Numbered from the stretch's first letter, positions 1 to 64,000 are shown. The stretch: 64,000 nucleotides of DNA from Paenibacillus antri (GCF_005765165.1 NZ_VCIW01000004.1:212542-276541), one strand, 5' to 3'. Notes: a model not told the origin generated them from the sequence alone. Made by a program: numbers and translations.

Positions 1-166
1 AACACGACGTCGGGGGAAGAAGGCGAGCCCACGTCGCGGGTCATCTCGCCGCTGACGATCAAGTCTACGCTCACGATTCTAGTCACCGTTCCGATCCTGC
101 TCATCTACCCGTTCCTGCAAAAATATTTCGTCAAGGGCTTGACGCTCGGCGCGATGAAAGATTGAT
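1..166 (+). CDS. 3' end of a carbohydrate ABC transporter permease (LplC/YtcP-like), partial
   Basis: In-frame read from position 1 gives the hydrophobic C-terminus ...ILLIYPFLQKYFVKGLTLGAMKD, with a stop at 164-166. This tail is typical of the binding-protein-dependent sugar permease family. A matching solute-binding protein gene follows immediately. Confidence 0.6.
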
Positions 167-244
167 TTCACAGCCGTTTCCGTCTAGCATGGTACGGAAG
201 CTGCTTTGAGATAAATACTATAATCATTCGGAGGTCGCAAACGT

Positions 245-1951
245 ATGAGGAAAAGAAGCAGGTTCAATGTACTAACCGCTCTAACGCTGGCTGGCATCCT
301 GTTGGCCACGGCGTGCTCCAACGGAAATTCCGGCGAAGAACCGGCAACCCCGGAGCCCGAGAAGCAAGCGGAGCAGCCCGCGCCGACGACGCAGGAGCCG
401 GCGAAGGAAGAAGAACCCGCAAGAGAGCCCTTCACCTTCACGATGAACATGGACAATCCGAACATCAACTGGGATAACGAAGTCGCCGCGGAAATTACGA
501 AGCGCACCGGCGCGACGATCAAGTGGGATATCATTACCGGCGACTTCCGCGAGAAGATGAACGTATGGCTCGCGGCCGGCGACTACCCCGAAGTGATCAA
601 CATTCACGACAACACGCTGCAAATGTATATCGAAGCCGGCGCCGTTCTCGACCTGACCGATTTGATCAAGGAGCACGCGCCGAACATTCAGAAAGCCTTC
701 AATAACGACCTCTCGATCCTGCAGCATCCGGACGGTAAAATCTACGGCTTGCTGCAGCCGCCGACGCAGGAGGTCAGAAGACTCAATGATAAAGGTTGGA
801 TCGCGATTCAAGCCGCTGCATTGAAGGAAGCGGGTTATCCGGAAATCAAGACGCTCGAAGACGTCAGGAAGGTCGTCGTCGACTATATCGCGAAATATCC
901 GGAAATCGACGGCGGCAAGACGATCGGCTTCTCCAACTACGGCGCGGCCAACCAGCTGTATAACATCTTCGACACCGCAGCGCGCAGCTATGCCGGCTTC
1001 CCGACGACGGCGCAATACTTCGTCGACGATCAGAACAACGCTCGCCTGCGCTTCTTCGAGCCGGGCTACACGGACTTGTTCAAATTCTTCAACCGAATTA
1101 ACAAAGAAGGCTTGTTCGATCCGGAGTCGCTCGTTCAGACGCAAGAGCAATTCACGACGAAGTGCTCGCAAGGCCGCGTCGTCGTTATCTTCGGCGGCGG
1201 CGGCGATTGCAACGGCACGCTGGAAGCGAACGGCATGGAAGACCGTTCTTACGTATACTTCGATATCGTTGCGCCGGGCAAGACGAAGCTTCAGAACGAA
1301 TTTTCCAAAAATCCGAGCGTCGGCGGCGACATGTGGCTGTCGATCACGAAGAACGCCAAAGATCCGGTACGCCTGATTCAATTCTATGACGACATGTATA
1401 AGCTGGAAAATCAAATTTTGGTCGGTTGGGGTATCGAAGGAAAGTACTATACGGTAGAAAACGGGAAGCGCACGGTCACGGACTGGTTCATCCAGTATAC
1501 GAAAGATAACCCGAGCACGTTCTATGAGGATCTCGGCATCGGCTACGCGCGCCCGCTGTCCACGAACTACGCATCCGGCTTCACGCTCTCCGACGGCGAC
1601 TTCGCGATGTACTCGAGTTCGGAAAGCTGGGTTTCGAAGCGCACGAGTCAGACCGTTAACGACACGTATGCGAAGTACGGCGCGAAGACGGCTGCCGACT
1701 TGTTAATTAAGGGTCAACAGAAGGCGTACAATTTCGCGACCTCGAAGTGGACGGACGAAATCAAGACGTTCAACACGGAAGCGATCGCGGAGTGGGGCAA
1801 GGCGCTCCCGAAATTCATCCTCGAGAAGGATGAGTCGAAGCTGGACGGCATCTGGGCGGAGCTCGAAGCGACGCTGAAGGGCAAAGGTCTCGACAACCAA
1901 AACGCGGAAGTGACGAGAATCTACCAAGAGCACTTGGCGACGCTGAAATAA
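245..1951 (+). CDS. Extracellular solute-binding lipoprotein (LplA/YtcQ-type, family 1 SBP)
   Basis: 568 aa. Signal peptide with lipobox (LLATAC) followed by a Pro/Glu-rich linker. Large SBP paralogous to the SBP at 15427. Confidence 0.85.
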   Translation: MRKRSRFNVLTALTLAGILLATACSNGNSGEEPATPEPEKQAEQPAPTTQEPAKEEEPAREPFTFTMNMDNPNINWDNEVAAEITKRTGATIKWDIITGDFREKMNVWLAAGDYPEVINIHDNTLQMYIEAGAVLDLTDLIKEHAPNIQKAFNNDLSILQHPDGKIYGLLQPPTQEVRRLNDKGWIAIQAAALKEAGYPEIKTLEDVRKVVVDYIAKYPEIDGGKTIGFSNYGAANQLYNIFDTAARSYAGFPTTAQYFVDDQNNARLRFFEPGYTDLFKFFNRINKEGLFDPESLVQTQEQFTTKCSQGRVVVIFGGGGDCNGTLEANGMEDRSYVYFDIVAPGKTKLQNEFSKNPSVGGDMWLSITKNAKDPVRLIQFYDDMYKLENQILVGWGIEGKYYTVENGKRTVTDWFIQYTKDNPSTFYEDLGIGYARPLSTNYASGFTLSDGDFAMYSSSESWVSKRTSQTVNDTYAKYGAKTAADLLIKGQQKAYNFATSKWTDEIKTFNTEAIAEWGKALPKFILEKDESKLDGIWAELEATLKGKGLDNQNAEVTRIYQEHLATLK

Positions 1952-2004
1952 TCGCAATTGGAAGGGGCTGTTCCGGCACGATCCGGAACAGCCCCTTCGC
2001 TTCC

Positions 2005-3204
2005 TTATTCGCCTTCCGGGAGCCAGTGATGGTGCGTCGGCAGCGCGCAGCCGACGAACTCGTTGTCTTCGAGAAGGAGATCCCGCGTATGTTCTTCCAT
2101 GCAGATGCCGATCGTTCGATCCCGCGGCGCCTTCTCGAACGAAATCCGGTTCGCGACAAGCTCGACATGATGCGTATGACCGCGAATGCGGATGCCGACA
2201 TAGCCCATCGCTTCCGAGCCGTTGTCCTCGATCGTGTTCCATTCGACGCGATTGTAATTAGCCGCCATCGGGTCCCCTTCGTTGCGGAAGAAGATTCCGT
2301 AGTAGCCGTTGTGCGAAAGCCGGTTGTACCGAATCACGTTCCGAACGTCTTTATGGCCGATCGAAAGACCGTTCGAGCGGTTGCCGACCGCTTCGTTGTG
2401 CTCGACGACGCTGTCTTGGACTCTCCAACAGAGGAAGATGCCGTCCATGCCGTTCTCGTTAAAGACGCTGTCCCGGATCAGCGTATCGACCGTGCCGCTC
2501 CCGGGATGAATCCCCTTGCCGCCGTTGCGGACGCATTCGCAAGCGAGCACGCGAACCCCCGAACAGTGCTGATAGCTGATCCCGTCCCCGTTATAGTCCT
2601 TAACCGTGCAACCTTCAATCACGACGTTACGGGAACCGTACAGGTAGATCCCCGCGTTGCGGCACCCATCCGCGAGCGTGTTGCTCGTGTTCCCCTCCAC
2701 GATCAGGTTCCGAATTTCGATCTGCTCGCAACCGTTCGCGCCGATGACCGAGGTTTGCGTCGTCGCGATGCCGCCGTGCGCCAACAGGACGGTGGAATTG
2801 ATTTCGCGGTCGAGATGAAGCGTATTCCCTTCCTTCGCCGTGACGACGGCGACCGTATCTCCGAAGCCCATGCTTGCGGCGGCTTTGCGAATCGTAATCG
2901 TCTGGCCGACCTGGAATGCATCCGGGCGCTCCACCGTTATTTGCCGTTCGTGCAAATCGGCGTCGGCCGCGAGCGGCGAGACCCGTTCTTCGGATTGACG
3001 CAGCACCGTCTCGCCCGGAATGCCCTCCAGCTTCACATGAGAGCGCAGATGGATCGCGGTTTCGATCTGGAACGCGCCCCTCCCGATCCGAACCGTGCCT
3101 CCGCCAAGGTAAGACACATAGTCGATCGCGGCTTGGATGTCCCGGTTGGCCTTCCCCGGAGGGCTGTCCGGCGACTCGACGACCGTTACGATGATTTTCT
3201 CCAT
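2005..3204 (-). CDS. Right-handed parallel β-helix repeat protein (pectate-lyase fold; glycan-active enzyme candidate)
   Basis: 399 aa. Repeated N-G-x-x-I/V β-helix rungs (NGDGISYQ..., NGGKGIHPGSG..., NTSNTLADGCRNAGIYL). No signal peptide. The long antisense ORF at 2026-3303 is its shadow. Confidence 0.75.
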   Translation of the reverse strand: MEKIIVTVVESPDSPPGKANRDIQAAIDYVSYLGGGTVRIGRGAFQIETAIHLRSHVKLEGIPGETVLRQSEERVSPLAADADLHERQITVERPDAFQVGQTITIRKAAASMGFGDTVAVVTAKEGNTLHLDREINSTVLLAHGGIATTQTSVIGANGCEQIEIRNLIVEGNTSNTLADGCRNAGIYLYGSRNVVIEGCTVKDYNGDGISYQHCSGVRVLACECVRNGGKGIHPGSGTVDTLIRDSVFNENGMDGIFLCWRVQDSVVEHNEAVGNRSNGLSIGHKDVRNVIRYNRLSHNGYYGIFFRNEGDPMAANYNRVEWNTIEDNGSEAMGYVGIRIRGHTHHVELVANRISFEKAPRDRTIGICMEEHTRDLLLEDNEFVGCALPTHHHWLPEGE

Positions 3205-3311
3205 AACGTTCCCCTCGCTTCGTTATACAAGTTCTTATGCCATGTTCAGTCTATCATCGACGGATTTCCCATAGCGATGAGGCAATTCCAACGTTTACTA
3301 TGAGGATTTTA

Positions 3312-3324
3312 TACATTATGTATT
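3312..3324. promoter_or_regulatory. 13-nt perfect palindrome ATACATTATGTAT in an AT-rich divergent promoter region (candidate operator)
   Basis: Read directly in the 3205-3451 intergenic between the divergent β-helix gene and nagA. Coordinates are ±1. Confidence 0.3.
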
Positions 3325-3451
3325 GGATAAAAGTCGCTTAGTATAAATTAAAATCGGCTTGTAGGAGGGGGAGAACGATTCGCTATACCATGGAGATGTT
3401 CTCGTAATGCCCGGCGATCTAATATACAATTCAGATAGGGGAGTGAAAGCG

Positions 3452-4615
3452 ATGAAAAAATTAGTTATCAACGGTAAAATGTACACGAAACGCGGGATTC
3501 TCGATAACGGAAACCTGTTGATCGACGAAGAAGGTCGGATCGAAGCGGTCGGCGGACCGGAGGTAGCCGCAGGCTGCGGCGAAGCGTCGATCCTGGATGC
3601 TCAAGGAATGACCGTTCTTCCAGGCTTCGTCGACGTCCATGTTCACGGCGGAGCCGGGTTCCATACGATGAAAGGAACTTATGAAGATCTGAACGGGATG
3701 AGTCGGTTTCATGCGGCCCACGGCACGACGTCGTTCCTCGCGACCACGAACACGGATTCGAAAGAAACGATCGTACGGGCGCTGCGAAATTGCGCCGTCT
3801 CGGCCGAGCGGGGGCTGGCAGGGGCAGACCTGCTCGGAATCCATTTGGAGGGTCCATATTTAAGCGCCGCCCGCGCCGGAGCCCAAAACAAGTCTCAATT
3901 ATGCGCTCCGAACGTGGAAGAGCTTCAACGTTTCATCGATGCGTCGCAAGGTCTGATTCGTCTCGCGACGCTCGCTCCGGAACTCGACGGCGGCATGGAA
4001 GCGGTGGAGATGCTGTCGAAGGCGGGGATAACGGTATCGATCGGACACTCCGACGCGACGTACGCACAAGTGTTGGACGCTATTGGGAGAGGAGCTTCGC
4101 AAACGACTCACCATTTCAACGGCATGAGCCCGTTGCATCATCGGGAGCCCGGCGTCGCCGGCGCCGGACTCCTCTGCCGGGAGCTGACGACGGAGCTGAT
4201 CGCCGACGGGATTCACGTGCACCCCGCGGTCGTAAAGCTTCTGTTCGAAACCAAGGGCCCGGATCGCGTATGCATGATTACGGATGCGGTGTCCAGCGCG
4301 GGATTGCCCGACGGCGACTACGGCGACAGAACGATGAAGGACGGTCAAATCTGGTTGAAGGACGGCTCGAGCCTCGCCGGAAGCTCGCTGACGATGATCG
4401 CGGCGTTGAAGAACGCCCTTCGGTTCACCGGATACCCGCTCGAACGACTGTTGCCTTCCTTCACGGCGGTTCCGGCGCGGCAAGCCGGCGTCTCTCACCG
4501 GAAAGGGGCGCTTGAGGCCGGGAAGGATGCGGACTTTTTGATCCTGGATGAAGCTCTCTCTCTCGTGTCGACGTTCGTCAAAGGCAATGAGGTCTATAAA
4601 GCAACTAACGCGTGA
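3452..4615 (+). CDS. nagA: N-acetylglucosamine-6-phosphate deacetylase
   Basis: MKKLVINGKMYTK... then LPGFVDVHVHGGAGF and the metal-dependent amidohydrolase fold. RBS GGGGAG lies upstream of the ATG at 3452. The track ORF at 3407 extends upstream with no RBS. Confidence 0.85.
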   Translation: MKKLVINGKMYTKRGILDNGNLLIDEEGRIEAVGGPEVAAGCGEASILDAQGMTVLPGFVDVHVHGGAGFHTMKGTYEDLNGMSRFHAAHGTTSFLATTNTDSKETIVRALRNCAVSAERGLAGADLLGIHLEGPYLSAARAGAQNKSQLCAPNVEELQRFIDASQGLIRLATLAPELDGGMEAVEMLSKAGITVSIGHSDATYAQVLDAIGRGASQTTHHFNGMSPLHHREPGVAGAGLLCRELTTELIADGIHVHPAVVKLLFETKGPDRVCMITDAVSSAGLPDGDYGDRTMKDGQIWLKDGSSLAGSSLTMIAALKNALRFTGYPLERLLPSFTAVPARQAGVSHRKGALEAGKDADFLILDEALSLVSTFVKGNEVYKATNA

Positions 4616-4651
4616 AATACATAAGGAGTTCATCATTTCTTACGGAAAGGC

Positions 4652-5503
4652 GTGATTGTCATGTCGGTCGGCGTATTAGCTCATCTGTTCGGAAGCTTGC
4701 CTATAAGACAACTGGCCACGGAGGTGTCCGAGGCCGGATTCTCCCATGTACAGCTTGCGTTGTGGAAGGCGATCAGCGACGTCGATTTCTCCGAACCGGG
4801 GAAGCTGAGCCCTGGGTTAGCCTCGTACATCGGAGAAGAGTTCGCCAAGCGAGGCGTCTCGATCTCCGTGTTGGGATGCTATTTGCACCTGTACGACCGC
4901 GACGTCGAACGGCGGCGCGCAAATCTCGCGCGGTTTAAGGAGCTGCTTCGGTATGCTCGTTCGTTCGGCTGCAGCATCGTTGCCGCCGAGTCGGGAACGC
5001 TGCCGGGGGGCGATTACAACGAACAGGATTGGAAAGCGATGCGGCACGCGCTGGAGGAGCTCGCCGAGGAGGCGGAACGGTGGGGCGTCTTCGTCGGCAT
5101 GGAGCCGGCGAACGGCCATCTGATCGGAACGGCTTCCGAATTGAACCAATTGCTCGAGGAGGTGCCGTCGCCGAACGTCGGCGTCGTGATCGATCCGGGA
5201 AACCTGTTGACGGAGGACAACTTCGCGGCGCAGGACGACGTAATCCGGGAAGCCTTCGATTTGCTGGGAGATCGGATCGTCGCGGCCCACGCGAAGGATC
5301 GGTTCCTGTCCGAAGACGGCAAGCTGCTTACGGCGTCCCCGGGATACGGACGGATGAATTACGAATTATATTTGGAACTGCTTCATCGATATAAGCCTTA
5401 CGCGCATATCGTCATGGAGCAGGCGACTCGAGACGAGATGGCCGATTCCAAACAATATATCGAACGAATCCGCGCGGGTTACGAGAAACCGATAACGAAA
5501 TAA
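4652..5503 (+). CDS. Sugar phosphate isomerase/epimerase (xylose-isomerase-like TIM barrel)
   Basis: 283 aa. Motifs VIDPGNLL and EQATRDE match the AP-endonuclease-2 / TIM-barrel family. Confidence 0.75.
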   Translation: MIVMSVGVLAHLFGSLPIRQLATEVSEAGFSHVQLALWKAISDVDFSEPGKLSPGLASYIGEEFAKRGVSISVLGCYLHLYDRDVERRRANLARFKELLRYARSFGCSIVAAESGTLPGGDYNEQDWKAMRHALEELAEEAERWGVFVGMEPANGHLIGTASELNQLLEEVPSPNVGVVIDPGNLLTEDNFAAQDDVIREAFDLLGDRIVAAHAKDRFLSEDGKLLTASPGYGRMNYELYLELLHRYKPYAHIVMEQATRDEMADSKQYIERIRAGYEKPITK

Positions 5504-5511
5504 ACCATCTT

Positions 5512-5553
5512 GGGCTGCTCCCGCGTTACGTCGATGGAGGCAGCCCTTTATTC
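5512..5553 (+). terminator. Rho-independent terminator candidate
   Basis: GGGCTGC...GCAGCCC stem followed by TTTATTCGTT. Confidence 0.5.
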
Positions 5554-5634
5554 GTTCATACGGGATAAGGCGGACGCATATTCCGGACGGCGGTCTCATA
5601 AAGAGACAATACAATCCCGAGAGGAGGTTCCAAG

Positions 5635-6438
5635 ATGAGCGCGAAACCCTCGAACGGCCGTACTGCGCTCGTTACGGGCGCAAGCCGAGGCATCGGCAGG
5701 GGCATCGCTTTCTCCCTTGCCGAAAGCGGATACGACCTTGTCATCACTCATCTGAATGAACCGGAGGAAGCCGACCGAGCGGCCAGCGAAATCCAAACGG
5801 TGCACGGCAGGAAATGCACCGTACTCCAATCCGATCTATCTTTGCCGGGCGCGCCGGATGCGCTCGCCGACCGAGCGATCCGATCCGCGGGACGAATCCA
5901 TGTTCTCGTCAATAATGCGGGCGTTACGATGTTGTCGAAGCTCGTCGAGATGGAGACGGAGAAGCTGGACTATCTCATAAACTTAAATTTGAGAGCCCCG
6001 CTGTTGATGATGAAGGCGATCGGCCGGCACATGAAAGACCAAGGCATCCGCGGGAACATCGTCAACATCGCCTCGACTCGGGGCGAACGCGCCTATCCGC
6101 TGGACGCGGTGTACGGCGCGACGAAGGCGGCCTTGCTGCGGGCTACCCAGTCGGTCGCCTTGGAGCTGTCGACCCATGGCATTCGAGCGAATACCATCGC
6201 GCCCGGGGCGATTCAAGTCCGTGAAGGAATCCATGCGCGTAACGAGCGGCTGGCCCGGAACATTCCGCTGCAGCGCATGGGCACGCCGGACGATATCGGA
6301 AAGGCGGTCGCATGGCTCGTGTCCGACGAAGCTTCCTATATGACCGGCGCAACGCTGCGGATCGACGGCGGCTTGATCTTGCCCGGAATGCCGGAAACCG
6401 GGAGCGCCGCGGACGGCGGATGGGGGAGAGTCGATTAG
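5635..6438 (+). CDS. SDR family oxidoreductase
   Basis: Gly-rich NAD(P)-binding motif TALVTGASRGIGRGIA. SDR catalytic region (…YGATKAA…). 267 aa. Confidence 0.85.
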   Translation: MSAKPSNGRTALVTGASRGIGRGIAFSLAESGYDLVITHLNEPEEADRAASEIQTVHGRKCTVLQSDLSLPGAPDALADRAIRSAGRIHVLVNNAGVTMLSKLVEMETEKLDYLINLNLRAPLLMMKAIGRHMKDQGIRGNIVNIASTRGERAYPLDAVYGATKAALLRATQSVALELSTHGIRANTIAPGAIQVREGIHARNERLARNIPLQRMGTPDDIGKAVAWLVSDEASYMTGATLRIDGGLILPGMPETGSAADGGWGRVD

Positions 6439-6466
6439 CGACCTTAATTATTAAGGAGGGAAATTC

Positions 6467-7666
6467 ATGTCCTTAACAATAACGGACGTACGAACGATCG
6501 TCACGGCGCCGGACGGGATCAATCTTGTCGTCGTGAAAATCGAAACGTCCGAGCCCGGGCTGTACGGACTCGGCTGCGCCACGTTCACCCAACGTTACCT
6601 CTCCGTAAAATCGGCGGTAGACGATTATATGAAGCCGTTCCTGATCGGGAAGGACCCGCAGCGCATCGAAGATGTATGGCAGTCCGCGATGGTCAGCTCG
6701 TACTGGCGCAACGGCCCTGTATTGAATAACGCGTTGTCCGGCGTCGATATGGCGCTCTGGGACATTAAAGGCAAACTGGCGGGCATGCCCGTGTACCAAT
6801 TGCTCGGAGGGAAATGCAGAGAAGCCGCGGCCGTGTATCGTCATGCGGACGGACGGGACGAGAAAGAAGTCGAGGAGAACGTAAGGCGGTATATGGCGGA
6901 AGGGTATCGATATATCCGTTGCCAGATGGGCTCGTACGGAGGGAAAGACCATAAGATCGTCTCCCCCGAAGGCGCGCTCCCCGGCGCGTACTTCGACCCG
7001 GACGCATACGCGCGTTCGATCCCGCGGATGTTCGAGCATCTGCGGCGCGAGCTCGGCGACGAAATCGAACTGCTCCACGACATTCACGAGCGAGTCGCTC
7101 CGATCGAGGCGATCCGCATGGCTAAGCGGCTGGAACCGTACCGGTTGTTCTTTTTGGAAGACGCCTTGCCTCCCGAGCATCTCGATTGGTTCCGCAGCAT
7201 TCGAGCGCAATGCGCCACGCCGCTGGCGATGGGGGAGCTGTTCGTACACCCGCAGGAGTGGACGCCGCTCATCGTCAACCAACTGATCGACTTCATTCGA
7301 TGCCATATCAGCGCTATCGGCGGGTTGACTCCCGCGAGAAAACTTGCGGCGCTGTGCGAGGCGTTCGGCGTACGCACCGCCTGGCACGGTCCGGGCGACG
7401 TGTCCCCGATCGGTCACGCCGCCAACGTGCATCTCGATCTCGCGACGCCGAACTTCGGAATACAGGAGTGGAGCGGCTTCTCGGAACGGATGAAGGAAGT
7501 GTTCCCGGGTTGTCCTGAGGTTCGCAACGGATACGCCTACGCGAATGAATGCGCGGGGTTCGGCATCGAGCTCGACGAAGCGTTGGCGGCTCGATACCCT
7601 TGCCGTAACGTATTGCCCGCGTGGACGTTGGCCCGAACGCCGGACGGTACGTCCGTGAGACCGTAA
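6467..7666 (+). CDS. Enolase-superfamily dehydratase, D-mannonate dehydratase (ManD/RspA)-like
   Basis: N-terminal capping domain ...VVKIETSEPGLYGLGCATF... and MR/MLE TIM-barrel. Overall resemblance to the ManD/RspA subgroup. Confidence 0.8.
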   Translation: MSLTITDVRTIVTAPDGINLVVVKIETSEPGLYGLGCATFTQRYLSVKSAVDDYMKPFLIGKDPQRIEDVWQSAMVSSYWRNGPVLNNALSGVDMALWDIKGKLAGMPVYQLLGGKCREAAAVYRHADGRDEKEVEENVRRYMAEGYRYIRCQMGSYGGKDHKIVSPEGALPGAYFDPDAYARSIPRMFEHLRRELGDEIELLHDIHERVAPIEAIRMAKRLEPYRLFFLEDALPPEHLDWFRSIRAQCATPLAMGELFVHPQEWTPLIVNQLIDFIRCHISAIGGLTPARKLAALCEAFGVRTAWHGPGDVSPIGHAANVHLDLATPNFGIQEWSGFSERMKEVFPGCPEVRNGYAYANECAGFGIELDEALAARYPCRNVLPAWTLARTPDGTSVRP

Positions 7667-7674
7667 ATTACTTA

Positions 7675-8325
7675 ATGCCGCTAAGGAAAGGCGACCGCCT
7701 CGTTTTGGTTAAGCTAGATAAGACACTAGACCCAGAGGCGGCGAAGAGGATGGAACGGTATCGTTTCCTGGCAAAAGACACGGTAGAAGCGGCGGAGCGG
7801 CTGCTGGGATGGGAATTAGTCCGCAGGACGGAACGCGGCGTCATTCGGATCCGCATCACGGAGACGGAAGCGTACAAAGGCGGCGACGACCCGGCCAGCC
7901 ATGCAAGCCGGGGAGTAACCGCGCGGAATCGGCTCATGTTCGGGGACGTCGGTTACTTATATGTATATCTCATCTACGGGATGCATCATTGCATGAACAT
8001 CGTCGCCCACGAACCCGGAGAAGTCGGCGCCGTCTTGCTTCGGGGAGGAACCGCCCTGGAAGGAATCGATCTGATTCGTAGGAATCGACCGGGCGTCTCG
8101 GATAGGCTACTATTAGACGGTCCGGGGAAGCTTGCCCAAGGGTTGGGCATCGATCTGAGCTGGAACGGTTATTTCCTGCTCGAACCCGGCGCGTCCGCCG
8201 CCGACGGCTTGCGACTCGAACCGGGGCAGGCGGAAGGATCGATTAGCAGAACGCCGCGAATCGGCATTACGAAAGCCAAGGAGCTTCCGTGGCGTTTCGT
8301 ACTCGAACCTTCGGAATCCCGATAG
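7675..8325 (+). CDS. DNA-3-methyladenine glycosylase (Mpg/AAG family)
   Basis: Family motifs TETEAYKG, GxxxYxYxxYGMHHC and GPGKLAQGLGI. Start is uncertain: candidates at 7621, 7675 and 7750. The frame overlaps the upstream gene end. Confidence 0.7.
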   Translation: MPLRKGDRLVLVKLDKTLDPEAAKRMERYRFLAKDTVEAAERLLGWELVRRTERGVIRIRITETEAYKGGDDPASHASRGVTARNRLMFGDVGYLYVYLIYGMHHCMNIVAHEPGEVGAVLLRGGTALEGIDLIRRNRPGVSDRLLLDGPGKLAQGLGIDLSWNGYFLLEPGASAADGLRLEPGQAEGSISRTPRIGITKAKELPWRFVLEPSESR

Positions 8326-8330
8326 ACGGT

Positions 8331-8372
8331 AAAACCCCTGTATGGGCCGCGGCTCGTATAGGGGTTTTTATT
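8331..8372 (+). terminator. Rho-independent terminator
   Basis: AAAACCCCT...ATAGGGGTTTTT hairpin followed by a T-run. Confidence 0.7.
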
Positions 8373-8466
8373 AACTTCGTCAATGAAATCGAATCGCCTT
8401 TTCCATCCGGCTGCCGGAATGAATTATAATAGTGAAAATAGAGGCTGAGGAAAAGGCGGAGGTACC

Positions 8467-11034
8467 ATGGGATTTCGCGGGAAAGCAAGCACGGGGCTGC
8501 CGGGCTTCGATCAGGTGATCGACATGCTTCGCTTGGGCGACAACGTGGTGTGGCAAGTCGATTCGACCGAAGACTACCAACGGCTGGTCGCTCCTTACAT
8601 CGAGCAGTCGCTCAGAGACGAGCGCCGGCTCGTCTACGTTCGCTTCGGCAAGCATGAACCGGTTATCGGGGAGCATCCGGAAGTAGAGACGTATGAGATC
8701 GATCCGACGCGGGGCTTCGAACGATTCACGGCCGAAGTGTACGCGTTGATCGAACGCCGGGGGAAACAAGCCTTCTACGTATTCGACAGCTTAACCGAGC
8801 TGTTGGAACAGTGGAAATCGGACTTGATGATCGGCAACTTCTTCAAGATTGTATGTCCCTACCTGTACGAGCTCGATACGATCGCCTACTTCGCGCTGAT
8901 TCGCAGCGCGCACACGTACAGCACGATCGCGGGCATTCGCGAGACGACGCAGCTGCTGTTGGATGTGTACCGCGTCAACGGAAATGTGTATATTCATCCG
9001 CTAAAGGTGTGGAACCGCTATTCGCCGACGATGTTTTTCCCGCACCTGATCCGCGGAGACGAAGCGGTGTCCATCACCGCGAGCACCGAGACGGCGGAGC
9101 TGTTCTCGGCCATTCGGCGGGGAGCGGAGCGGTTGGATTACTGGGACGTCCTCCTTCAACAAGCGCAGGACGCGCTGCAATCGGATGCGGTGCGGCAGGA
9201 GCAGGTCAAGCGAACCTTGATCGCGATGATGCTCGGCGGCGACGCCGGCCGGATGACCGAGCTGTGCGAGCGGTACTTCACGCTGTCGGATTTGCTCCTC
9301 GTCGCCTCGCGCGAGATCGGCACAGGCTTCATCGGAGGGAAGAGCGTCGGCATGCTGCTGGCGCGCAAGATCCTCGATTGCGAAGGAAGGCAAAGGTTCG
9401 CCGACTGCATAGAGCCGCACGACTCGTACTACATCGGCTCGGATGTGTATTACACTTATATCGTACAGAACGGGTGGTGGGGACTGCGGGCGAAGCAGCG
9501 AACGGAAGAAGGGTATTTCGAGTACGGCAAAGAGCTGAAGACGAAGCTGCTGCAAGGGAAATTCCCGCCGAATATCCGCGAACGCCTGATGCAGATGCTG
9601 GAATATTTCGGCCAGTCGCCGATCATCGTCCGTTCGAGCTCCTTGCTCGAGGATAATTTCGGCAACGCGTTCGCCGGCAAATACGAGAGCGTCTTCTGCG
9701 CGAATCAGGGGACGCCCGAGGAACGATACGAAGCGCTCGAGCAAGCGATCCGCGTCGTCTATGCCAGCTCGATGGACGAAGATGCGCTGCAGTATCGGTT
9801 GAACCGCGGCTTGTTCGACCGCGACGAACAGATGGCCATTCTCGTTCAACGCGTCTCGGGCGATCATTACCGGGATCACTTCTTTCCGCACGTGGCCGGC
9901 GTCGGGTTTTCCATGAACCTCTATGTATGGGAGCAAGGCATCGATATGAACGCGGGGATGCTGCGTCTCGTCTTCGGACTCGGCACGCGCGCGGTAGATC
10001 GGACGGAAGGGGACTACACCCGTCTGGTCGCGCTGGACGATCCGTCGCGGCTGCCGCCGATGTATGCGGAGGACGAGCGAAAGTATTCGCAGCACGACGT
10101 CGACGTGCTGTCGCTCGGCGAGAACAGGCTGACGACCCGGAAGGCCGACGAGGTGCTGCAGCTCGACTTGAAGACCGACCGCGGCTGGTTCGCGACGCCG
10201 GATTACGAGACGGAGCGCCGAATGCGAGAATTGGGCATGCATTCGTCGCCGACCCCGCAGCTGCTTCACTTCCGCAGGCTCCTGCGGGAGAGCGAGTTCC
10301 CCGCAACGATGAGGGACATGTTAGCGCAACTCGAGAGGGTGTACGATTATCCGGTCGATCTGGAATTTACGGCGAACTTCGGCGCAGACGGACGGTTCAA
10401 GATCAACGTGCTGCAATGCCGTCCGATGCAAACCCGAGGACTCGGCGGTCAGGGCGCCGTGAAGCTGCCCGAGCTCGGTCCGGACGCGGCGGAACGACTC
10501 TTCTTCGCCGGGCGGGGGAACTTCATGGGCGGAAACGCGCGATTGCCGGTCGAACGCGTCGTCTATGTTCGACCCGAGGCGTATGCGCAGCTTACCGACC
10601 GAGAGAAATATTCGATCGCCCGTACGATCGGGAAGTTGAATGCGCAGTTCAAGGGGAAGCATGCGCTATTGATCGGTCCAGGGCGCTGGGGCACGACGAT
10701 CCCGTCGCTCGGCGTGCCGCTGCGATTCTCGGAGCTGTGCCACATGACCGCCTTATTCGAGGTCGCCGTACCGAGCGAGGGCTTCATGCCGGAGCTCAGT
10801 TATGGAAGTCACTTTTTTCAGGACCTTGTGGAAAGCGACATTTTCTATGGGGCGCTCTTCGTCGGCCGGGAGGACGTCGCCTTCCGTCCGGACGTCGTTC
10901 TCCGCAGGCCCAATCGCCTGGAGGAATGGCTGCCGGAGCACGCCGGTTTCGCGCACGCGATTCATGCGGCGGAGACGCCGGGGATGACGTTGTACGCGGA
11001 CGTCGTGAATCAGAAGATGCTGTGTATGGAATGA
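8467..11034 (+). CDS. PEP/pyruvate-binding (PPDK N-terminal, ATP-grasp) domain protein with an N-terminal P-loop-less RecA/KaiC-like region
   Basis: 855 aa. Residues ~265-720 carry PPDK_N signatures (GGKSVGML..., IIVRSSSLLEDNFGNAFAGKYES, ILVQRVSG, ...INVLQCRP). The first ~260 aa and last ~130 aa match no domain I can name. No phosphohistidine swivel motif is evident. Confidence 0.7.
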   Translation: MGFRGKASTGLPGFDQVIDMLRLGDNVVWQVDSTEDYQRLVAPYIEQSLRDERRLVYVRFGKHEPVIGEHPEVETYEIDPTRGFERFTAEVYALIERRGKQAFYVFDSLTELLEQWKSDLMIGNFFKIVCPYLYELDTIAYFALIRSAHTYSTIAGIRETTQLLLDVYRVNGNVYIHPLKVWNRYSPTMFFPHLIRGDEAVSITASTETAELFSAIRRGAERLDYWDVLLQQAQDALQSDAVRQEQVKRTLIAMMLGGDAGRMTELCERYFTLSDLLLVASREIGTGFIGGKSVGMLLARKILDCEGRQRFADCIEPHDSYYIGSDVYYTYIVQNGWWGLRAKQRTEEGYFEYGKELKTKLLQGKFPPNIRERLMQMLEYFGQSPIIVRSSSLLEDNFGNAFAGKYESVFCANQGTPEERYEALEQAIRVVYASSMDEDALQYRLNRGLFDRDEQMAILVQRVSGDHYRDHFFPHVAGVGFSMNLYVWEQGIDMNAGMLRLVFGLGTRAVDRTEGDYTRLVALDDPSRLPPMYAEDERKYSQHDVDVLSLGENRLTTRKADEVLQLDLKTDRGWFATPDYETERRMRELGMHSSPTPQLLHFRRLLRESEFPATMRDMLAQLERVYDYPVDLEFTANFGADGRFKINVLQCRPMQTRGLGGQGAVKLPELGPDAAERLFFAGRGNFMGGNARLPVERVVYVRPEAYAQLTDREKYSIARTIGKLNAQFKGKHALLIGPGRWGTTIPSLGVPLRFSELCHMTALFEVAVPSEGFMPELSYGSHFFQDLVESDIFYGALFVGREDVAFRPDVVLRRPNRLEEWLPEHAGFAHAIHAAETPGMTLYADVVNQKMLCME

Positions 11035-11127
11035 AAGGCAAAGGGTTACAACGGTCCGGCGATTGTGTTACAGTACAGGGAGACGCCTATGTTTTGAGCG
11101 TATTCGATCAAACGTAAGGAGGTCCCG

Positions 11128-11988
11128 ATGGATCCAAGAAGGAAGCCGAAGCGGAAGCAAGCGCTGGCAGGTTTGACCGCCCTGTTCTTGTTCGCCGCAA
11201 CGCCGTTATCCGCCGCTGCCGATGAGACGATGATCTTAGAGAATGCAAGCGTTACGATCGACGGGAAAGAAGTGCTTCTGGACGACCCGGTTCGGATGAC
11301 GGATGGAAGGTTGTTCTTGCCGGTCACGGCTCTAGCGAGCTTGTTCGGCGCGACGGTGGAGTGGGACGGCGACAACGAAGCCGCGACCATCCATACCTCG
11401 GAGAACGAGAAAATCGTGATGAGGAACGGCGTGCCCGTCGTTCAAGTGAACGAGCGGCGGTACCTTATGGACGTGTCGCCATTCCTGGCGGACGGAAGAA
11501 CGTATCTCCCCTTCCGGTATGCGGCCGAGCTCATGGATGCAAGCGTGGAATGGAACGACACCGAGAAGACGGCCGAGCTAACGTCGACGGCGGAGGAACC
11601 GCCCGCGCTGCAAGCGGCCGACCCGTACGCCGAGGAAGACATGCAGCTGCTCGCGAAGATTGTCCAGGTCGAGGCCGGATCCGAATCGTACGAAGGGCAG
11701 TTAGCCATCGCGAATATTATTTTGAACCGCGTGAAGGATTCGCGATTTCCGAATACGATTCGCGACGTCATTTATTCGGGCCGCCAATTTCCTCCCGCCC
11801 ATAACGGCTTGCTGGATCGGAGCGAGCCGAACGACAGCGTGCTTCGTGCGACGAGGGACGCCTTGGACGGGAAAAACAATATCGAAGACGCGGTGTATTT
11901 TTATAATCCCGACGTAACCGGCGGGGCGTTCTGGGACCGGCTCGAAGTGGTGGCCGAAATCGGGAATCATGCGTACGCCAGACCATGA
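11128..11988 (+). CDS. Cell-wall hydrolase (SleB/CwlJ family) with copper-amine-oxidase-like N-terminal domain
   Basis: Signal peptide. Cu-amine-oxidase N-terminal repeats (GRLFLPVTALASLFGATVEWD, GRTYLPFRYAAELMDASVEWN). C-terminal Hydrolase_2 motifs (LAIANIILNRV..., FYNP). Confidence 0.75.
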   Translation: MDPRRKPKRKQALAGLTALFLFAATPLSAAADETMILENASVTIDGKEVLLDDPVRMTDGRLFLPVTALASLFGATVEWDGDNEAATIHTSENEKIVMRNGVPVVQVNERRYLMDVSPFLADGRTYLPFRYAAELMDASVEWNDTEKTAELTSTAEEPPALQAADPYAEEDMQLLAKIVQVEAGSESYEGQLAIANIILNRVKDSRFPNTIRDVIYSGRQFPPAHNGLLDRSEPNDSVLRATRDALDGKNNIEDAVYFYNPDVTGGAFWDRLEVVAEIGNHAYARP

Positions 11989-12010
11989 CAGGAACATGCG
12001 CAAGAGCAAA

Positions 12011-12040
12011 GGCGGAGCCCTCGGGCTTCGTCTTTTTTGT
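12011..12040 (+). terminator. Rho-independent terminator
   Basis: GGAGCCCTCGGGCTTC hairpin followed by a T-run. Confidence 0.7.
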
Positions 12041-12121
12041 TGCGACCGGGAACCTATTGATGGATGGAAGGACCCGTGATATCGTTGTCCGTAATATCCG
12101 CTGCGGAAAGGAACGAACGCC

Positions 12122-13870
12122 ATGAAGCGACAGCGTCTCTCCACCAGATGGTTGGCTTTCCTTACCTTGAAGCGCCGCATTATCCTCATTTTCATGATCA
12201 CCTTCTTACTCCCGTTCGCGGGAATTACCGCGCTGTCCTATTACACGATCAATTCGATGCTCACCAACAAAATCCACTCGACGATTCGAAACAACATGGG
12301 ACAAGTGCGCTTATCGCTCGAGAACGCGTTCTCCAATATGAACCACGTCTCGCAGCAGCTCGCGTTTCAGGGAAGCGTCGGTCCGAAGCTCGGGCAATTT
12401 CTCGAGGCGACCGAACCGTACCGGCAAGCGGAGCTGATCGACGAAATTAACGCCGACCTCGATACGATCACTTATACGAACCCGAACATCGGCTTGACGT
12501 TGTATTATTTCGCGAACGACGGCACTTATAAATTCGAAAATCTGAACGCCGCGAGAAACTTCGATCCGTTGCGGCTGCCGACGCTGGCCGAGCAATACCG
12601 CGTGACGTATAAGGGACCGCACCTGAGTCAAGACCAGTTCAACAATCAATACGTGCTGTCCGTGCTTCGGAAGGTGGACTTGCCGGAGCGGGACGACGTG
12701 TACGTGTATATCGAGTCCGGCTTCAAGCTGACGCAGAACATTCTGGAAAATAATCGGTTCAGTCCGAACACCAGGCACCTCATTCTCGACGTCGACGGGG
12801 ACGTCGTCTATTCGGAGCTGCCCGGCGCATTCCCGCAGGGCACCGCCTTCGCCGACGGCGACGCCGCCGCGGAATCGGGTTTCCATAGCGGGTACTATTG
12901 GTTCCGGGGGACAAGCAATCAGGGATGGAGCATCGTGTCCGCGATCCCGAAGGCGGAATATATGCAAGAGCGCGATTTGTGGCTCGTGCAAATCGCCGTC
13001 TTCTGCCTGCTGTTCCTCGCGGTGACGTTAGGGCTGGCCTGGCTGCTCTGGAAGATGGTGTATCGCCCGCTGAACGACTTCAACCGCGAAATTCGGCGAA
13101 TGTCCAAGAGCAATCTGGAGCCGATCACGACGGCGTCCAATATCCCGGAGTTCAGCTACTTGTTAAAGCAGATGAACGGCATGAAAGGAGAAATTCGCCG
13201 GCTGTTCCGGGAGGTCGAGGCTTCGGCGCAGCGGCGGGCGGATTTGGAAATCGAGAAGCTGCGGTACCAGATCAATCCTCATTTCCTGATGAATACGCTG
13301 GACACGGCGCATTGGCTCGCGGTGATGAAAGGTCAAGGCGAGATCGACAAGCTGATCGTGTCGTTGAATAAACTTCTGTACTACAACTTAGGGAAGACCG
13401 GCGAACGGACGACGGTCCGGGAAGAGCTCGATGCGTTGGAGCAATACTTGACGCTGCAGAAAATTCGGTACGACTTCGACTTCAACGTCGAAGTGGAGAC
13501 GGACGAGCGGGTGCTCAACCTCGAGATTCCGCGATTCATCCTGCAGCCGCTCGTCGAGAACGCGCTGTATCATGGACTGCAGGACGACGGCCGCATCCTC
13601 GTGCGCGTATGGTTCGACGACGCGCTCCGGATTGCAGTGTCGGACAACGGCGCGGGCATGAGCGAAGAGACGCTGATGCAGGTGCTGCATCGCGAGAGCC
13701 AAGGCAAGGAGAAGGTGGGCATGGGCATCGGCATGAATTATGTGAAGCGGACGATCGAATCGTTCTATGAAGGACGAGCCGTTATGGACATCCGAAGCGA
13801 GGTCGGCCATGGAACGACCGTTACGCTGACGCTACCTGCGGGAACGAACGGAGAGGAGCGGGTCTCATGA
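12122..13870 (+). CDS. Sensor histidine kinase (YesM-like; 2 TM + HAMP + His_kinase + HATPase)
   Basis: N-terminal TM segment. His-kinase box INPHFLMNTLD. HATPase_c G-box (GMGIGMNYV). Confidence 0.85.
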   Translation: MKRQRLSTRWLAFLTLKRRIILIFMITFLLPFAGITALSYYTINSMLTNKIHSTIRNNMGQVRLSLENAFSNMNHVSQQLAFQGSVGPKLGQFLEATEPYRQAELIDEINADLDTITYTNPNIGLTLYYFANDGTYKFENLNAARNFDPLRLPTLAEQYRVTYKGPHLSQDQFNNQYVLSVLRKVDLPERDDVYVYIESGFKLTQNILENNRFSPNTRHLILDVDGDVVYSELPGAFPQGTAFADGDAAAESGFHSGYYWFRGTSNQGWSIVSAIPKAEYMQERDLWLVQIAVFCLLFLAVTLGLAWLLWKMVYRPLNDFNREIRRMSKSNLEPITTASNIPEFSYLLKQMNGMKGEIRRLFREVEASAQRRADLEIEKLRYQINPHFLMNTLDTAHWLAVMKGQGEIDKLIVSLNKLLYYNLGKTGERTTVREELDALEQYLTLQKIRYDFDFNVEVETDERVLNLEIPRFILQPLVENALYHGLQDDGRILVRVWFDDALRIAVSDNGAGMSEETLMQVLHRESQGKEKVGMGIGMNYVKRTIESFYEGRAVMDIRSEVGHGTTVTLTLPAGTNGEERVS

Positions 13871-15273
13871 TCAAAGTGCTGGTCGTCGACGATGATAAGC
13901 TGGTTCGGCAAGGATTAATTTCCGCCATGCCGTGGGCGGACTTCGAGATGGAGGTCGTCGGCGAGGCGAACAACGGGGAGAAGGCGTTAGAGTTTCTGGA
14001 TCGGCACGAGGTCGATCTCCTGCTTACCGACTTGGCGATGCCGGTCATGTCGGGCATCGAGCTGATGCGCGCCGCGCGGGCGAGATTTCCTTCGCTGTAT
14101 ATCGTCGTATTGACGCTGCATCAGGATTTCGATTACATCCAAGAGGCGCTGCGGCTCGGGGCGATCGATTATATCGCGAAGGTGCAGCTCGAACGGGAAC
14201 GGTTCGACGAAGTGCTCGGCCGCGTCTACCAGCGGATGCAAGAAGAGCGTCGCGTCCGTTCCGCCGCCATGCCGGACGTCTATGCCGTCGGGCTCGGCTA
14301 CGCGTTGTTCGCGGGAGAGGGAGAAGCCGTCTACGCGTCGGACCCGCTTCTCCGCGAGACGCCGTTCGCGGACGCGGACGTCGAGGAGGTCGAGGACGGC
14401 CTCTGGTTGTGGACGTGCGCGGAACAAGCCGCTCCGGACGACGCGGCGCTCGACGCGTGGCTGCGGCGGCTTGGCGAGCGGGAAGGCTGGCTGCTCCTGC
14501 GCGTCGCGTCGCTGACGGGCAAGCGGCGCGGGACGGTCCACCGCGGGCTGCGCGCGTATCGTTCGCGCGAGTATTTCTATGCGTACGAGCCCGACCATCG
14601 CTTCGTCGATACGACGGCGGATCGGTTGGTGTCCCCTCCGGCGGAGGCGGCCGAAGCGGTCGCTCTGCAGCTGCGGGACGAATGGTTGTCGCTCGAGTGG
14701 CTGCGGGAAGAAGAAGCCGCCTTCGCCGACCGATTGCGGCGGCTGCGCGAGGCGCGGCTGCCCGCGGCGAGACTCGAGACGATTCTGTTCGTCGTCGAGA
14801 GCGAATGGAGCCGCGTGTTCTCGGCGGTTGCGGGGGAACGGCCGCCGCTGCCGGAACGGCTTGAGCATTGGAACGTCGCGGAAGAGTGGTTCCGGGACGT
14901 CCGGCGATGGACGGCGGAGGCGACGGGCGCTTCGCTGTATTCGGCCGACGTCGCCGCCGCGGTCATGAAGGCGATCGCGATCGTGAAGGACGAGTGGAAC
15001 GGACCGCTGCTCGCCGCCGACGTCGCAAAGCGCGTCAATATGAGCCGGAGCTACTTCAGCCAATGCTTCCGCGACATCGGCGGCAAACCGTTCAACGAAT
15101 ACGTCCGGACGCTCCGCATGGAGAAAGCGAAGGAATATTTGCTCCATACCGCGAAGCCGATCCAGTGGATCGCCGAACAGACCGGGTACCAGGACGAGAA
15201 ATATTTCAGTCGGCTGTTCCGCGAATACGCGGGGTACTTGCCCAGCGAGTTCCGATCGAGGTCGTCAAGGTAG
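13867..15273 (+). CDS. Response regulator, AraC-family (YesN-like)
   Basis: Receiver domain (MIKVLVVDDDKLVRQG...). C-terminal AraC HTH (...SRLFREYAGYLPSEFR). The ATGA overlap with the kinase stop indicates translational coupling. Confidence 0.85.
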   Translation: MIKVLVVDDDKLVRQGLISAMPWADFEMEVVGEANNGEKALEFLDRHEVDLLLTDLAMPVMSGIELMRAARARFPSLYIVVLTLHQDFDYIQEALRLGAIDYIAKVQLERERFDEVLGRVYQRMQEERRVRSAAMPDVYAVGLGYALFAGEGEAVYASDPLLRETPFADADVEEVEDGLWLWTCAEQAAPDDAALDAWLRRLGEREGWLLLRVASLTGKRRGTVHRGLRAYRSREYFYAYEPDHRFVDTTADRLVSPPAEAAEAVALQLRDEWLSLEWLREEEAAFADRLRRLREARLPAARLETILFVVESEWSRVFSAVAGERPPLPERLEHWNVAEEWFRDVRRWTAEATGASLYSADVAAAVMKAIAIVKDEWNGPLLAADVAKRVNMSRSYFSQCFRDIGGKPFNEYVRTLRMEKAKEYLLHTAKPIQWIAEQTGYQDEKYFSRLFREYAGYLPSEFRSRSSR

Positions 15274-15426
15274 AGAAATGTCCGGCGAATGGGGGAGATT
15301 TGTTTCGGCGGCGCAGCATCCCGAGTCATTCCTCGACCGAACGTCGAACGACCGTCTAACCGTGAAGCGCTTACATCCATGCTATCCTTAGCATGTAAGG
15401 AAAACCGATCGAAAGAAGGGGAAATC

Positions 15427-17145
15427 ATGATAGCTTCAAGCAAAGGACTGTCCATCTTATTGGCGGCGGTATTGCTGACGTTGACGGCGTGCGGCACGGG
15501 GGAGCCGACTTCGAATTCGAGCGGGAATGCAAACGAGAAGACGAGCGAGACCGCGGCGAACGCAGACGCTCCCGCGGCGCCGGCCGACCCGTTCGGCAAA
15601 TACGAAAGCCCGGTCACGATCAACGTCGGGCAAGCGATCGATCCGACCGACACGAGCTTGCCGGCCGGCGATACGCCGGAGAATAACCAATATACGAGAC
15701 ATATTAAGGAGCAGCTGAACGTCGAGACGAAGATTATCTGGCAAACCGCGACGGGCAAAGATTACGACCAGAAGGTCAACCTTGCGATCGCGAGCAACGA
15801 CCTGCCGGATCTCGTCGTCGTGAACGACGCGCAGCTGCGCCAGATGGTCAAGGCGAATCAGATCGCGGACCTGACGGAAGTGTTCGAGCAATATGCGTCT
15901 CCGGCCATTAAGGGCATTATCGAGAAGACGGAAGGCCGCGCGATGAAAGCCGTCACGTTCGACGGGAAGATGATGGCGCTGCCGAACGTCACCGCCCGCG
16001 GCGACGCGGTACACACGATGTGGATTCGCAAAGACTGGCTCGACAAGCTCGGTCTCGAGGTGCCGAAGACGGTCGAGGACCTTCGCGCGGTCGCGAAGGC
16101 GTTCGTCGAGAACGATCCGGACGGCAACGGTCAGAAGGACACGATCGGCATCTCCGGTCCGCAGGCGGGAGGCAAGCTGCACGCGAACTTCATCGCCTCG
16201 AGCAACAATACGTTCGGCCTCGACCCGATCTTCTCCGCGTTCCTGGCGTACCCTGGATTCTGGCTCGAAGGCGACGACGGGAAGCCGCAGTACGGCTCCA
16301 TCCAGCCGCAGGTGAAGGATGCGCTCGCGACGCTGCGCGACATGTACGCGGAGGGGCTCATCGACCAAGAGATGAGCATTCGCAAGGACGCGGCGGAGCC
16401 GGTCGTCGGCGGCAAGTCCGGCATCTTCTTCGGCCCGTTCTGGATGGGCTACTGGCCGCTGCCGGACGCGATCAAGAACGATCCGACGGCGAACTGGCAG
16501 GCGTACGCGCTGCCGCTGGACGTCAACGGCGAATACAGCCCGCATATGGCGACGCCGTCCAATACGTTCCTCGCCGTGCGCAAAGATTACGAGCACCCCG
16601 AAGTGGCGCTCAAGCTGATGAACTTGCTCGTCCGCGACGAAGCGACGTTCGACGTCAGCGTCAGCCTGAACCATTATCCGGTACGGATCGTCTATGCGCC
16701 GGTCGACGAGATCGAGTTCTCCGTAGAGATGCTGAAGGAAGTGCTCGCCGGCACGAAGACGCCGGAAGAGCTCGACATTCCGGGCTACAAGCTGCTCGCA
16801 AGCGATGCCATGAATGTCAAGAAGGCGAAGCTGGAGCCTTACGACAAGTACGACATTCAGTATTGGAGCACGGAAGACATGGGCATCTGGAGTCGGCAGT
16901 ATTCGATGTTTGTCGGCGGGGCGCCGCTGCTCGAGCCGCGCAACGAAGTATACAGCTTGACCTATTCGCAAACGAAGACGATGGAAAGCCGCTGGGCGAA
17001 CCTCGAGAAGCTCGAGAACGAGACGTTCCTCAAGATCATCATGGGCGCGGCTCCGATCGACACGTTCGACTCGTTCGTCGAAGAGTGGAAGAAGCTGGGC
17101 GGAGACAAAATTACCGAAGAAGTCGCGGAAGCGATTCAAGAATAA
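15427..17145 (+). CDS. Extracellular solute-binding lipoprotein (LplA-type)
   Basis: RBS GAAGGGG lies upstream of the ATG at 15427. Lipobox LTLTAC. 572 aa. Paralogous to the SBP at 245. Confidence 0.85.
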   Translation: MIASSKGLSILLAAVLLTLTACGTGEPTSNSSGNANEKTSETAANADAPAAPADPFGKYESPVTINVGQAIDPTDTSLPAGDTPENNQYTRHIKEQLNVETKIIWQTATGKDYDQKVNLAIASNDLPDLVVVNDAQLRQMVKANQIADLTEVFEQYASPAIKGIIEKTEGRAMKAVTFDGKMMALPNVTARGDAVHTMWIRKDWLDKLGLEVPKTVEDLRAVAKAFVENDPDGNGQKDTIGISGPQAGGKLHANFIASSNNTFGLDPIFSAFLAYPGFWLEGDDGKPQYGSIQPQVKDALATLRDMYAEGLIDQEMSIRKDAAEPVVGGKSGIFFGPFWMGYWPLPDAIKNDPTANWQAYALPLDVNGEYSPHMATPSNTFLAVRKDYEHPEVALKLMNLLVRDEATFDVSVSLNHYPVRIVYAPVDEIEFSVEMLKEVLAGTKTPEELDIPGYKLLASDAMNVKKAKLEPYDKYDIQYWSTEDMGIWSRQYSMFVGGAPLLEPRNEVYSLTYSQTKTMESRWANLEKLENETFLKIIMGAAPIDTFDSFVEEWKKLGGDKITEEVAEAIQE

Positions 17146-17214
17146 CAGGCTCGGCGGACGGGCGCCGGATTCCAACGTCCGGCGTCTCGCCGTACCGGGA
17201 GACGGGAGTAACGC

Positions 17215-18105
17215 ATGAAGACGAGAGCGTTCGAGAAGCATTATTATCTCATGCTGCTGCCGGGCCTCATCTGGCTCGTTCTGTTCAACATGGTGCCGAT
17301 GGTCGGCATCGTCATGGCGTTCCAAGATTTCAATCCGGGATTGGGCATCTTCGGCTCGGAATGGATCGGTCTCGAAAATTTCGAGTTCATGTTCCTGCTC
17401 GGCGACAGCAAAACCGTCTTGTATAATACCGTATTTATCGCGGTGCTGAAGATCGCGGGGAATTTGCTCGTGCCGCTCGTCTTCGCGCTGATGCTGAACG
17501 AGCTGCGGCTGCAAGTCGTGAAGCGTTGGGTGCAGACGGTCGTGTACTTGCCTCATTTTCTATCTTGGGTCATCTTGTCCGGCATCCTTCTCGACGTGTT
17601 CGCGTTGAAGGGGCCCGTCAATCAGCTGTTATCCGCGTTCGGCGTCGAGCCGATTTTATTTTTCGCGAGGGCGGAGCTGTTCCCATACATTATCGTCGGC
17701 AGCGACGTGTGGAAGGAATTCGGCTTCAATACGATTATTTACTTGGCCGCGCTTACGGCGATCAATCCTTCGCTGTACGAAGCCGCGGCGATGGACGGCG
17801 CTAGGCGGCTGCAACGGCTGTGGCACGTAACGCTGCCCGGCATCTCGACGACGGTCGTCTTGCTCGCGGTGCTCAGCCTCGGCAACGTCCTGAACGCCGG
17901 GTTCGATCAGGTGTTCAACCTGTATAACCCGCTCGTGTATTCGACGGGCGACATTATCGATACGTGGGTGTACCGCGCGGGCCTCGTGAATTTGCAGTTC
18001 AGCCTCGCGACGGCGATGGGGCTGCTGAAGTCCGTCGTCAGCTTCGTCTTGATCGTGATTTCCTACATGTTGGCTTCCAAATTCGCAAATTATCGCATTT
18101 TCTAA
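17215..18105 (+). CDS. Sugar ABC transporter permease (LplB-like)
   Basis: 6-TM permease with EAA-type loop (…AAAMDGARRLQ…). Confidence 0.85.
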   Translation: MKTRAFEKHYYLMLLPGLIWLVLFNMVPMVGIVMAFQDFNPGLGIFGSEWIGLENFEFMFLLGDSKTVLYNTVFIAVLKIAGNLLVPLVFALMLNELRLQVVKRWVQTVVYLPHFLSWVILSGILLDVFALKGPVNQLLSAFGVEPILFFARAELFPYIIVGSDVWKEFGFNTIIYLAALTAINPSLYEAAAMDGARRLQRLWHVTLPGISTTVVLLAVLSLGNVLNAGFDQVFNLYNPLVYSTGDIIDTWVYRAGLVNLQFSLATAMGLLKSVVSFVLIVISYMLASKFANYRIF

Positions 18106-18124
18106 TAGAGGAGCGGACTACGCC

Positions 18125-19009
18125 ATGGTAAGAGAAGGGACGTTCGGCTCCCGCATGTTCGACGTCATTCTGCTCGCGACTCTCATCGGCATCGCGCTCG
18201 TGTGCGTGCTTCCGATCTGGTATACGCTCGCGTTGAGCTTAAGCGACAAGGCGGCGGCCGCGGCGGGCGACGTCAGCTTATGGCCGATCGGGTTCACGAC
18301 GCAGTCGTACGACACGATCATGACGGATGCGCGATTCATCAACTCGTTCGGCATCTCGCTCTTGCGCGTCGCGCTCGGCGCCACGATCAACTTCGTCGTC
18401 ATCGTGCTGATGGCGTACCCGTTGTCGAAGACGACGAAAGACTTCCGGCCCCGTAACGTATTCATGTGGCTGCTCGTCTTCTGCATGCTGTTCAACGGCG
18501 GTTTGATCCCTTGGTATATGACGATCAAGGCGTACGGGTTGATGAACACGATCTGGGCGCTTGTTCTGGCGGGCGGCGTGCAAGTGTTCCACGTCATTCT
18601 CGTCGTCAACTTCTTTCGCAATTTGCCGAAGGAGCTCGAAGAGGCGGCGCTCGTCGACGGGGCGGGCCCATGGTACATGCTGCTCCAAATTTTCGCGCCG
18701 CTCGCGGTGCCGGTGCTGGCGACGATCACGTTGTTCAGCATCGTCTATCATTGGAACGAATTTTTCCACGGATTGGTGCTCATGTCGTCGGCGGAGATGT
18801 ACCCGTTGCAGACGTACATTCAGCAGCTCGTCGTGGTCATCGATACGACCACGATGACCGAAGACGAATACAAGAAATTAAGCGAGTTGTCGAACCAGAC
18901 GTTGAACGCGGCCAAAATTTTCATCGCCATGATTCCTGTACTGGTCATTTATCCGTTTTTGCAGCGTTTCTTCATCCACGGCATCACGCTCGGTTCCGTG
19001 AAGGAGTAG
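18125..19009 (+). CDS. Sugar ABC transporter permease (LplC-like)
   Basis: Permease signature (...EEAALVDGAGPW...). C-terminal tail ...PFLQRFFIHGITLGSVKE resembles the partial ORF at 1-166. Confidence 0.85.
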   Translation: MVREGTFGSRMFDVILLATLIGIALVCVLPIWYTLALSLSDKAAAAAGDVSLWPIGFTTQSYDTIMTDARFINSFGISLLRVALGATINFVVIVLMAYPLSKTTKDFRPRNVFMWLLVFCMLFNGGLIPWYMTIKAYGLMNTIWALVLAGGVQVFHVILVVNFFRNLPKELEEAALVDGAGPWYMLLQIFAPLAVPVLATITLFSIVYHWNEFFHGLVLMSSAEMYPLQTYIQQLVVVIDTTTMTEDEYKKLSELSNQTLNAAKIFIAMIPVLVIYPFLQRFFIHGITLGSVKE

Positions 19010-19115
19010 CCGGACCCGCCCGGCGAGAAGCACTTGATCCGATGAAGATCGAGTGCTTCTATCATTTTCTATGGTAAACTAGGAAAATATCTACTTCGTA
19101 GGAGCGGATTCGCAA

Positions 19116-20531
19116 GTGGTCTGGATATCCATCGATCGGTCGCGAAAGACATCGCTGAAGGAACAAATCATCTCGCAGCTGCGCGCAAGCATCTTGAACG
19201 GCGAGCGGAAGGCCGGCGAACCGCTGCCGTCCACGCGGCAGCTGGCGCTCGATCTGCAAGTGTCGAGGAACATCTTGTTGGAGGCGTACGATCAACTGAC
19301 GGCGGAAGGGTATTTAGAAGGAAAGCGGGGGAGGGGCACGTTCGTCGCGGAAGGCGCGCTTCTCGCCCGATCCGAAACTCCGGCCGCGCCGATAGCGCCG
19401 CTCGTCGAGACGAAGAAGCCCGATATCATTAATTTCCGATCCGGGGTACCCGCATTAGACTTGTTCCCCAGACGGAAATGGTCGCAGCTTGCGCAGCAAG
19501 TGTTGGCATATACGCCCAGCCGGGATTTCGGATACGATTCGCCCGAAGGCAGGTTCGAGTTACGAAGCGCCATCGCCAAATACGTCTATCGGGTCCGCGG
19601 CGTTCGATGCTCCCCGGAGCAGGTGCTGATCACTTCGGGGGCGACCCAAGCGATCACGCTCGTCGCCAAGCTATGCGCGCGAACCGGGGAACCGTTCGTC
19701 CTCGAGGATCCGATCACGAACGATATCCAGACGATCTTCGCCGCGCACGGCGCTCGGCTCGTCCCGCTCCCCGTCGACGAAGCCGGAATCGATCCGAGCG
19801 AGCTGACGCGGGGCGGCGATTGCGGCAGCGTCTATGTCACGCCGTCGCATCAGTACCCTCTCGGCTCCATCCTGCCGATTCAACGACGAGTTCAGCTGAT
19901 CGAATATGCCCGAAGGACAAGCAACTATATTATCGAAGACGATTACGACAGCGAATTCCGCTATGAAGGCGACCCGATTCCTTCGTTGCAGGGGCTGGAT
20001 CCGAATGTCGTCATCTACCTTGGAACGTTCAGCAAGATTTTGTCGCCGGCGTTACGGATCGGATATATGATCTTGCCGTTGCCGCTCATCGAGCGCTGCC
20101 GGCAGCTGAAGTGGTTCAGCGACCTGCATACGCCTTCCTTGGAGCAGCTCATTCTCGCCCGCTTCTTGGAGGAGGGCCATCTCGAACGCCACATCCGACA
20201 AATGAAGAAAGTGTATAAGCGGAGGAGGGACGCGGTAAGAGGATTGTTCACCCGCACATTCGAGGATGACGTTAGGATCTCGGGCGATTCTACAGGACTC
20301 CATCTGATCGCGGAATTCGTCGATACCGAATTCACCGATTCGATCATCCGGCGATTGTATGACGCCGGCGTCTTCGTCCAACCGGTGCGCATTCATTCGG
20401 CGGACGGGCGAGGGCATGGGAATAAGCTGATCATCGGGTACGGCAACTTGCAGGAGCAGGAGCTGGCCGAAGGGATCGACCGGATCCGGAGCGTTCTCGC
20501 CGATATTCGTCGACAACGGCAAACCCGCTAA
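19116..20531 (+). CDS. MocR-type regulator (GntR HTH fused to PLP-dependent aminotransferase-like domain)
   Basis: N-terminal GntR HTH (LPSTRQLALDLQVSRNILLEAYDQL). Fold-type I aminotransferase body. GTG start. Confidence 0.8.
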   Translation: MVWISIDRSRKTSLKEQIISQLRASILNGERKAGEPLPSTRQLALDLQVSRNILLEAYDQLTAEGYLEGKRGRGTFVAEGALLARSETPAAPIAPLVETKKPDIINFRSGVPALDLFPRRKWSQLAQQVLAYTPSRDFGYDSPEGRFELRSAIAKYVYRVRGVRCSPEQVLITSGATQAITLVAKLCARTGEPFVLEDPITNDIQTIFAAHGARLVPLPVDEAGIDPSELTRGGDCGSVYVTPSHQYPLGSILPIQRRVQLIEYARRTSNYIIEDDYDSEFRYEGDPIPSLQGLDPNVVIYLGTFSKILSPALRIGYMILPLPLIERCRQLKWFSDLHTPSLEQLILARFLEEGHLERHIRQMKKVYKRRRDAVRGLFTRTFEDDVRISGDSTGLHLIAEFVDTEFTDSIIRRLYDAGVFVQPVRIHSADGRGHGNKLIIGYGNLQEQELAEGIDRIRSVLADIRRQRQTR

Positions 20532-20704
20532 TTCCGCGGGTTTGTCCCCATAACATCTTGCGAAGATTCGCACCCCTCTTCCCGAGCGACGTCATGCTCA
20601 TCCGCTATCGTCCCCAGACCCCCAGAAATCAACACGCACGCCGCAATGACCCCCAGCGTTAACGCTCCGACAACGATTCGATCGTTCCGATGTTCGATTC
20701 GCAT
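20528..20704 (-). CDS. Small single-TM membrane protein (58 aa), hypothetical
   Basis: ATG preceded by a strong RBS GGAAGGAGATAGAA. One hydrophobic helix (IVVGALTLGVIAACVLISGGL). Its stop overlaps the mocR stop. Not in the ORF track because it is under 60 aa. Confidence 0.3.
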   Translation of the reverse strand: MRIEHRNDRIVVGALTLGVIAACVLISGGLGTIADEHDVAREEGCESSQDVMGTNPRN

Positions 20705-20924
20705 TTCTATCTCCTTCCGTCGCGGCGATACCGCCGCTCTGTCTACGTCAACCGTATCATGCGGACCGAGAAATCAGGAGAGCCACTTCCTTGGAAAACG
20801 AATGGTGCCACCGTGACCGGACTCACTCCTTAGCATTTGTAGGATTCTGTCTCGAGTGCCCAACGTCACAGAGACGAGGGCGCCTTTTCGAATAGGATGG
20901 AAAGGAGAAATCGGAGGGAGTCCA

Positions 20925-21929
20925 TTGATCGAAATCCGTCATGTACATAAAACGTTCCTCGTTGGAGCAGCCCCGTTCGAAGCGCTGCGGGATATCGATC
21001 TCTCCGTTAAGCGGGGAGAAATCTTCGGCATCATCGGCCATTCGGGCGCCGGGAAGAGCACGCTGCTGCGCTGCATCAACGGACTGGAGAAGCCGAGCGC
21101 CGGTACGGTCGCCGTACAGGGCATCGTTCTTTCCGATTGCGCCCCGAAGCGGCTGCAAGTCGAACGGCGGAAGATCGGGATGATCTTCCAGCATTTCCAC
21201 TTACTCTCCTCGGCGACGGTGTTCGAAAACATCGCGTTCCCGATGAGACTGGCGAAAGCGCCTAAAGCGGCCGTCGAAGCGAGAGTCCGCGACCTGGCTT
21301 CGTTGGTCGGGTTGGAATCGCATCTGGCGTATTATCCCGCTCAATTGTCGGGCGGCCAAAAACAACGCGTCGGCATAGCCCGAGCCTTAGCGAACGATCC
21401 CCTCGTTCTGCTGTGCGACGAGGCGACCTCCGCGCTCGATCCGCAGACGACCGACTCGATCCTGCAACTGCTCCTCGAGATCAACGAGAAGCTAGGGTTG
21501 ACGATCGTGCTGATCACGCACGAGATGCACGTCATCCGAGCGATCTGCGACCGCGTAGCGGTCATCGACGGCGGCCGGATCGTGGAGTGCGGCGATGTCG
21601 TAGACGTATTCCTGCGTCCGCAGCATCCGACCACGCGGCAATTCGTTCGCCAAGGGAACGGAGACGGCGAGCTTGCTTCGTTCCGCTCCGCCGCCGGCAC
21701 GATGCTGCGCATTACGTTCCAAGGCGAACAGACGTATGAGCCTTTATTGTTCGACACGGTTCGAGCGACGGGGATGTCCTTCAGCATCCTGCAAGGTTCC
21801 ATCTCCCGCATGAAGCGCATTCCGTACGGTCAATTGATCGTCGAGCTGCACGGGGCGGAGGAGGCCGCGCGCCGGACCGTCGATTCGCTCCGAGGCCGCG
21901 GGCTGGACGTGGAGGTGATGCCATGCTGA
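20925..21929 (+). CDS. metN: Methionine ABC transporter ATP-binding protein
   Basis: Walker A GHSGAGKST, ABC signature LSGGQKQR and a C-terminal NIL regulatory domain. Probable TTG start with RBS GGAGGG. The track ORF start at 20856 is an alternative. Confidence 0.85.
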   Translation: MIEIRHVHKTFLVGAAPFEALRDIDLSVKRGEIFGIIGHSGAGKSTLLRCINGLEKPSAGTVAVQGIVLSDCAPKRLQVERRKIGMIFQHFHLLSSATVFENIAFPMRLAKAPKAAVEARVRDLASLVGLESHLAYYPAQLSGGQKQRVGIARALANDPLVLLCDEATSALDPQTTDSILQLLLEINEKLGLTIVLITHEMHVIRAICDRVAVIDGGRIVECGDVVDVFLRPQHPTTRQFVRQGNGDGELASFRSAAGTMLRITFQGEQTYEPLLFDTVRATGMSFSILQGSISRMKRIPYGQLIVELHGAEEAARRTVDSLRGRGLDVEVMPC

Positions 21930-22582
21930 CGAAGCCGATTCCTTGGGCGGACGTCATGCGGGCCTCGTTCGACACCGCCGTCATGCTTGGCGTCTCCACG
22001 TTGTTTACCGCCGTTATCGGCTTAATCCTTGGCGTGTTAGTGTTTCTATGTTCCGGCGGCCAGCTGCTGGCGAATCGTCCGTTGTATTTGACGCTGTCTG
22101 CGGTTATTAACGTCTTGAGGTCGGTTCCGTTCGTCATCTTGATGATCGCGTTGATTCCCTTCACCCGACTCATCGTCGGCACTTCCATCGGCGCGGCAGG
22201 AACGATTCCGCCGCTCGTCGTCGCGGCGGCTCCGTTCTTCGCGAGAATCGTCGAACAGTCGCTGAGGGAAGTCGACCGCGGGGTGATCGAAGCCGCGCAA
22301 GCGATGGGCGCCTCCCCTTGGCAGATCGTCGCGAAGGTGCTGCTCCCCGAAGCCCGGCCCGGTCTCATCGGCGGGATAACCATTACCTCTATCGCTCTGG
22401 TCGCCTATACGGCTATGTCCGGCATGATCGGCGGGGGCGGGCTGGGGGATTTGGCGATCCGCTACGGGTACCAGCGGTTTCATCCAGGGGTCATGGCGGT
22501 TACCGTCTTCCTGTTGTTAGCGCTCGTGGTTACTCTTCAAACGGCCGGCGACCGCCTGGTCGATCGATTCAAGCGGAAGTAA
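21923..22582 (+). CDS. metI: Methionine ABC transporter permease
   Basis: 5-TM MetI/MetP-type permease overlapping the metN stop. Confidence 0.85.
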   Translation: MLTKPIPWADVMRASFDTAVMLGVSTLFTAVIGLILGVLVFLCSGGQLLANRPLYLTLSAVINVLRSVPFVILMIALIPFTRLIVGTSIGAAGTIPPLVVAAAPFFARIVEQSLREVDRGVIEAAQAMGASPWQIVAKVLLPEARPGLIGGITITSIALVAYTAMSGMIGGGGLGDLAIRYGYQRFHPGVMAVTVFLLLALVVTLQTAGDRLVDRFKRK

Positions 22583-22609
22583 GTCATACGAACATCGGAG
22601 GAAAGATAC

Positions 22610-23428
22610 ATGAAGAGAGGGTTCGTCGTCATCGCATCGATCGCGCTGACGGTCGCCTCCGCCTTATCGGGTTGCGGAGGAGGAGGCGCTCGGACTTCGG
22701 GCGAAGGTGAGATTGCGCTGCGCATCGGCGCCACCGCCGTCCCGCATGCGGAAATACTGAACGCCGCGCGTCCGTTGTTGTCGGAACAAGGCATCGCGCT
22801 GGAAGTGGTCGAGTTCACCGATTACATTCAACCGAACGTGCAAGTGTACGAAAAGCAGCTGGACGCGAACTTCTTCCAGCATCAACCGTATCTCGACCAA
22901 TTCAATCAAGATCACGGCATGGATTTGGCGTCCGTCGGTAGCGTGCACATCGAACCGTTCGGGGCGTATTCGGAAACATGGGACAGCGCCGAGGGGCTGC
23001 CGGACAAGGCGATCGTCGCGATTCCGAACGACCCGACGAACGCGGGGCGCGCGCTGGCGCTCCTGGAGAAGAACGGCCTATTAACGCTGAAGGAAGGCGC
23101 CGGCGTGAACGCCGCCGTCGCCGACATCGCGGCAAATCCCAAAGGACTGGAATTGAAAGAGCTAGAGGCGGCGATGCTTCCCCGCGTAATGGCAGACGTC
23201 GACCTGGCGTTGATTAATACGAACTATGCGCTCGAAGCGGGCTTCGTACCGACCGAAGACGCGCTCTTCCTGGAAGACGGCGATTCGCCGTACGTCAACG
23301 TTGTCGCCGTTCGTTCGGACCGGATACAGGACGCGTCGATCATGGCGTTGATGGAGGCGCTTCGTTCCGACGAGGTCAGAGACTTTATCCTTGAACAGTA
23401 CGAAGGTTCCATTATTCCCGTAGATTAA
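22610..23428 (+). CDS. metQ: MetQ/NlpA family methionine-binding lipoprotein
   Basis: Lipobox LSGCGGG. NlpA family body. Confidence 0.85.
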   Translation: MKRGFVVIASIALTVASALSGCGGGGARTSGEGEIALRIGATAVPHAEILNAARPLLSEQGIALEVVEFTDYIQPNVQVYEKQLDANFFQHQPYLDQFNQDHGMDLASVGSVHIEPFGAYSETWDSAEGLPDKAIVAIPNDPTNAGRALALLEKNGLLTLKEGAGVNAAVADIAANPKGLELKELEAAMLPRVMADVDLALINTNYALEAGFVPTEDALFLEDGDSPYVNVVAVRSDRIQDASIMALMEALRSDEVRDFILEQYEGSIIPVD

Positions 23429-23453
23429 CCTGGAGTTAGGAGTGGACCGGAAC

Positions 23454-23993
23454 ATGAGGAAACTATGGTTGTCGGCGGCCGGACTGGCGATCGTCGCTCT
23501 CGCGGTATATTTCGTCGGAACGAACGATGGATCGAACGTCGCCTCGAAGAACATCGACGAACAAAGGTTGAAACAAATCGTGAGCGAATACAGCGCGGGC
23601 GTCCGAACGGCGGCATCCGCATCGATCTCCTCCGATCGGTTGACCGTCGTGTCCGGAGACGACGTAACGACCGAATACCCCTTGCCGAAGGATGAATTTT
23701 TCCTCTCCATCGCGCCTTATATCGAAAATACCCATCCTTGCGCCATTCACAGCTTAACCGGTTGCCGCGGAGAGTTGGCGAACATGTCGTTCGACGTGAC
23801 GATCGAGGACAGCGACGGCCGGACGGTATTCGATCGCGCGGTGACCTCCCAACCGAACGGCTTCATCGACTTGTGGCTGCCCCGAGACGATAAGTATCGT
23901 GTCACGATCGAGCGGGACGGGTTGTCGACGACGTCGACCATCTCGACGTTCGAAGGCGATAATACCTGTATTGCGACCATGCGATTATCTTGA
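23454..23993 (+). CDS. CueP-like metal-binding protein (putative)
   Basis: N-terminal TM/signal anchor. Cys/His cluster HPCAIHSLTGCRGEL and a C-terminal Cys, reminiscent of the CueP family. Assignment is from memory, not a search. Confidence 0.45.
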   Translation: MRKLWLSAAGLAIVALAVYFVGTNDGSNVASKNIDEQRLKQIVSEYSAGVRTAASASISSDRLTVVSGDDVTTEYPLPKDEFFLSIAPYIENTHPCAIHSLTGCRGELANMSFDVTIEDSDGRTVFDRAVTSQPNGFIDLWLPRDDKYRVTIERDGLSTTSTISTFEGDNTCIATMRLS

Positions 23994-24177
23994 GGAACGC
24001 GAACATCCCGCCGGGGAGAGCAGCGGGACGTCTTCCGTTGGATTCAAGGCTCCGCGTCGTCAACGTACGCCGCTGCATAACGTACTCTCCATCGTACCAG
24101 ACGTCGTGTTACAATGGGGGCATCATCCGAGGATCGCTCGACTTGTAGAACCCGCTGCTTGGGAAGGAGTGGATGTT

Positions 24178-25062
24178 ATGCGATTACCGATTATCGTAGC
24201 CCCCATGTTTCTGGTATCCAGCCCCCGAATGGTGATCGAGAGCTGTCGAGCAGGCGTGATCGGGGCGATCCCGCTTCTGAACGCGCGTACGCCGGACATT
24301 TGCGCGGAATGGTTATCGGAAATCCAAGAAGCGTTGCCGACGGAGACGTGGGGCGTCAATATCATCTGCCACCGCGGAGAAAACCCTCGGTTCGACGACG
24401 ACCTGGCCTTGATCGAAGCGTACCGGCCGCCTCTGGTCATTAGCTCGTTGGGCAACCCGGCGGCGATCGTCGAGACGGTGCATCGGTATGGCGGGAAGGT
24501 GTACGCCGACGTCATCTCCGAGAAGCATGCCCGGAAGGCGGCGAAGGCGGGCGTGGACGGCTTAATCCTGGTGTGCGCCGGTGCCGGAGGTCATGGGGGT
24601 CGATTGCATCCTTTCGCCTTCGTGCATGCGGTGAAGGCGTTCTACGAAGGAACGATCGTGCTCGCGGGCGCCGTCTCGACGGGAGCGGACATCGCTGCTG
24701 CGAGGGTCGTCGGAGCCGATTATGTGTACATGGGGACCCGGTTTCTCGCGGCCGACGAAGGGAGCGCTTCCGACGCGTTTAAGGAGATGGTGATGCAAAG
24801 CTCCATCGAAGACATCGTCTATACGGATGCGGTTACCGGCGTGCACGCGAACTTCTTGCTGCCCTCGCTGCAAGCGAGCAATATCGATATCGCCGCTCCG
24901 GGCCGGGGGAAAGCGGATATGGCGGGGATGACGGAACACAAAGCGTGGAAGGCGATCTTCTCCGCGGGCCAAGGCGTCGGGGCGGTTCGAGAACGGCAAT
25001 CCGTCCGGGACATCGTCGCGCAATTGACGAGAGAATATGAGGAAGCGCGTCAGCGGATCTAG
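24178..25062 (+). CDS. Nitronate monooxygenase / NAD(P)H-dependent flavin oxidoreductase (NMO family)
   Basis: MRLPIIVAPMFLVSSP... with GLILVCAGAGGHGG (FMN TIM-barrel). RBS GGAAGGAG. Confidence 0.8.
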   Translation: MRLPIIVAPMFLVSSPRMVIESCRAGVIGAIPLLNARTPDICAEWLSEIQEALPTETWGVNIICHRGENPRFDDDLALIEAYRPPLVISSLGNPAAIVETVHRYGGKVYADVISEKHARKAAKAGVDGLILVCAGAGGHGGRLHPFAFVHAVKAFYEGTIVLAGAVSTGADIAAARVVGADYVYMGTRFLAADEGSASDAFKEMVMQSSIEDIVYTDAVTGVHANFLLPSLQASNIDIAAPGRGKADMAGMTEHKAWKAIFSAGQGVGAVRERQSVRDIVAQLTREYEEARQRI

Positions 25063-25171
25063 CCATCTCTAAGGTACGCGTCGTCGCCGACGCTCCAGCA
25101 CGCACGAGCGTTTCATGCGGACGGCCGGGATATACCGCAATTGGTCCATCAGCAGTCTATGTAAACCGCGG

Positions 25172-25204
25172 ACAGAGGGGGGAAGCCTCCTCTGTTTTTT
25201 TTTA
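25172..25204 (+). terminator. Rho-independent terminator
   Basis: CAGAGGGGGGAAGCCTCCTCTG hairpin followed by T9. Confidence 0.75.
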
Positions 25205-25301
25205 TGTTCGTTAGAATTCTCTAGACCGCTCCGCCATGACCCGAAGAGCACCCATCTGGGCACTTGTGCATACGATGCAAGTAGTAAAGGTGGTGAATCG
25301 C

Positions 25302-26123
25302 TTGAAGGCCGACAACAGCGAACATCGTCCGTCACCTATGGAACTCGAACAACTGGAATGGCGAAGAGCGGAACGAAGGCGAAGACATCAGCAGTGGTTG
25401 ACCGTCTCGTCCCCGATCCTCATTTTGGCGCTCTGGGAGCTGCTATCGCGCACGTCGCTGATCGACCCTCGATTTTTCCCGCCGCCGACCAGCATCCTTC
25501 GGACGTTCTGGGACTTGACAGTCAACGGCGTACTGCTCGCCCATGTGGGCATCAGCTTAACGAGGATCGTTCTCGGATTTCTGGTTGGAACGATTCCCGG
25601 CGTCGTCATCGGCTTGCTCATGGGCATGTACCGGCCGTTCCGTTCGTTCTTCTCGCCGCTCCTGATGGCGCTGATGCCGATCCCGACCTTGGCGCTTATG
25701 CCGCTTATTCTGATCGTCTTCGGCATCGGCGAGATGTCGAAGGTGATGACGATCGCGGGGAGCGTCTTCTTTCCCGTCGTCATCAACACCGCCGCCGGCG
25801 TCGCGAATATCGACCGCGCCTATATCGACGTCGCCAACAACTATGGCGCCGGCCCCAAGGAATTCTTCCTCCGGATCGCCTTGCCGGGCGCGCTTCCCGT
25901 CATGTTGGAGGGCGTGCAGATGGGGCAGGCGATCGCGCTGCTGACCATCGTCGCGGCCGAAATGATCGGCGCGAACCAAGGGATCGGCTATCTGATCTGG
26001 AGCTCGTATAAAGTGTTCAATTTTAACCCGATGTACGTGGGCTTGATCCTGATCTCTTTCTTCGGCTTTACGTTCTCCATCTTGCTGCGCCGGCTTCAAT
26101 CGAAGCTGGTGCCTTGGCAATAA
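25302..26123 (+). CDS. ABC transporter permease (NitT/TauT family, SsuC-like)
   Basis: 6-TM permease. Probable TTG start after RBS AAAGGTGG. The track ORF begins at 25236. Confidence 0.75.
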   Translation: MKADNSEHRPSPMELEQLEWRRAERRRRHQQWLTVSSPILILALWELLSRTSLIDPRFFPPPTSILRTFWDLTVNGVLLAHVGISLTRIVLGFLVGTIPGVVIGLLMGMYRPFRSFFSPLLMALMPIPTLALMPLILIVFGIGEMSKVMTIAGSVFFPVVINTAAGVANIDRAYIDVANNYGAGPKEFFLRIALPGALPVMLEGVQMGQAIALLTIVAAEMIGANQGIGYLIWSSYKVFNFNPMYVGLILISFFGFTFSILLRRLQSKLVPWQ

Positions 26124-26138
26124 CGAGGGGGGATTACC

Positions 26139-26921
26139 TTGACGAAAGAGACGAAAATTACGGTTGACCGTCTGACGAAAGCCTTTTACAGGAAAGACCG
26201 GCACGTGACCGCGCTGGAAAACATCTCGATGGAAGTCGAAGACGGAGAGTTCGTCTGCCTCGTCGGTCCGAGCGGGTGCGGCAAGACGACGCTGCTGCGC
26301 ATTCTCGCGGATTTGGAGACGCCGAGCGCGGGCAGTTATACGATTCGACGGACGGATCCGAATAAACCGCTGCAATCGATGGTGTTTCAGGAAAACGGGA
26401 TCATCCCTTGGATGACCGTGTGGGACAATGTCGCCTTCGGCTTGCAGATGCGGCATCTGCCGAAGAAATGGATCGCCGAGCGAGTAGAGCACTATTTAGA
26501 AAAGGTTGGGCTGCGCCAGTTCTCGAAGCTGTATCCGAAGGAGCTGTCCGGCGGCATGAAGCAGCGAGTCAATATCGCGCGCGCCTTCGCCAACGATCCG
26601 GAAATTTTATTAATGGATGAACCGTTCGCCGCTCTCGACGAACAGAACAAATTTTTATTGCAGAAGGAATTGCTCAATATTTGGGAGGAGGACCGAAAGA
26701 CCGTCCTCTTTATTACGCATAGCATCGATGAGGCGCTCATGTTGAGCGACCGCGTCATTTTACTATCGGCGCATCCGGGCAGGATCGCGGGGGAGATGCG
26801 AGTGGATCTCCCGCGCCCGCGGACGATGGAGCAAATTCGCTCTCATCCGCATATGTCGGATACGTTCGTTCACATATGGAATCACCTCCAACGCGAGGTA
26901 CAAAGCACTAGAGCGCATTAG
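26139..26921 (+). CDS. ABC transporter ATP-binding protein (NitT/TauT family, SsuB-like)
   Basis: Walker [10 protein letters not shown]. Signature [11 protein letters not shown] start. Confidence 0.85.
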
Positions 26922-26932
26922 CGAAAGGAAAG

Positions 26933-28021
26933 ATGACTATGAAACGATGGGCCATGATGTGCTTCGCCGCGACGCTTCTCCTCGTTGCCGTCCTGACGGG
27001 CTGCAGCCAAGAGCGCACGGCGCCGGTCGACGAGCCGGGCAGCCCCTCCGCCAGCGGCGACCTGGAGCCGCTTAAGGAGAAAACGAAAGTCGTTATCGCG
27101 GAAGACGGCGCCGCGTCCGGCGCGGGCTTCTATATCGCGGAAAGCAAAGGCTATTTCGCCGAGTATAACATCGAGGTCGAATTCGCGACGTTCGCGAACA
27201 GCGACGAGATGCTTCCGGCGCTGGCGATCGGGGAGATCGACGTGGCCGGCGGCGTCTCGACCGCGTCGTTCTTCAACTCGATCGCGCAAGGCATCGACGT
27301 CCGAATGATCGCCGACAAGGGGCATAACCGGAAAGGCGAATCGTACTTCACGTTCGTCGTCGACAAGGAGCAAGAGGGAACGATCAAGGATTATAAGGAT
27401 CTTAAAGGAAAACGGGTTGCGGTCTCGTCGGAAAACGCGGTCGACGACTACATTTTCCAATCGATGCTCGATCATGCCGGACTAACCCGCGACGATGTCG
27501 AATTCGTGCTCATTCCCGACTTCGCCAACATGCTCGCCGGGATGGAGACGAACTCGCTCGATGCGGCGCTGCAGATCGAACCGCTCATTACGCGTGGCGC
27601 CGCGGAAGGCATTCATGCGAAGTTCCTGGACGCGACCGATTTCGCTCCGGAGGCGCAGATCGCCATGGTGCTCGCCTCGCCGGAGTTCGTCACGGAGAAG
27701 CGGGACGTAGCGATACGATTCATGCTTGCTTACCTGAAAGGATTGCGCGATTATAACGATGCGTTCGTGAAGGACGTCGGCGACAAGGAAGGCGTCATCC
27801 GCATTATGACGGAATACACCGCGCTGAAGGACGCCGCGCTCTGGGAGCGGGTGAACGTGACGGGGCTGAACCCGAACGGCGCTATGTTCGTCGACGATAT
27901 CAAAGCGCAATACGAGTGGTACAAAGAAAGAGGCGCGTTAATCAAGGACATCGACGTGGATGCGGCCATCGACGCGACTTTGGCGGAAGAAGCGGTCGAG
28001 ATCCTGGGGGAATATCGATAA
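26933..28021 (+). CDS. ABC transporter substrate-binding lipoprotein (NMT1/THI5 / SsuA-like)
   Basis: Lipobox LTGCSQE. Periplasmic binding fold of the sulfonate/nitrate/taurine family. Confidence 0.8.
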   Translation: MTMKRWAMMCFAATLLLVAVLTGCSQERTAPVDEPGSPSASGDLEPLKEKTKVVIAEDGAASGAGFYIAESKGYFAEYNIEVEFATFANSDEMLPALAIGEIDVAGGVSTASFFNSIAQGIDVRMIADKGHNRKGESYFTFVVDKEQEGTIKDYKDLKGKRVAVSSENAVDDYIFQSMLDHAGLTRDDVEFVLIPDFANMLAGMETNSLDAALQIEPLITRGAAEGIHAKFLDATDFAPEAQIAMVLASPEFVTEKRDVAIRFMLAYLKGLRDYNDAFVKDVGDKEGVIRIMTEYTALKDAALWERVNVTGLNPNGAMFVDDIKAQYEWYKERGALIKDIDVDAAIDATLAEEAVEILGEYR

Positions 28022-28030
28022 GCATGAGGA

Positions 28031-28060
28031 AAAGCATCCGGAAGGGTGCTTTTTTCGTTT
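28031..28060 (+). terminator. Rho-independent terminator candidate
   Basis: GCATCC...GGGTGC hairpin followed by TTTTTTCGTTTT. Confidence 0.5.
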
Positions 28061-28238
28061 TCGCAAAATTCATACTATGGTCGGATTTTTTCATTTTCCG
28101 CCCACGATCCGCGTGGATTTGGAATATATCGACAAACAATATCATATTCTTCTCAGACAAAGTGACAAGCTTCTCGAGAACGTTTGTGTACAATCTTATT
28201 AATTCAAATCCGAACGAATCCAAAAGGTGGGTGGGACA

Positions 28239-29261
28239 ATGCGCAATCAAGTGAAACATTACTCGATAAAGGGGATTCTCTGCTTGACGCTGCTCTTCAC
28301 GATGGGTCTGGATTTCGGAATCTCGAATTATAATCCGACGGACGCCGCTTCGGTACCGTCCGCGGTCGGCGATACATCGATTTCGGCGATAGACGACCAA
28401 CCCCCGTACACTCCGCGGCAGCTTCCTCCTCTCGAATTAACCGGCGGACAAGCCGCCCCTCCCGCCTCCCATAACGTCGCTCAGCCGAAGGATGAAATCG
28501 AACCTGTTCCTTCGATCGAACCGGCGGCCGTCTATGAAGTCACCGCGTATTTCCTCAACGTACGAGCCGCTGCCGCGAATACGTCCGAGATTCTGGACGT
28601 CGTGTCGCAAGGCACCGCGCTCGAAGTCGTCCGGCCGACCGATAATGGATGGCTGGAGCTGAAGAGCGGGGGATACGTCCATGGGAAGTACGCGAAAGCG
28701 ATCGCGGCTTCCGGAGAAACGAAGAAGTCTTCCGAGGTGTCGATTCTTTCGGCCGAACCGAGCGCATCGAAAGCGGTCGCAGCCGAGCCTTCCCCCGAGC
28801 CGAAGAAGCCGGAGGACAGCCCTGAGAAACCGACGTCTTCCGTCACGTCCGATTCGGGGCTGACGGAATCGCATATCGCCGAATTATTCGAAGGCACTCC
28901 CCTGGAAGGGCAGGGCCTGGAGAAAGCTGTCTTAGCGGTAGAGGAGGAGTACGGCATCAACTCCTACTTCATCATTGCCGTCATGAAGCTGGAGAGCGGC
29001 CACGGGAAGAGCAAGATCGCAAAGAACAAGAACAATCTGTTCGGCCTCAATGCCACTGGGAAAAATCCGTATAAAAACGCCTTAAGCTTCGAAACCAAGG
29101 GCGAAAGCGTCGAGAAATTCGGACAAATCATCGCCGACTTTTACGTCGACAAGGGTTTAACCAGCATCGAGAAGGTCGCGCGCAAATACTGTCCGGCGAA
29201 TTCCAAATGGCCTTCCTTGGTGAAAAATATTATGAACCGCGACTATAAAAAGATCGCTTAG
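28239..29261 (+). CDS. Cell-wall hydrolase: SH3b-like domain + mannosyl-glycoprotein endo-β-N-acetylglucosaminidase (LytD-type) domain
   Basis: Signal peptide. SH3-like segment (VTAYFLNVRAAA...WLELKSGGYVHGKY). Low-complexity linker. Glucosaminidase motifs (YGINSYFIIAVMKLESGHG, NLFGLNATG). Confidence 0.75.
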   Translation: MRNQVKHYSIKGILCLTLLFTMGLDFGISNYNPTDAASVPSAVGDTSISAIDDQPPYTPRQLPPLELTGGQAAPPASHNVAQPKDEIEPVPSIEPAAVYEVTAYFLNVRAAAANTSEILDVVSQGTALEVVRPTDNGWLELKSGGYVHGKYAKAIAASGETKKSSEVSILSAEPSASKAVAAEPSPEPKKPEDSPEKPTSSVTSDSGLTESHIAELFEGTPLEGQGLEKAVLAVEEEYGINSYFIIAVMKLESGHGKSKIAKNKNNLFGLNATGKNPYKNALSFETKGESVEKFGQIIADFYVDKGLTSIEKVARKYCPANSKWPSLVKNIMNRDYKKIA

Positions 29262-29389
29262 CGCGACGCCTGCATTATCTTGTGCAGGTAAAGCGCTTCT
29301 GCAAGCGTATGGACGAGTAAGTAGCTGCGCTTTTGCAGGCGAGGAGGCGATAGTTCTTTTGGGAATAGATGCATATGCTCGAACGTCAG

Positions 29390-29413
29390 GAACGCCGCGA
29401 GGCGTTTTTTTTC
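29390..29413 (+). terminator. Rho-independent terminator
   Basis: AACGCCgcgaGGCGTT hairpin followed by T8. Confidence 0.6.
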
Positions 29414-29512
29414 ATGACTTCGTCGCCTTCGTAATACTTTCGCCATGTTCGTCGACCGCGAAATGAGCGAAGATCATACATGTAAGACAGAGGAAACGGA
29501 GGCAAGCGAAAC

Positions 29513-30931
29513 ATGGATCGATTAACGAAAACGCACGGGAACAACCACTACGAGGTCGGATTGGAGCACGGCGCATTGCATGTGTTCGCGAATGCCGAGG
29601 TCATGGGCAGCTTCGAGGACAAAGTTTTCGAGATGGCGGACAACAACCTGCGGATTCCCCGCAACCAATATATGAGCTACACCCCGGATGCGCATATCGG
29701 GATCGGAACGTGCATCGGCACGACGGCCGTCTGGAGCATGAAGGACGGCTTCGTCTCTCCGTCGATCGTCGGCGTCGACATCGGCTGCGGCATGCGAGTG
29801 CACACGACGAAACTGCATAAGCGAGACCTGCAGGACAAAGCCGTCCGGCGCCGCCTCATCCAGGCGATCGAGCGGTACGTCCCCACGAACGAACGGACGA
29901 ATTCGCATTACGCGGACATCGATACGATGGACGTCGTTCGATATGGATTGAAGGGATTGCCGGAGCGGTACGTTCCGAACGAACGTTGGGTCTCGCATGT
30001 GGAGCGGTCGACGTTCGCATTCGACCACGAGTACCTCGGGAAGCTGCCGGACAACATTCGAAAATACGCCCACGGCCAGCTCGGGACGCTTGGCGGCGGA
30101 AACCATTTCATCGAACTTCAATACTTGGAAATTCCCGATGAAGCGACGGATACCGCGACGGCGTGGGGATTGTTCGACGGGCAAGTCGTCGTCATGATCC
30201 ACTCGGGGTCGCGGGCGTGGGGCGCGATGCTCGGGCAGTCGTATACGAAAATATTCCGCGAAGCGATGTTCGCATGGGGCGTGACGAATCCGGACCGGAA
30301 TTTGTTATACGCGCCGATCGGAAGCGACGTCGGACAGACGTACCTCCACCTGATGCACTCCGCTCTGAACTTCGCCGTCAGCAACCGGCACATGATCGCT
30401 TACGGCGTGCAACAAGCGTTCTGCGACGTGTTCGGAGCGGAGACGGAGCTTCCCGCGTTGTACGATCTGATGCATAACTACGCGCTCAAGGAGTTCCACC
30501 GGAACGAACCGATGCTCGTACACCGCAAGGGCGCTACTCGCGCCTTGCCGCCGGGCCACTTCTTGAACGCGGCTGCGTACAAGGAAACCGGGCACCCGGC
30601 TTTGATCCCGGGCTCGATGGGAACGGCGTCGTACCTTATGCGCGGCCGGGCGGAAGGGGAGAAGAATTTCTACTCCATCTGTCACGGCGCGGGGCGCGCC
30701 CGGTCGCGGAAGGCGACGAAGGAGCTCGTCACCGTCGATCAATTCGAAGCGTCGATGAAGGTCGGGACCGACGACGAGATCTTGGTCAACCACCGTTCGC
30801 TGAAGTCGATCCTCGACGAGTGCCCGCAAGCGTACAAGGATGTGGATTCGATCGTCGACAGCGTCGTCGGCGCGCGGCTCGCGGACGTCATCGCGAAATG
30901 TAAGCCGATGGCGGCGATCAAAGGCGTGTAA
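29513..30931 (+). CDS. rtcB: RNA-splicing ligase RtcB (3'-phosphate/5'-hydroxyl RNA ligase)
   Basis: Family hallmarks DIGCGMR, GGGNHFIELQ, HSGSR..G. 472 aa. Confidence 0.9.
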   Translation: MDRLTKTHGNNHYEVGLEHGALHVFANAEVMGSFEDKVFEMADNNLRIPRNQYMSYTPDAHIGIGTCIGTTAVWSMKDGFVSPSIVGVDIGCGMRVHTTKLHKRDLQDKAVRRRLIQAIERYVPTNERTNSHYADIDTMDVVRYGLKGLPERYVPNERWVSHVERSTFAFDHEYLGKLPDNIRKYAHGQLGTLGGGNHFIELQYLEIPDEATDTATAWGLFDGQVVVMIHSGSRAWGAMLGQSYTKIFREAMFAWGVTNPDRNLLYAPIGSDVGQTYLHLMHSALNFAVSNRHMIAYGVQQAFCDVFGAETELPALYDLMHNYALKEFHRNEPMLVHRKGATRALPPGHFLNAAAYKETGHPALIPGSMGTASYLMRGRAEGEKNFYSICHGAGRARSRKATKELVTVDQFEASMKVGTDDEILVNHRSLKSILDECPQAYKDVDSIVDSVVGARLADVIAKCKPMAAIKGV

Positions 30932-31039
30932 CACAGGTTATTTACGCATAGTTGACGGACGTCGGAAGACGTTTGATCATATATGGCTCTTGCTCGGACG
31001 GTTCGTAACGAGGCTGGGATTTCCGTATGGTCCCGCAGT

Positions 31040-31135
31040 GCCGCCGCTCGTTCGGTTGGCGGTATCCTGTACGGCCGCTCCGGCAGAAGCCCCTGAACGG
31101 GGTTCGATTCCCCAATCGCTCAAGAGCGATCGCCT
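31040..31135 (+). ncRNA. Candidate structured RNA element with tRNA-like T-arm hairpin (GGGG-TTCGATT-CCCC) and adjacent stem-loops; function unknown
   Basis: A perfect 4-bp stem and 7-nt loop matching the tRNA T-loop consensus lies at ~31099-31113. It is flanked by further hairpins (ATCGCT-caag-AGCGAT, CTCGA-n8-TCGAG, CCTAGGCGGC...GCCGC-CTAGG) inside a 507-nt non-coding gap after rtcB. It cannot be folded into a full tRNA. Coordinates are ±2. Confidence 0.25.
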
Positions 31136-31438
31136 GGCGTGCATTCTCGACTTTCCATCGAGGGTAATGAGGAAGAAGACCAAGAGCATTGGAATCCCTA
31201 GGCGGCTTCAATATGCGCCGCTGCGGCTAGGCTTTGCAATCCCGCGGATCCCGAACAGGCGCCGCCGGGCGCGCATGCCGAGGGAAGAAGAGATGGAGGA
31301 GGGCTGATTTCGGGTCTTTGCTCCGCTCGGAACTCGAAGCTTGCTTCGCCCGGAGATCGCCGGTTCTCAACCGGGATTCCGCCCGCGCCGCAGCGGGATT
31401 CCACGCTTAGGTCGCATCATTCGAAGGAGGTTCTAGAC

Positions 31439-32563
31439 ATGTTTACGAAAATAACGATACAAACGGATGAGCGCGGGTTGCTCTTTCATAAAGGCAGTTA
31501 CGTCCGCATGCTGCTCCCGGGGACGTACCGGTTCGCGCCGTGGTCGCAGCATTCCGTGACGGCGTTGAAGGTGACGAAGCCGTTCGCCGTAGAGGGGAAG
31601 GAACTGGCGTTGTTCCTGCATGACGAGACGCTTACGCGGCAGCTCGATGTCGTCCGAGTGGCGGATCACGAGGTCGTCTTGCATTACGAGGACGGGCAAT
31701 TCGAGCAGCTTCTGAAGCCTGGCGTCTATGCATTCTGGAACGTACTGAAGCGGCACGCGTTCGTGCGGGCGGACATTCGGGATCCGGAGCTCCCGGCCGA
31801 GGTGGATCGCGCGCTGCTGACGAAGCTGACCACGCACGTACAATCGTATGAGATCGAGAGCTTCGAAGCCGGCTTTCTGTTCTACAACCATGTGCTGCAG
31901 CGGCAGCTGGCGCCGGGGAAATATTACTTCTGGCGAGGTCCGACGGCGATACTCGTGAAGACGGTCGATCTGCGCCAGCAGCAGATGGACCTGCTCGGCC
32001 AAGAAATGATGACGGAAGATAAAGTGACGCTGCGGTTGAACTTCGTCTGCCAATATAAGATTGTTCGCCCGGATCGCGCACTCGAGCTGAAGGCGTTCGA
32101 CGAGCAGATTCATATCCAGCTGCAGTTGGCGCTCCGGGAGTACGTCGGATCGCTGAAACTGGACGATCTGCTGCGGCGCAAGCAAGAAGCGGCTTCGTTC
32201 GCGCTGTCGCGCTTGCGCGAGAAGAGCGAGGAGTTCGGGGTTTCGTTCCTGGGTGCGGGCGTCAAGGATATCATTTTGCCGGGGGACATGAAAGAAATCT
32301 TGAACACGGTACTGCTTGCCGAAAAGAAGGCGCAGGCGAACCTCATCACGCGCCGAGAGGAGACGGCCTCGACCCGCAGCTTGCTGAACACGGCGAAGCT
32401 GATGGACGAGAACGAGACGTTGTTCCGTCTCAAAGAGCTCGAATTCCTCGAGAAAATTTGCGAGAAGATCGGCTCCGTCTCGCTTACGGGCGGCGGGGAT
32501 TTATTGGAGCGGCTGCAAATGTTGATCGGCGAGAAGAAGCCTGCGGGGAGAGGAAGGGCGTAG
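31439..32563 (+). CDS. SPFH/band-7 (stomatin/prohibitin-like) domain protein with unassigned ~170-aa N-terminal domain, no TM segment
   Basis: C-terminal half carries band-7 signatures (...KVTLRLNFVCQYKIV...VKDIILPGDMKEILNTVLLAEKKAQANLI...). RBS GAAGGAGG. The stop TAG abuts the ATG of the next gene. Confidence 0.8.
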   Translation: MFTKITIQTDERGLLFHKGSYVRMLLPGTYRFAPWSQHSVTALKVTKPFAVEGKELALFLHDETLTRQLDVVRVADHEVVLHYEDGQFEQLLKPGVYAFWNVLKRHAFVRADIRDPELPAEVDRALLTKLTTHVQSYEIESFEAGFLFYNHVLQRQLAPGKYYFWRGPTAILVKTVDLRQQQMDLLGQEMMTEDKVTLRLNFVCQYKIVRPDRALELKAFDEQIHIQLQLALREYVGSLKLDDLLRRKQEAASFALSRLREKSEEFGVSFLGAGVKDIILPGDMKEILNTVLLAEKKAQANLITRREETASTRSLLNTAKLMDENETLFRLKELEFLEKICEKIGSVSLTGGGDLLERLQMLIGEKKPAGRGRA

Positions 32564-33337
32564 ATGCGGGAACGGATCGCGTCTCAGCTAGATTCGATCG
32601 AGAAGGCGCATGAGTTGAAAGTGTTGTTCGCCGTCGAGTCGGGGAGCCGCGCCTGGGGGTTCCCCTCGGTCGACAGCGATTACGATGTGCGGTTCGTCTA
32701 CGTGAAGCGGCCGGCCTGGTACTTGTCGATCGACGAGAAGCGGGACGTCGTCGAGGTGCCCATCAACGACATGCTGGATATTAACGGGTGGGATCTGCGC
32801 AAAGCGCTGCGTCTGTTCCGCAAATCCAACCCGCCGCTCATGGAGTGGCTGACGTCGGAGCTCGTATACGCGGACAACCTCGGGTTTCGGGACGAATTGC
32901 TGCGGCTGCGGAACCGCGTCTTCTCGCCCAAGGCGTCGATGCACCATTATTTGAGTATGGCGAAGCGGAACTTCCGGGAATATCTGCAAGGGGATCAAGT
33001 GAAAATCAAGAAGTACTTCTACGTTCTGCGTCCGGTGCTCGCGTGCTTGTGGATCGAGAAGTACGATACCGTGCCGCCGATCCGGTTTCAAACCTTGGCG
33101 GAAGACCTGCTCCCGGCTTCTCCCCTGAAGCGGGAAGTGGAACAACTGCTCCGACGCAAGCTCGCCGGCGAAGAGATGGGTCTGGAAAATCGGTTAGATG
33201 CGATTAACGCATTCGTCGAGGCGGAGCTGGAACGTCTGCTCGAGTCGGCTTCCGTCTATGCGACTACCGGCGAGGATCCCACGCCGTTGTTGGACGACGT
33301 GTTTCGGAAGTTCCTTGGAGCCGCGTGGAAGTCTTGA
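32564..33337 (+). CDS. Pol-β superfamily nucleotidyltransferase domain protein (Nuc-transf / pfam10127-like)
   Basis: Catalytic motif GSRAWGFPSVDSDYDV (GS...[DE]xD). 257 aa. Translationally coupled to the SPFH gene (tagATG). Confidence 0.7.
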   Translation: MRERIASQLDSIEKAHELKVLFAVESGSRAWGFPSVDSDYDVRFVYVKRPAWYLSIDEKRDVVEVPINDMLDINGWDLRKALRLFRKSNPPLMEWLTSELVYADNLGFRDELLRLRNRVFSPKASMHHYLSMAKRNFREYLQGDQVKIKKYFYVLRPVLACLWIEKYDTVPPIRFQTLAEDLLPASPLKREVEQLLRRKLAGEEMGLENRLDAINAFVEAELERLLESASVYATTGEDPTPLLDDVFRKFLGAAWKS

Positions 33338-33450
33338 GAAATAATATACACAAATTGTCATAATAATCTATTCATTTTCTAAGTCAGGCCCTTTATTCTT
33401 TAGAAGTGCTTGTCAAAGGAATAGAAACGGGGAGGAATGTTCATGGCTAG

Positions 33451-35664
33451 ATGGACCAGTCGGGGGCGCCGCCGATGACGAAGACGCGTCGACTTGCTTA
33501 TGTGAATCCGCTGCAGGGGACGGCGTCGACGTTCTCGTACTCCAACGGCAATACGCTGCCGATCGTCGGCCGTCCGTTCGGCATGGCGTCTTGGAGTCCG
33601 CAAACCGACGAGGCGGGAGGGGGCTGGTTTTTTCATCCGTCCCATCGGCACTTGCAAGGCATCCGTCTTACGCATCAGCCGAGCCCCTGGATCGGCGATT
33701 ACGGGCATCTCGTCCTGCTTCCTCAGACCGGACCGCTCTGCCTCGAACCGGGCAAGCGCGCCTCGTCGTTCAAGCCGGAGGCGATGACGATCCGGCCGGA
33801 CTTGTTCCGCGCGGAGCTGCTCCGGTACCGTACGACGCTCGAGCTGACGCCGACGATGCGATGCGCCGGACTTCGGCTCCGTTTCCCTCCGGGGGAGGAG
33901 GCGCGCCTGCTGCTTTCGCTGATCGACGGCGCGGCCCGCGTGGACGTCGATCCGTCCGAGCGGCGCGTCACGGGCTTCACCCGGGCGAATCGGGGCGGAG
34001 CTCCCGACTCGTTCGCCATGTACTTCGTCATGGAGTTCGATTGCGAGTTGGTCGCGGAGCGGAGCGGGACGTGGAACGACGGATACGCGACGTCGCCGGA
34101 GCCGCGCATGGAAGGGAACGGCATCGGCGCCTTCATCGGTTTGGTCCCCGGCGCGGACGGCGTCGCGAACGTGCGCATCGGCACGTCGTTCGTCAGCGGC
34201 GATCAAGCGGCTTACAACCTGCGGTCGGAGGTCGGTGGGAAAGACTTCGAGGCGCTGCGGTCGGAGGCCGCCGCCGAGTGGGAGGATACGCTCGACCGGA
34301 TCGACGTCGAGGATGACGACGAAAACCGGAAGCGGACGTTCTACTCTTGCTTCTACCGACTCTGCTTGTTCCCAAGGACGTGGCACGAGATCGATCCGCA
34401 GGGCCGAACGATTCACTACAGCCCTTATAACGGTACGGTATGCGAAGGACCGATGTATTCGGATCAAGGCTTCTGGGACGTCTACCGAACGGCGTACCCG
34501 CTGTTCAGCCTCCTGTTCCCCACGCTGCTCGGCGACATTCTGCAGGGCTGGGTATCGGCTTATCGCGAAGGGGGCTGGCTGCCGAAGTGGGCATCCCCGG
34601 GGGAACGAAGCGTCATGCCGGGCACGCTCGCCGACGCTGTCTTCGCGGACGCGGCGGCGAAGGGCATCGGCGGCTTCGACTTGGCGACGGCATACGAAGG
34701 GCTGGTCAAGCATGCGACCGAACCTTCCGATCAACCCGGAATCGGACGCAAAGGGCTGCGGGATTACCTCGAATACGGGTATTTGCCCCATGACCGGTAC
34801 CCGAAGGAAAGCGTAAGCTCCACGCTTGATTACGCGTACGGAGACTTCTGTATCGCGCAAGTCGCCCGCCGCCTCGGGAAAGCGGAGGAGGCGCAGGCCT
34901 TCGAGGAACGGGCAGGCAATTACAAGCATCTGTTCGATCCCGCCGTCGGCTTCATGCGAGGGCGGCATGCGGACGGCAGCTGGCTTGAGCCCTTCGATCC
35001 GTTCGAATGGGGCGGGCCGTACTGCGAAGGGGGGCCATGGCAGTGCAGTTGGGCGGTGCAGCACGACGTCCCGGGCTTGGCGGCGCTGATGGGCGGGAAG
35101 GAGCGGATGCTCGAGCGTCTGCGGGAGCTGTTGATGCAGCCGGCTTACTTCAAGCCAGGCTCCTACGGCTTCGAGATTCACGAGATGTCCGAGATGGCCG
35201 CGTCCGAACTCGGTCAGCTCGCGATCAGCAATCAGCCGAGCTTCCACATCCCGTACTTATTCGCGGCGCTCGGCTCGCCGGCGGAGACGCAGCGTTTAGT
35301 ACGCAAGACGTTGGACGTCGCTTTCGGGCCGGGAACCGACGGCTTCCCGGGCGACGAAGACAACGGCAGCACGGCGGCCTGGTTCATGCTGAGCGCCATG
35401 GGGCTGTACCCGCTCTGTCCGGGCGTGCCGGAATATACGCTAGGGAGCCCGTTGTTCGACAAGGTGACGATTCGCTTGGAGGACGGCGGCGAGCTCGTCG
35501 TCGCGGCGGAAGGGAATGCGCCGGATCGCCCCTACGTGAGCCGGTTGCTTGTGAATGGCCGCGAGCACCGGGTTTCGACGGTATCGCATGCGACGCTCGC
35601 CGCGGGCGCGGAGCTCCGCTTCGCCATGACGGATCGTCCCGTCTCCGCGACGCAGCAGTGCTAA
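33451..35664 (+). CDS. Glycoside hydrolase family 92 (α-mannosidase-like), cytoplasmic
   Basis: N-terminal GH92 pattern (VNPLQGT...NGNTLP...RPFGMASWSPQTD) and a ~737-aa length typical of GH92. No signal peptide. Start may be 33475. The minus ORF 33400-35247 is an antisense shadow. Confidence 0.75.
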   Translation: MDQSGAPPMTKTRRLAYVNPLQGTASTFSYSNGNTLPIVGRPFGMASWSPQTDEAGGGWFFHPSHRHLQGIRLTHQPSPWIGDYGHLVLLPQTGPLCLEPGKRASSFKPEAMTIRPDLFRAELLRYRTTLELTPTMRCAGLRLRFPPGEEARLLLSLIDGAARVDVDPSERRVTGFTRANRGGAPDSFAMYFVMEFDCELVAERSGTWNDGYATSPEPRMEGNGIGAFIGLVPGADGVANVRIGTSFVSGDQAAYNLRSEVGGKDFEALRSEAAAEWEDTLDRIDVEDDDENRKRTFYSCFYRLCLFPRTWHEIDPQGRTIHYSPYNGTVCEGPMYSDQGFWDVYRTAYPLFSLLFPTLLGDILQGWVSAYREGGWLPKWASPGERSVMPGTLADAVFADAAAKGIGGFDLATAYEGLVKHATEPSDQPGIGRKGLRDYLEYGYLPHDRYPKESVSSTLDYAYGDFCIAQVARRLGKAEEAQAFEERAGNYKHLFDPAVGFMRGRHADGSWLEPFDPFEWGGPYCEGGPWQCSWAVQHDVPGLAALMGGKERMLERLRELLMQPAYFKPGSYGFEIHEMSEMAASELGQLAISNQPSFHIPYLFAALGSPAETQRLVRKTLDVAFGPGTDGFPGDEDNGSTAAWFMLSAMGLYPLCPGVPEYTLGSPLFDKVTIRLEDGGELVVAAEGNAPDRPYVSRLLVNGREHRVSTVSHATLAAGAELRFAMTDRPVSATQQC

Positions 35665-35766
35665 ACGGGAGACATCCGCGCAGGGAGTTATTTAATGCTT
35701 CCCGGAAGGGTTTTCCTCGTCTGCATCGAATCCTTCCTCTATAGGCATGGAGGAGGCGCATTCCGT

Positions 35767-36519
35767 ATGAACATCGATTTATCCGGGAAGACCGCTCTGA
35801 TCACGGGAGCGACGGGTCAGCTTGGGAGGGTGATGGCTCGAACGTTGGCGAACTGCGGGGCCGATATCGTCATTCACTACCATAGCAACGAAGAGAAAGC
35901 CGCGCAGCTGAAGCAAGAAATCGAAGCATTGGGCAGATCCGCGTTCGCGGTTCAAGCCGATATCACCGATTTCGCTTCCGTGCTCCGAATGAAAGACGCG
36001 ATAGCGAATCGCGTCGACATCGTCGTTGCCAACGCCGTCGTCCAGTATCAATGGACGACCGTTCTGGAACAACCGTTGGAGGATTACGCGAGCCAATTCG
36101 ATTCGTGCGTCCTGCAGAGCGTTCATTTGGCGAAAGCGTTCGTTCCGGGGATGATTGCGAACAAATACGGCCGCATGATCGGCATCAACACGGAGTGCGC
36201 GATGCAGAACTTCCCGGGGCAATCCGCTTATGTGGCCGGGAAACGGGGAATGGACGGGATTTACCGGGTGTTGGCGAAAGAAGTCGGCGAGCACCGAATA
36301 ACCGTGAACCAGGTGGCGCCGGGCTGGACGATCAGCGACCGGGACCGAGAGAATCGCACGGAGCGCAACGAATCGTACGAGAAGGGCGTTCCGTTACGAA
36401 GACGCGGAACCGATCAGGAAATCGCGAATGCGGTGGCGTTCTTGGCATCCGATCTAGCTAGCTTTATTACAGGGGCTTATGTTCCGGTGAACGGCGGCAA
36501 CGTGATGCCGACGATCTGA
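35767..36519 (+). CDS. SDR family oxidoreductase (FabG-like)
   Basis: TALITGATGQLGRVMA NAD(P)-binding motif. RBS GGAGGAGG. Confidence 0.85.
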   Translation: MNIDLSGKTALITGATGQLGRVMARTLANCGADIVIHYHSNEEKAAQLKQEIEALGRSAFAVQADITDFASVLRMKDAIANRVDIVVANAVVQYQWTTVLEQPLEDYASQFDSCVLQSVHLAKAFVPGMIANKYGRMIGINTECAMQNFPGQSAYVAGKRGMDGIYRVLAKEVGEHRITVNQVAPGWTISDRDRENRTERNESYEKGVPLRRRGTDQEIANAVAFLASDLASFITGAYVPVNGGNVMPTI

Positions 36520-36536
36520 ATACAACAGCGCTTCGC

Positions 36537-36586
36537 AAGGCATGGGTTCGGCAATTCGCCGAACCCATGCCTTTATCATTTTTCGC
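36537..36586 (+). terminator. Strong rho-independent terminator
   Basis: Near-perfect 15-bp inverted repeat AAGGCATGGGTTCGGC/GCCGAACCCATGCCTT followed by TATCATTTTTCG. Confidence 0.85.
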
Positions 36587-36689
36587 CTTATTAAGGGATG
36601 AAAGAGACTAAGTTGAGAGAAGCGTGAGAGTATTTTCGAATTACAATAGGGATGCGATCCCCCCAGAAACGAAGCAAAGGAGGAATGTC

Positions 36690-39600
36690 GTGAGTTTTCG
36701 GACTATCAGAAAGAACCTTGCGGCGCTGATCGTCGCGGGAATGCTCGCCGGTTCGACCGTGCCTGCCGGCTCGGCGGCGGGCGCTTCCAGGGATCCCGAC
36801 GAATCGATCCCGGCTTGGGCCGAGAGGGAGATTCATGCGTTGTTGGCCGAGGGCGTGTTGACGGGGTACGAGGACGGAACGATCCGACCGGAGCAGCCGA
36901 TCGCAAGGGCGGAATTCGCTGCGATGCTGAACCGAATGATACCGCAAAGCGAGGGCGCGAGGGCCGGCCATCCGTCGCCGTATCGGGACGTCCGCGAACA
37001 ATGGTTCGCGGGCGACGTCGCGCGCGGGACGGCGAGGGGCATCTTAACCGGATACGAGGACGGGACGTTCCGCCCGCTGGCGCCGGTAACGAGATTCGAA
37101 GCGGCTTCGATGCTGAACCGTTGGCTCTCGCTGCCGGGAAGCGGCAGCGTTGCTTTCGCGGATCGCGCCGATATTCCGAGTTGGGCGGCGGAAGCCGTAA
37201 GCGCATTAGCAGAGCATGGAATCCTGCTAGGTTACGAAGACGTGAACTATCGCGGGGACCGACAAGTCACCCGCGCGGAAGCGGCGGTTATACTGCATCG
37301 CATTCGCGAGAGGGAGCCCGCGAAACAAGAGCTGACCGTGCGCGTCATCGATCCGGGCGGAGCGCCGCTTGCGGGCGCTGAGGTATCCGTGCATGCCAAG
37401 GGCAAGCGATTCCCGATGGAATGGGGCGTAACGAACGAGGAAGGGGAATGGACCGCAGCCGTTCGGAGCGGAGCGTACGACATCGCCGTGCAGCACGAGG
37501 ACGGATGGGCCGCGTATCGTAGCGCACAGGTCGAGAAGCGGCCGGCGAACGTCGACGTCAAGGCGGAGAAGGCCGCGGTCTTTACGGGAACGATCGTTCA
37601 CGAGGACGGCTCGGCTTATGCGGGGGCATGGCTTTCGATAACGACGAACCCGACGTTCCTTGGTAGCTCGAAACAGGACGGCAGCTTCGCCGTCTATGTC
37701 CTCCCGGAGCGAACGTACCGCCTGTCGGTCTTGAGCGGACTCGATGGGGCCCCCTCTTTTCCGGGGCAGGTGCCGGCCGGGCTTTCCCTATTCGACGACG
37801 ACGCGGCGAACGTTCCTTGCGACGGCTGCGAAGTCGATCTGTTGGAGCGGCCGCTCGCGGCGCCGAACGCCGGAAGCAAGGTCGATCTCGGCAAGCTGAT
37901 CGCTACGGACCTCAACCGGGAGGCGGTTCGAGCCGGGGGCGGAGGCGCAGGCGGGAGCGTCGGAGGAGGCGGGAGCGGCGGCGTAGGCGGATCCGAGGAC
38001 CGCACGCCGCCTTCCGTTCCGACCGGGCTCGAGGCGACGGCATACGCGGATCGGATCGAGCTGCGTTGGAACGCGGTAACGGATCGCGACGCAGCGAGGT
38101 ATAACGTGTATCGTTCTTCGGGTCCGGAGGCGGCCTGGCAGCTTGCGAAAGGCGGCATCGTCGGAACGACTTACACCGCAACAGGATTGACGGAAGGAAC
38201 GGAGTATCGATTCGCCGTGTCCGCCGTCGACGCGGCCGGCAACGAATCGTCCCGTTCGGCATCCGTCTCGGCAACGCCGGGAGGCGCGGCGAATCCCGGT
38301 GCGCCGAATCCATTGCGCATCGCCCCGACGTTCGCCGAAGAACATTCCGTTCGCCAGAGCGTATACGGCGAAGGCGGAACGTTGGAAACGACGGACGCCC
38401 GCGGGATCGTATATCGATTGACGATACCTACGGGAGCGTTGGAAGACGACGCGGAGATCGCGATGACTCCGATCTTGCCCGACGGCGACTTCCCGATGAG
38501 CGGCGGCATGACGGCCGGCGTTCGACTGCAGCCTGACGGCCTATTTTTAAGCAAGCCGGCCGTATTGACGATCTCGCTTCCCCGCGCGGTGTCGCAGGCG
38601 GACGGGCAGTCGTTAACCGGATTCGCTTTCGAAGGCGTCGGCGAGGAAACCACTTTATACCCCATTGCCGCTAGCGGCGGCGACATTACGATCCGCGTAT
38701 TTCACTTCAGCGGTTACGGAGCCGGCATGGCGACGGAAGCCGACGCGAACGCGATCGTCGATCATACGCCTTCGGCCCCGCAATCCCGCATCGCCAACGC
38801 GATCGCCGAAGCGATCCGGAGCGAAGCCGGGGGGGATTCGTTGGCGACGCTGTTCGAGCAGCTGTTTATCGCGGAAGTCGCGCCGGCGCTCGACGCCGCG
38901 ATCGCGAATCCGGACACGCTGCCGACCGCGCTGCAAGCTTATTTTTTCTGGGGGCATTGGGCTTCGTTAATGGGATTGGAGGAATTGGTCGGGGAGAAAG
39001 CGAGTTCGGCGGCTGCGAAAGTGGAGCAAGCGCTCGCCGCTGCGTTAGAACTGGCGAGTGTCCGATGCTACGTGGAGAAAGATCCGTCTCAAGTACTCGG
39101 AATGCTCCAGCTCGCTCGACTTGCGACCTTATTAGGTATTGAGCTGGATAGCCGTTTGAATTCCTACATCGCATTGTGTTTGACGTTCAAGGTCGATTTC
39201 GTCGCGGAAACCGGAGCGACCGCAAGCGGATCGTATCCGTACTCGACTCCCGGTCAGTTCGATATCATGACGATGAATGCGCGATTCGAAGGAACCGGCA
39301 AGTTCTCTATCGATATGACGGATCGGGAAGCTGGGAGCGCGGTAACCATGACCGTTCCCTCGTTCGCTCACAGCGGCAAATACTACGATTGGACCGGGGA
39401 GTTTCCCAATTACGAGTTAATCGGTCCTATGGCGGTAGAGCATGGGATCCAGCAACCGTTGGAAAACGGGATCGTCTTCGTCGACTACGATGCGAACTAT
39501 ATCGCCGCTCCGTTCGACCCGTCCAGACTGAAAGCCTCGGTCGAATTCCAGGTCGCCTTTACGGCTCCGGATGTCGGCGGCGGCGCGAAGCTTGGCGATC

Positions 39601-47428: not shown

Positions 47429-49020
47429 ATGCGAATGACGGTGGAGCAGGCGCTGTCGATCTACCCCCTCTCCGAAGGGAAGCTTGTGGCCGGCGCGGCA
47501 GGGAAGCATCGCATCGTGCGGTCGATCAACGTCATGGATGCGCCCGATATTTCCGATTGGATCAAGGAAGGGGAGATGGTGTTCACGACCGCTTATCTGA
47601 TCAAGGATCAACCGATGGCCGCTTCGCAGCTGCTGCGCAAGTTGAACGAGAGGGGGTCGTCGGGCCTCGGCGTCAAGTTGGGGCGATTCTGGAGTTCTAT
47701 TCCGGAGAGTCTCGTCGAGGAGGCCGATGCGTTAGGCTTTCCGATCATCGAACTTCCGTACGAATTTACGTTCTCCGATCAAATGATCGCCTTATTCCGA
47801 GCGGAAATCAAGCGTAGTACGGAGGCGCTCCGAAGCGTCATGGAAAAGCAACGGCGGTTGATGCGATTCGCATTGCGATCCGACCCGATCGTACAGTTGT
47901 TCGATGCGGTGGCCGAAATGATCGATTGCAAAATCGCCGTACTGAACGCGCGCGGGAAGATCGTCTTTAACAATAGTCCGATTCCGGATTGGGAGCTGAG
48001 TCCGGACGCGACGGAATGCCGCGTGCAGAGGAAAGACTGGCAAGCGTACCGCGCGCCGATCGCGGGGCGGAACCGAACGGCGGGCTGCGTCTTCTTCTTC
48101 GTCGAGGATCCGAGCAGGATGGCGGCGGAAGAGGGGTTATACATGCAGGCTGCGGAGCTCCTCGGCTTCCATATGGACGCGAACTTTCAGGACTTCTACG
48201 AACTCATCGGGATTTCGGATCGCTCGTCAAGCGCTGCTTGCGGCAAGGAATGCCGGTCGAAGAGTTGGCGGATTGCGCCCGCAAGGTCGGTATCGGAGTG
48301 TTCGAAGGCGCGTTCCGATGCGCGTTAACCGATGTGCCGGCCGAGGATGGCGAGACGAGGCAGGCGAAGCTTCAACTGCTGAAGCAGGAATACCTCGGAC
48401 GCCCCGCGCTCGTAGAGCTGCAAGGCGTGCATGTCCTAATGGAGGAAGGGTTGTTATCGGTGTTTCCGGACGATGGTTTGCCGTCGACCGCACTCGCGGA
48501 ACTGATTGCGGGCAGCTTGATCGGCTTGGGGACGGAGGATCGCGATGGCCCGAAAGCGGCCGTCAGCTCAAGGAAACAAAAGATCGGCCAACTCCGGGAA
48601 GCGTTCGAGGAGGCGAAGGAAACGCTTCGGACCGCGATGCGTTGGGGCGTCCGGGAGCAGGTGGTCGGGTACCGGACGGTGGAGCTAACGTTCCTGTTCG
48701 AGCGAGTGCCGAAAGAACGTATGGAGACATATACGAATGCGATTTTAGGCGAGTTGTTGGCCAAAGAGCCGGAGTACGCTCAAGAGATGCTTAAGACGCT
48801 AGAAGCTTATATCGAGTGCGACGGCCAAATGAACGAAACGGCGAAACGGTTATTCATTCACCGAAACACGGCGACGTACCGGATCGAGAAATTGAGCGAG
48901 CTGCTTGAGATCGATTTGAAAAAAATGAACGATCTGCTGCGGCTGAAGCTGGTATTTTTGTTCCGAAAGATGCTTCATAGCGACGGGGAACGCAAAGGCG
49001 GGCGGCAAGGGGTTGTCTGA
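47429..49020 (+). pseudogene. PucR/CdaR-family transcriptional regulator, disrupted by a frameshift near 48190-48225
   Basis: The N-terminal PucR domain (LVAGAAGKHRIVRSINVMDAPDISDW...) is in one frame (track ORF 47420-48328). The C-terminal part with the PucR HTH (NETAKRLFIHRNTATYRIEKLSELLEID) is in another frame (track ORF 47989-49020). The sensible sequence switches frame around ...NFQDFYELIG|DFGSLVKRCLRQGMPVEEL. Confidence 0.65.
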
Positions 49021-49049
49021 AACGATTCATTGGCAAAGGAGGGGGGCGC

Positions 49050-50081
49050 ATGGATCCGGAGCGGCTGTTATCGTTCGTCGGCGGATGGAACGGCGTAGCG
49101 GTGCTTGCGACGATCGTCGAAACGAAAGGGCATGCCTACCGCAAGAGCGGGGCTGCGATGCTGTTTTATGGCGAAGGGGGCGCCGGGCGGCTCGGGTCGA
49201 TTAGCCCGGGGTGCCTGGAGGGCGACCTCGAGCTGCGCGCAGAAAGCGTCTGGAGGTCCGGGAAACCGGAGGTCGCGGAATACGATATGCTCCGCCAGGA
49301 TGATTTGGGCTTCGGCGAAGCGGTAGGGTGCGGAGGGAAGATCACGGTACTATTGGAGCCTGTGCGCGGGGCATTCCGCAGCTTACTGCTCGAAGCGGAC
49401 AAATATGTAAAGCAGGGCGAGACGGTGACGTTGCTGCGCGGAAGAGGCGAGGAGCGTCCGCGATACGAGTTGATTCGGGGGCTGGCCGTAACCGAAGATC
49501 CGAACGCGTTCGCCGTCGCCTTCGCGCCTCGACCTCGTCTCGTACTGTTCGGGGCGGGACTAGACGTCGTTCCGATCGCCTCGGTCGCAGAGCGGATCGG
49601 CTTCCGCATTGCGGTGATCGATTGGAGGAAAAACGCGGCCGTCGCATCCCGGTTCCCCCATGCGGAGCTCGTGGTCGGGACGCCGGAGGAAGCTGCGGCC
49701 CGGCTCGCGGTCGACGAGCGGGATTATGTCGTCGTATGCAGCCATTCCTTCCGCAGGGACCGCAGCTTCATCCGTGCGATGCTCGGCGCGAAGCCTCGTT
49801 ATTTGGGCGTCGTCGGGTCGGCCGCAAGAATCCGGTCGCTCTTCGGCGACGAGGAACCGCCGGCTTTCGTTCGAGCGCCGGCCGGCTTGCCGATCGGGGC
49901 GGACGGCCCCGAGGAAATCGCCGTCGCGATCGCGGCGGAAATAATTCAGGCGCGAAGAGCCGGCGAATCAGCCCCGCGGAAGGGAGTGACGGGAAATGAA
50001 GGTGGCAGGGATTTATTTAGCGGCGGGACAGAGCAAGCGAATGGGGCGTCCGAAGCTTTCCCTGGAGCTTTCCTCAGGTAA
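49050..50081 (+). CDS. xdhC: XdhC family molybdenum cofactor insertion / xanthine dehydrogenase accessory protein
   Basis: XdhC_CoxI N-terminal domain (...ATIVETKGHAYRKSGAAMLF...) and C-terminal Rossmann part (...LVLFGAGLDVVPIA...). The 3' tail overlaps the next gene by 86 nt. Confidence 0.8.
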   Translation: MDPERLLSFVGGWNGVAVLATIVETKGHAYRKSGAAMLFYGEGGAGRLGSISPGCLEGDLELRAESVWRSGKPEVAEYDMLRQDDLGFGEAVGCGGKITVLLEPVRGAFRSLLLEADKYVKQGETVTLLRGRGEERPRYELIRGLAVTEDPNAFAVAFAPRPRLVLFGAGLDVVPIASVAERIGFRIAVIDWRKNAAVASRFPHAELVVGTPEEAAARLAVDERDYVVVCSHSFRRDRSFIRAMLGAKPRYLGVVGSAARIRSLFGDEEPPAFVRAPAGLPIGADGPEEIAVAIAAEIIQARRAGESAPRKGVTGNEGGRDLFSGGTEQANGASEAFPGAFLR

Positions 50082-50616
50082 GCGATTGGGCGGTGCGGCG
50101 CTGCTGCAGCTTGCGAATTGCGGGCTCGATCCGCTCGTCGTCGTCGTCCGAGCCGACGATGCGCTCGACTGGCTTCCGGAACCCCCGATGGGCATGTCCG
50201 GTTGGAGGACGGAAAGCTGCTTTACTTCGACCCTCGGGCTATCGTTTTCGCTTCGGTGCGGCTTGAACGCCGTCCTGCCCCAAAACCCGGACGCGGTGTT
50301 GGTAGCATTGGCGGATCAACCGTTCATCCGAGCGTCGGAGGTGCGGCGTCTCGTGGCTGCGTTGGAACGGGAGCCTGGGCTTCATTACGCGGCTAGCGGC
50401 AACCGAGGCGAAGCGATGCCGCCGTCGCTGTTTTCCAAGGCGGCGTTCCCGGCGCTCGAACAACTGGACGGGGATCGAGGAGCGAAGCGGATCTTCGATT
50501 CGCCAGAGTTCAAGGGCGTGGTTCTAGAAATGAGGGATCCGGACTATTTCTTGGACACGGACACGGAGGCGGATTTTCTGAAGACCCAAAGTCGATGGGC
50601 GGAAATAGATATATAA
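49996..50616 (+). CDS. MobA-like NTP transferase (molybdenum cofactor cytidylyltransferase MocA-like)
   Basis: MKVAGIYLAAGQSKRMGRPKL signature. RBS AGGGAG. Confidence 0.75.
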   Translation: MKVAGIYLAAGQSKRMGRPKLSLELSSGKRLGGAALLQLANCGLDPLVVVVRADDALDWLPEPPMGMSGWRTESCFTSTLGLSFSLRCGLNAVLPQNPDAVLVALADQPFIRASEVRRLVAALEREPGLHYAASGNRGEAMPPSLFSKAAFPALEQLDGDRGAKRIFDSPEFKGVVLEMRDPDYFLDTDTEADFLKTQSRWAEIDI

Positions 50617-50717
50617 CGCACATATTACATTATTTATTCATTACACGTCACGTAGTGCGTCGATCACAACGAAAAGGTCGAAATTCGGAATACGAACCAA
50701 ACTTTACGTTATGTATA

Positions 50718-50746
50718 TTGACGCTAATATGACCCGTGGATATAGT
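50718..50746 (+). promoter_or_regulatory. σA-type promoter TTGACG-N17-TATAGT for the bmp/xdh/uric-acid operon
   Basis: Near-consensus hexamers with a 17-nt spacer ~75 nt upstream of the ATG at 50823. ATTACAT/ATTACA motifs recur at 50623-50650. Confidence 0.55.
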
Positions 50747-50822
50747 TGAGCTACACTACCGGTTGAGTCCATGGCGTAGTCGAGAGAAAGAGTAGACGTA
50801 TAGGAGACAGGGGAGGAAGCGT

Positions 50823-51977
50823 ATGAAGAAGAGAAGCAAGGGGTTCAGATCGGCATTAGCCTTGTTGGCGGTGCTCGGGATCGTAATCGCAGGATGCTCG
50901 AACGGTTCCGGCGAACCGGAACCGGAGGCGGATGCCTCCGCAGCGGAGACGGGAGCCCTCGAAGCGGAAGCTGCGCCCGAGCCGGAGCTTCCGAAAGTGG
51001 CGTTCGTGTATATCGGACCTCCGGGCGACGGAGGGTGGACGTTCGAGCATGACCGAGGCCGCCTGGAGATGGAGAAGGCGCTGGGCATAACGGCGACTTT
51101 CGTAGAGAACGTGCCGGAGAGCGCGGATGCGGAACGCGTCATTACAGAGCTGGCGCAGGACCATGACATCATCTTTACGACAAGCTTCGGCTATATGGAC
51201 TATACGCTCAATGTCGCGAAGAAATTTCCAGACGTTACGTTCCTTCACACGGCCGGCTATAAGACTGCGGAGAATATGAGCAATTATTTCGGACGGAATT
51301 ACGAAGCGAGCTATCTGTCCGGCATCGCGGCGGGAGCCGCGACGAAATCGAACATCATCGGATACGTCGGCGCCTTCCCGATCCCGGAGGTCATCTACAA
51401 TATTAACGCCTACGCGCTCGGAATGCAGAGCGTGAACCCGGACGCCGTAGTGAAAGTGGTCTGGTCGAATACTTGGTACGACCCGGCGACGGAGCGGCAA
51501 GCGGCGATCTCCTTGCTCGACCAAGGCGCGGACGTATTGATGGCATACCAAGATTCCCCGGCTACGATCCAAGCGGCTGCCGAACGCGGCGGATTTGCAG
51601 GCGGCAACGACTCCGACATGACGCGGTTCGCGCCGGAGGCTTACTTGACGAACCCGATATGGAACTGGGGGCCGTACTACACGAAGACCGTTAAAGACAT
51701 TATGGAAGGAACTTGGACGAACGAACCGTATCTCGGCGATATGGCGGACGGCATGGTCGACATCGCGCCGCTCGGCAACAGCGTGCCGGAGGACATTAAG
51801 AAGCTGATCGAGGATACGAAGGCCAAAATCATCGGCGGCGAGATGAATGTGTTTACCGGTCCGATCGTCGATGCGGAAGGCGCAGTGAGAGTGGAGGCAG
51901 GCCAAACCATGACCGACGAAGTCATCTACAGCACAGACTGGTTTGTTAAAGGAGTAGAAGGCACGATCCCGAAATAA
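50823..51977 (+). CDS. BMP-family ABC transporter substrate-binding lipoprotein (purine nucleoside-binding, PnrA/Med-like)
   Basis: Lipobox VIAGCSNG. Pro/Glu linker. BMP fold. Confidence 0.85.
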   Translation: MKKRSKGFRSALALLAVLGIVIAGCSNGSGEPEPEADASAAETGALEAEAAPEPELPKVAFVYIGPPGDGGWTFEHDRGRLEMEKALGITATFVENVPESADAERVITELAQDHDIIFTTSFGYMDYTLNVAKKFPDVTFLHTAGYKTAENMSNYFGRNYEASYLSGIAAGAATKSNIIGYVGAFPIPEVIYNINAYALGMQSVNPDAVVKVVWSNTWYDPATERQAAISLLDQGADVLMAYQDSPATIQAAAERGGFAGGNDSDMTRFAPEAYLTNPIWNWGPYYTKTVKDIMEGTWTNEPYLGDMADGMVDIAPLGNSVPEDIKKLIEDTKAKIIGGEMNVFTGPIVDAEGAVRVEAGQTMTDEVIYSTDWFVKGVEGTIPK

Positions 51978-52083
51978 GGGGTCCGGGTACATTCGTCTAT
52001 AGGTCAGGTCGGCAACAATCCCTTTCGAACGCCGAAGGGATTGTTGCCGTATAGGGACTTTGTTCGGAAGGAGCGTGCAGGAG

Positions 52084-53625
52084 ATGGCGAGAAGCCCGGC
52101 CGTAGAAATGAAGCAAATCGTAAAGCGCTTCGGCGACGTTACGGCGAACGACCATGTCGATTTTTCGGCGAGGCCGGGGGAGGTGCACGCGCTGCTCGGC
52201 GAGAACGGAGCGGGCAAGAGCACGGTGATGAGCCTCTTATCCGGCGTCTACCGGGCGAACGAAGGCGAAATTTACATCCACGGTCGTAAGGCCGCGATCC
52301 GTTCGCCGAAGGACGCGGCCGCGCTCGGCATCGGCATGGTGTTTCAAAATTTCAGGCTCGTCCAAACGCTGACGGCAACCGAAAACATTGTGCTCGGCGA
52401 AGGCGGATTTTGGCGTGGAAAGCGATGGCGCCTTCGCAAGCGGGAGGAAATCGCGGCGCTGTCGGAGCGATTCGGCTTGACGTTCCCGGTCGACCGGCCG
52501 ATCTGGCAGCTGTCCGTCGGGGAGCAGCAGCGGGTGGAAATCGTGAAGACGCTGTACCGCGGGGCGGACATCGTCATTCTCGACGAGCCGACCTCGGTGC
52601 TGACGCCGGGGGAGGCGGAGTTGTTGTTCAGTACGCTGCTTCGGATGAAGCAGGAAGGGAAGACGGTCATTCTGACGACGCATAAGCTGAACGAGGTCAT
52701 GGCCGTGTCGGACCGGATCTCCGTCATGCGCAAGGGGCGGATGATCGCCGCCGGGATCATCGCTTCGCTGACGAGCGAGCGCGCGTTGGCGCAGTTGATG
52801 GTCGGGCGTGAAGTGACGATCCGGAGACGAGAGCGTCCGCAGGCGGCCGACGCCGGCAAGACGCTGCTCGCGGTGGACCGGATCGACGTCGAGACGGAGC
52901 AGGGTCGGAACGCGCTTCGGCAGCTCAGCTTCTGCGTCCGCGAAGGCGAGATCGTCGGCGTCGCCGGCGTCGCCGGGAACGGGCAAAAGGAGCTGGCCGA
53001 GGTGTTGAACGGCCTCCTGCCTTGGAAGCGCGGAACGATTACGTTCGATGGACGGACGTGGAGGAGCCCTTCGGTGCGCGGAGCGATCGAAGCGGGGATC
53101 GCGCATGTGCCCGAGAACCGGATGAAGAGCGGTCTCGCCGGCAGCCTCGGGGCCGTCGACAATCTGCTTTTCAAGTCGTATCGCAAGCCCGAACGGTCCG
53201 TCCTCGGCTTCCTCCGGTCGAAGCGTAACCGCGCATGGGCTCGATCGCTCGTGGAGGACTTCGAGATCGTAACGCCGGGCGTGGACGCGCCGGTACGTCA
53301 GCTGTCGGGCGGCAACCAACAGAAACTGTTGTTCGCCCGCGAGATGGCGCAAGAGCCGAAGCTGATGGTGGCCGTGCACCCGACCCAGGGGCTTGACGTC
53401 GGGGCGACGGAAGGCGTTCATAAGCTGCTGATGGAGCTGCGGTCGCGCGGGAGCGGCGTACTGCTCATTTCGGAGGATCTGGACGAAGTGATGCTGCTCT
53501 CCGACCGCATTCTGGTCATGTACAACGGCCGAATCATCGGGGAATCGGCGTTCGACGAAGCGGATCGCGAACGTATCGGCATGTGGATGGCAGGCGTGAA
53601 CGAGACGAAGGAGGCGACGGTATGA
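52084..53625 (+). CDS. ABC transporter ATP-binding protein, duplicated ATPase (nucleoside/sugar type)
   Basis: Two Walker A motifs (GENGAGKST, GVAGNGQKE) and two ABC signatures (LSVGEQQRV, LSGGNQQKL). Confidence 0.85.
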   Translation: MARSPAVEMKQIVKRFGDVTANDHVDFSARPGEVHALLGENGAGKSTVMSLLSGVYRANEGEIYIHGRKAAIRSPKDAAALGIGMVFQNFRLVQTLTATENIVLGEGGFWRGKRWRLRKREEIAALSERFGLTFPVDRPIWQLSVGEQQRVEIVKTLYRGADIVILDEPTSVLTPGEAELLFSTLLRMKQEGKTVILTTHKLNEVMAVSDRISVMRKGRMIAAGIIASLTSERALAQLMVGREVTIRRRERPQAADAGKTLLAVDRIDVETEQGRNALRQLSFCVREGEIVGVAGVAGNGQKELAEVLNGLLPWKRGTITFDGRTWRSPSVRGAIEAGIAHVPENRMKSGLAGSLGAVDNLLFKSYRKPERSVLGFLRSKRNRAWARSLVEDFEIVTPGVDAPVRQLSGGNQQKLLFAREMAQEPKLMVAVHPTQGLDVGATEGVHKLLMELRSRGSGVLLISEDLDEVMLLSDRILVMYNGRIIGESAFDEADRERIGMWMAGVNETKEATV

Positions 53626-54719
53626 AACAATCTGTCGTCGAGCCGGCACCTCTGAAGGCGCGGTCGATGCGTTCCGCGTTCCGATTCGAGCTGGATGCGT
53701 CGGCGACCCGCAGCCCTTGGTGGGTCCCGGTCGCTTCCGTCGCTTTGGCGCTGGGCGTTTGCGCCATATTCATCGCGGCGAACGGCATGAACCCGATTAC
53801 GGTGTATTCGAAAATGCTAAGAGGCGCTTTCGGCTCCGCCTACGGCCTCAACGAAACGCTCGTGAAGGCGGTCCCGCTGCTGCTCTGCGGTCTCGGGGTG
53901 TCGATCGCCTACCGAATCGCCGTATGGAACATCGGCGCCGAAGGCCAGTTCCTTGCCGGAACGATGGCGGCGACCGCCGTGACGATCTACTTGCCGGAGC
54001 TTCAGAACGGCTGGGCGATCGCGCTCATGCTCGTCGCGGGCATCGCGGCGGGCGGCGTTTGGGGCCTCTTGACGGCTATTCCCCGCACCCATTTTCAAGT
54101 CAACGAACTGATCACGTCTCTCATGCTCAATTATGTCGCTCTCCTGGCGCTCGATTATTTCGTGTTCGGTCCGTGGCGGGATCCGGCCGGCTTCAACTTC
54201 CCGGGTTCCCCGGTATTCACGCCGGCACAATCTCTGCCTGCGATCGGGGACACCCGGCTGCACCTCGGCCTCGCGTTCGCGCTGTCGGCGGTCGCCTTGT
54301 ACTACGTGCTGATAAAGTTTACTCGCTGGGGCTACGAGCTGCGGCTGATCGGCGCGAACCCGACCGCCGCGAAGCACGCGGGCATCAATATCAATAAGCA
54401 TATTTGGATCGTCATGATCGTCAGCGGCGGGCTCGCCGGTCTAGCGGGCATGGCCGAGGTGTCAGGCGTCACTCATAAGCTTATGCAAGGCATCTCACCC
54501 GGGTACGGGTACACGGCGATCATCGTCGCTTGGCTCGCGAAGCTGCACCCGGCCGGACTTATTGTCGCTTCCGTCCTATTCGGCGGGTTGATCGTCGGCG
54601 GTTACAGCGTCCAGACGATCGGAATGCCGTCATCGGTGACGGATATGATTCAAGGCGGGATCTTGTTTTTCCTGATCGCCGGCGACATGGTCGCCAAATT
54701 CCGGCTGCGGCGCCGCTGA
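53622..54719 (+). CDS. ABC transporter permease (BMP/nucleoside system, YufP-like)
   Basis: ATGA overlap with the ATPase stop. ~9 TM. Confidence 0.8.
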   Translation: MKQSVVEPAPLKARSMRSAFRFELDASATRSPWWVPVASVALALGVCAIFIAANGMNPITVYSKMLRGAFGSAYGLNETLVKAVPLLLCGLGVSIAYRIAVWNIGAEGQFLAGTMAATAVTIYLPELQNGWAIALMLVAGIAAGGVWGLLTAIPRTHFQVNELITSLMLNYVALLALDYFVFGPWRDPAGFNFPGSPVFTPAQSLPAIGDTRLHLGLAFALSAVALYYVLIKFTRWGYELRLIGANPTAAKHAGININKHIWIVMIVSGGLAGLAGMAEVSGVTHKLMQGISPGYGYTAIIVAWLAKLHPAGLIVASVLFGGLIVGGYSVQTIGMPSSVTDMIQGGILFFLIAGDMVAKFRLRRR

Positions 54720-54735
54720 GGGGAGAATACGGCCA

Positions 54736-55665
54736 ATGGATTTAGCCATTCAATTGATCGCGGCCGCGATGTCCGCCGGAACGCCGCTGCTGCTGGCCGC
54801 GCTCGGCGGCATCTTAAGCGAACGCTCCGGCATCATTCAGCTCGGAGCGGAAGGTCTCATGCTTATGGGGGCGGTCGTCGCTTGCCTGACGTTCATCGGT
54901 TCGGAGAGCATCCCGTTAACGCTGCTCGCGGTCGTCGCCGTGACGGCGGCGCTGGGACTGCTGCACGCGTTCATGTGCGTGACGCTGCGGGCGAATCAAA
55001 TTATGGCGGGCCTCGCGTTGACGTTGTTCGGCGGGGGATTGAGCGCCTACCTCGGGCGGTCGGTCAGCGGTCTGCCGCTCCCAGGCACGATGCCTCGCAT
55101 CCATCTCGACTGGCTCGAGCCGGTGCCGGCGATCGGCCGGTTGTTCGCGCATCTGGATATCCTGACATGGTTCAGCTTCGCCCTTGTCGCCGCCCTGCAT
55201 CTGTTAATCCATAAGACGTCTTGGGGGCTGCATCTGAAGGCGGTCGGGGACAATCCCGCGACGGCCGATGTCATGGGTATCCGCGTCCAAGCGCTTCGTT
55301 ACGCGTACGTCGTCGCCGGGGCCGCGCTCATCGGTCTCGCAGGCGGCTACATGCTGTTGGTGTACACGCCGAGCTGGACGGAAGGCATGACGGCGGGCAA
55401 AGGCTGGATCGCGGTCGCGCTGATCATCTTCGCCCGGTGGAATCCGCTCCGAGCGCTGTTCTGCTCTTACTTCTTCGGGGCGCTCGACATGATCGGTTTT
55501 CGAATTCAGCTCATCGGAAGCGATATTCCGCCTTACTTCTTGAAGATGATTCCTTACGTCGTTACCGTTTTTGTGTTGATGTATCTCGGCTGGCGCAATC
55601 GCAACAAGCCGTCCGGCACGCCGGAGGCGCTGGGCATCCCGTATATCCGGGAACAGCGATTTTAG
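54736..55665 (+). CDS. ABC transporter permease (BMP/nucleoside system, YufQ-like)
   Basis: Polytopic permease following the YufP-like gene. Confidence 0.8.
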   Translation: MDLAIQLIAAAMSAGTPLLLAALGGILSERSGIIQLGAEGLMLMGAVVACLTFIGSESIPLTLLAVVAVTAALGLLHAFMCVTLRANQIMAGLALTLFGGGLSAYLGRSVSGLPLPGTMPRIHLDWLEPVPAIGRLFAHLDILTWFSFALVAALHLLIHKTSWGLHLKAVGDNPATADVMGIRVQALRYAYVVAGAALIGLAGGYMLLVYTPSWTEGMTAGKGWIAVALIIFARWNPLRALFCSYFFGALDMIGFRIQLIGSDIPPYFLKMIPYVVTVFVLMYLGWRNRNKPSGTPEALGIPYIREQRF

Positions 55666-55691
55666 TTTCGAATAGAGGAGGCGATTCGAAC

Positions 55692-56579
55692 ATGGCCATC
55701 GGCGTCGAAGGGTTATCCGGTATGCCCGCCGTGCTGCAGCCCCGCGACGTTGCGGAGGCGTGGCGATGGAAGCGAACGCTCGGCGCGTCCGCCGCGTTCG
55801 TCTCGGGCGGCACGCTGCTGCGCACGCAGTGGGAGAACGGCCTCGCGCCCATGCCTCGGAGTCTGATCGATCTCCGAGGCTTGCCGGGGTTCTCCGGCAT
55901 CGATGCGAGCGACGATCGAATCTCCATCGGGGCGCTTGTCACGCTTTCCGATTGCCGGAGAAGCCCGGCGCTTGCGCTCCGGGCGCCGGCCCTGACGGAG
56001 GCGGTTCGGGTCATCGGCGCCCCGTCGATCCGGAACCTCGGGACGATCGGCGGCAATGTCGTCTCGGGCATCGGAGACGTCTGGCCGGCGTTGCTCGTTC
56101 ACGACGCGGAGCTCGAGTGGTTCGGGGACCGCGGCGGGATCAACGAACCGGCGGAGGCGTGGGTTCGGCGCTTCGGGACGGCGTCCGAACCCCGCGTGCT
56201 GACCGCGATTCGGCTGCCTTCCAGCTCGAACAGCGGCGGCGGCCCCTTCTTCGAAGCGTACCGCAAGGTGTGCCGGCGCGAAGGGTTCGCGCCTTCTCTC
56301 GTGACGGTCGCGCTGCGCGGCCGGCTCGACGAAGCCGGCCGATGGACGACGTGCCGCATCGCGGCGGGCGGCGGGACGGCAAATCCGAAGCGGCTTGCGG
56401 CGGCGGAAGCGCTGTGGAACGGCAAGACGTCCGAGGAGTTGAATTTCCAGTCGTTGTATCAGTCTGTCGAAGAGGAATACGAGGCCGCGTCGGATCCGTT
56501 CGCGGACGCGGGCTATCGGCGCAAGACGGCGGCGGGGCTCGTTGCCGCGGCGCTATGGGAAGCGTCAGGGCAAGGCTGA
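55692..56579 (+). CDS. Xanthine dehydrogenase FAD-binding subunit (molybdopterin dehydrogenase FAD-binding, CoxM/XdhB-like)
   Basis: FAD_binding_5 motifs (...AFVSGGTLL..., ...IRNLGTIGGNV...). RBS GAGGAGG. The track ORF 55221 extends upstream. Confidence 0.8.
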   Translation: MAIGVEGLSGMPAVLQPRDVAEAWRWKRTLGASAAFVSGGTLLRTQWENGLAPMPRSLIDLRGLPGFSGIDASDDRISIGALVTLSDCRRSPALALRAPALTEAVRVIGAPSIRNLGTIGGNVVSGIGDVWPALLVHDAELEWFGDRGGINEPAEAWVRRFGTASEPRVLTAIRLPSSSNSGGGPFFEAYRKVCRREGFAPSLVTVALRGRLDEAGRWTTCRIAAGGGTANPKRLAAAEALWNGKTSEELNFQSLYQSVEEEYEAASDPFADAGYRRKTAAGLVAAALWEASGQG

Positions 56580-56615
56580 ACGGAATCGACCGGGGGACCA
56601 TGGGGAGGGATCGAG

Positions 56616-58907
56616 ATGCTGCTGCATCGGACATCGAGCGGCGCGCGGTGGCGCGTCCGCCCGGACGGGAAAGAGAAGGTGACGGGGCGGCTCGCGTATT
56701 TGACGGATCTACAGGCGGAACGCATGCTGTACGGCCGCGTGCTGCGCAGCCCGTATCCCCATGCATGGGTATTGTCGATCCGCACGGAGGCGGCCGAACG
56801 GCTGCCCGGCGTGCGAGCAGTCGCGACGTGGAAGGACGTGCCGGGACTGAATAAGTTCGGTATCGCCTTTCCGCACCAGCCGGTATTTTGTCGGGATCGA
56901 GTCCTCTACGTCGGCGACGCGATCGCCGCGGTCGCGGCGGACAGCGACGAGATCGCGGAGCGGGCGCTGTCGCTCATTGAAGTCGATTACGAAGAACTCC
57001 CGCCGATCGACGATCCGGAGGCGGCGCTGCGGCCGGAGTCGCCGAAGCTGCATCCGGACGGCAATGTGCTGCACCGCACGGAGTACCGCATAGGCGATCC
57101 GGACGCCGCGTTCGAGCACTGCGCGGTCGTCGTAGAAGAGACGTACTATACACCGAGACAGATGCATACGTACATGGAAACGGAAGGCGGTCTGTTCGTA
57201 CCGGAGCCGGACGGTCGCTTGACCTCGTATTCGGCGACCCAACACGGTCTTATGGACCTGATGCAGCTCTCCCGCATCCTCGCGATCCCGGAAGAGCGCA
57301 TTCGCGTCGTCTCCAGTCCGATCGGCGGCAGCTTCGGCGGTAAGGACGAGTTGAACGTGCAGCCCTACGGCGCCATTCTCGCGCTGAAGACCGGACGGCC
57401 GGTCAAACTGCATAACTCCCGGACCGAGTCCGTGCGCGCGGGGTTGAAGCGACACCCGATGAAGATCGCGATGAAGACGGGCGTCGATGCCGACGGACGG
57501 CTCGTCGCTCACCGCGTGCGCATCGTCTCCGATACGGGGGCGTACGCGACGCTCGGCGCCGAGGTGCTGAATTTCGCCACCGAACACGTCGTCGGTCCGT
57601 ACCGGATCGAGCATGTCGACGTCGAAGGGGTCGCGGTCTACACGAACAACGGCGTCTCCGGCGAATTTCGAGGCTTCGGGGGCAATCAAGCCATCTATGC
57701 GCTCGAAGGGCAGATGGACCGGCTCGCCGCCGCGCTCGGCATGGAGACTTGGACGTTCCGCAGCTTGAACCTGCGACAATACGGCGACCCGGGGCCGCTC
57801 GGACAGCGCATCGCCCAAACCCGCGGCGCCGAACAGGTGTGGGAGGCGTTGACGAAGAGCGAGCTGTATCGGAGCGGCTCCGGAACCCCTTCGGACGCAA
57901 GGCCATGGATTCGTACCGGCGTAGGGGCGGCCATCGCCATGCATGGCGCCGGGCTCGGCTTCGGCATTCCGGACCCGGGCGGCGGCGTGCTGCGATTGGC
58001 GGAGGACGGCAAGATCGAAGCGATCTTCGGCTACGAGGAGTTCGGGCAGGGGCTGCTCGCGACGCTCGAGCAGATGATGACGGAACAATTCGGCTTCGCC
58101 GCGGACGATCTGCGGCTTGTGATCGGCGACACGGACGTCGTGCCGAACAGCGGCTCGAGCACGGCTTCGCGGGCGACCAGCATGATGTGGATGGCGCTTC
58201 GGCGGCTGCGTCCCGTCTTCGAGGAGCGGCTGCTCGCCGAGGCGAGCGCCGCTGCGGGGCTCCCTGCGTCGGCGCTCCGCCTCGGCGCCGGCGGCGTTCG
58301 GGCGGCGGACGAGGAAGGCGCTATCGTAGTTTCCTACGAACGCCTCGCCCAAACCGTGCGGGAGCCGATCCGCTGCGAGACGAAGCTGCACTATCCGCTG
58401 ACGCCCGACGAACGGGTCGGCGCCCACTTCTTGTATACGTACGCAGCGGCGGCCGTTAAGGTCGAGGTCGACACGTTGACCGGCCGCGTCCGGGTGCTGG
58501 ACCAGTACCATGCGGTGGCCGCGGGACCTGTCGCCAATCCGCAGGGGTATCTCGGACAGATCGAAGGCGGCAGCGGCATGGCGATCGGTTTCACGATCAT
58601 GGAAGACGCCGTTATGAGAGAAAGCCGGTACATGACGACGAATCTGGATACGTATTTGGTGCCGACGGTACTGGATATGAAAGGTTCGATCCAAGTGGAA
58701 GCGATCGAGGAGCTTCCGGAGGACGATGCCTACGGACCGCGCGGCATCGGAGAAATCGGGACGGTTGCGCTGGCGCCGGCGATTTGCGAAGCGGTCTATC
58801 AGGCGGTCGGCCGCCGCTTGGCGAAGCTGCCGATCGACCCGGCCGAGCTGCAGGAAATGCCGGCGTTCACCCGCGACAAGGGAGGAGGAACCGACCATGA
58901 TGGATAA
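56616..58907 (+). CDS. Xanthine dehydrogenase molybdopterin-binding large subunit
   Basis: a/b-hammerhead and MoCo-binding domains. 763 aa. The long minus ORF 56709-59087 is its antisense shadow. Confidence 0.85.
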   Translation: MLLHRTSSGARWRVRPDGKEKVTGRLAYLTDLQAERMLYGRVLRSPYPHAWVLSIRTEAAERLPGVRAVATWKDVPGLNKFGIAFPHQPVFCRDRVLYVGDAIAAVAADSDEIAERALSLIEVDYEELPPIDDPEAALRPESPKLHPDGNVLHRTEYRIGDPDAAFEHCAVVVEETYYTPRQMHTYMETEGGLFVPEPDGRLTSYSATQHGLMDLMQLSRILAIPEERIRVVSSPIGGSFGGKDELNVQPYGAILALKTGRPVKLHNSRTESVRAGLKRHPMKIAMKTGVDADGRLVAHRVRIVSDTGAYATLGAEVLNFATEHVVGPYRIEHVDVEGVAVYTNNGVSGEFRGFGGNQAIYALEGQMDRLAAALGMETWTFRSLNLRQYGDPGPLGQRIAQTRGAEQVWEALTKSELYRSGSGTPSDARPWIRTGVGAAIAMHGAGLGFGIPDPGGGVLRLAEDGKIEAIFGYEEFGQGLLATLEQMMTEQFGFAADDLRLVIGDTDVVPNSGSSTASRATSMMWMALRRLRPVFEERLLAEASAAAGLPASALRLGAGGVRAADEEGAIVVSYERLAQTVREPIRCETKLHYPLTPDERVGAHFLYTYAAAAVKVEVDTLTGRVRVLDQYHAVAAGPVANPQGYLGQIEGGSGMAIGFTIMEDAVMRESRYMTTNLDTYLVPTVLDMKGSIQVEAIEELPEDDAYGPRGIGEIGTVALAPAICEAVYQAVGRRLAKLPIDPAELQEMPAFTRDKGGGTDHDG

Positions 58908-59406
58908 AGCGAACGACGCCGGCTTGTATCGGTTAGAGTGCGAGATCAACGAGACGCCGATCACGATCGACGTCCTCCCGTCGCGCCGGCTCCTCGGGGT
59001 GCTTCGCGATGAATTGGCGCTAACCGGCACGAAGCGGTCCTGCGAGCTCGGTCGCTGCGGCGCCTGCATGGTGCTGCTCGACGGCAAGCCCGTTAACGCA
59101 TGCCTCGCGATGGCCTACCAATGCGCAGGCGCACGCATTACGACGATCGAGGGAATCGGCAATCCGGAGACGGGGCTCGACCCGGTGCAGCAAGCGTTCC
59201 TTGAGGAAGGCGGCTTCCAATGCGGGTACTGCACCCCCGGCATGGTCGTCTCGGCGAAGGCGCTCTTGGCGGAGAATCCGTCGCCGACCGACGCGGAGAT
59301 CGAAGAAGCGTTATCCGGCAACATTTGCCGATGCACGGGGTACGCCAGCATCTTGAGGGCGATACGCCGCGCGATCGAATCGGGAAAGGGGAGACGGCAT
59401 GACTGA
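58897..59406 (+). CDS. Xanthine dehydrogenase (2Fe-2S)-binding small subunit
   Basis: Ferredoxin-type Cys cluster CELGRCGAC and a second cluster (…QCGYCTPG…NICRCTGY…). RBS GGGAGGAGG. Overlaps the large-subunit stop. Confidence 0.8.
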   Translation: MMDKANDAGLYRLECEINETPITIDVLPSRRLLGVLRDELALTGTKRSCELGRCGACMVLLDGKPVNACLAMAYQCAGARITTIEGIGNPETGLDPVQQAFLEEGGFQCGYCTPGMVVSAKALLAENPSPTDAEIEEALSGNICRCTGYASILRAIRRAIESGKGRRHD

Positions 59407-59890
59407 CGGATCGAGGGAGCAGACGCTCCGTTATTTACGTATGGCGGTCGAAGTGTCGCGGCGCGCCCGAGCCATGGGGAATACGCCGTTCGGGGCGATT
59501 CTGGTCGACAAGGACGGCAACGTCGTGCTTGAGCAGGGAAATATCGAAATTACGGAATCGAACTGCACGGGGCATGCGGAGACGACGTTGATGGAAGCCG
59601 CTTCGAAGCGGTACACGAAGGCGGAGCTGCGGACCATGACGATGTATACGACCGTCGAGCCGTGCGCGATGTGCGCCGGAGCGATGTATTGGGGGAATCT
59701 CGGGAAGGTCGTATACGGCGTATCGGAGAAGACGCTTCTGGCGCTTACCGGCGACGACGAGACGAACCCTACGTTCGACTTGCCATGTCGGGAAGTGTTC
59801 GCCCGTGGGCAGAAGCCGATCGTCGTGGAGGGTCCCGTTCCCGAGGTAGAATCGGACGTCCTGGCCGTGCATGAGGGGTATTGGTCATGA
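59399..59890 (+). CDS. CDA-fold nucleoside/base deaminase, probable guanine deaminase (GuaD-like)
   Basis: Zinc motifs HAETTLM and PCAMCAGAM. ~160 aa, as for B. subtilis GuaD. Confidence 0.7.
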   Translation: MTDGSREQTLRYLRMAVEVSRRARAMGNTPFGAILVDKDGNVVLEQGNIEITESNCTGHAETTLMEAASKRYTKAELRTMTMYTTVEPCAMCAGAMYWGNLGKVVYGVSEKTLLALTGDDETNPTFDLPCREVFARGQKPIVVEGPVPEVESDVLAVHEGYWS

Positions 59891-60387
59891 GCATACCGCT
59901 GGCCGCGCTCAACGCGATGGGCAAGGAGATGTTCGTCGAAACGCTGAAGGACGTCTTCGAGCATTCTCCGTGGGTGGCGGAAGGCGCGTACGCCGCGGCG
60001 CCGTTCGATTCGGTCGCTTCGCTGCGCAGCGCCATGATGGACGTCGTTCGGAACGCGGGGGAAGACAAGGTGCTCGGATTGTTTCGGGCGCATCCCGACC
60101 TCGCGACTCGTCTCGCGATCAGCGATTGGTCCGCGGCGGAACAGCAAGGCGCCGGGCTGGATCGTCTTTCCCCCGCGGAATTCGAAGCATTCTCCGAGCT
60201 GAACCGCGCGTACGTGGGGAAATTCGGATTTCCGTTCTTGTTCGCGGTCCGGGGAAAGACGAAGGAGGACATTGAAGAGGCGATGCGGATGCGGCTGCCG
60301 CGTTCGGCTTTCGAGGAGAGGGAGCAAGCGCTCCGGGAAATCGAGAAGATCGCCGGCTTTCGTCTGGTTGATTTAATAGAAGCTTAG
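59887..60387 (+). CDS. uraD: 2-oxo-4-hydroxy-4-carboxy-5-ureidoimidazoline (OHCU) decarboxylase
   Basis: OHCU_decarbox family (...FVETLKDVFEHSPWVAE..., ...AHPDLA...). Confidence 0.8.
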   Translation: MSIPLAALNAMGKEMFVETLKDVFEHSPWVAEGAYAAAPFDSVASLRSAMMDVVRNAGEDKVLGLFRAHPDLATRLAISDWSAAEQQGAGLDRLSPAEFEAFSELNRAYVGKFGFPFLFAVRGKTKEDIEEAMRMRLPRSAFEEREQALREIEKIAGFRLVDLIEA

Positions 60388-60415
60388 AGGACGATCCAGG
60401 GGGAGGAAACCGCGT

Positions 60416-61348
60416 ATGTTGGAACCCGTGAACGGACGCACCATGTATTACGGCAAGGGCGACGTCTTGGTCTATCGCACCTATGCGCGACCTTTGGCGG
60501 TGGCGGGCATTCCGGAGTCGGGATTCGCCGGCTGCGACAATGTCATTTTCGCGCATAACATTACATTCGCCGTGACGGGGGAGGCGTTCTTGCCTTCGTT
60601 CACGGAAGGGGACAACTCCATGGTCGTGGCGACGGATTCGATGAAAAACTTCATCCTGCGGCAGACGGCGGAATTCGAGGGCGGCACGACGGAGGCGCTG
60701 CTTGCGTTCTTGGCTCGGCGCTTCTTGGAAAAGTACCCTCACGCGACGAGCGTCGCGCTGACGGGCGACCGCCTGCCGTTCGACGGCGTGCCCGGCAGCG
60801 ATCTTGTGTTCCGCCGTTCGCGCAACGATCGCGCTTCGGCGACGCTGACGGTGCGTCGGACCGGCGACGGCAGCTTAGGCATCTCGTCGCATGCGTGCGC
60901 GCTCAAGGACCTCCAGCTGATCAAGGTCAGCGGCAGCTCCTTCCACGGCTTCGTGCGGGACGAATATACGACGCTGCCGGACAGTTACGATCGTCCGCTG
61001 TTCATCTTCCTCGATATCGGTTGGATCTATGAGGATCCTTCGGACGCCATAGCGCCGGACCGGGGGCGGTACGTCGCCGCCGAACAGGTGCGCGACATCG
61101 CTCAGGCTTTGTTCCACGAACGCAACAGCCCGTCGATCCAATCTCTGATTTATCACATCGGCTTGCGCGTGCTGGAACGGTTCCCTCAGCTGCGCGAGGT
61201 GCGCTTCGAATCGAACAACCGCACGTGGGAGACGGTGGTAGACGCCGTCGACGGAGCCCGGGGCGGCGTCTTCACGGAGCCGCGTCCGCCGTACGGCTTC
61301 CAAGGCTTTTCCGTGACGAAAGCCGATCTGCCGGGGAGCGGACGATGA
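60416..61348 (+). CDS. pucL: Urate oxidase (factor-independent uricase)
   Basis: Tandem T-fold uricase motifs (YGKGDVLVYRT, VVATDSMKNFI). Confidence 0.85.
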   Translation: MLEPVNGRTMYYGKGDVLVYRTYARPLAVAGIPESGFAGCDNVIFAHNITFAVTGEAFLPSFTEGDNSMVVATDSMKNFILRQTAEFEGGTTEALLAFLARRFLEKYPHATSVALTGDRLPFDGVPGSDLVFRRSRNDRASATLTVRRTGDGSLGISSHACALKDLQLIKVSGSSFHGFVRDEYTTLPDSYDRPLFIFLDIGWIYEDPSDAIAPDRGRYVAAEQVRDIAQALFHERNSPSIQSLIYHIGLRVLERFPQLREVRFESNNRTWETVVDAVDGARGGVFTEPRPPYGFQGFSVTKADLPGSGR

Positions 61349-61698
61349 GCGGCCGGCTGACGACGCATGTGTTGGATACGGCGCATGGCCGCCCCGCCGC
61401 CGGCATGAGGCTGCAGCTGTGGCGGAGAGAGGCGGGGGCTCCGGCGCTGCTGGTGGCGGTTGCGGAGACGAACGCGGACGGCCGTCCTGACGCGCCGCTC
61501 CTCTCCGGCGCGTCGATGACGCGCGGTACGTATGAGCTCGTGTTTTTTGTCGGCTCGTATTATGCGCGGGTGTCTCCGGGGAGCAAGGCGTTCCTCGACG
61601 AGGTGCCGGTTCGGTTTACGATGGATGCGCCGGAAGAGCACTATCATGTGCCCTTGCTGGTCGCGCCGGGAGGCTACAGCACCTACCGCGGAAGTTAA
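61345..61698 (+). CDS. uraH: 5-hydroxyisourate hydrolase (transthyretin-like)
   Basis: HVLDTAHGRPAAGM... and the C-terminal YRGS tetrapeptide hallmark. ATGA overlap with the uricase stop. Confidence 0.85.
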   Translation: MSGRLTTHVLDTAHGRPAAGMRLQLWRREAGAPALLVAVAETNADGRPDAPLLSGASMTRGTYELVFFVGSYYARVSPGSKAFLDEVPVRFTMDAPEEHYHVPLLVAPGGYSTYRGS

Positions 61699-61714
61699 GG
61701 AAGGAGGAGTCGGG

Positions 61715-63073
61715 ATGGCGACTTACGAGCTAGTCGTTACCGGCGGATTCGTCGTCTGCGAGAGCGGCGGCGTGCGGGATATCGACATCGGCGTGAACGG
61801 CGGCAGGATCGCCGCCTTGGCTCCGTCGTTGTCGGGCGAATCGACGATCGACGCGGCCGGCTGTTACGTGCTGCCGGGGATGGTCGACGCGCACGTACAT
61901 TTCAACGAGCCGAATTTCGGACACTGGGAGGGGTTCCGGACGGGTTCCGCCTCGCTGGCCGCCGGCGGGATCACGACGTATATCGACATGCCGCTGAACG
62001 GCAATCCCCCGACCGTGACGCCGGCGGCGTTGGCGGCGAAGGCAAGCCTTGCCGAGGGCGCTTCCGCGGTCGATTACGCTTTCTGGGGCGGTCTGGTACC
62101 GGGGCATCTGGACGAGATCGAAGCGATGGCGTCGCTCGGCGTCGTCGGGTTCAAGGCGTTCATGTCCAGCCCGGGCGGAGAGGGCGACGGCCGGTTCCGC
62201 GAGGTAGACGATGCGACCTTATTCGAAGGCATGCGGCGGATCGCCTCGATCGGCGGGCTGCTCGCGCTTCATGCGGAGAGCGATTCCATCACATCCCTCC
62301 TCGCGGCGGATGCGCTGGCGAGCGGCCGGACGAGCGCGCGCGACTTCGCGGCGTCGCGTCCGATCGCCGCGGAGACGGAGGCGGTGGGAAGGGCGCTCGT
62401 ATTCGCGGAGCGCGCCGGGTGCCGGTTGCACTTCGTGCATATCAGCAGCGCCGACGCCGTCCGCCTGATCGACGCCGCGAAGCGGCGGGGTCAAGACGTC
62501 ACCGTCGAGACCTGTCCGCATTACTTGACGTTGACCGAAGACGATATGGCGTCTCTTGGAGCCGTCGCGAAATGCGCGCCTCCGCTGCGGAGCGACTCCG
62601 AACGGCGGCAATTGTGGGAACAAACGGCGGCGGGCCGTATCGATCTGATCGCCTCGGACCATTCGCCCTGCCCGCCCGAGCTGAAGGAAGGTTCCTTTTT
62701 CTCGGCGTGGGGAGGGATATCGGGGGCGCAGAGCAGCTTGGAGCTGCTCTTCGACGAAGCGGTGCTGCGCCGCGGTTTGCCGCCGACGCTCGTCGCCGAG
62801 CTGACGGCGGCGGGGCCTGCCCGACGGTTCGGGCTCTCGGACCGCAAGGGCGCGATCGCGGTCGGCCTCGACGCGGATCTGGCCGTGCTCGACCCGAACC
62901 GAGCGTACACGCTGCAAGCGTCGGATTTACGGTACCGACACCGTCACAGCCCCTATCTCGGCAGGACGTTGGGCTGTAAGATTCGGGAGACCTTGCTTCG
63001 CGGGGAGAGCGTATATCAGGAGGAAACAGGGAACGTCGTCCCGGGCGGCGGACGTTTCCTCCGGAAATCTTGA
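61715..63073 (+). CDS. allB: Allantoinase (cyclic amidohydrolase)
   Basis: VLPGMVDAHVHFNEP metal-binding motif. 452 aa. RBS AAGGAGG. Confidence 0.85.
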   Translation: MATYELVVTGGFVVCESGGVRDIDIGVNGGRIAALAPSLSGESTIDAAGCYVLPGMVDAHVHFNEPNFGHWEGFRTGSASLAAGGITTYIDMPLNGNPPTVTPAALAAKASLAEGASAVDYAFWGGLVPGHLDEIEAMASLGVVGFKAFMSSPGGEGDGRFREVDDATLFEGMRRIASIGGLLALHAESDSITSLLAADALASGRTSARDFAASRPIAAETEAVGRALVFAERAGCRLHFVHISSADAVRLIDAAKRRGQDVTVETCPHYLTLTEDDMASLGAVAKCAPPLRSDSERRQLWEQTAAGRIDLIASDHSPCPPELKEGSFFSAWGGISGAQSSLELLFDEAVLRRGLPPTLVAELTAAGPARRFGLSDRKGAIAVGLDADLAVLDPNRAYTLQASDLRYRHRHSPYLGRTLGCKIRETLLRGESVYQEETGNVVPGGGRFLRKS

Positions 63074-63086
63074 GGAGGGGACGCGA

Positions 63087-64000
63087 ATGGACACAGTAAA
63101 TGTCTTACGAGCTGCGCCCTTAATGCACGACGTACTGCGCGACTTGGCGTCCTTCAGCGCGGACGGCCCCGGCGTCACCCGCCTGCTCTACAGCCGCGAA
63201 TGGGGAGAGGCGCAGCAGTATTTGATGCGGCGCATGACGACGCTTGGCTTCGACGTTCGCTGCGACCGCGTCGGCAACGTGTACGGACGTGTAGAGGGAG
63301 CGCGCTACGGCGCTCCTGCCGTCCTGACCGGATCGCATGTGGATACGGTGCGATGCGGAGGCGTCTTCGACGGCGCTTACGGCATCGCGGCCGGTATCGC
63401 GGCGCTCGATTGGCTGCGCCGCACGTATGGACCTCCGATTCGACCGCTGGAGATCGTCTCCTTCTGCGAGGAGGAAGGGAGCCGGTTCCCGCTTTCCTAT
63501 TGGGGCTCCGGCAATGTGACCGGTGCGTACGACCTTGCGGAAGCGCCTCGGCACATCGACTTCGCGGGGATCTCCATGCAGGAAGCTATGGTCGCGGCAG
63601 GCTACGGCCGAGAGGACCAGGCCTTGCCGAGGCGGACCGACATTGCCGCCTTCGTGGAGGCGCATATCGAACAGGGCGTGACGCTCGAACGCCTCGGGCA
63701 CGACGTCGGTATCGTGACGGCCATCGTCGGGCAGAAGCGGTTTATTGTTAAGCTGACCGGGGAAGCGAACCACGCCGGCACGACGCCGATGACGATGCGG
63801 CGGGACCCGTGCGCGGGCGCCGCCGAGATCGTCGCCAAGCTGGAGCGAATGGCGCTTCAAGCCGGCGACCCGCTCGTCGCGACGGTCGGTCGATTGGAGC
63901 TGTCGCCGAATACGCCGAATGTCATTCCCGGCTCCGTCACGTTCACGATCGACGTGCGGCATGCGGAAGAAGCGACGTTATCCGCCTTCGGCGATGCGGT
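63087..64000 (+). CDS. allC: Allantoate amidohydrolase / M20-family Zn hydrolase (AllC/PucF-like), 5' partial (runs off the window)
   Basis: M20 signatures (GSHVDTV..., ...SFCEEEGSRF...). No stop before 64000. The minus ORF 63120-63962 is antisense. Confidence 0.75.
   Translation, partial: MDTVNVLRAAPLMHDVLRDLASFSADGPGVTRLLYSREWGEAQQYLMRRMTTLGFDVRCDRVGNVYGRVEGARYGAPAVLTGSHVDTVRCGGVFDGAYGIAAGIAALDWLRRTYGPPIRPLEIVSFCEEEGSRFPLSYWGSGNVTGAYDLAEAPRHIDFAGISMQEAMVAAGYGREDQALPRRTDIAAFVEAHIEQGVTLERLGHDVGIVTAIVGQKRFIVKLTGEANHAGTTPMTMRRDPCAGAAEIVAKLERMALQAGDPLVATVGRLELSPNTPNVIPGSVTFTIDVRHAEEATLSAFGDA

Follow-up and report, generated by a model that had tools for sequence, protein, structure and literature searches.

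RtcB, a permuted tRNA-like RNA, a Band-7 protein and RlaP in one Paenibacillus antri operon: a probable member of a predicted RNA-repair system

RNA ligases of the RtcB family join 2',3'-cyclic-phosphate or 3'-phosphate ends to 5'-OH ends. A system built around such a ligase was predicted by Burroughs & Aravind 2016: Wang et al. [quoted passage not shown] The nucleotidyltransferase RlaP, named after its association with RNA ligases, is encoded with RtcB in the rtcR-rtcB-rlaP-rtcA loci of Pseudomonas aeruginosa and P. fluorescens, and the enzymes of these two species, the only ones characterised there, add one or two NMPs to an RNA 3'-OH (Carruthers et al. 2025, preprint, PMC12776372). The same authors flag a chemical mismatch, since RlaP leaves a 3'-OH and RtcB needs a 3'-phosphate. 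An SPFH protein was reported inside the PA14 rtc locus (PaFlo8, PMC13086221). The eukaryotic vault particle, which comprises the major vault protein, the TROVE-domain protein TEP1 and vault RNA, is also among the closest known systems.

The window analysed here is a stretch of 64,000 nucleotides from Paenibacillus antri (GCF_005765165.1 NZ_VCIW01000004.1:212542-276541), with positions counted from its first letter. It shares all four components of the Burroughs & Aravind system, RtcB, a tRNA-like RNA, Band-7 and RlaP, in one operon, and is probably the P. antri member of this RNA-repair system. A preliminary description of the locus had proposed an RNA-repair module of an undescribed kind. The first part of this reading stands, as the four parts form one RNA-repair-type module with a tRNA-like RNA; the second does not, as RlaP is named in Pfam and has been characterised biochemically, and the association of Band-7 and b7a-tRNA with RtcB is published. 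Secondary citations and the matching gene context suggest that the RNA found here is the published b7a-tRNA. The locus departs from the Burroughs & Aravind system in its RNA, which is about 430 nt long with a permuted core of the YrlA type and two large covarying flanking domains, and in the regulators of its relatives, which are WYL-domain proteins instead of RtcR. In contrast to the Pseudomonas rtc loci, it has neither RtcA nor RtcR and shows another gene order.

The genes and their signals are as follows.
29391-29412, + strand: terminator-like hairpin AACGCC-GCGA-GGCGTT followed by T8, read from the sequence
29429-29488, + strand: upstream element TCGTAATACTTTCGCCATGTTCG-N8-GAAATGAGCGA.GAT....TGTAAGAC, conserved across related loci
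29513-30931, + strand: rtcB, 3'-phosphate/5'-OH RNA ligase of the archaeal-like type, 472 aa (PF01139, E 3e-118)
31423-31430, + strand: Shine-Dalgarno sequence of the Band-7 gene, GAAGGAGG, read from the sequence
31439-32563, + strand: soluble SPFH/Band-7 protein, slipin-type, 374 aa (PF01145, aa 139-308, E 6e-23)
32564-33337, + strand: RlaP pol-beta nucleotidyltransferase, 257 aa (PF10127, E 7e-95)

The three ORFs lie exactly where the preliminary description had placed them. The 507-nt non-coding gap that it reported between rtcB and Band-7 (30932-31438) is equally plain in the sequence, as is the TAG-ATG junction (32561-32566) at which the Band-7 stop codon abuts the rlaP ATG. The flanking genes encode an ABC substrate-binding protein, a glucosaminidase, a GH92 hydrolase and an SDR; RtcA, RtcR, Ro/TROVE and archease genes do not adjoin the module, as had been noted. 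The glucosaminidase gene on the 5' side ends in the terminator-like hairpin, which isolates the module; this hairpin is absent from the output of a simple terminator scan. The element at 29429-29488 is probably the promoter/operator of the operon: its equivalent lies directly 5' of the RNA in loci that lack rtcB, and about half of the loci have, opposite it, a divergently oriented pair of genes for WYL-domain regulators. Neither a WYL-domain nor an RtcR regulator is present in the window. We infer that a single transcript would start in this region, in response to a presumed inducing signal, and carry rtcB, the ~430-nt RNA, Band-7 and rlaP.

RtcB matches PF01139 over its full length (396 bits for a cut-off of 27, profile positions 13-426 of 426) and aligns to Pyrococcus horikoshii RtcB with an E-value of 1e-76. 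In this alignment, the blocks DIGCG, GGGNHF, MIHSGSR, YDLMHN and SICHGAGR correspond to DINCG, GSGNHF, MVHTGSR, YDVAHN and STCHGAGR of the archaeal protein; they hold what we take to be the metal-binding Asp, Cys and His residues and the guanylylated His (CHGAGR) of the P. horikoshii enzyme. The nucleotidyltransferase, for which a comparison with pfam10127 had been proposed, gives a full-length match to this family (317.8 bits for a cut-off of 23, profile positions 1-248 of 249), whose Pfam name is 'RlaP, RNA repair pathway DNA polymerase beta family', and is 49% identical to proteobacterial plasmid-borne homologues over 218 aa. Its pol-beta signature, contained in ESGSRAWGFPSVDSDYDV, consists of G27-S28, 10 residues and D39-Y-D41, with an extra Asp at D37, and therefore reads GSx10DxD and not GSx9DxD as first written.

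The Band-7 protein combines three beta-repeat units (aa 1-48, 61-112 and 131-182) with an SPFH core that is stomatin-like and a helical C-terminal region. At its N-terminus, the beta-hairpin unit with which the SPFH domain begins is present in two additional copies, so that the supposed unassigned N-terminal domain of 170 aa is in fact about 138 aa of additional SPFH units and no foreign domain. The SPFH core fold is present and is stomatin/HflK-like, of the kind that makes rings and cages. Whereas stomatin, HflK/C, flotillin and QmcA have an N-terminal membrane anchor, the beta-repeats take its place here, and no transmembrane segment is found in the protein (maximal 19-residue Kyte-Doolittle mean of 1.02).

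The gap between rtcB and Band-7 encodes an RNA of about 430 nt (30985-31413), in which a circularly permuted tRNA-like core stands between a 5' and a 3' domain.
30985-31091, + strand: RNA domain I (RNAalifold consensus and pair counts, 73 sequences)
31098-31114, + strand: T-arm GGGG/TTCGATT/CCCC, with invariant GGGTTCRANTCCC (sequence 31099-31113)
31115-31130, + strand: acceptor-like stem of 6 bp capped by a loop, ATCGCT-CAAG-AGCGAT (covariation; own pairing read from the sequence)
31131-31145, + strand: degenerate D-arm region CGCCTGGCGTGCATT (comparison with a divergent clade)
31146-31162, + strand: anticodon-arm-like hairpin, 5-bp stem CTCGA/TCGAG and 7-nt loop CTTTCCA (alignment)
31178-31413, + strand: RNA domain II, nested multi-helix (pair counts, 53 sequences)

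Our comparative set comprised 79 Paenibacillaceae loci with a related Band-7 gene, in which RlaP was sought within 5 kb. A counterpart of the RNA lies 5' of Band-7 in all 79, and the T-loop motif GTTCRANTC recurs in 78 of them, about 330 nt 5' of the Band-7 start. The gap had been described as rich in stem-loops; folding of the single sequence supports this only marginally (z = -2.2), and the comparative evidence for structure is strong. Between 89 and 93% of cells are paired, against 31-48% with slid partners, and none of 500 shuffles equalled the observed value. We assign the RNA to the + strand because it has many G-U pairs. Two hairpins (31013-31021/31029-31036 and 31038-31048/31054-31065) lie within the long, irregular stem that closes domain I (30985-31012/31067-31091); in this domain, 92.9% of cells are paired in the 73 sequences, 29 pairs have changed on both sides, and 0/500 shuffles reach this value. 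Domain II is closed by GACC/GGTC (31178-81/31410-13) and GGAATCCC/GGGATTCC (31191-98/31395-31402), both read from the window sequence, and nests inner helices at 31202-06/31215-18, 31221-27/31387-93 and 31236-45/31371-79, followed by 31253-61/31359-66 and 31302-05/31313-16. Here 88.8% of cells are paired (31-47% when slid), with 42 pairs changed on both sides and again 0/500 shuffles. The two domains have no sequence-detectable counterpart outside Paenibacillaceae. Rfam 15 contains no family that matches the RNA and none for b7a-tRNA. A genuinely folded RNA of ~430 nt, absent from Rfam 15, is what our analysis adds to the predicted system, and the comparative evidence for it is strong.

The core runs from the T-arm through the capped acceptor hairpin and a D remnant to the anticodon-like arm. 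The tRNA-like T-arm announced by the preliminary description is there, GGGG-TTCGATT-CCCC at 31099-31113, and its closing pair covaries (GC 62, UA 8, AU 2), as does the inner pair of the acceptor-like stem (C-G 52, U-A 19). A divergent clade (loci L067, L068, L073, L077, L079 and others) has a canonical D-arm, TAGCTCAGTGGTAGAGCA, at the position of the D remnant. The stem of the anticodon-like hairpin is invariant in 73 sequences. An authentic tRNA is ruled out: a loop caps the acceptor stem, the order is permuted, and ARAGORN detects no tRNA in the window or at the equivalent position in 33 related loci.

The closest likeness of this core is YrlA (Wang et al. 2018; Hughes et al. 2020), a structured non-coding RNA that is encoded next to RtcB and next to a ring- or cage-forming protein proposed as cofactor. 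It shows the same succession of T stem-loop, acceptor-like stem-loop and D stem-loop, which we find at 31098-31145, and our acceptor-like stem occupies the position of its 'AS' stem-loop. The present RNA differs in being three to four times longer and in having retained its own anticodon-like hairpin; the chain break is therefore at the variable-loop position and not in the anticodon stem. The ends of the core run into domains I and II and form no terminal helix of the Ro60 type. A YrlA-type Y RNA was rejected for lack of this helix, of a flanking TROVE/Ro gene and of the Ro-binding motif GNCGAAN0-1G, sought by eye in the RNA. At most, the RNA may work like YrlA by analogy, without being a member of that class.

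Could an RNA so placed act mainly in cis? As a leader, it would sense uncharged or damaged tRNA, or a small ligand, and control how well the Band-7/rlaP message is translated or how stable it is. Its location is what such a leader would have: always directly 5' of the Band-7 gene and on the same strand, at a nearly fixed distance of the T-loop from the start, with a 3' end about 10 nt from the Shine-Dalgarno sequence and 25 nt from the start codon, and with no terminator-like site found by scanning 31400-31438. We nevertheless consider this unlikely. No riboswitch or T-box model matches, no terminator/antiterminator alternative is evident and the closing helices leave the Shine-Dalgarno sequence free; besides, the RNA in the window sits within the operon, behind rtcB, its tRNA-mimic core shares the topology of YrlA, which is trans-acting and protein-bound, and the corresponding Burkholderia element is a tRNA look-alike in normal order.

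The loop of the anticodon-like hairpin, with 27 different sequences among 79 loci on its invariant 5-bp stem, raises another alternative, in which the RNA would serve as decoy or sponge against anticodon nucleases and further ribotoxins, or trigger defence as a sensor, within a module that is mainly anti-toxin or anti-phage. Such variation would fit a diversifying pressure, but equally a lack of constraint, and loops of 5-6 nt in some loci are not faithful mimics of an anticodon loop. Hughes et al. [quoted passage not shown] Yet RtcB and RlaP are repair enzymes rather than effectors, none of the three proteins hits a PADLOC-DB 2.0 model (E <= 0.01), and viral contigs yielded no relatives. We thus hold a decoy function to be doubtful, on a par with the cis-acting leader.

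Under the RNA-repair reading that we favour, the RNA would present its tRNA mimic between two large helical domains, and the soluble, oligomerising SPFH protein would assemble with it into a ribonucleoprotein scaffold, by analogy with Ro60 and Y RNA. This scaffold, on the same analogy, may unite nicked tRNA or rRNA, the presumed substrates, with both enzymes. RlaP would restore one or two nucleotides missing from a 3'-OH end, if it has the activity of its Pseudomonas homologues, and RtcB, given the activity of its family, would then seal 2',3'-cyclic-phosphate or 3'-phosphate ends to 5'-OH ends.

The two enzymes are unevenly distributed. RtcB occurs in 25 of the 79 Paenibacillaceae loci, in first position as here in 10, and is lacking in 54; RlaP is present in about 23, leaving about 56 without it within 5 kb. 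The pairing of Band-7 with RlaP in loci devoid of rtcB, named in the preliminary description as a possible argument against the module, does occur (L003, L026, L030, L045 and L059, as well as E. coli and Citrobacter). Since Band-7 is found with the RNA and with RlaP in loci that have no rtcB, the ligase gene is optional, and Band-7 is the gene to which the RNA belongs. One might then suppose that a housekeeping rtcB merely landed beside an SPFH membrane-scaffold operon, all the more as its place here, with the conserved upstream element directly on one side and the RNA on the other, is the one that an inserted cassette would take. We find this highly improbable. RtcB genes from two clades recur, at two positions, in the related operons, and first-position RtcB co-diverges with Band-7 (Spearman 0.88), which argues for a real functional link; RtcB is met again in this context in Burkholderia and Subdoligranulum, the association is published, and Band-7 itself lacks any membrane segment. 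The part of the earlier argument that made rtcB an independent insertion is therefore not borne out.

The RNA and Band-7 are the constant core of these loci, and RtcB and RlaP are optional. With so many loci devoid of one enzyme or the other, the core ribonucleoprotein may act beyond helping both. We tentatively suggest that the Band-7-associated RNA may constitute an undescribed, ornate class of about 430 nt, partner of a vault-like SPFH cage in a repair or surveillance particle that operates with or without RtcB and RlaP. If so, a permuted tRNA mimic with two lineage-specific helical domains would represent a large RNA class previously undescribed. Outside Paenibacillaceae, a T-arm RNA again precedes a full-length Band-7 homologue and then RlaP, with or without RtcB, in loci of E. 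coli, Citrobacter, Burkholderia and Subdoligranulum, which stand behind RtcR/sigma-54 or WYL regulators.

The preliminary description had placed three open reading frames here, and an ORF check found them at exactly these positions, in an operon-like layout with the RNA between the first two:

29391-29412: hairpin followed by eight T's, read from the sequence, which sets the module apart from the upstream gene
29513-30931, + strand: rtcB, 472 aa; PF01139, E 3e-118 (Pfam)
31439-32563, + strand: SPFH/Band-7 gene, 374 aa; PF01145 at aa 139-308, E 6e-23 (Pfam)
32564-33337, + strand: rlaP, 257 aa; PF10127 over its full length (profile 1-248 of 249), E 7e-95 (Pfam)

A gap of 507 nt separates rtcB from the Band-7 gene, and the rlaP ATG abuts the Band-7 TAG (tagATG at 32561-32566), as had been read at the outset. 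Comparison of the nucleotidyltransferase with pfam10127, proposed at the same time, gave the full-length match listed; Pfam titles this family "RlaP, RNA repair pathway DNA polymerase beta family". RtcB is archaeal-like (E 1e-76 against Pyrococcus horikoshii RtcB by alignment), and five conserved blocks align between the two proteins, among them SICHGAGR, which bears the guanylylated histidine. NCBIfam returned only sub-threshold RtcB and HflK matches for the module proteins, the PADLOC defence models matched none of the three (RtcB, Band-7, RlaP), and RlaP had no match among PDB sequences at E <= 1e-3. No Band-7 relatives were found on viral contigs. The module's neighbours are unrelated genes, for an ABC substrate-binding protein, a glucosaminidase, a GH92 hydrolase and an SDR.

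A Band-7 protein of identical sequence is recorded for Paenibacillus antri. A hydrophobic segment is absent from the protein (the Kyte-Doolittle mean over 19 residues peaks at 1.02). The SPFH domain opens with a five-strand beta unit, and the approximately 138 residues ahead of the Pfam domain add two more copies of it: local alignments between the three units have z-scores of 6.2, 6.6 and 3.9, and the AlphaFold model (pLDDT 67) displays three sets of five strands.

The 2016 abstract of Burroughs and Aravind is said to describe modules that combine SPFH/Band-7 proteins with a novel tRNA-like molecule, as well as a new nucleotidyltransferase that associates with diverse ligases. A passage in Wang et al. 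[quoted passage not shown] The P. antri locus is very probably a member of this published RtcB/Band-7/tRNA-like-RNA/RlaP system. The module is not a new kind of system: the initial reading of an RNA-repair module was right as to kind, and its claim of an undescribed system falls to the earlier publication (Burroughs & Aravind 2016, via Wang et al. 2018). The published system is computationally predicted and experimentally almost untouched, this branch of bacterial RNA repair having been a purely computational prediction since 2016. RlaP is present across several counter-RNase repair systems (Burroughs & Aravind 2019, PMC6514570), and a 2026 paper (PMC13086221) reports an SPFH protein inside the P. 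aeruginosa rtc locus.

What is the RNA in the gap? Folded as a single sequence, it beats its shuffled versions by a narrow margin (z = -2.2), so the case for structure rests on comparison. We aligned its 5' half (A2, 73 sequences) and its 3' half (A3, 53 sequences) and analysed both with RNAalifold and pair counting. The consensus folds give the following elements:

about 30985-31413, + strand: the structured RNA, from the consensus folds of both halves
30985-31012 / 31067-31091, + strand: closing stem of domain I, the 5' helical domain, enclosing two hairpins (A2)
31099-31113, + strand: T-arm, GGGG/TTCGATT/CCCC, first in the order of the tRNA-like core
31115-31130, + strand: capped acceptor stem, ATCGCT-CAAG-AGCGAT, 6 bp and a tetraloop, second in order
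31146-31162, + strand: anticodon-like hairpin, CTCGA-CTTTCCA-TCGAG, invariant 5-bp stem and 7-nt loop, fourth in order
31178-81/31410-13 and 31191-98/31395-31402, + strand: closing helices of the 3' half, GACC/GGTC and GGAATCCC/GGGATTCC (A3)

The T-arm, capped hairpin and anticodon-like hairpin all belong to the A2 consensus, and the 3' half is a nested domain with several internal helices, one of which (31253-61/31359-66) displays five or six pair types at single positions in A3. The abundance of G-U pairs settles the strand as +. Standard pairs are formed in 92.9% of cells in the 5' half and 88.8% in the 3' half, against 36-48% and 31-47% when partners are slid by 1-3 columns; 29 and 42 pairs, respectively, are changed on both sides, and the covariation scores are 0.231 and 0.332, versus at most 0.064 and 0.115 in slid controls, structures derived from the same alignments as were counted favouring the true register by that alone. 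The observed value was attained in 0 of 500 shuffles in each half for all five measures, which bears out the structured RNA first proposed for this gap. Rfam 15 gave no match to the region even at E <= 1, and neither an Rfam family at gathering threshold nor a gene for a tRNA or tmRNA is found in the 64-kb window (Rfam 15, ARAGORN). The RNA is a large, well-supported structure absent from Rfam, with a permuted tRNA core and two lineage-specific domains, and the locus with its 79 relatives provides a covariation-backed secondary-structure model usable as a covariance-model seed.

The T-arm noticed at first sight is present, and in 78 of the 79 loci its loop motif GTTCRANTC precedes the Band-7 start by approximately 330 nt. 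The inner pair of the capped acceptor hairpin covaries (C-G 52, U-A 19). The corresponding hairpin of M. smegmatis YrlA, with a 7-bp stem, is cleaved. The D-arm region, third in order, is degenerate in the window and takes the form of a canonical D-arm, TAGCTCAGTGGTAGAGCA, in a divergent clade. This order of T-arm, acceptor stem-loop and D-arm is that of YrlA (Chen et al.); unlike YrlA, the Paenibacillus RNA keeps a closed anticodon-like arm, so that the chain must enter and leave at the variable-loop position, where domain I and domain II (the 3' helical domain) are attached. At the place of the RNA, neither the window nor 33 related loci gave a tRNA call with ARAGORN. A tRNA in normal order with a huge insertion, in which GCTCTTG (30989-95) would pair with CAAGAGC (31121-27), was ruled out: the pairing is possible in the window only, is absent from the other 72 sequences, and takes its second strand from the capped acceptor hairpin. 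The anticodon-like loop (31151-31157) has 27 different sequences in the 79 loci, some of 5-6 nt, with UUC, UCC, UUU, GAA, GUU and GCA among the triplets at the anticodon position. Such variability over an invariant stem fits either a lack of constraint or diversifying selection. In a rival, less likely reading, the RNA would act as a decoy for ribotoxins.

An orphan T-arm, GGCAGGTTCGATTCCTGC, was seen in the P. elgii/ehimensis/tyrfis clade (L053 4361-4379, and at the same place in L047, L049, L052 and L054-L057), approximately 270 nt upstream of the RNA and after a DUF6847 gene. Neither ARAGORN nor R1, our covariance model of the tRNA-like core, called it (L047, L053, L057). We do not count this second T-loop motif, some 630 nt upstream, as a duplicate of the module: the leftover 3' end of a tRNA or the scar of an integration event could account for it.

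Which parts of the module are constant? The comparison set comprised 79 loci with full-length Band-7 relatives (65-86% identity), all from Paenibacillaceae, and RtcB and RlaP were counted within 5 kb. The counterpart of window 30975-31410 is conserved in 79/79 loci. RtcB of the window type lies directly upstream of the RNA in 10/79; only a different RtcB (25-52% identical) is found in 15/79, and in 14 of these it lies 3' of the Band-7 gene. Any RtcB is thus present in 25/79, RlaP in about 23/79, and neither in about 45/79. The RNA and the Band-7 protein are the invariant unit and heart of the module, and RtcB is not. The suggested survey of Paenibacillaceae neighbourhoods ties the RNA to the Band-7 gene and did not reveal rtcB as a constant partner. 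A second, downstream RtcB accompanies five of the ten RtcB-first loci (L058, L062, L065, L067, L071). That the genes are adjacent by chance is an unlikely rival explanation. Most loci with Band-7 and RNA carry neither enzyme nearby, which is a difficulty for the repair mechanism proposed below. In the 11 RtcB-first loci, RtcB and Band-7 pairwise identities correlate strongly (Spearman 0.88, a value to which a species phylogeny common to both proteins would add), which marks this arrangement as an old one, inherited together, and not as a recent insertion.

Upstream of rtcB, at 29429-29488, the window carries a conserved element, TCGTAATACTTTCGCCATGTTCG-N8-GAAATGAGCGA.GAT....TGTAAGAC, which directly adjoins the RNA on its 5' side in loci without rtcB. 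Since the same element precedes rtcB in the window, rtcB with its own ribosome-binding site lies exactly between element and RNA. We take the element to be the probable promoter/operator of the operon. By eye it contains no match to a LexA/Cheo box or a sigma-54 promoter, and no -35 or -10 hexamer could be confidently assigned. A motif immediately 5' of the RNA, CATCATACATGG, reappears upstream of rtcB as GATCATACATG (29481-29491). Between the rtcB stop and the RNA, a hairpin region, ACGGACGTC..GACGTTTGATCATATATGG (30944-30984), is present in some relatives and missing from L014, L020 and L050; TTGACG-17-GATCAT (30952-30980), which sits in this optional hairpin, was thereby ruled out as a conserved promoter of the RNA. 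Approximately 10 nt separate the 3' end of the RNA from the Shine-Dalgarno sequence (31423-31430), no terminator lies between the two, and a rival reading takes the RNA for a cis-regulatory leader.

About half of the 79 loci carry a divergent gene pair upstream of the conserved element, encoding an HTH-WYL-WCX regulator (~436 aa) and a second WYL-domain protein (279 aa) (for example, L001 846-2988). By analogy, this pair facing the element is reminiscent of two-gene WYL regulators. Five loci have an AAA+ ATPase gene (PF00004) downstream of the Band-7/RlaP genes: L058, L062 (8644-9945), L065 and L067, in the order RtcB, RNA, Band-7, RlaP, RtcB, AAA, and L001, where two unassigned ORFs separate RlaP from the ATPase and the second RtcB is absent. 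None of these WYL regulators, AAA ATPase or other accessory genes of relatives was found in the 64-kb window by tblastn.

Full-length Band-7 homologues with the N-terminal repeats (34-45% identity) also occur in E. coli, Citrobacter, Burkholderia, Photobacterium and Subdoligranulum, in records of a plasmid collection of which several are megabase-sized replicons. In Citrobacter and E. coli, a sigma-54-like promoter (TGGCAC-N5-TGGCA and TGGCAC-N5-TCGCA, respectively) is followed by a leader of approximately 300 nt with a T-arm and adjacent hairpin, then by a slipin (Band-7) gene and RlaP, without RtcB; rtcR lies divergently upstream in Citrobacter, and the E. coli locus has no annotated rtcR. 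The Burkholderia locus runs from a sigma-54-like promoter and a single T-arm through a tRNA look-alike in normal order (7-bp acceptor stem) to Band-7, RtcB and RlaP; of all versions it comes closest to the published wording "strongly resembles an authentic tRNA". In Subdoligranulum, a WYL regulator comes first; the RNA after it contains a pair of T-arms, a capped acceptor hairpin of 7 bp and hairpins resembling D- and anticodon arms, and Band-7, RtcB and RlaP come next. The proteobacterial relatives have RtcR/sigma-54 in place of the WYL regulators of Paenibacillaceae. With R1, the elements of E. coli, Citrobacter and Burkholderia reach 18-26 bits; since places in L079 where two real tRNA genes adjoin reach 22-31 bits, these matches indicate tRNA-likeness in the right place, with homology unproven. 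With nhmmer, profiles of both RNA halves matched the distant loci weakly and at the T-arm alone, and domains I and II had no sequence match outside Paenibacillaceae (E. coli, Citrobacter, Subdoligranulum and Burkholderia loci).

How might these components work together? RtcB enzymes join 3'-phosphate or 2',3'-cyclic-phosphate ends to 5'-OH ends. Two Pseudomonas RlaPs attach one or two NMPs to RNA 3'-OH ends, an extension by 1-2 nt taken as the family activity, with a preference for damaged RNAs, and the authors flag a mismatch: RtcB requires a 3'-phosphate and RlaP acts on 3'-OH (Carruthers et al. 2025, PMC12776372). A soluble SPFH oligomer could bind the tRNA-mimic RNA and form a scaffold analogous to Ro60/Y RNA, which would offer nicked tRNA or rRNA to RlaP, for rebuilding of trimmed ends, and to RtcB, for sealing; damage to nucleic acids, sensed by regulators of WYL or RtcR type, would induce the operon. 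This scaffold mechanism, drawn largely by analogy, has in our estimate an even chance of being right. The module offers a setting for the incompatibility between RlaP and RtcB substrates and for parallels with Ro/Y RNA and vault particles, and, with its four parts compactly arranged in one operon of a cultivable Gram-positive genus, it makes RNP formation testable there.

Two conserved proteins with no Pfam match are encoded 3' of Band-7 or RlaP, one of 482 aa (L002, L016, L031, L032 and L076, 6101-7549) and one of 275 aa (L027, L034, L037, L038, L040 and L042, 6149-6976). In Paenibacillus allorhizosphaerae (L079), an array of 19 tRNA genes (111-2184) immediately precedes an RtcB-like gene (3308-4327; 26% identity with the window RtcB), after which come the RNA and Band-7; a tRNA array beside a module of the tRNA-repair type may be no coincidence.
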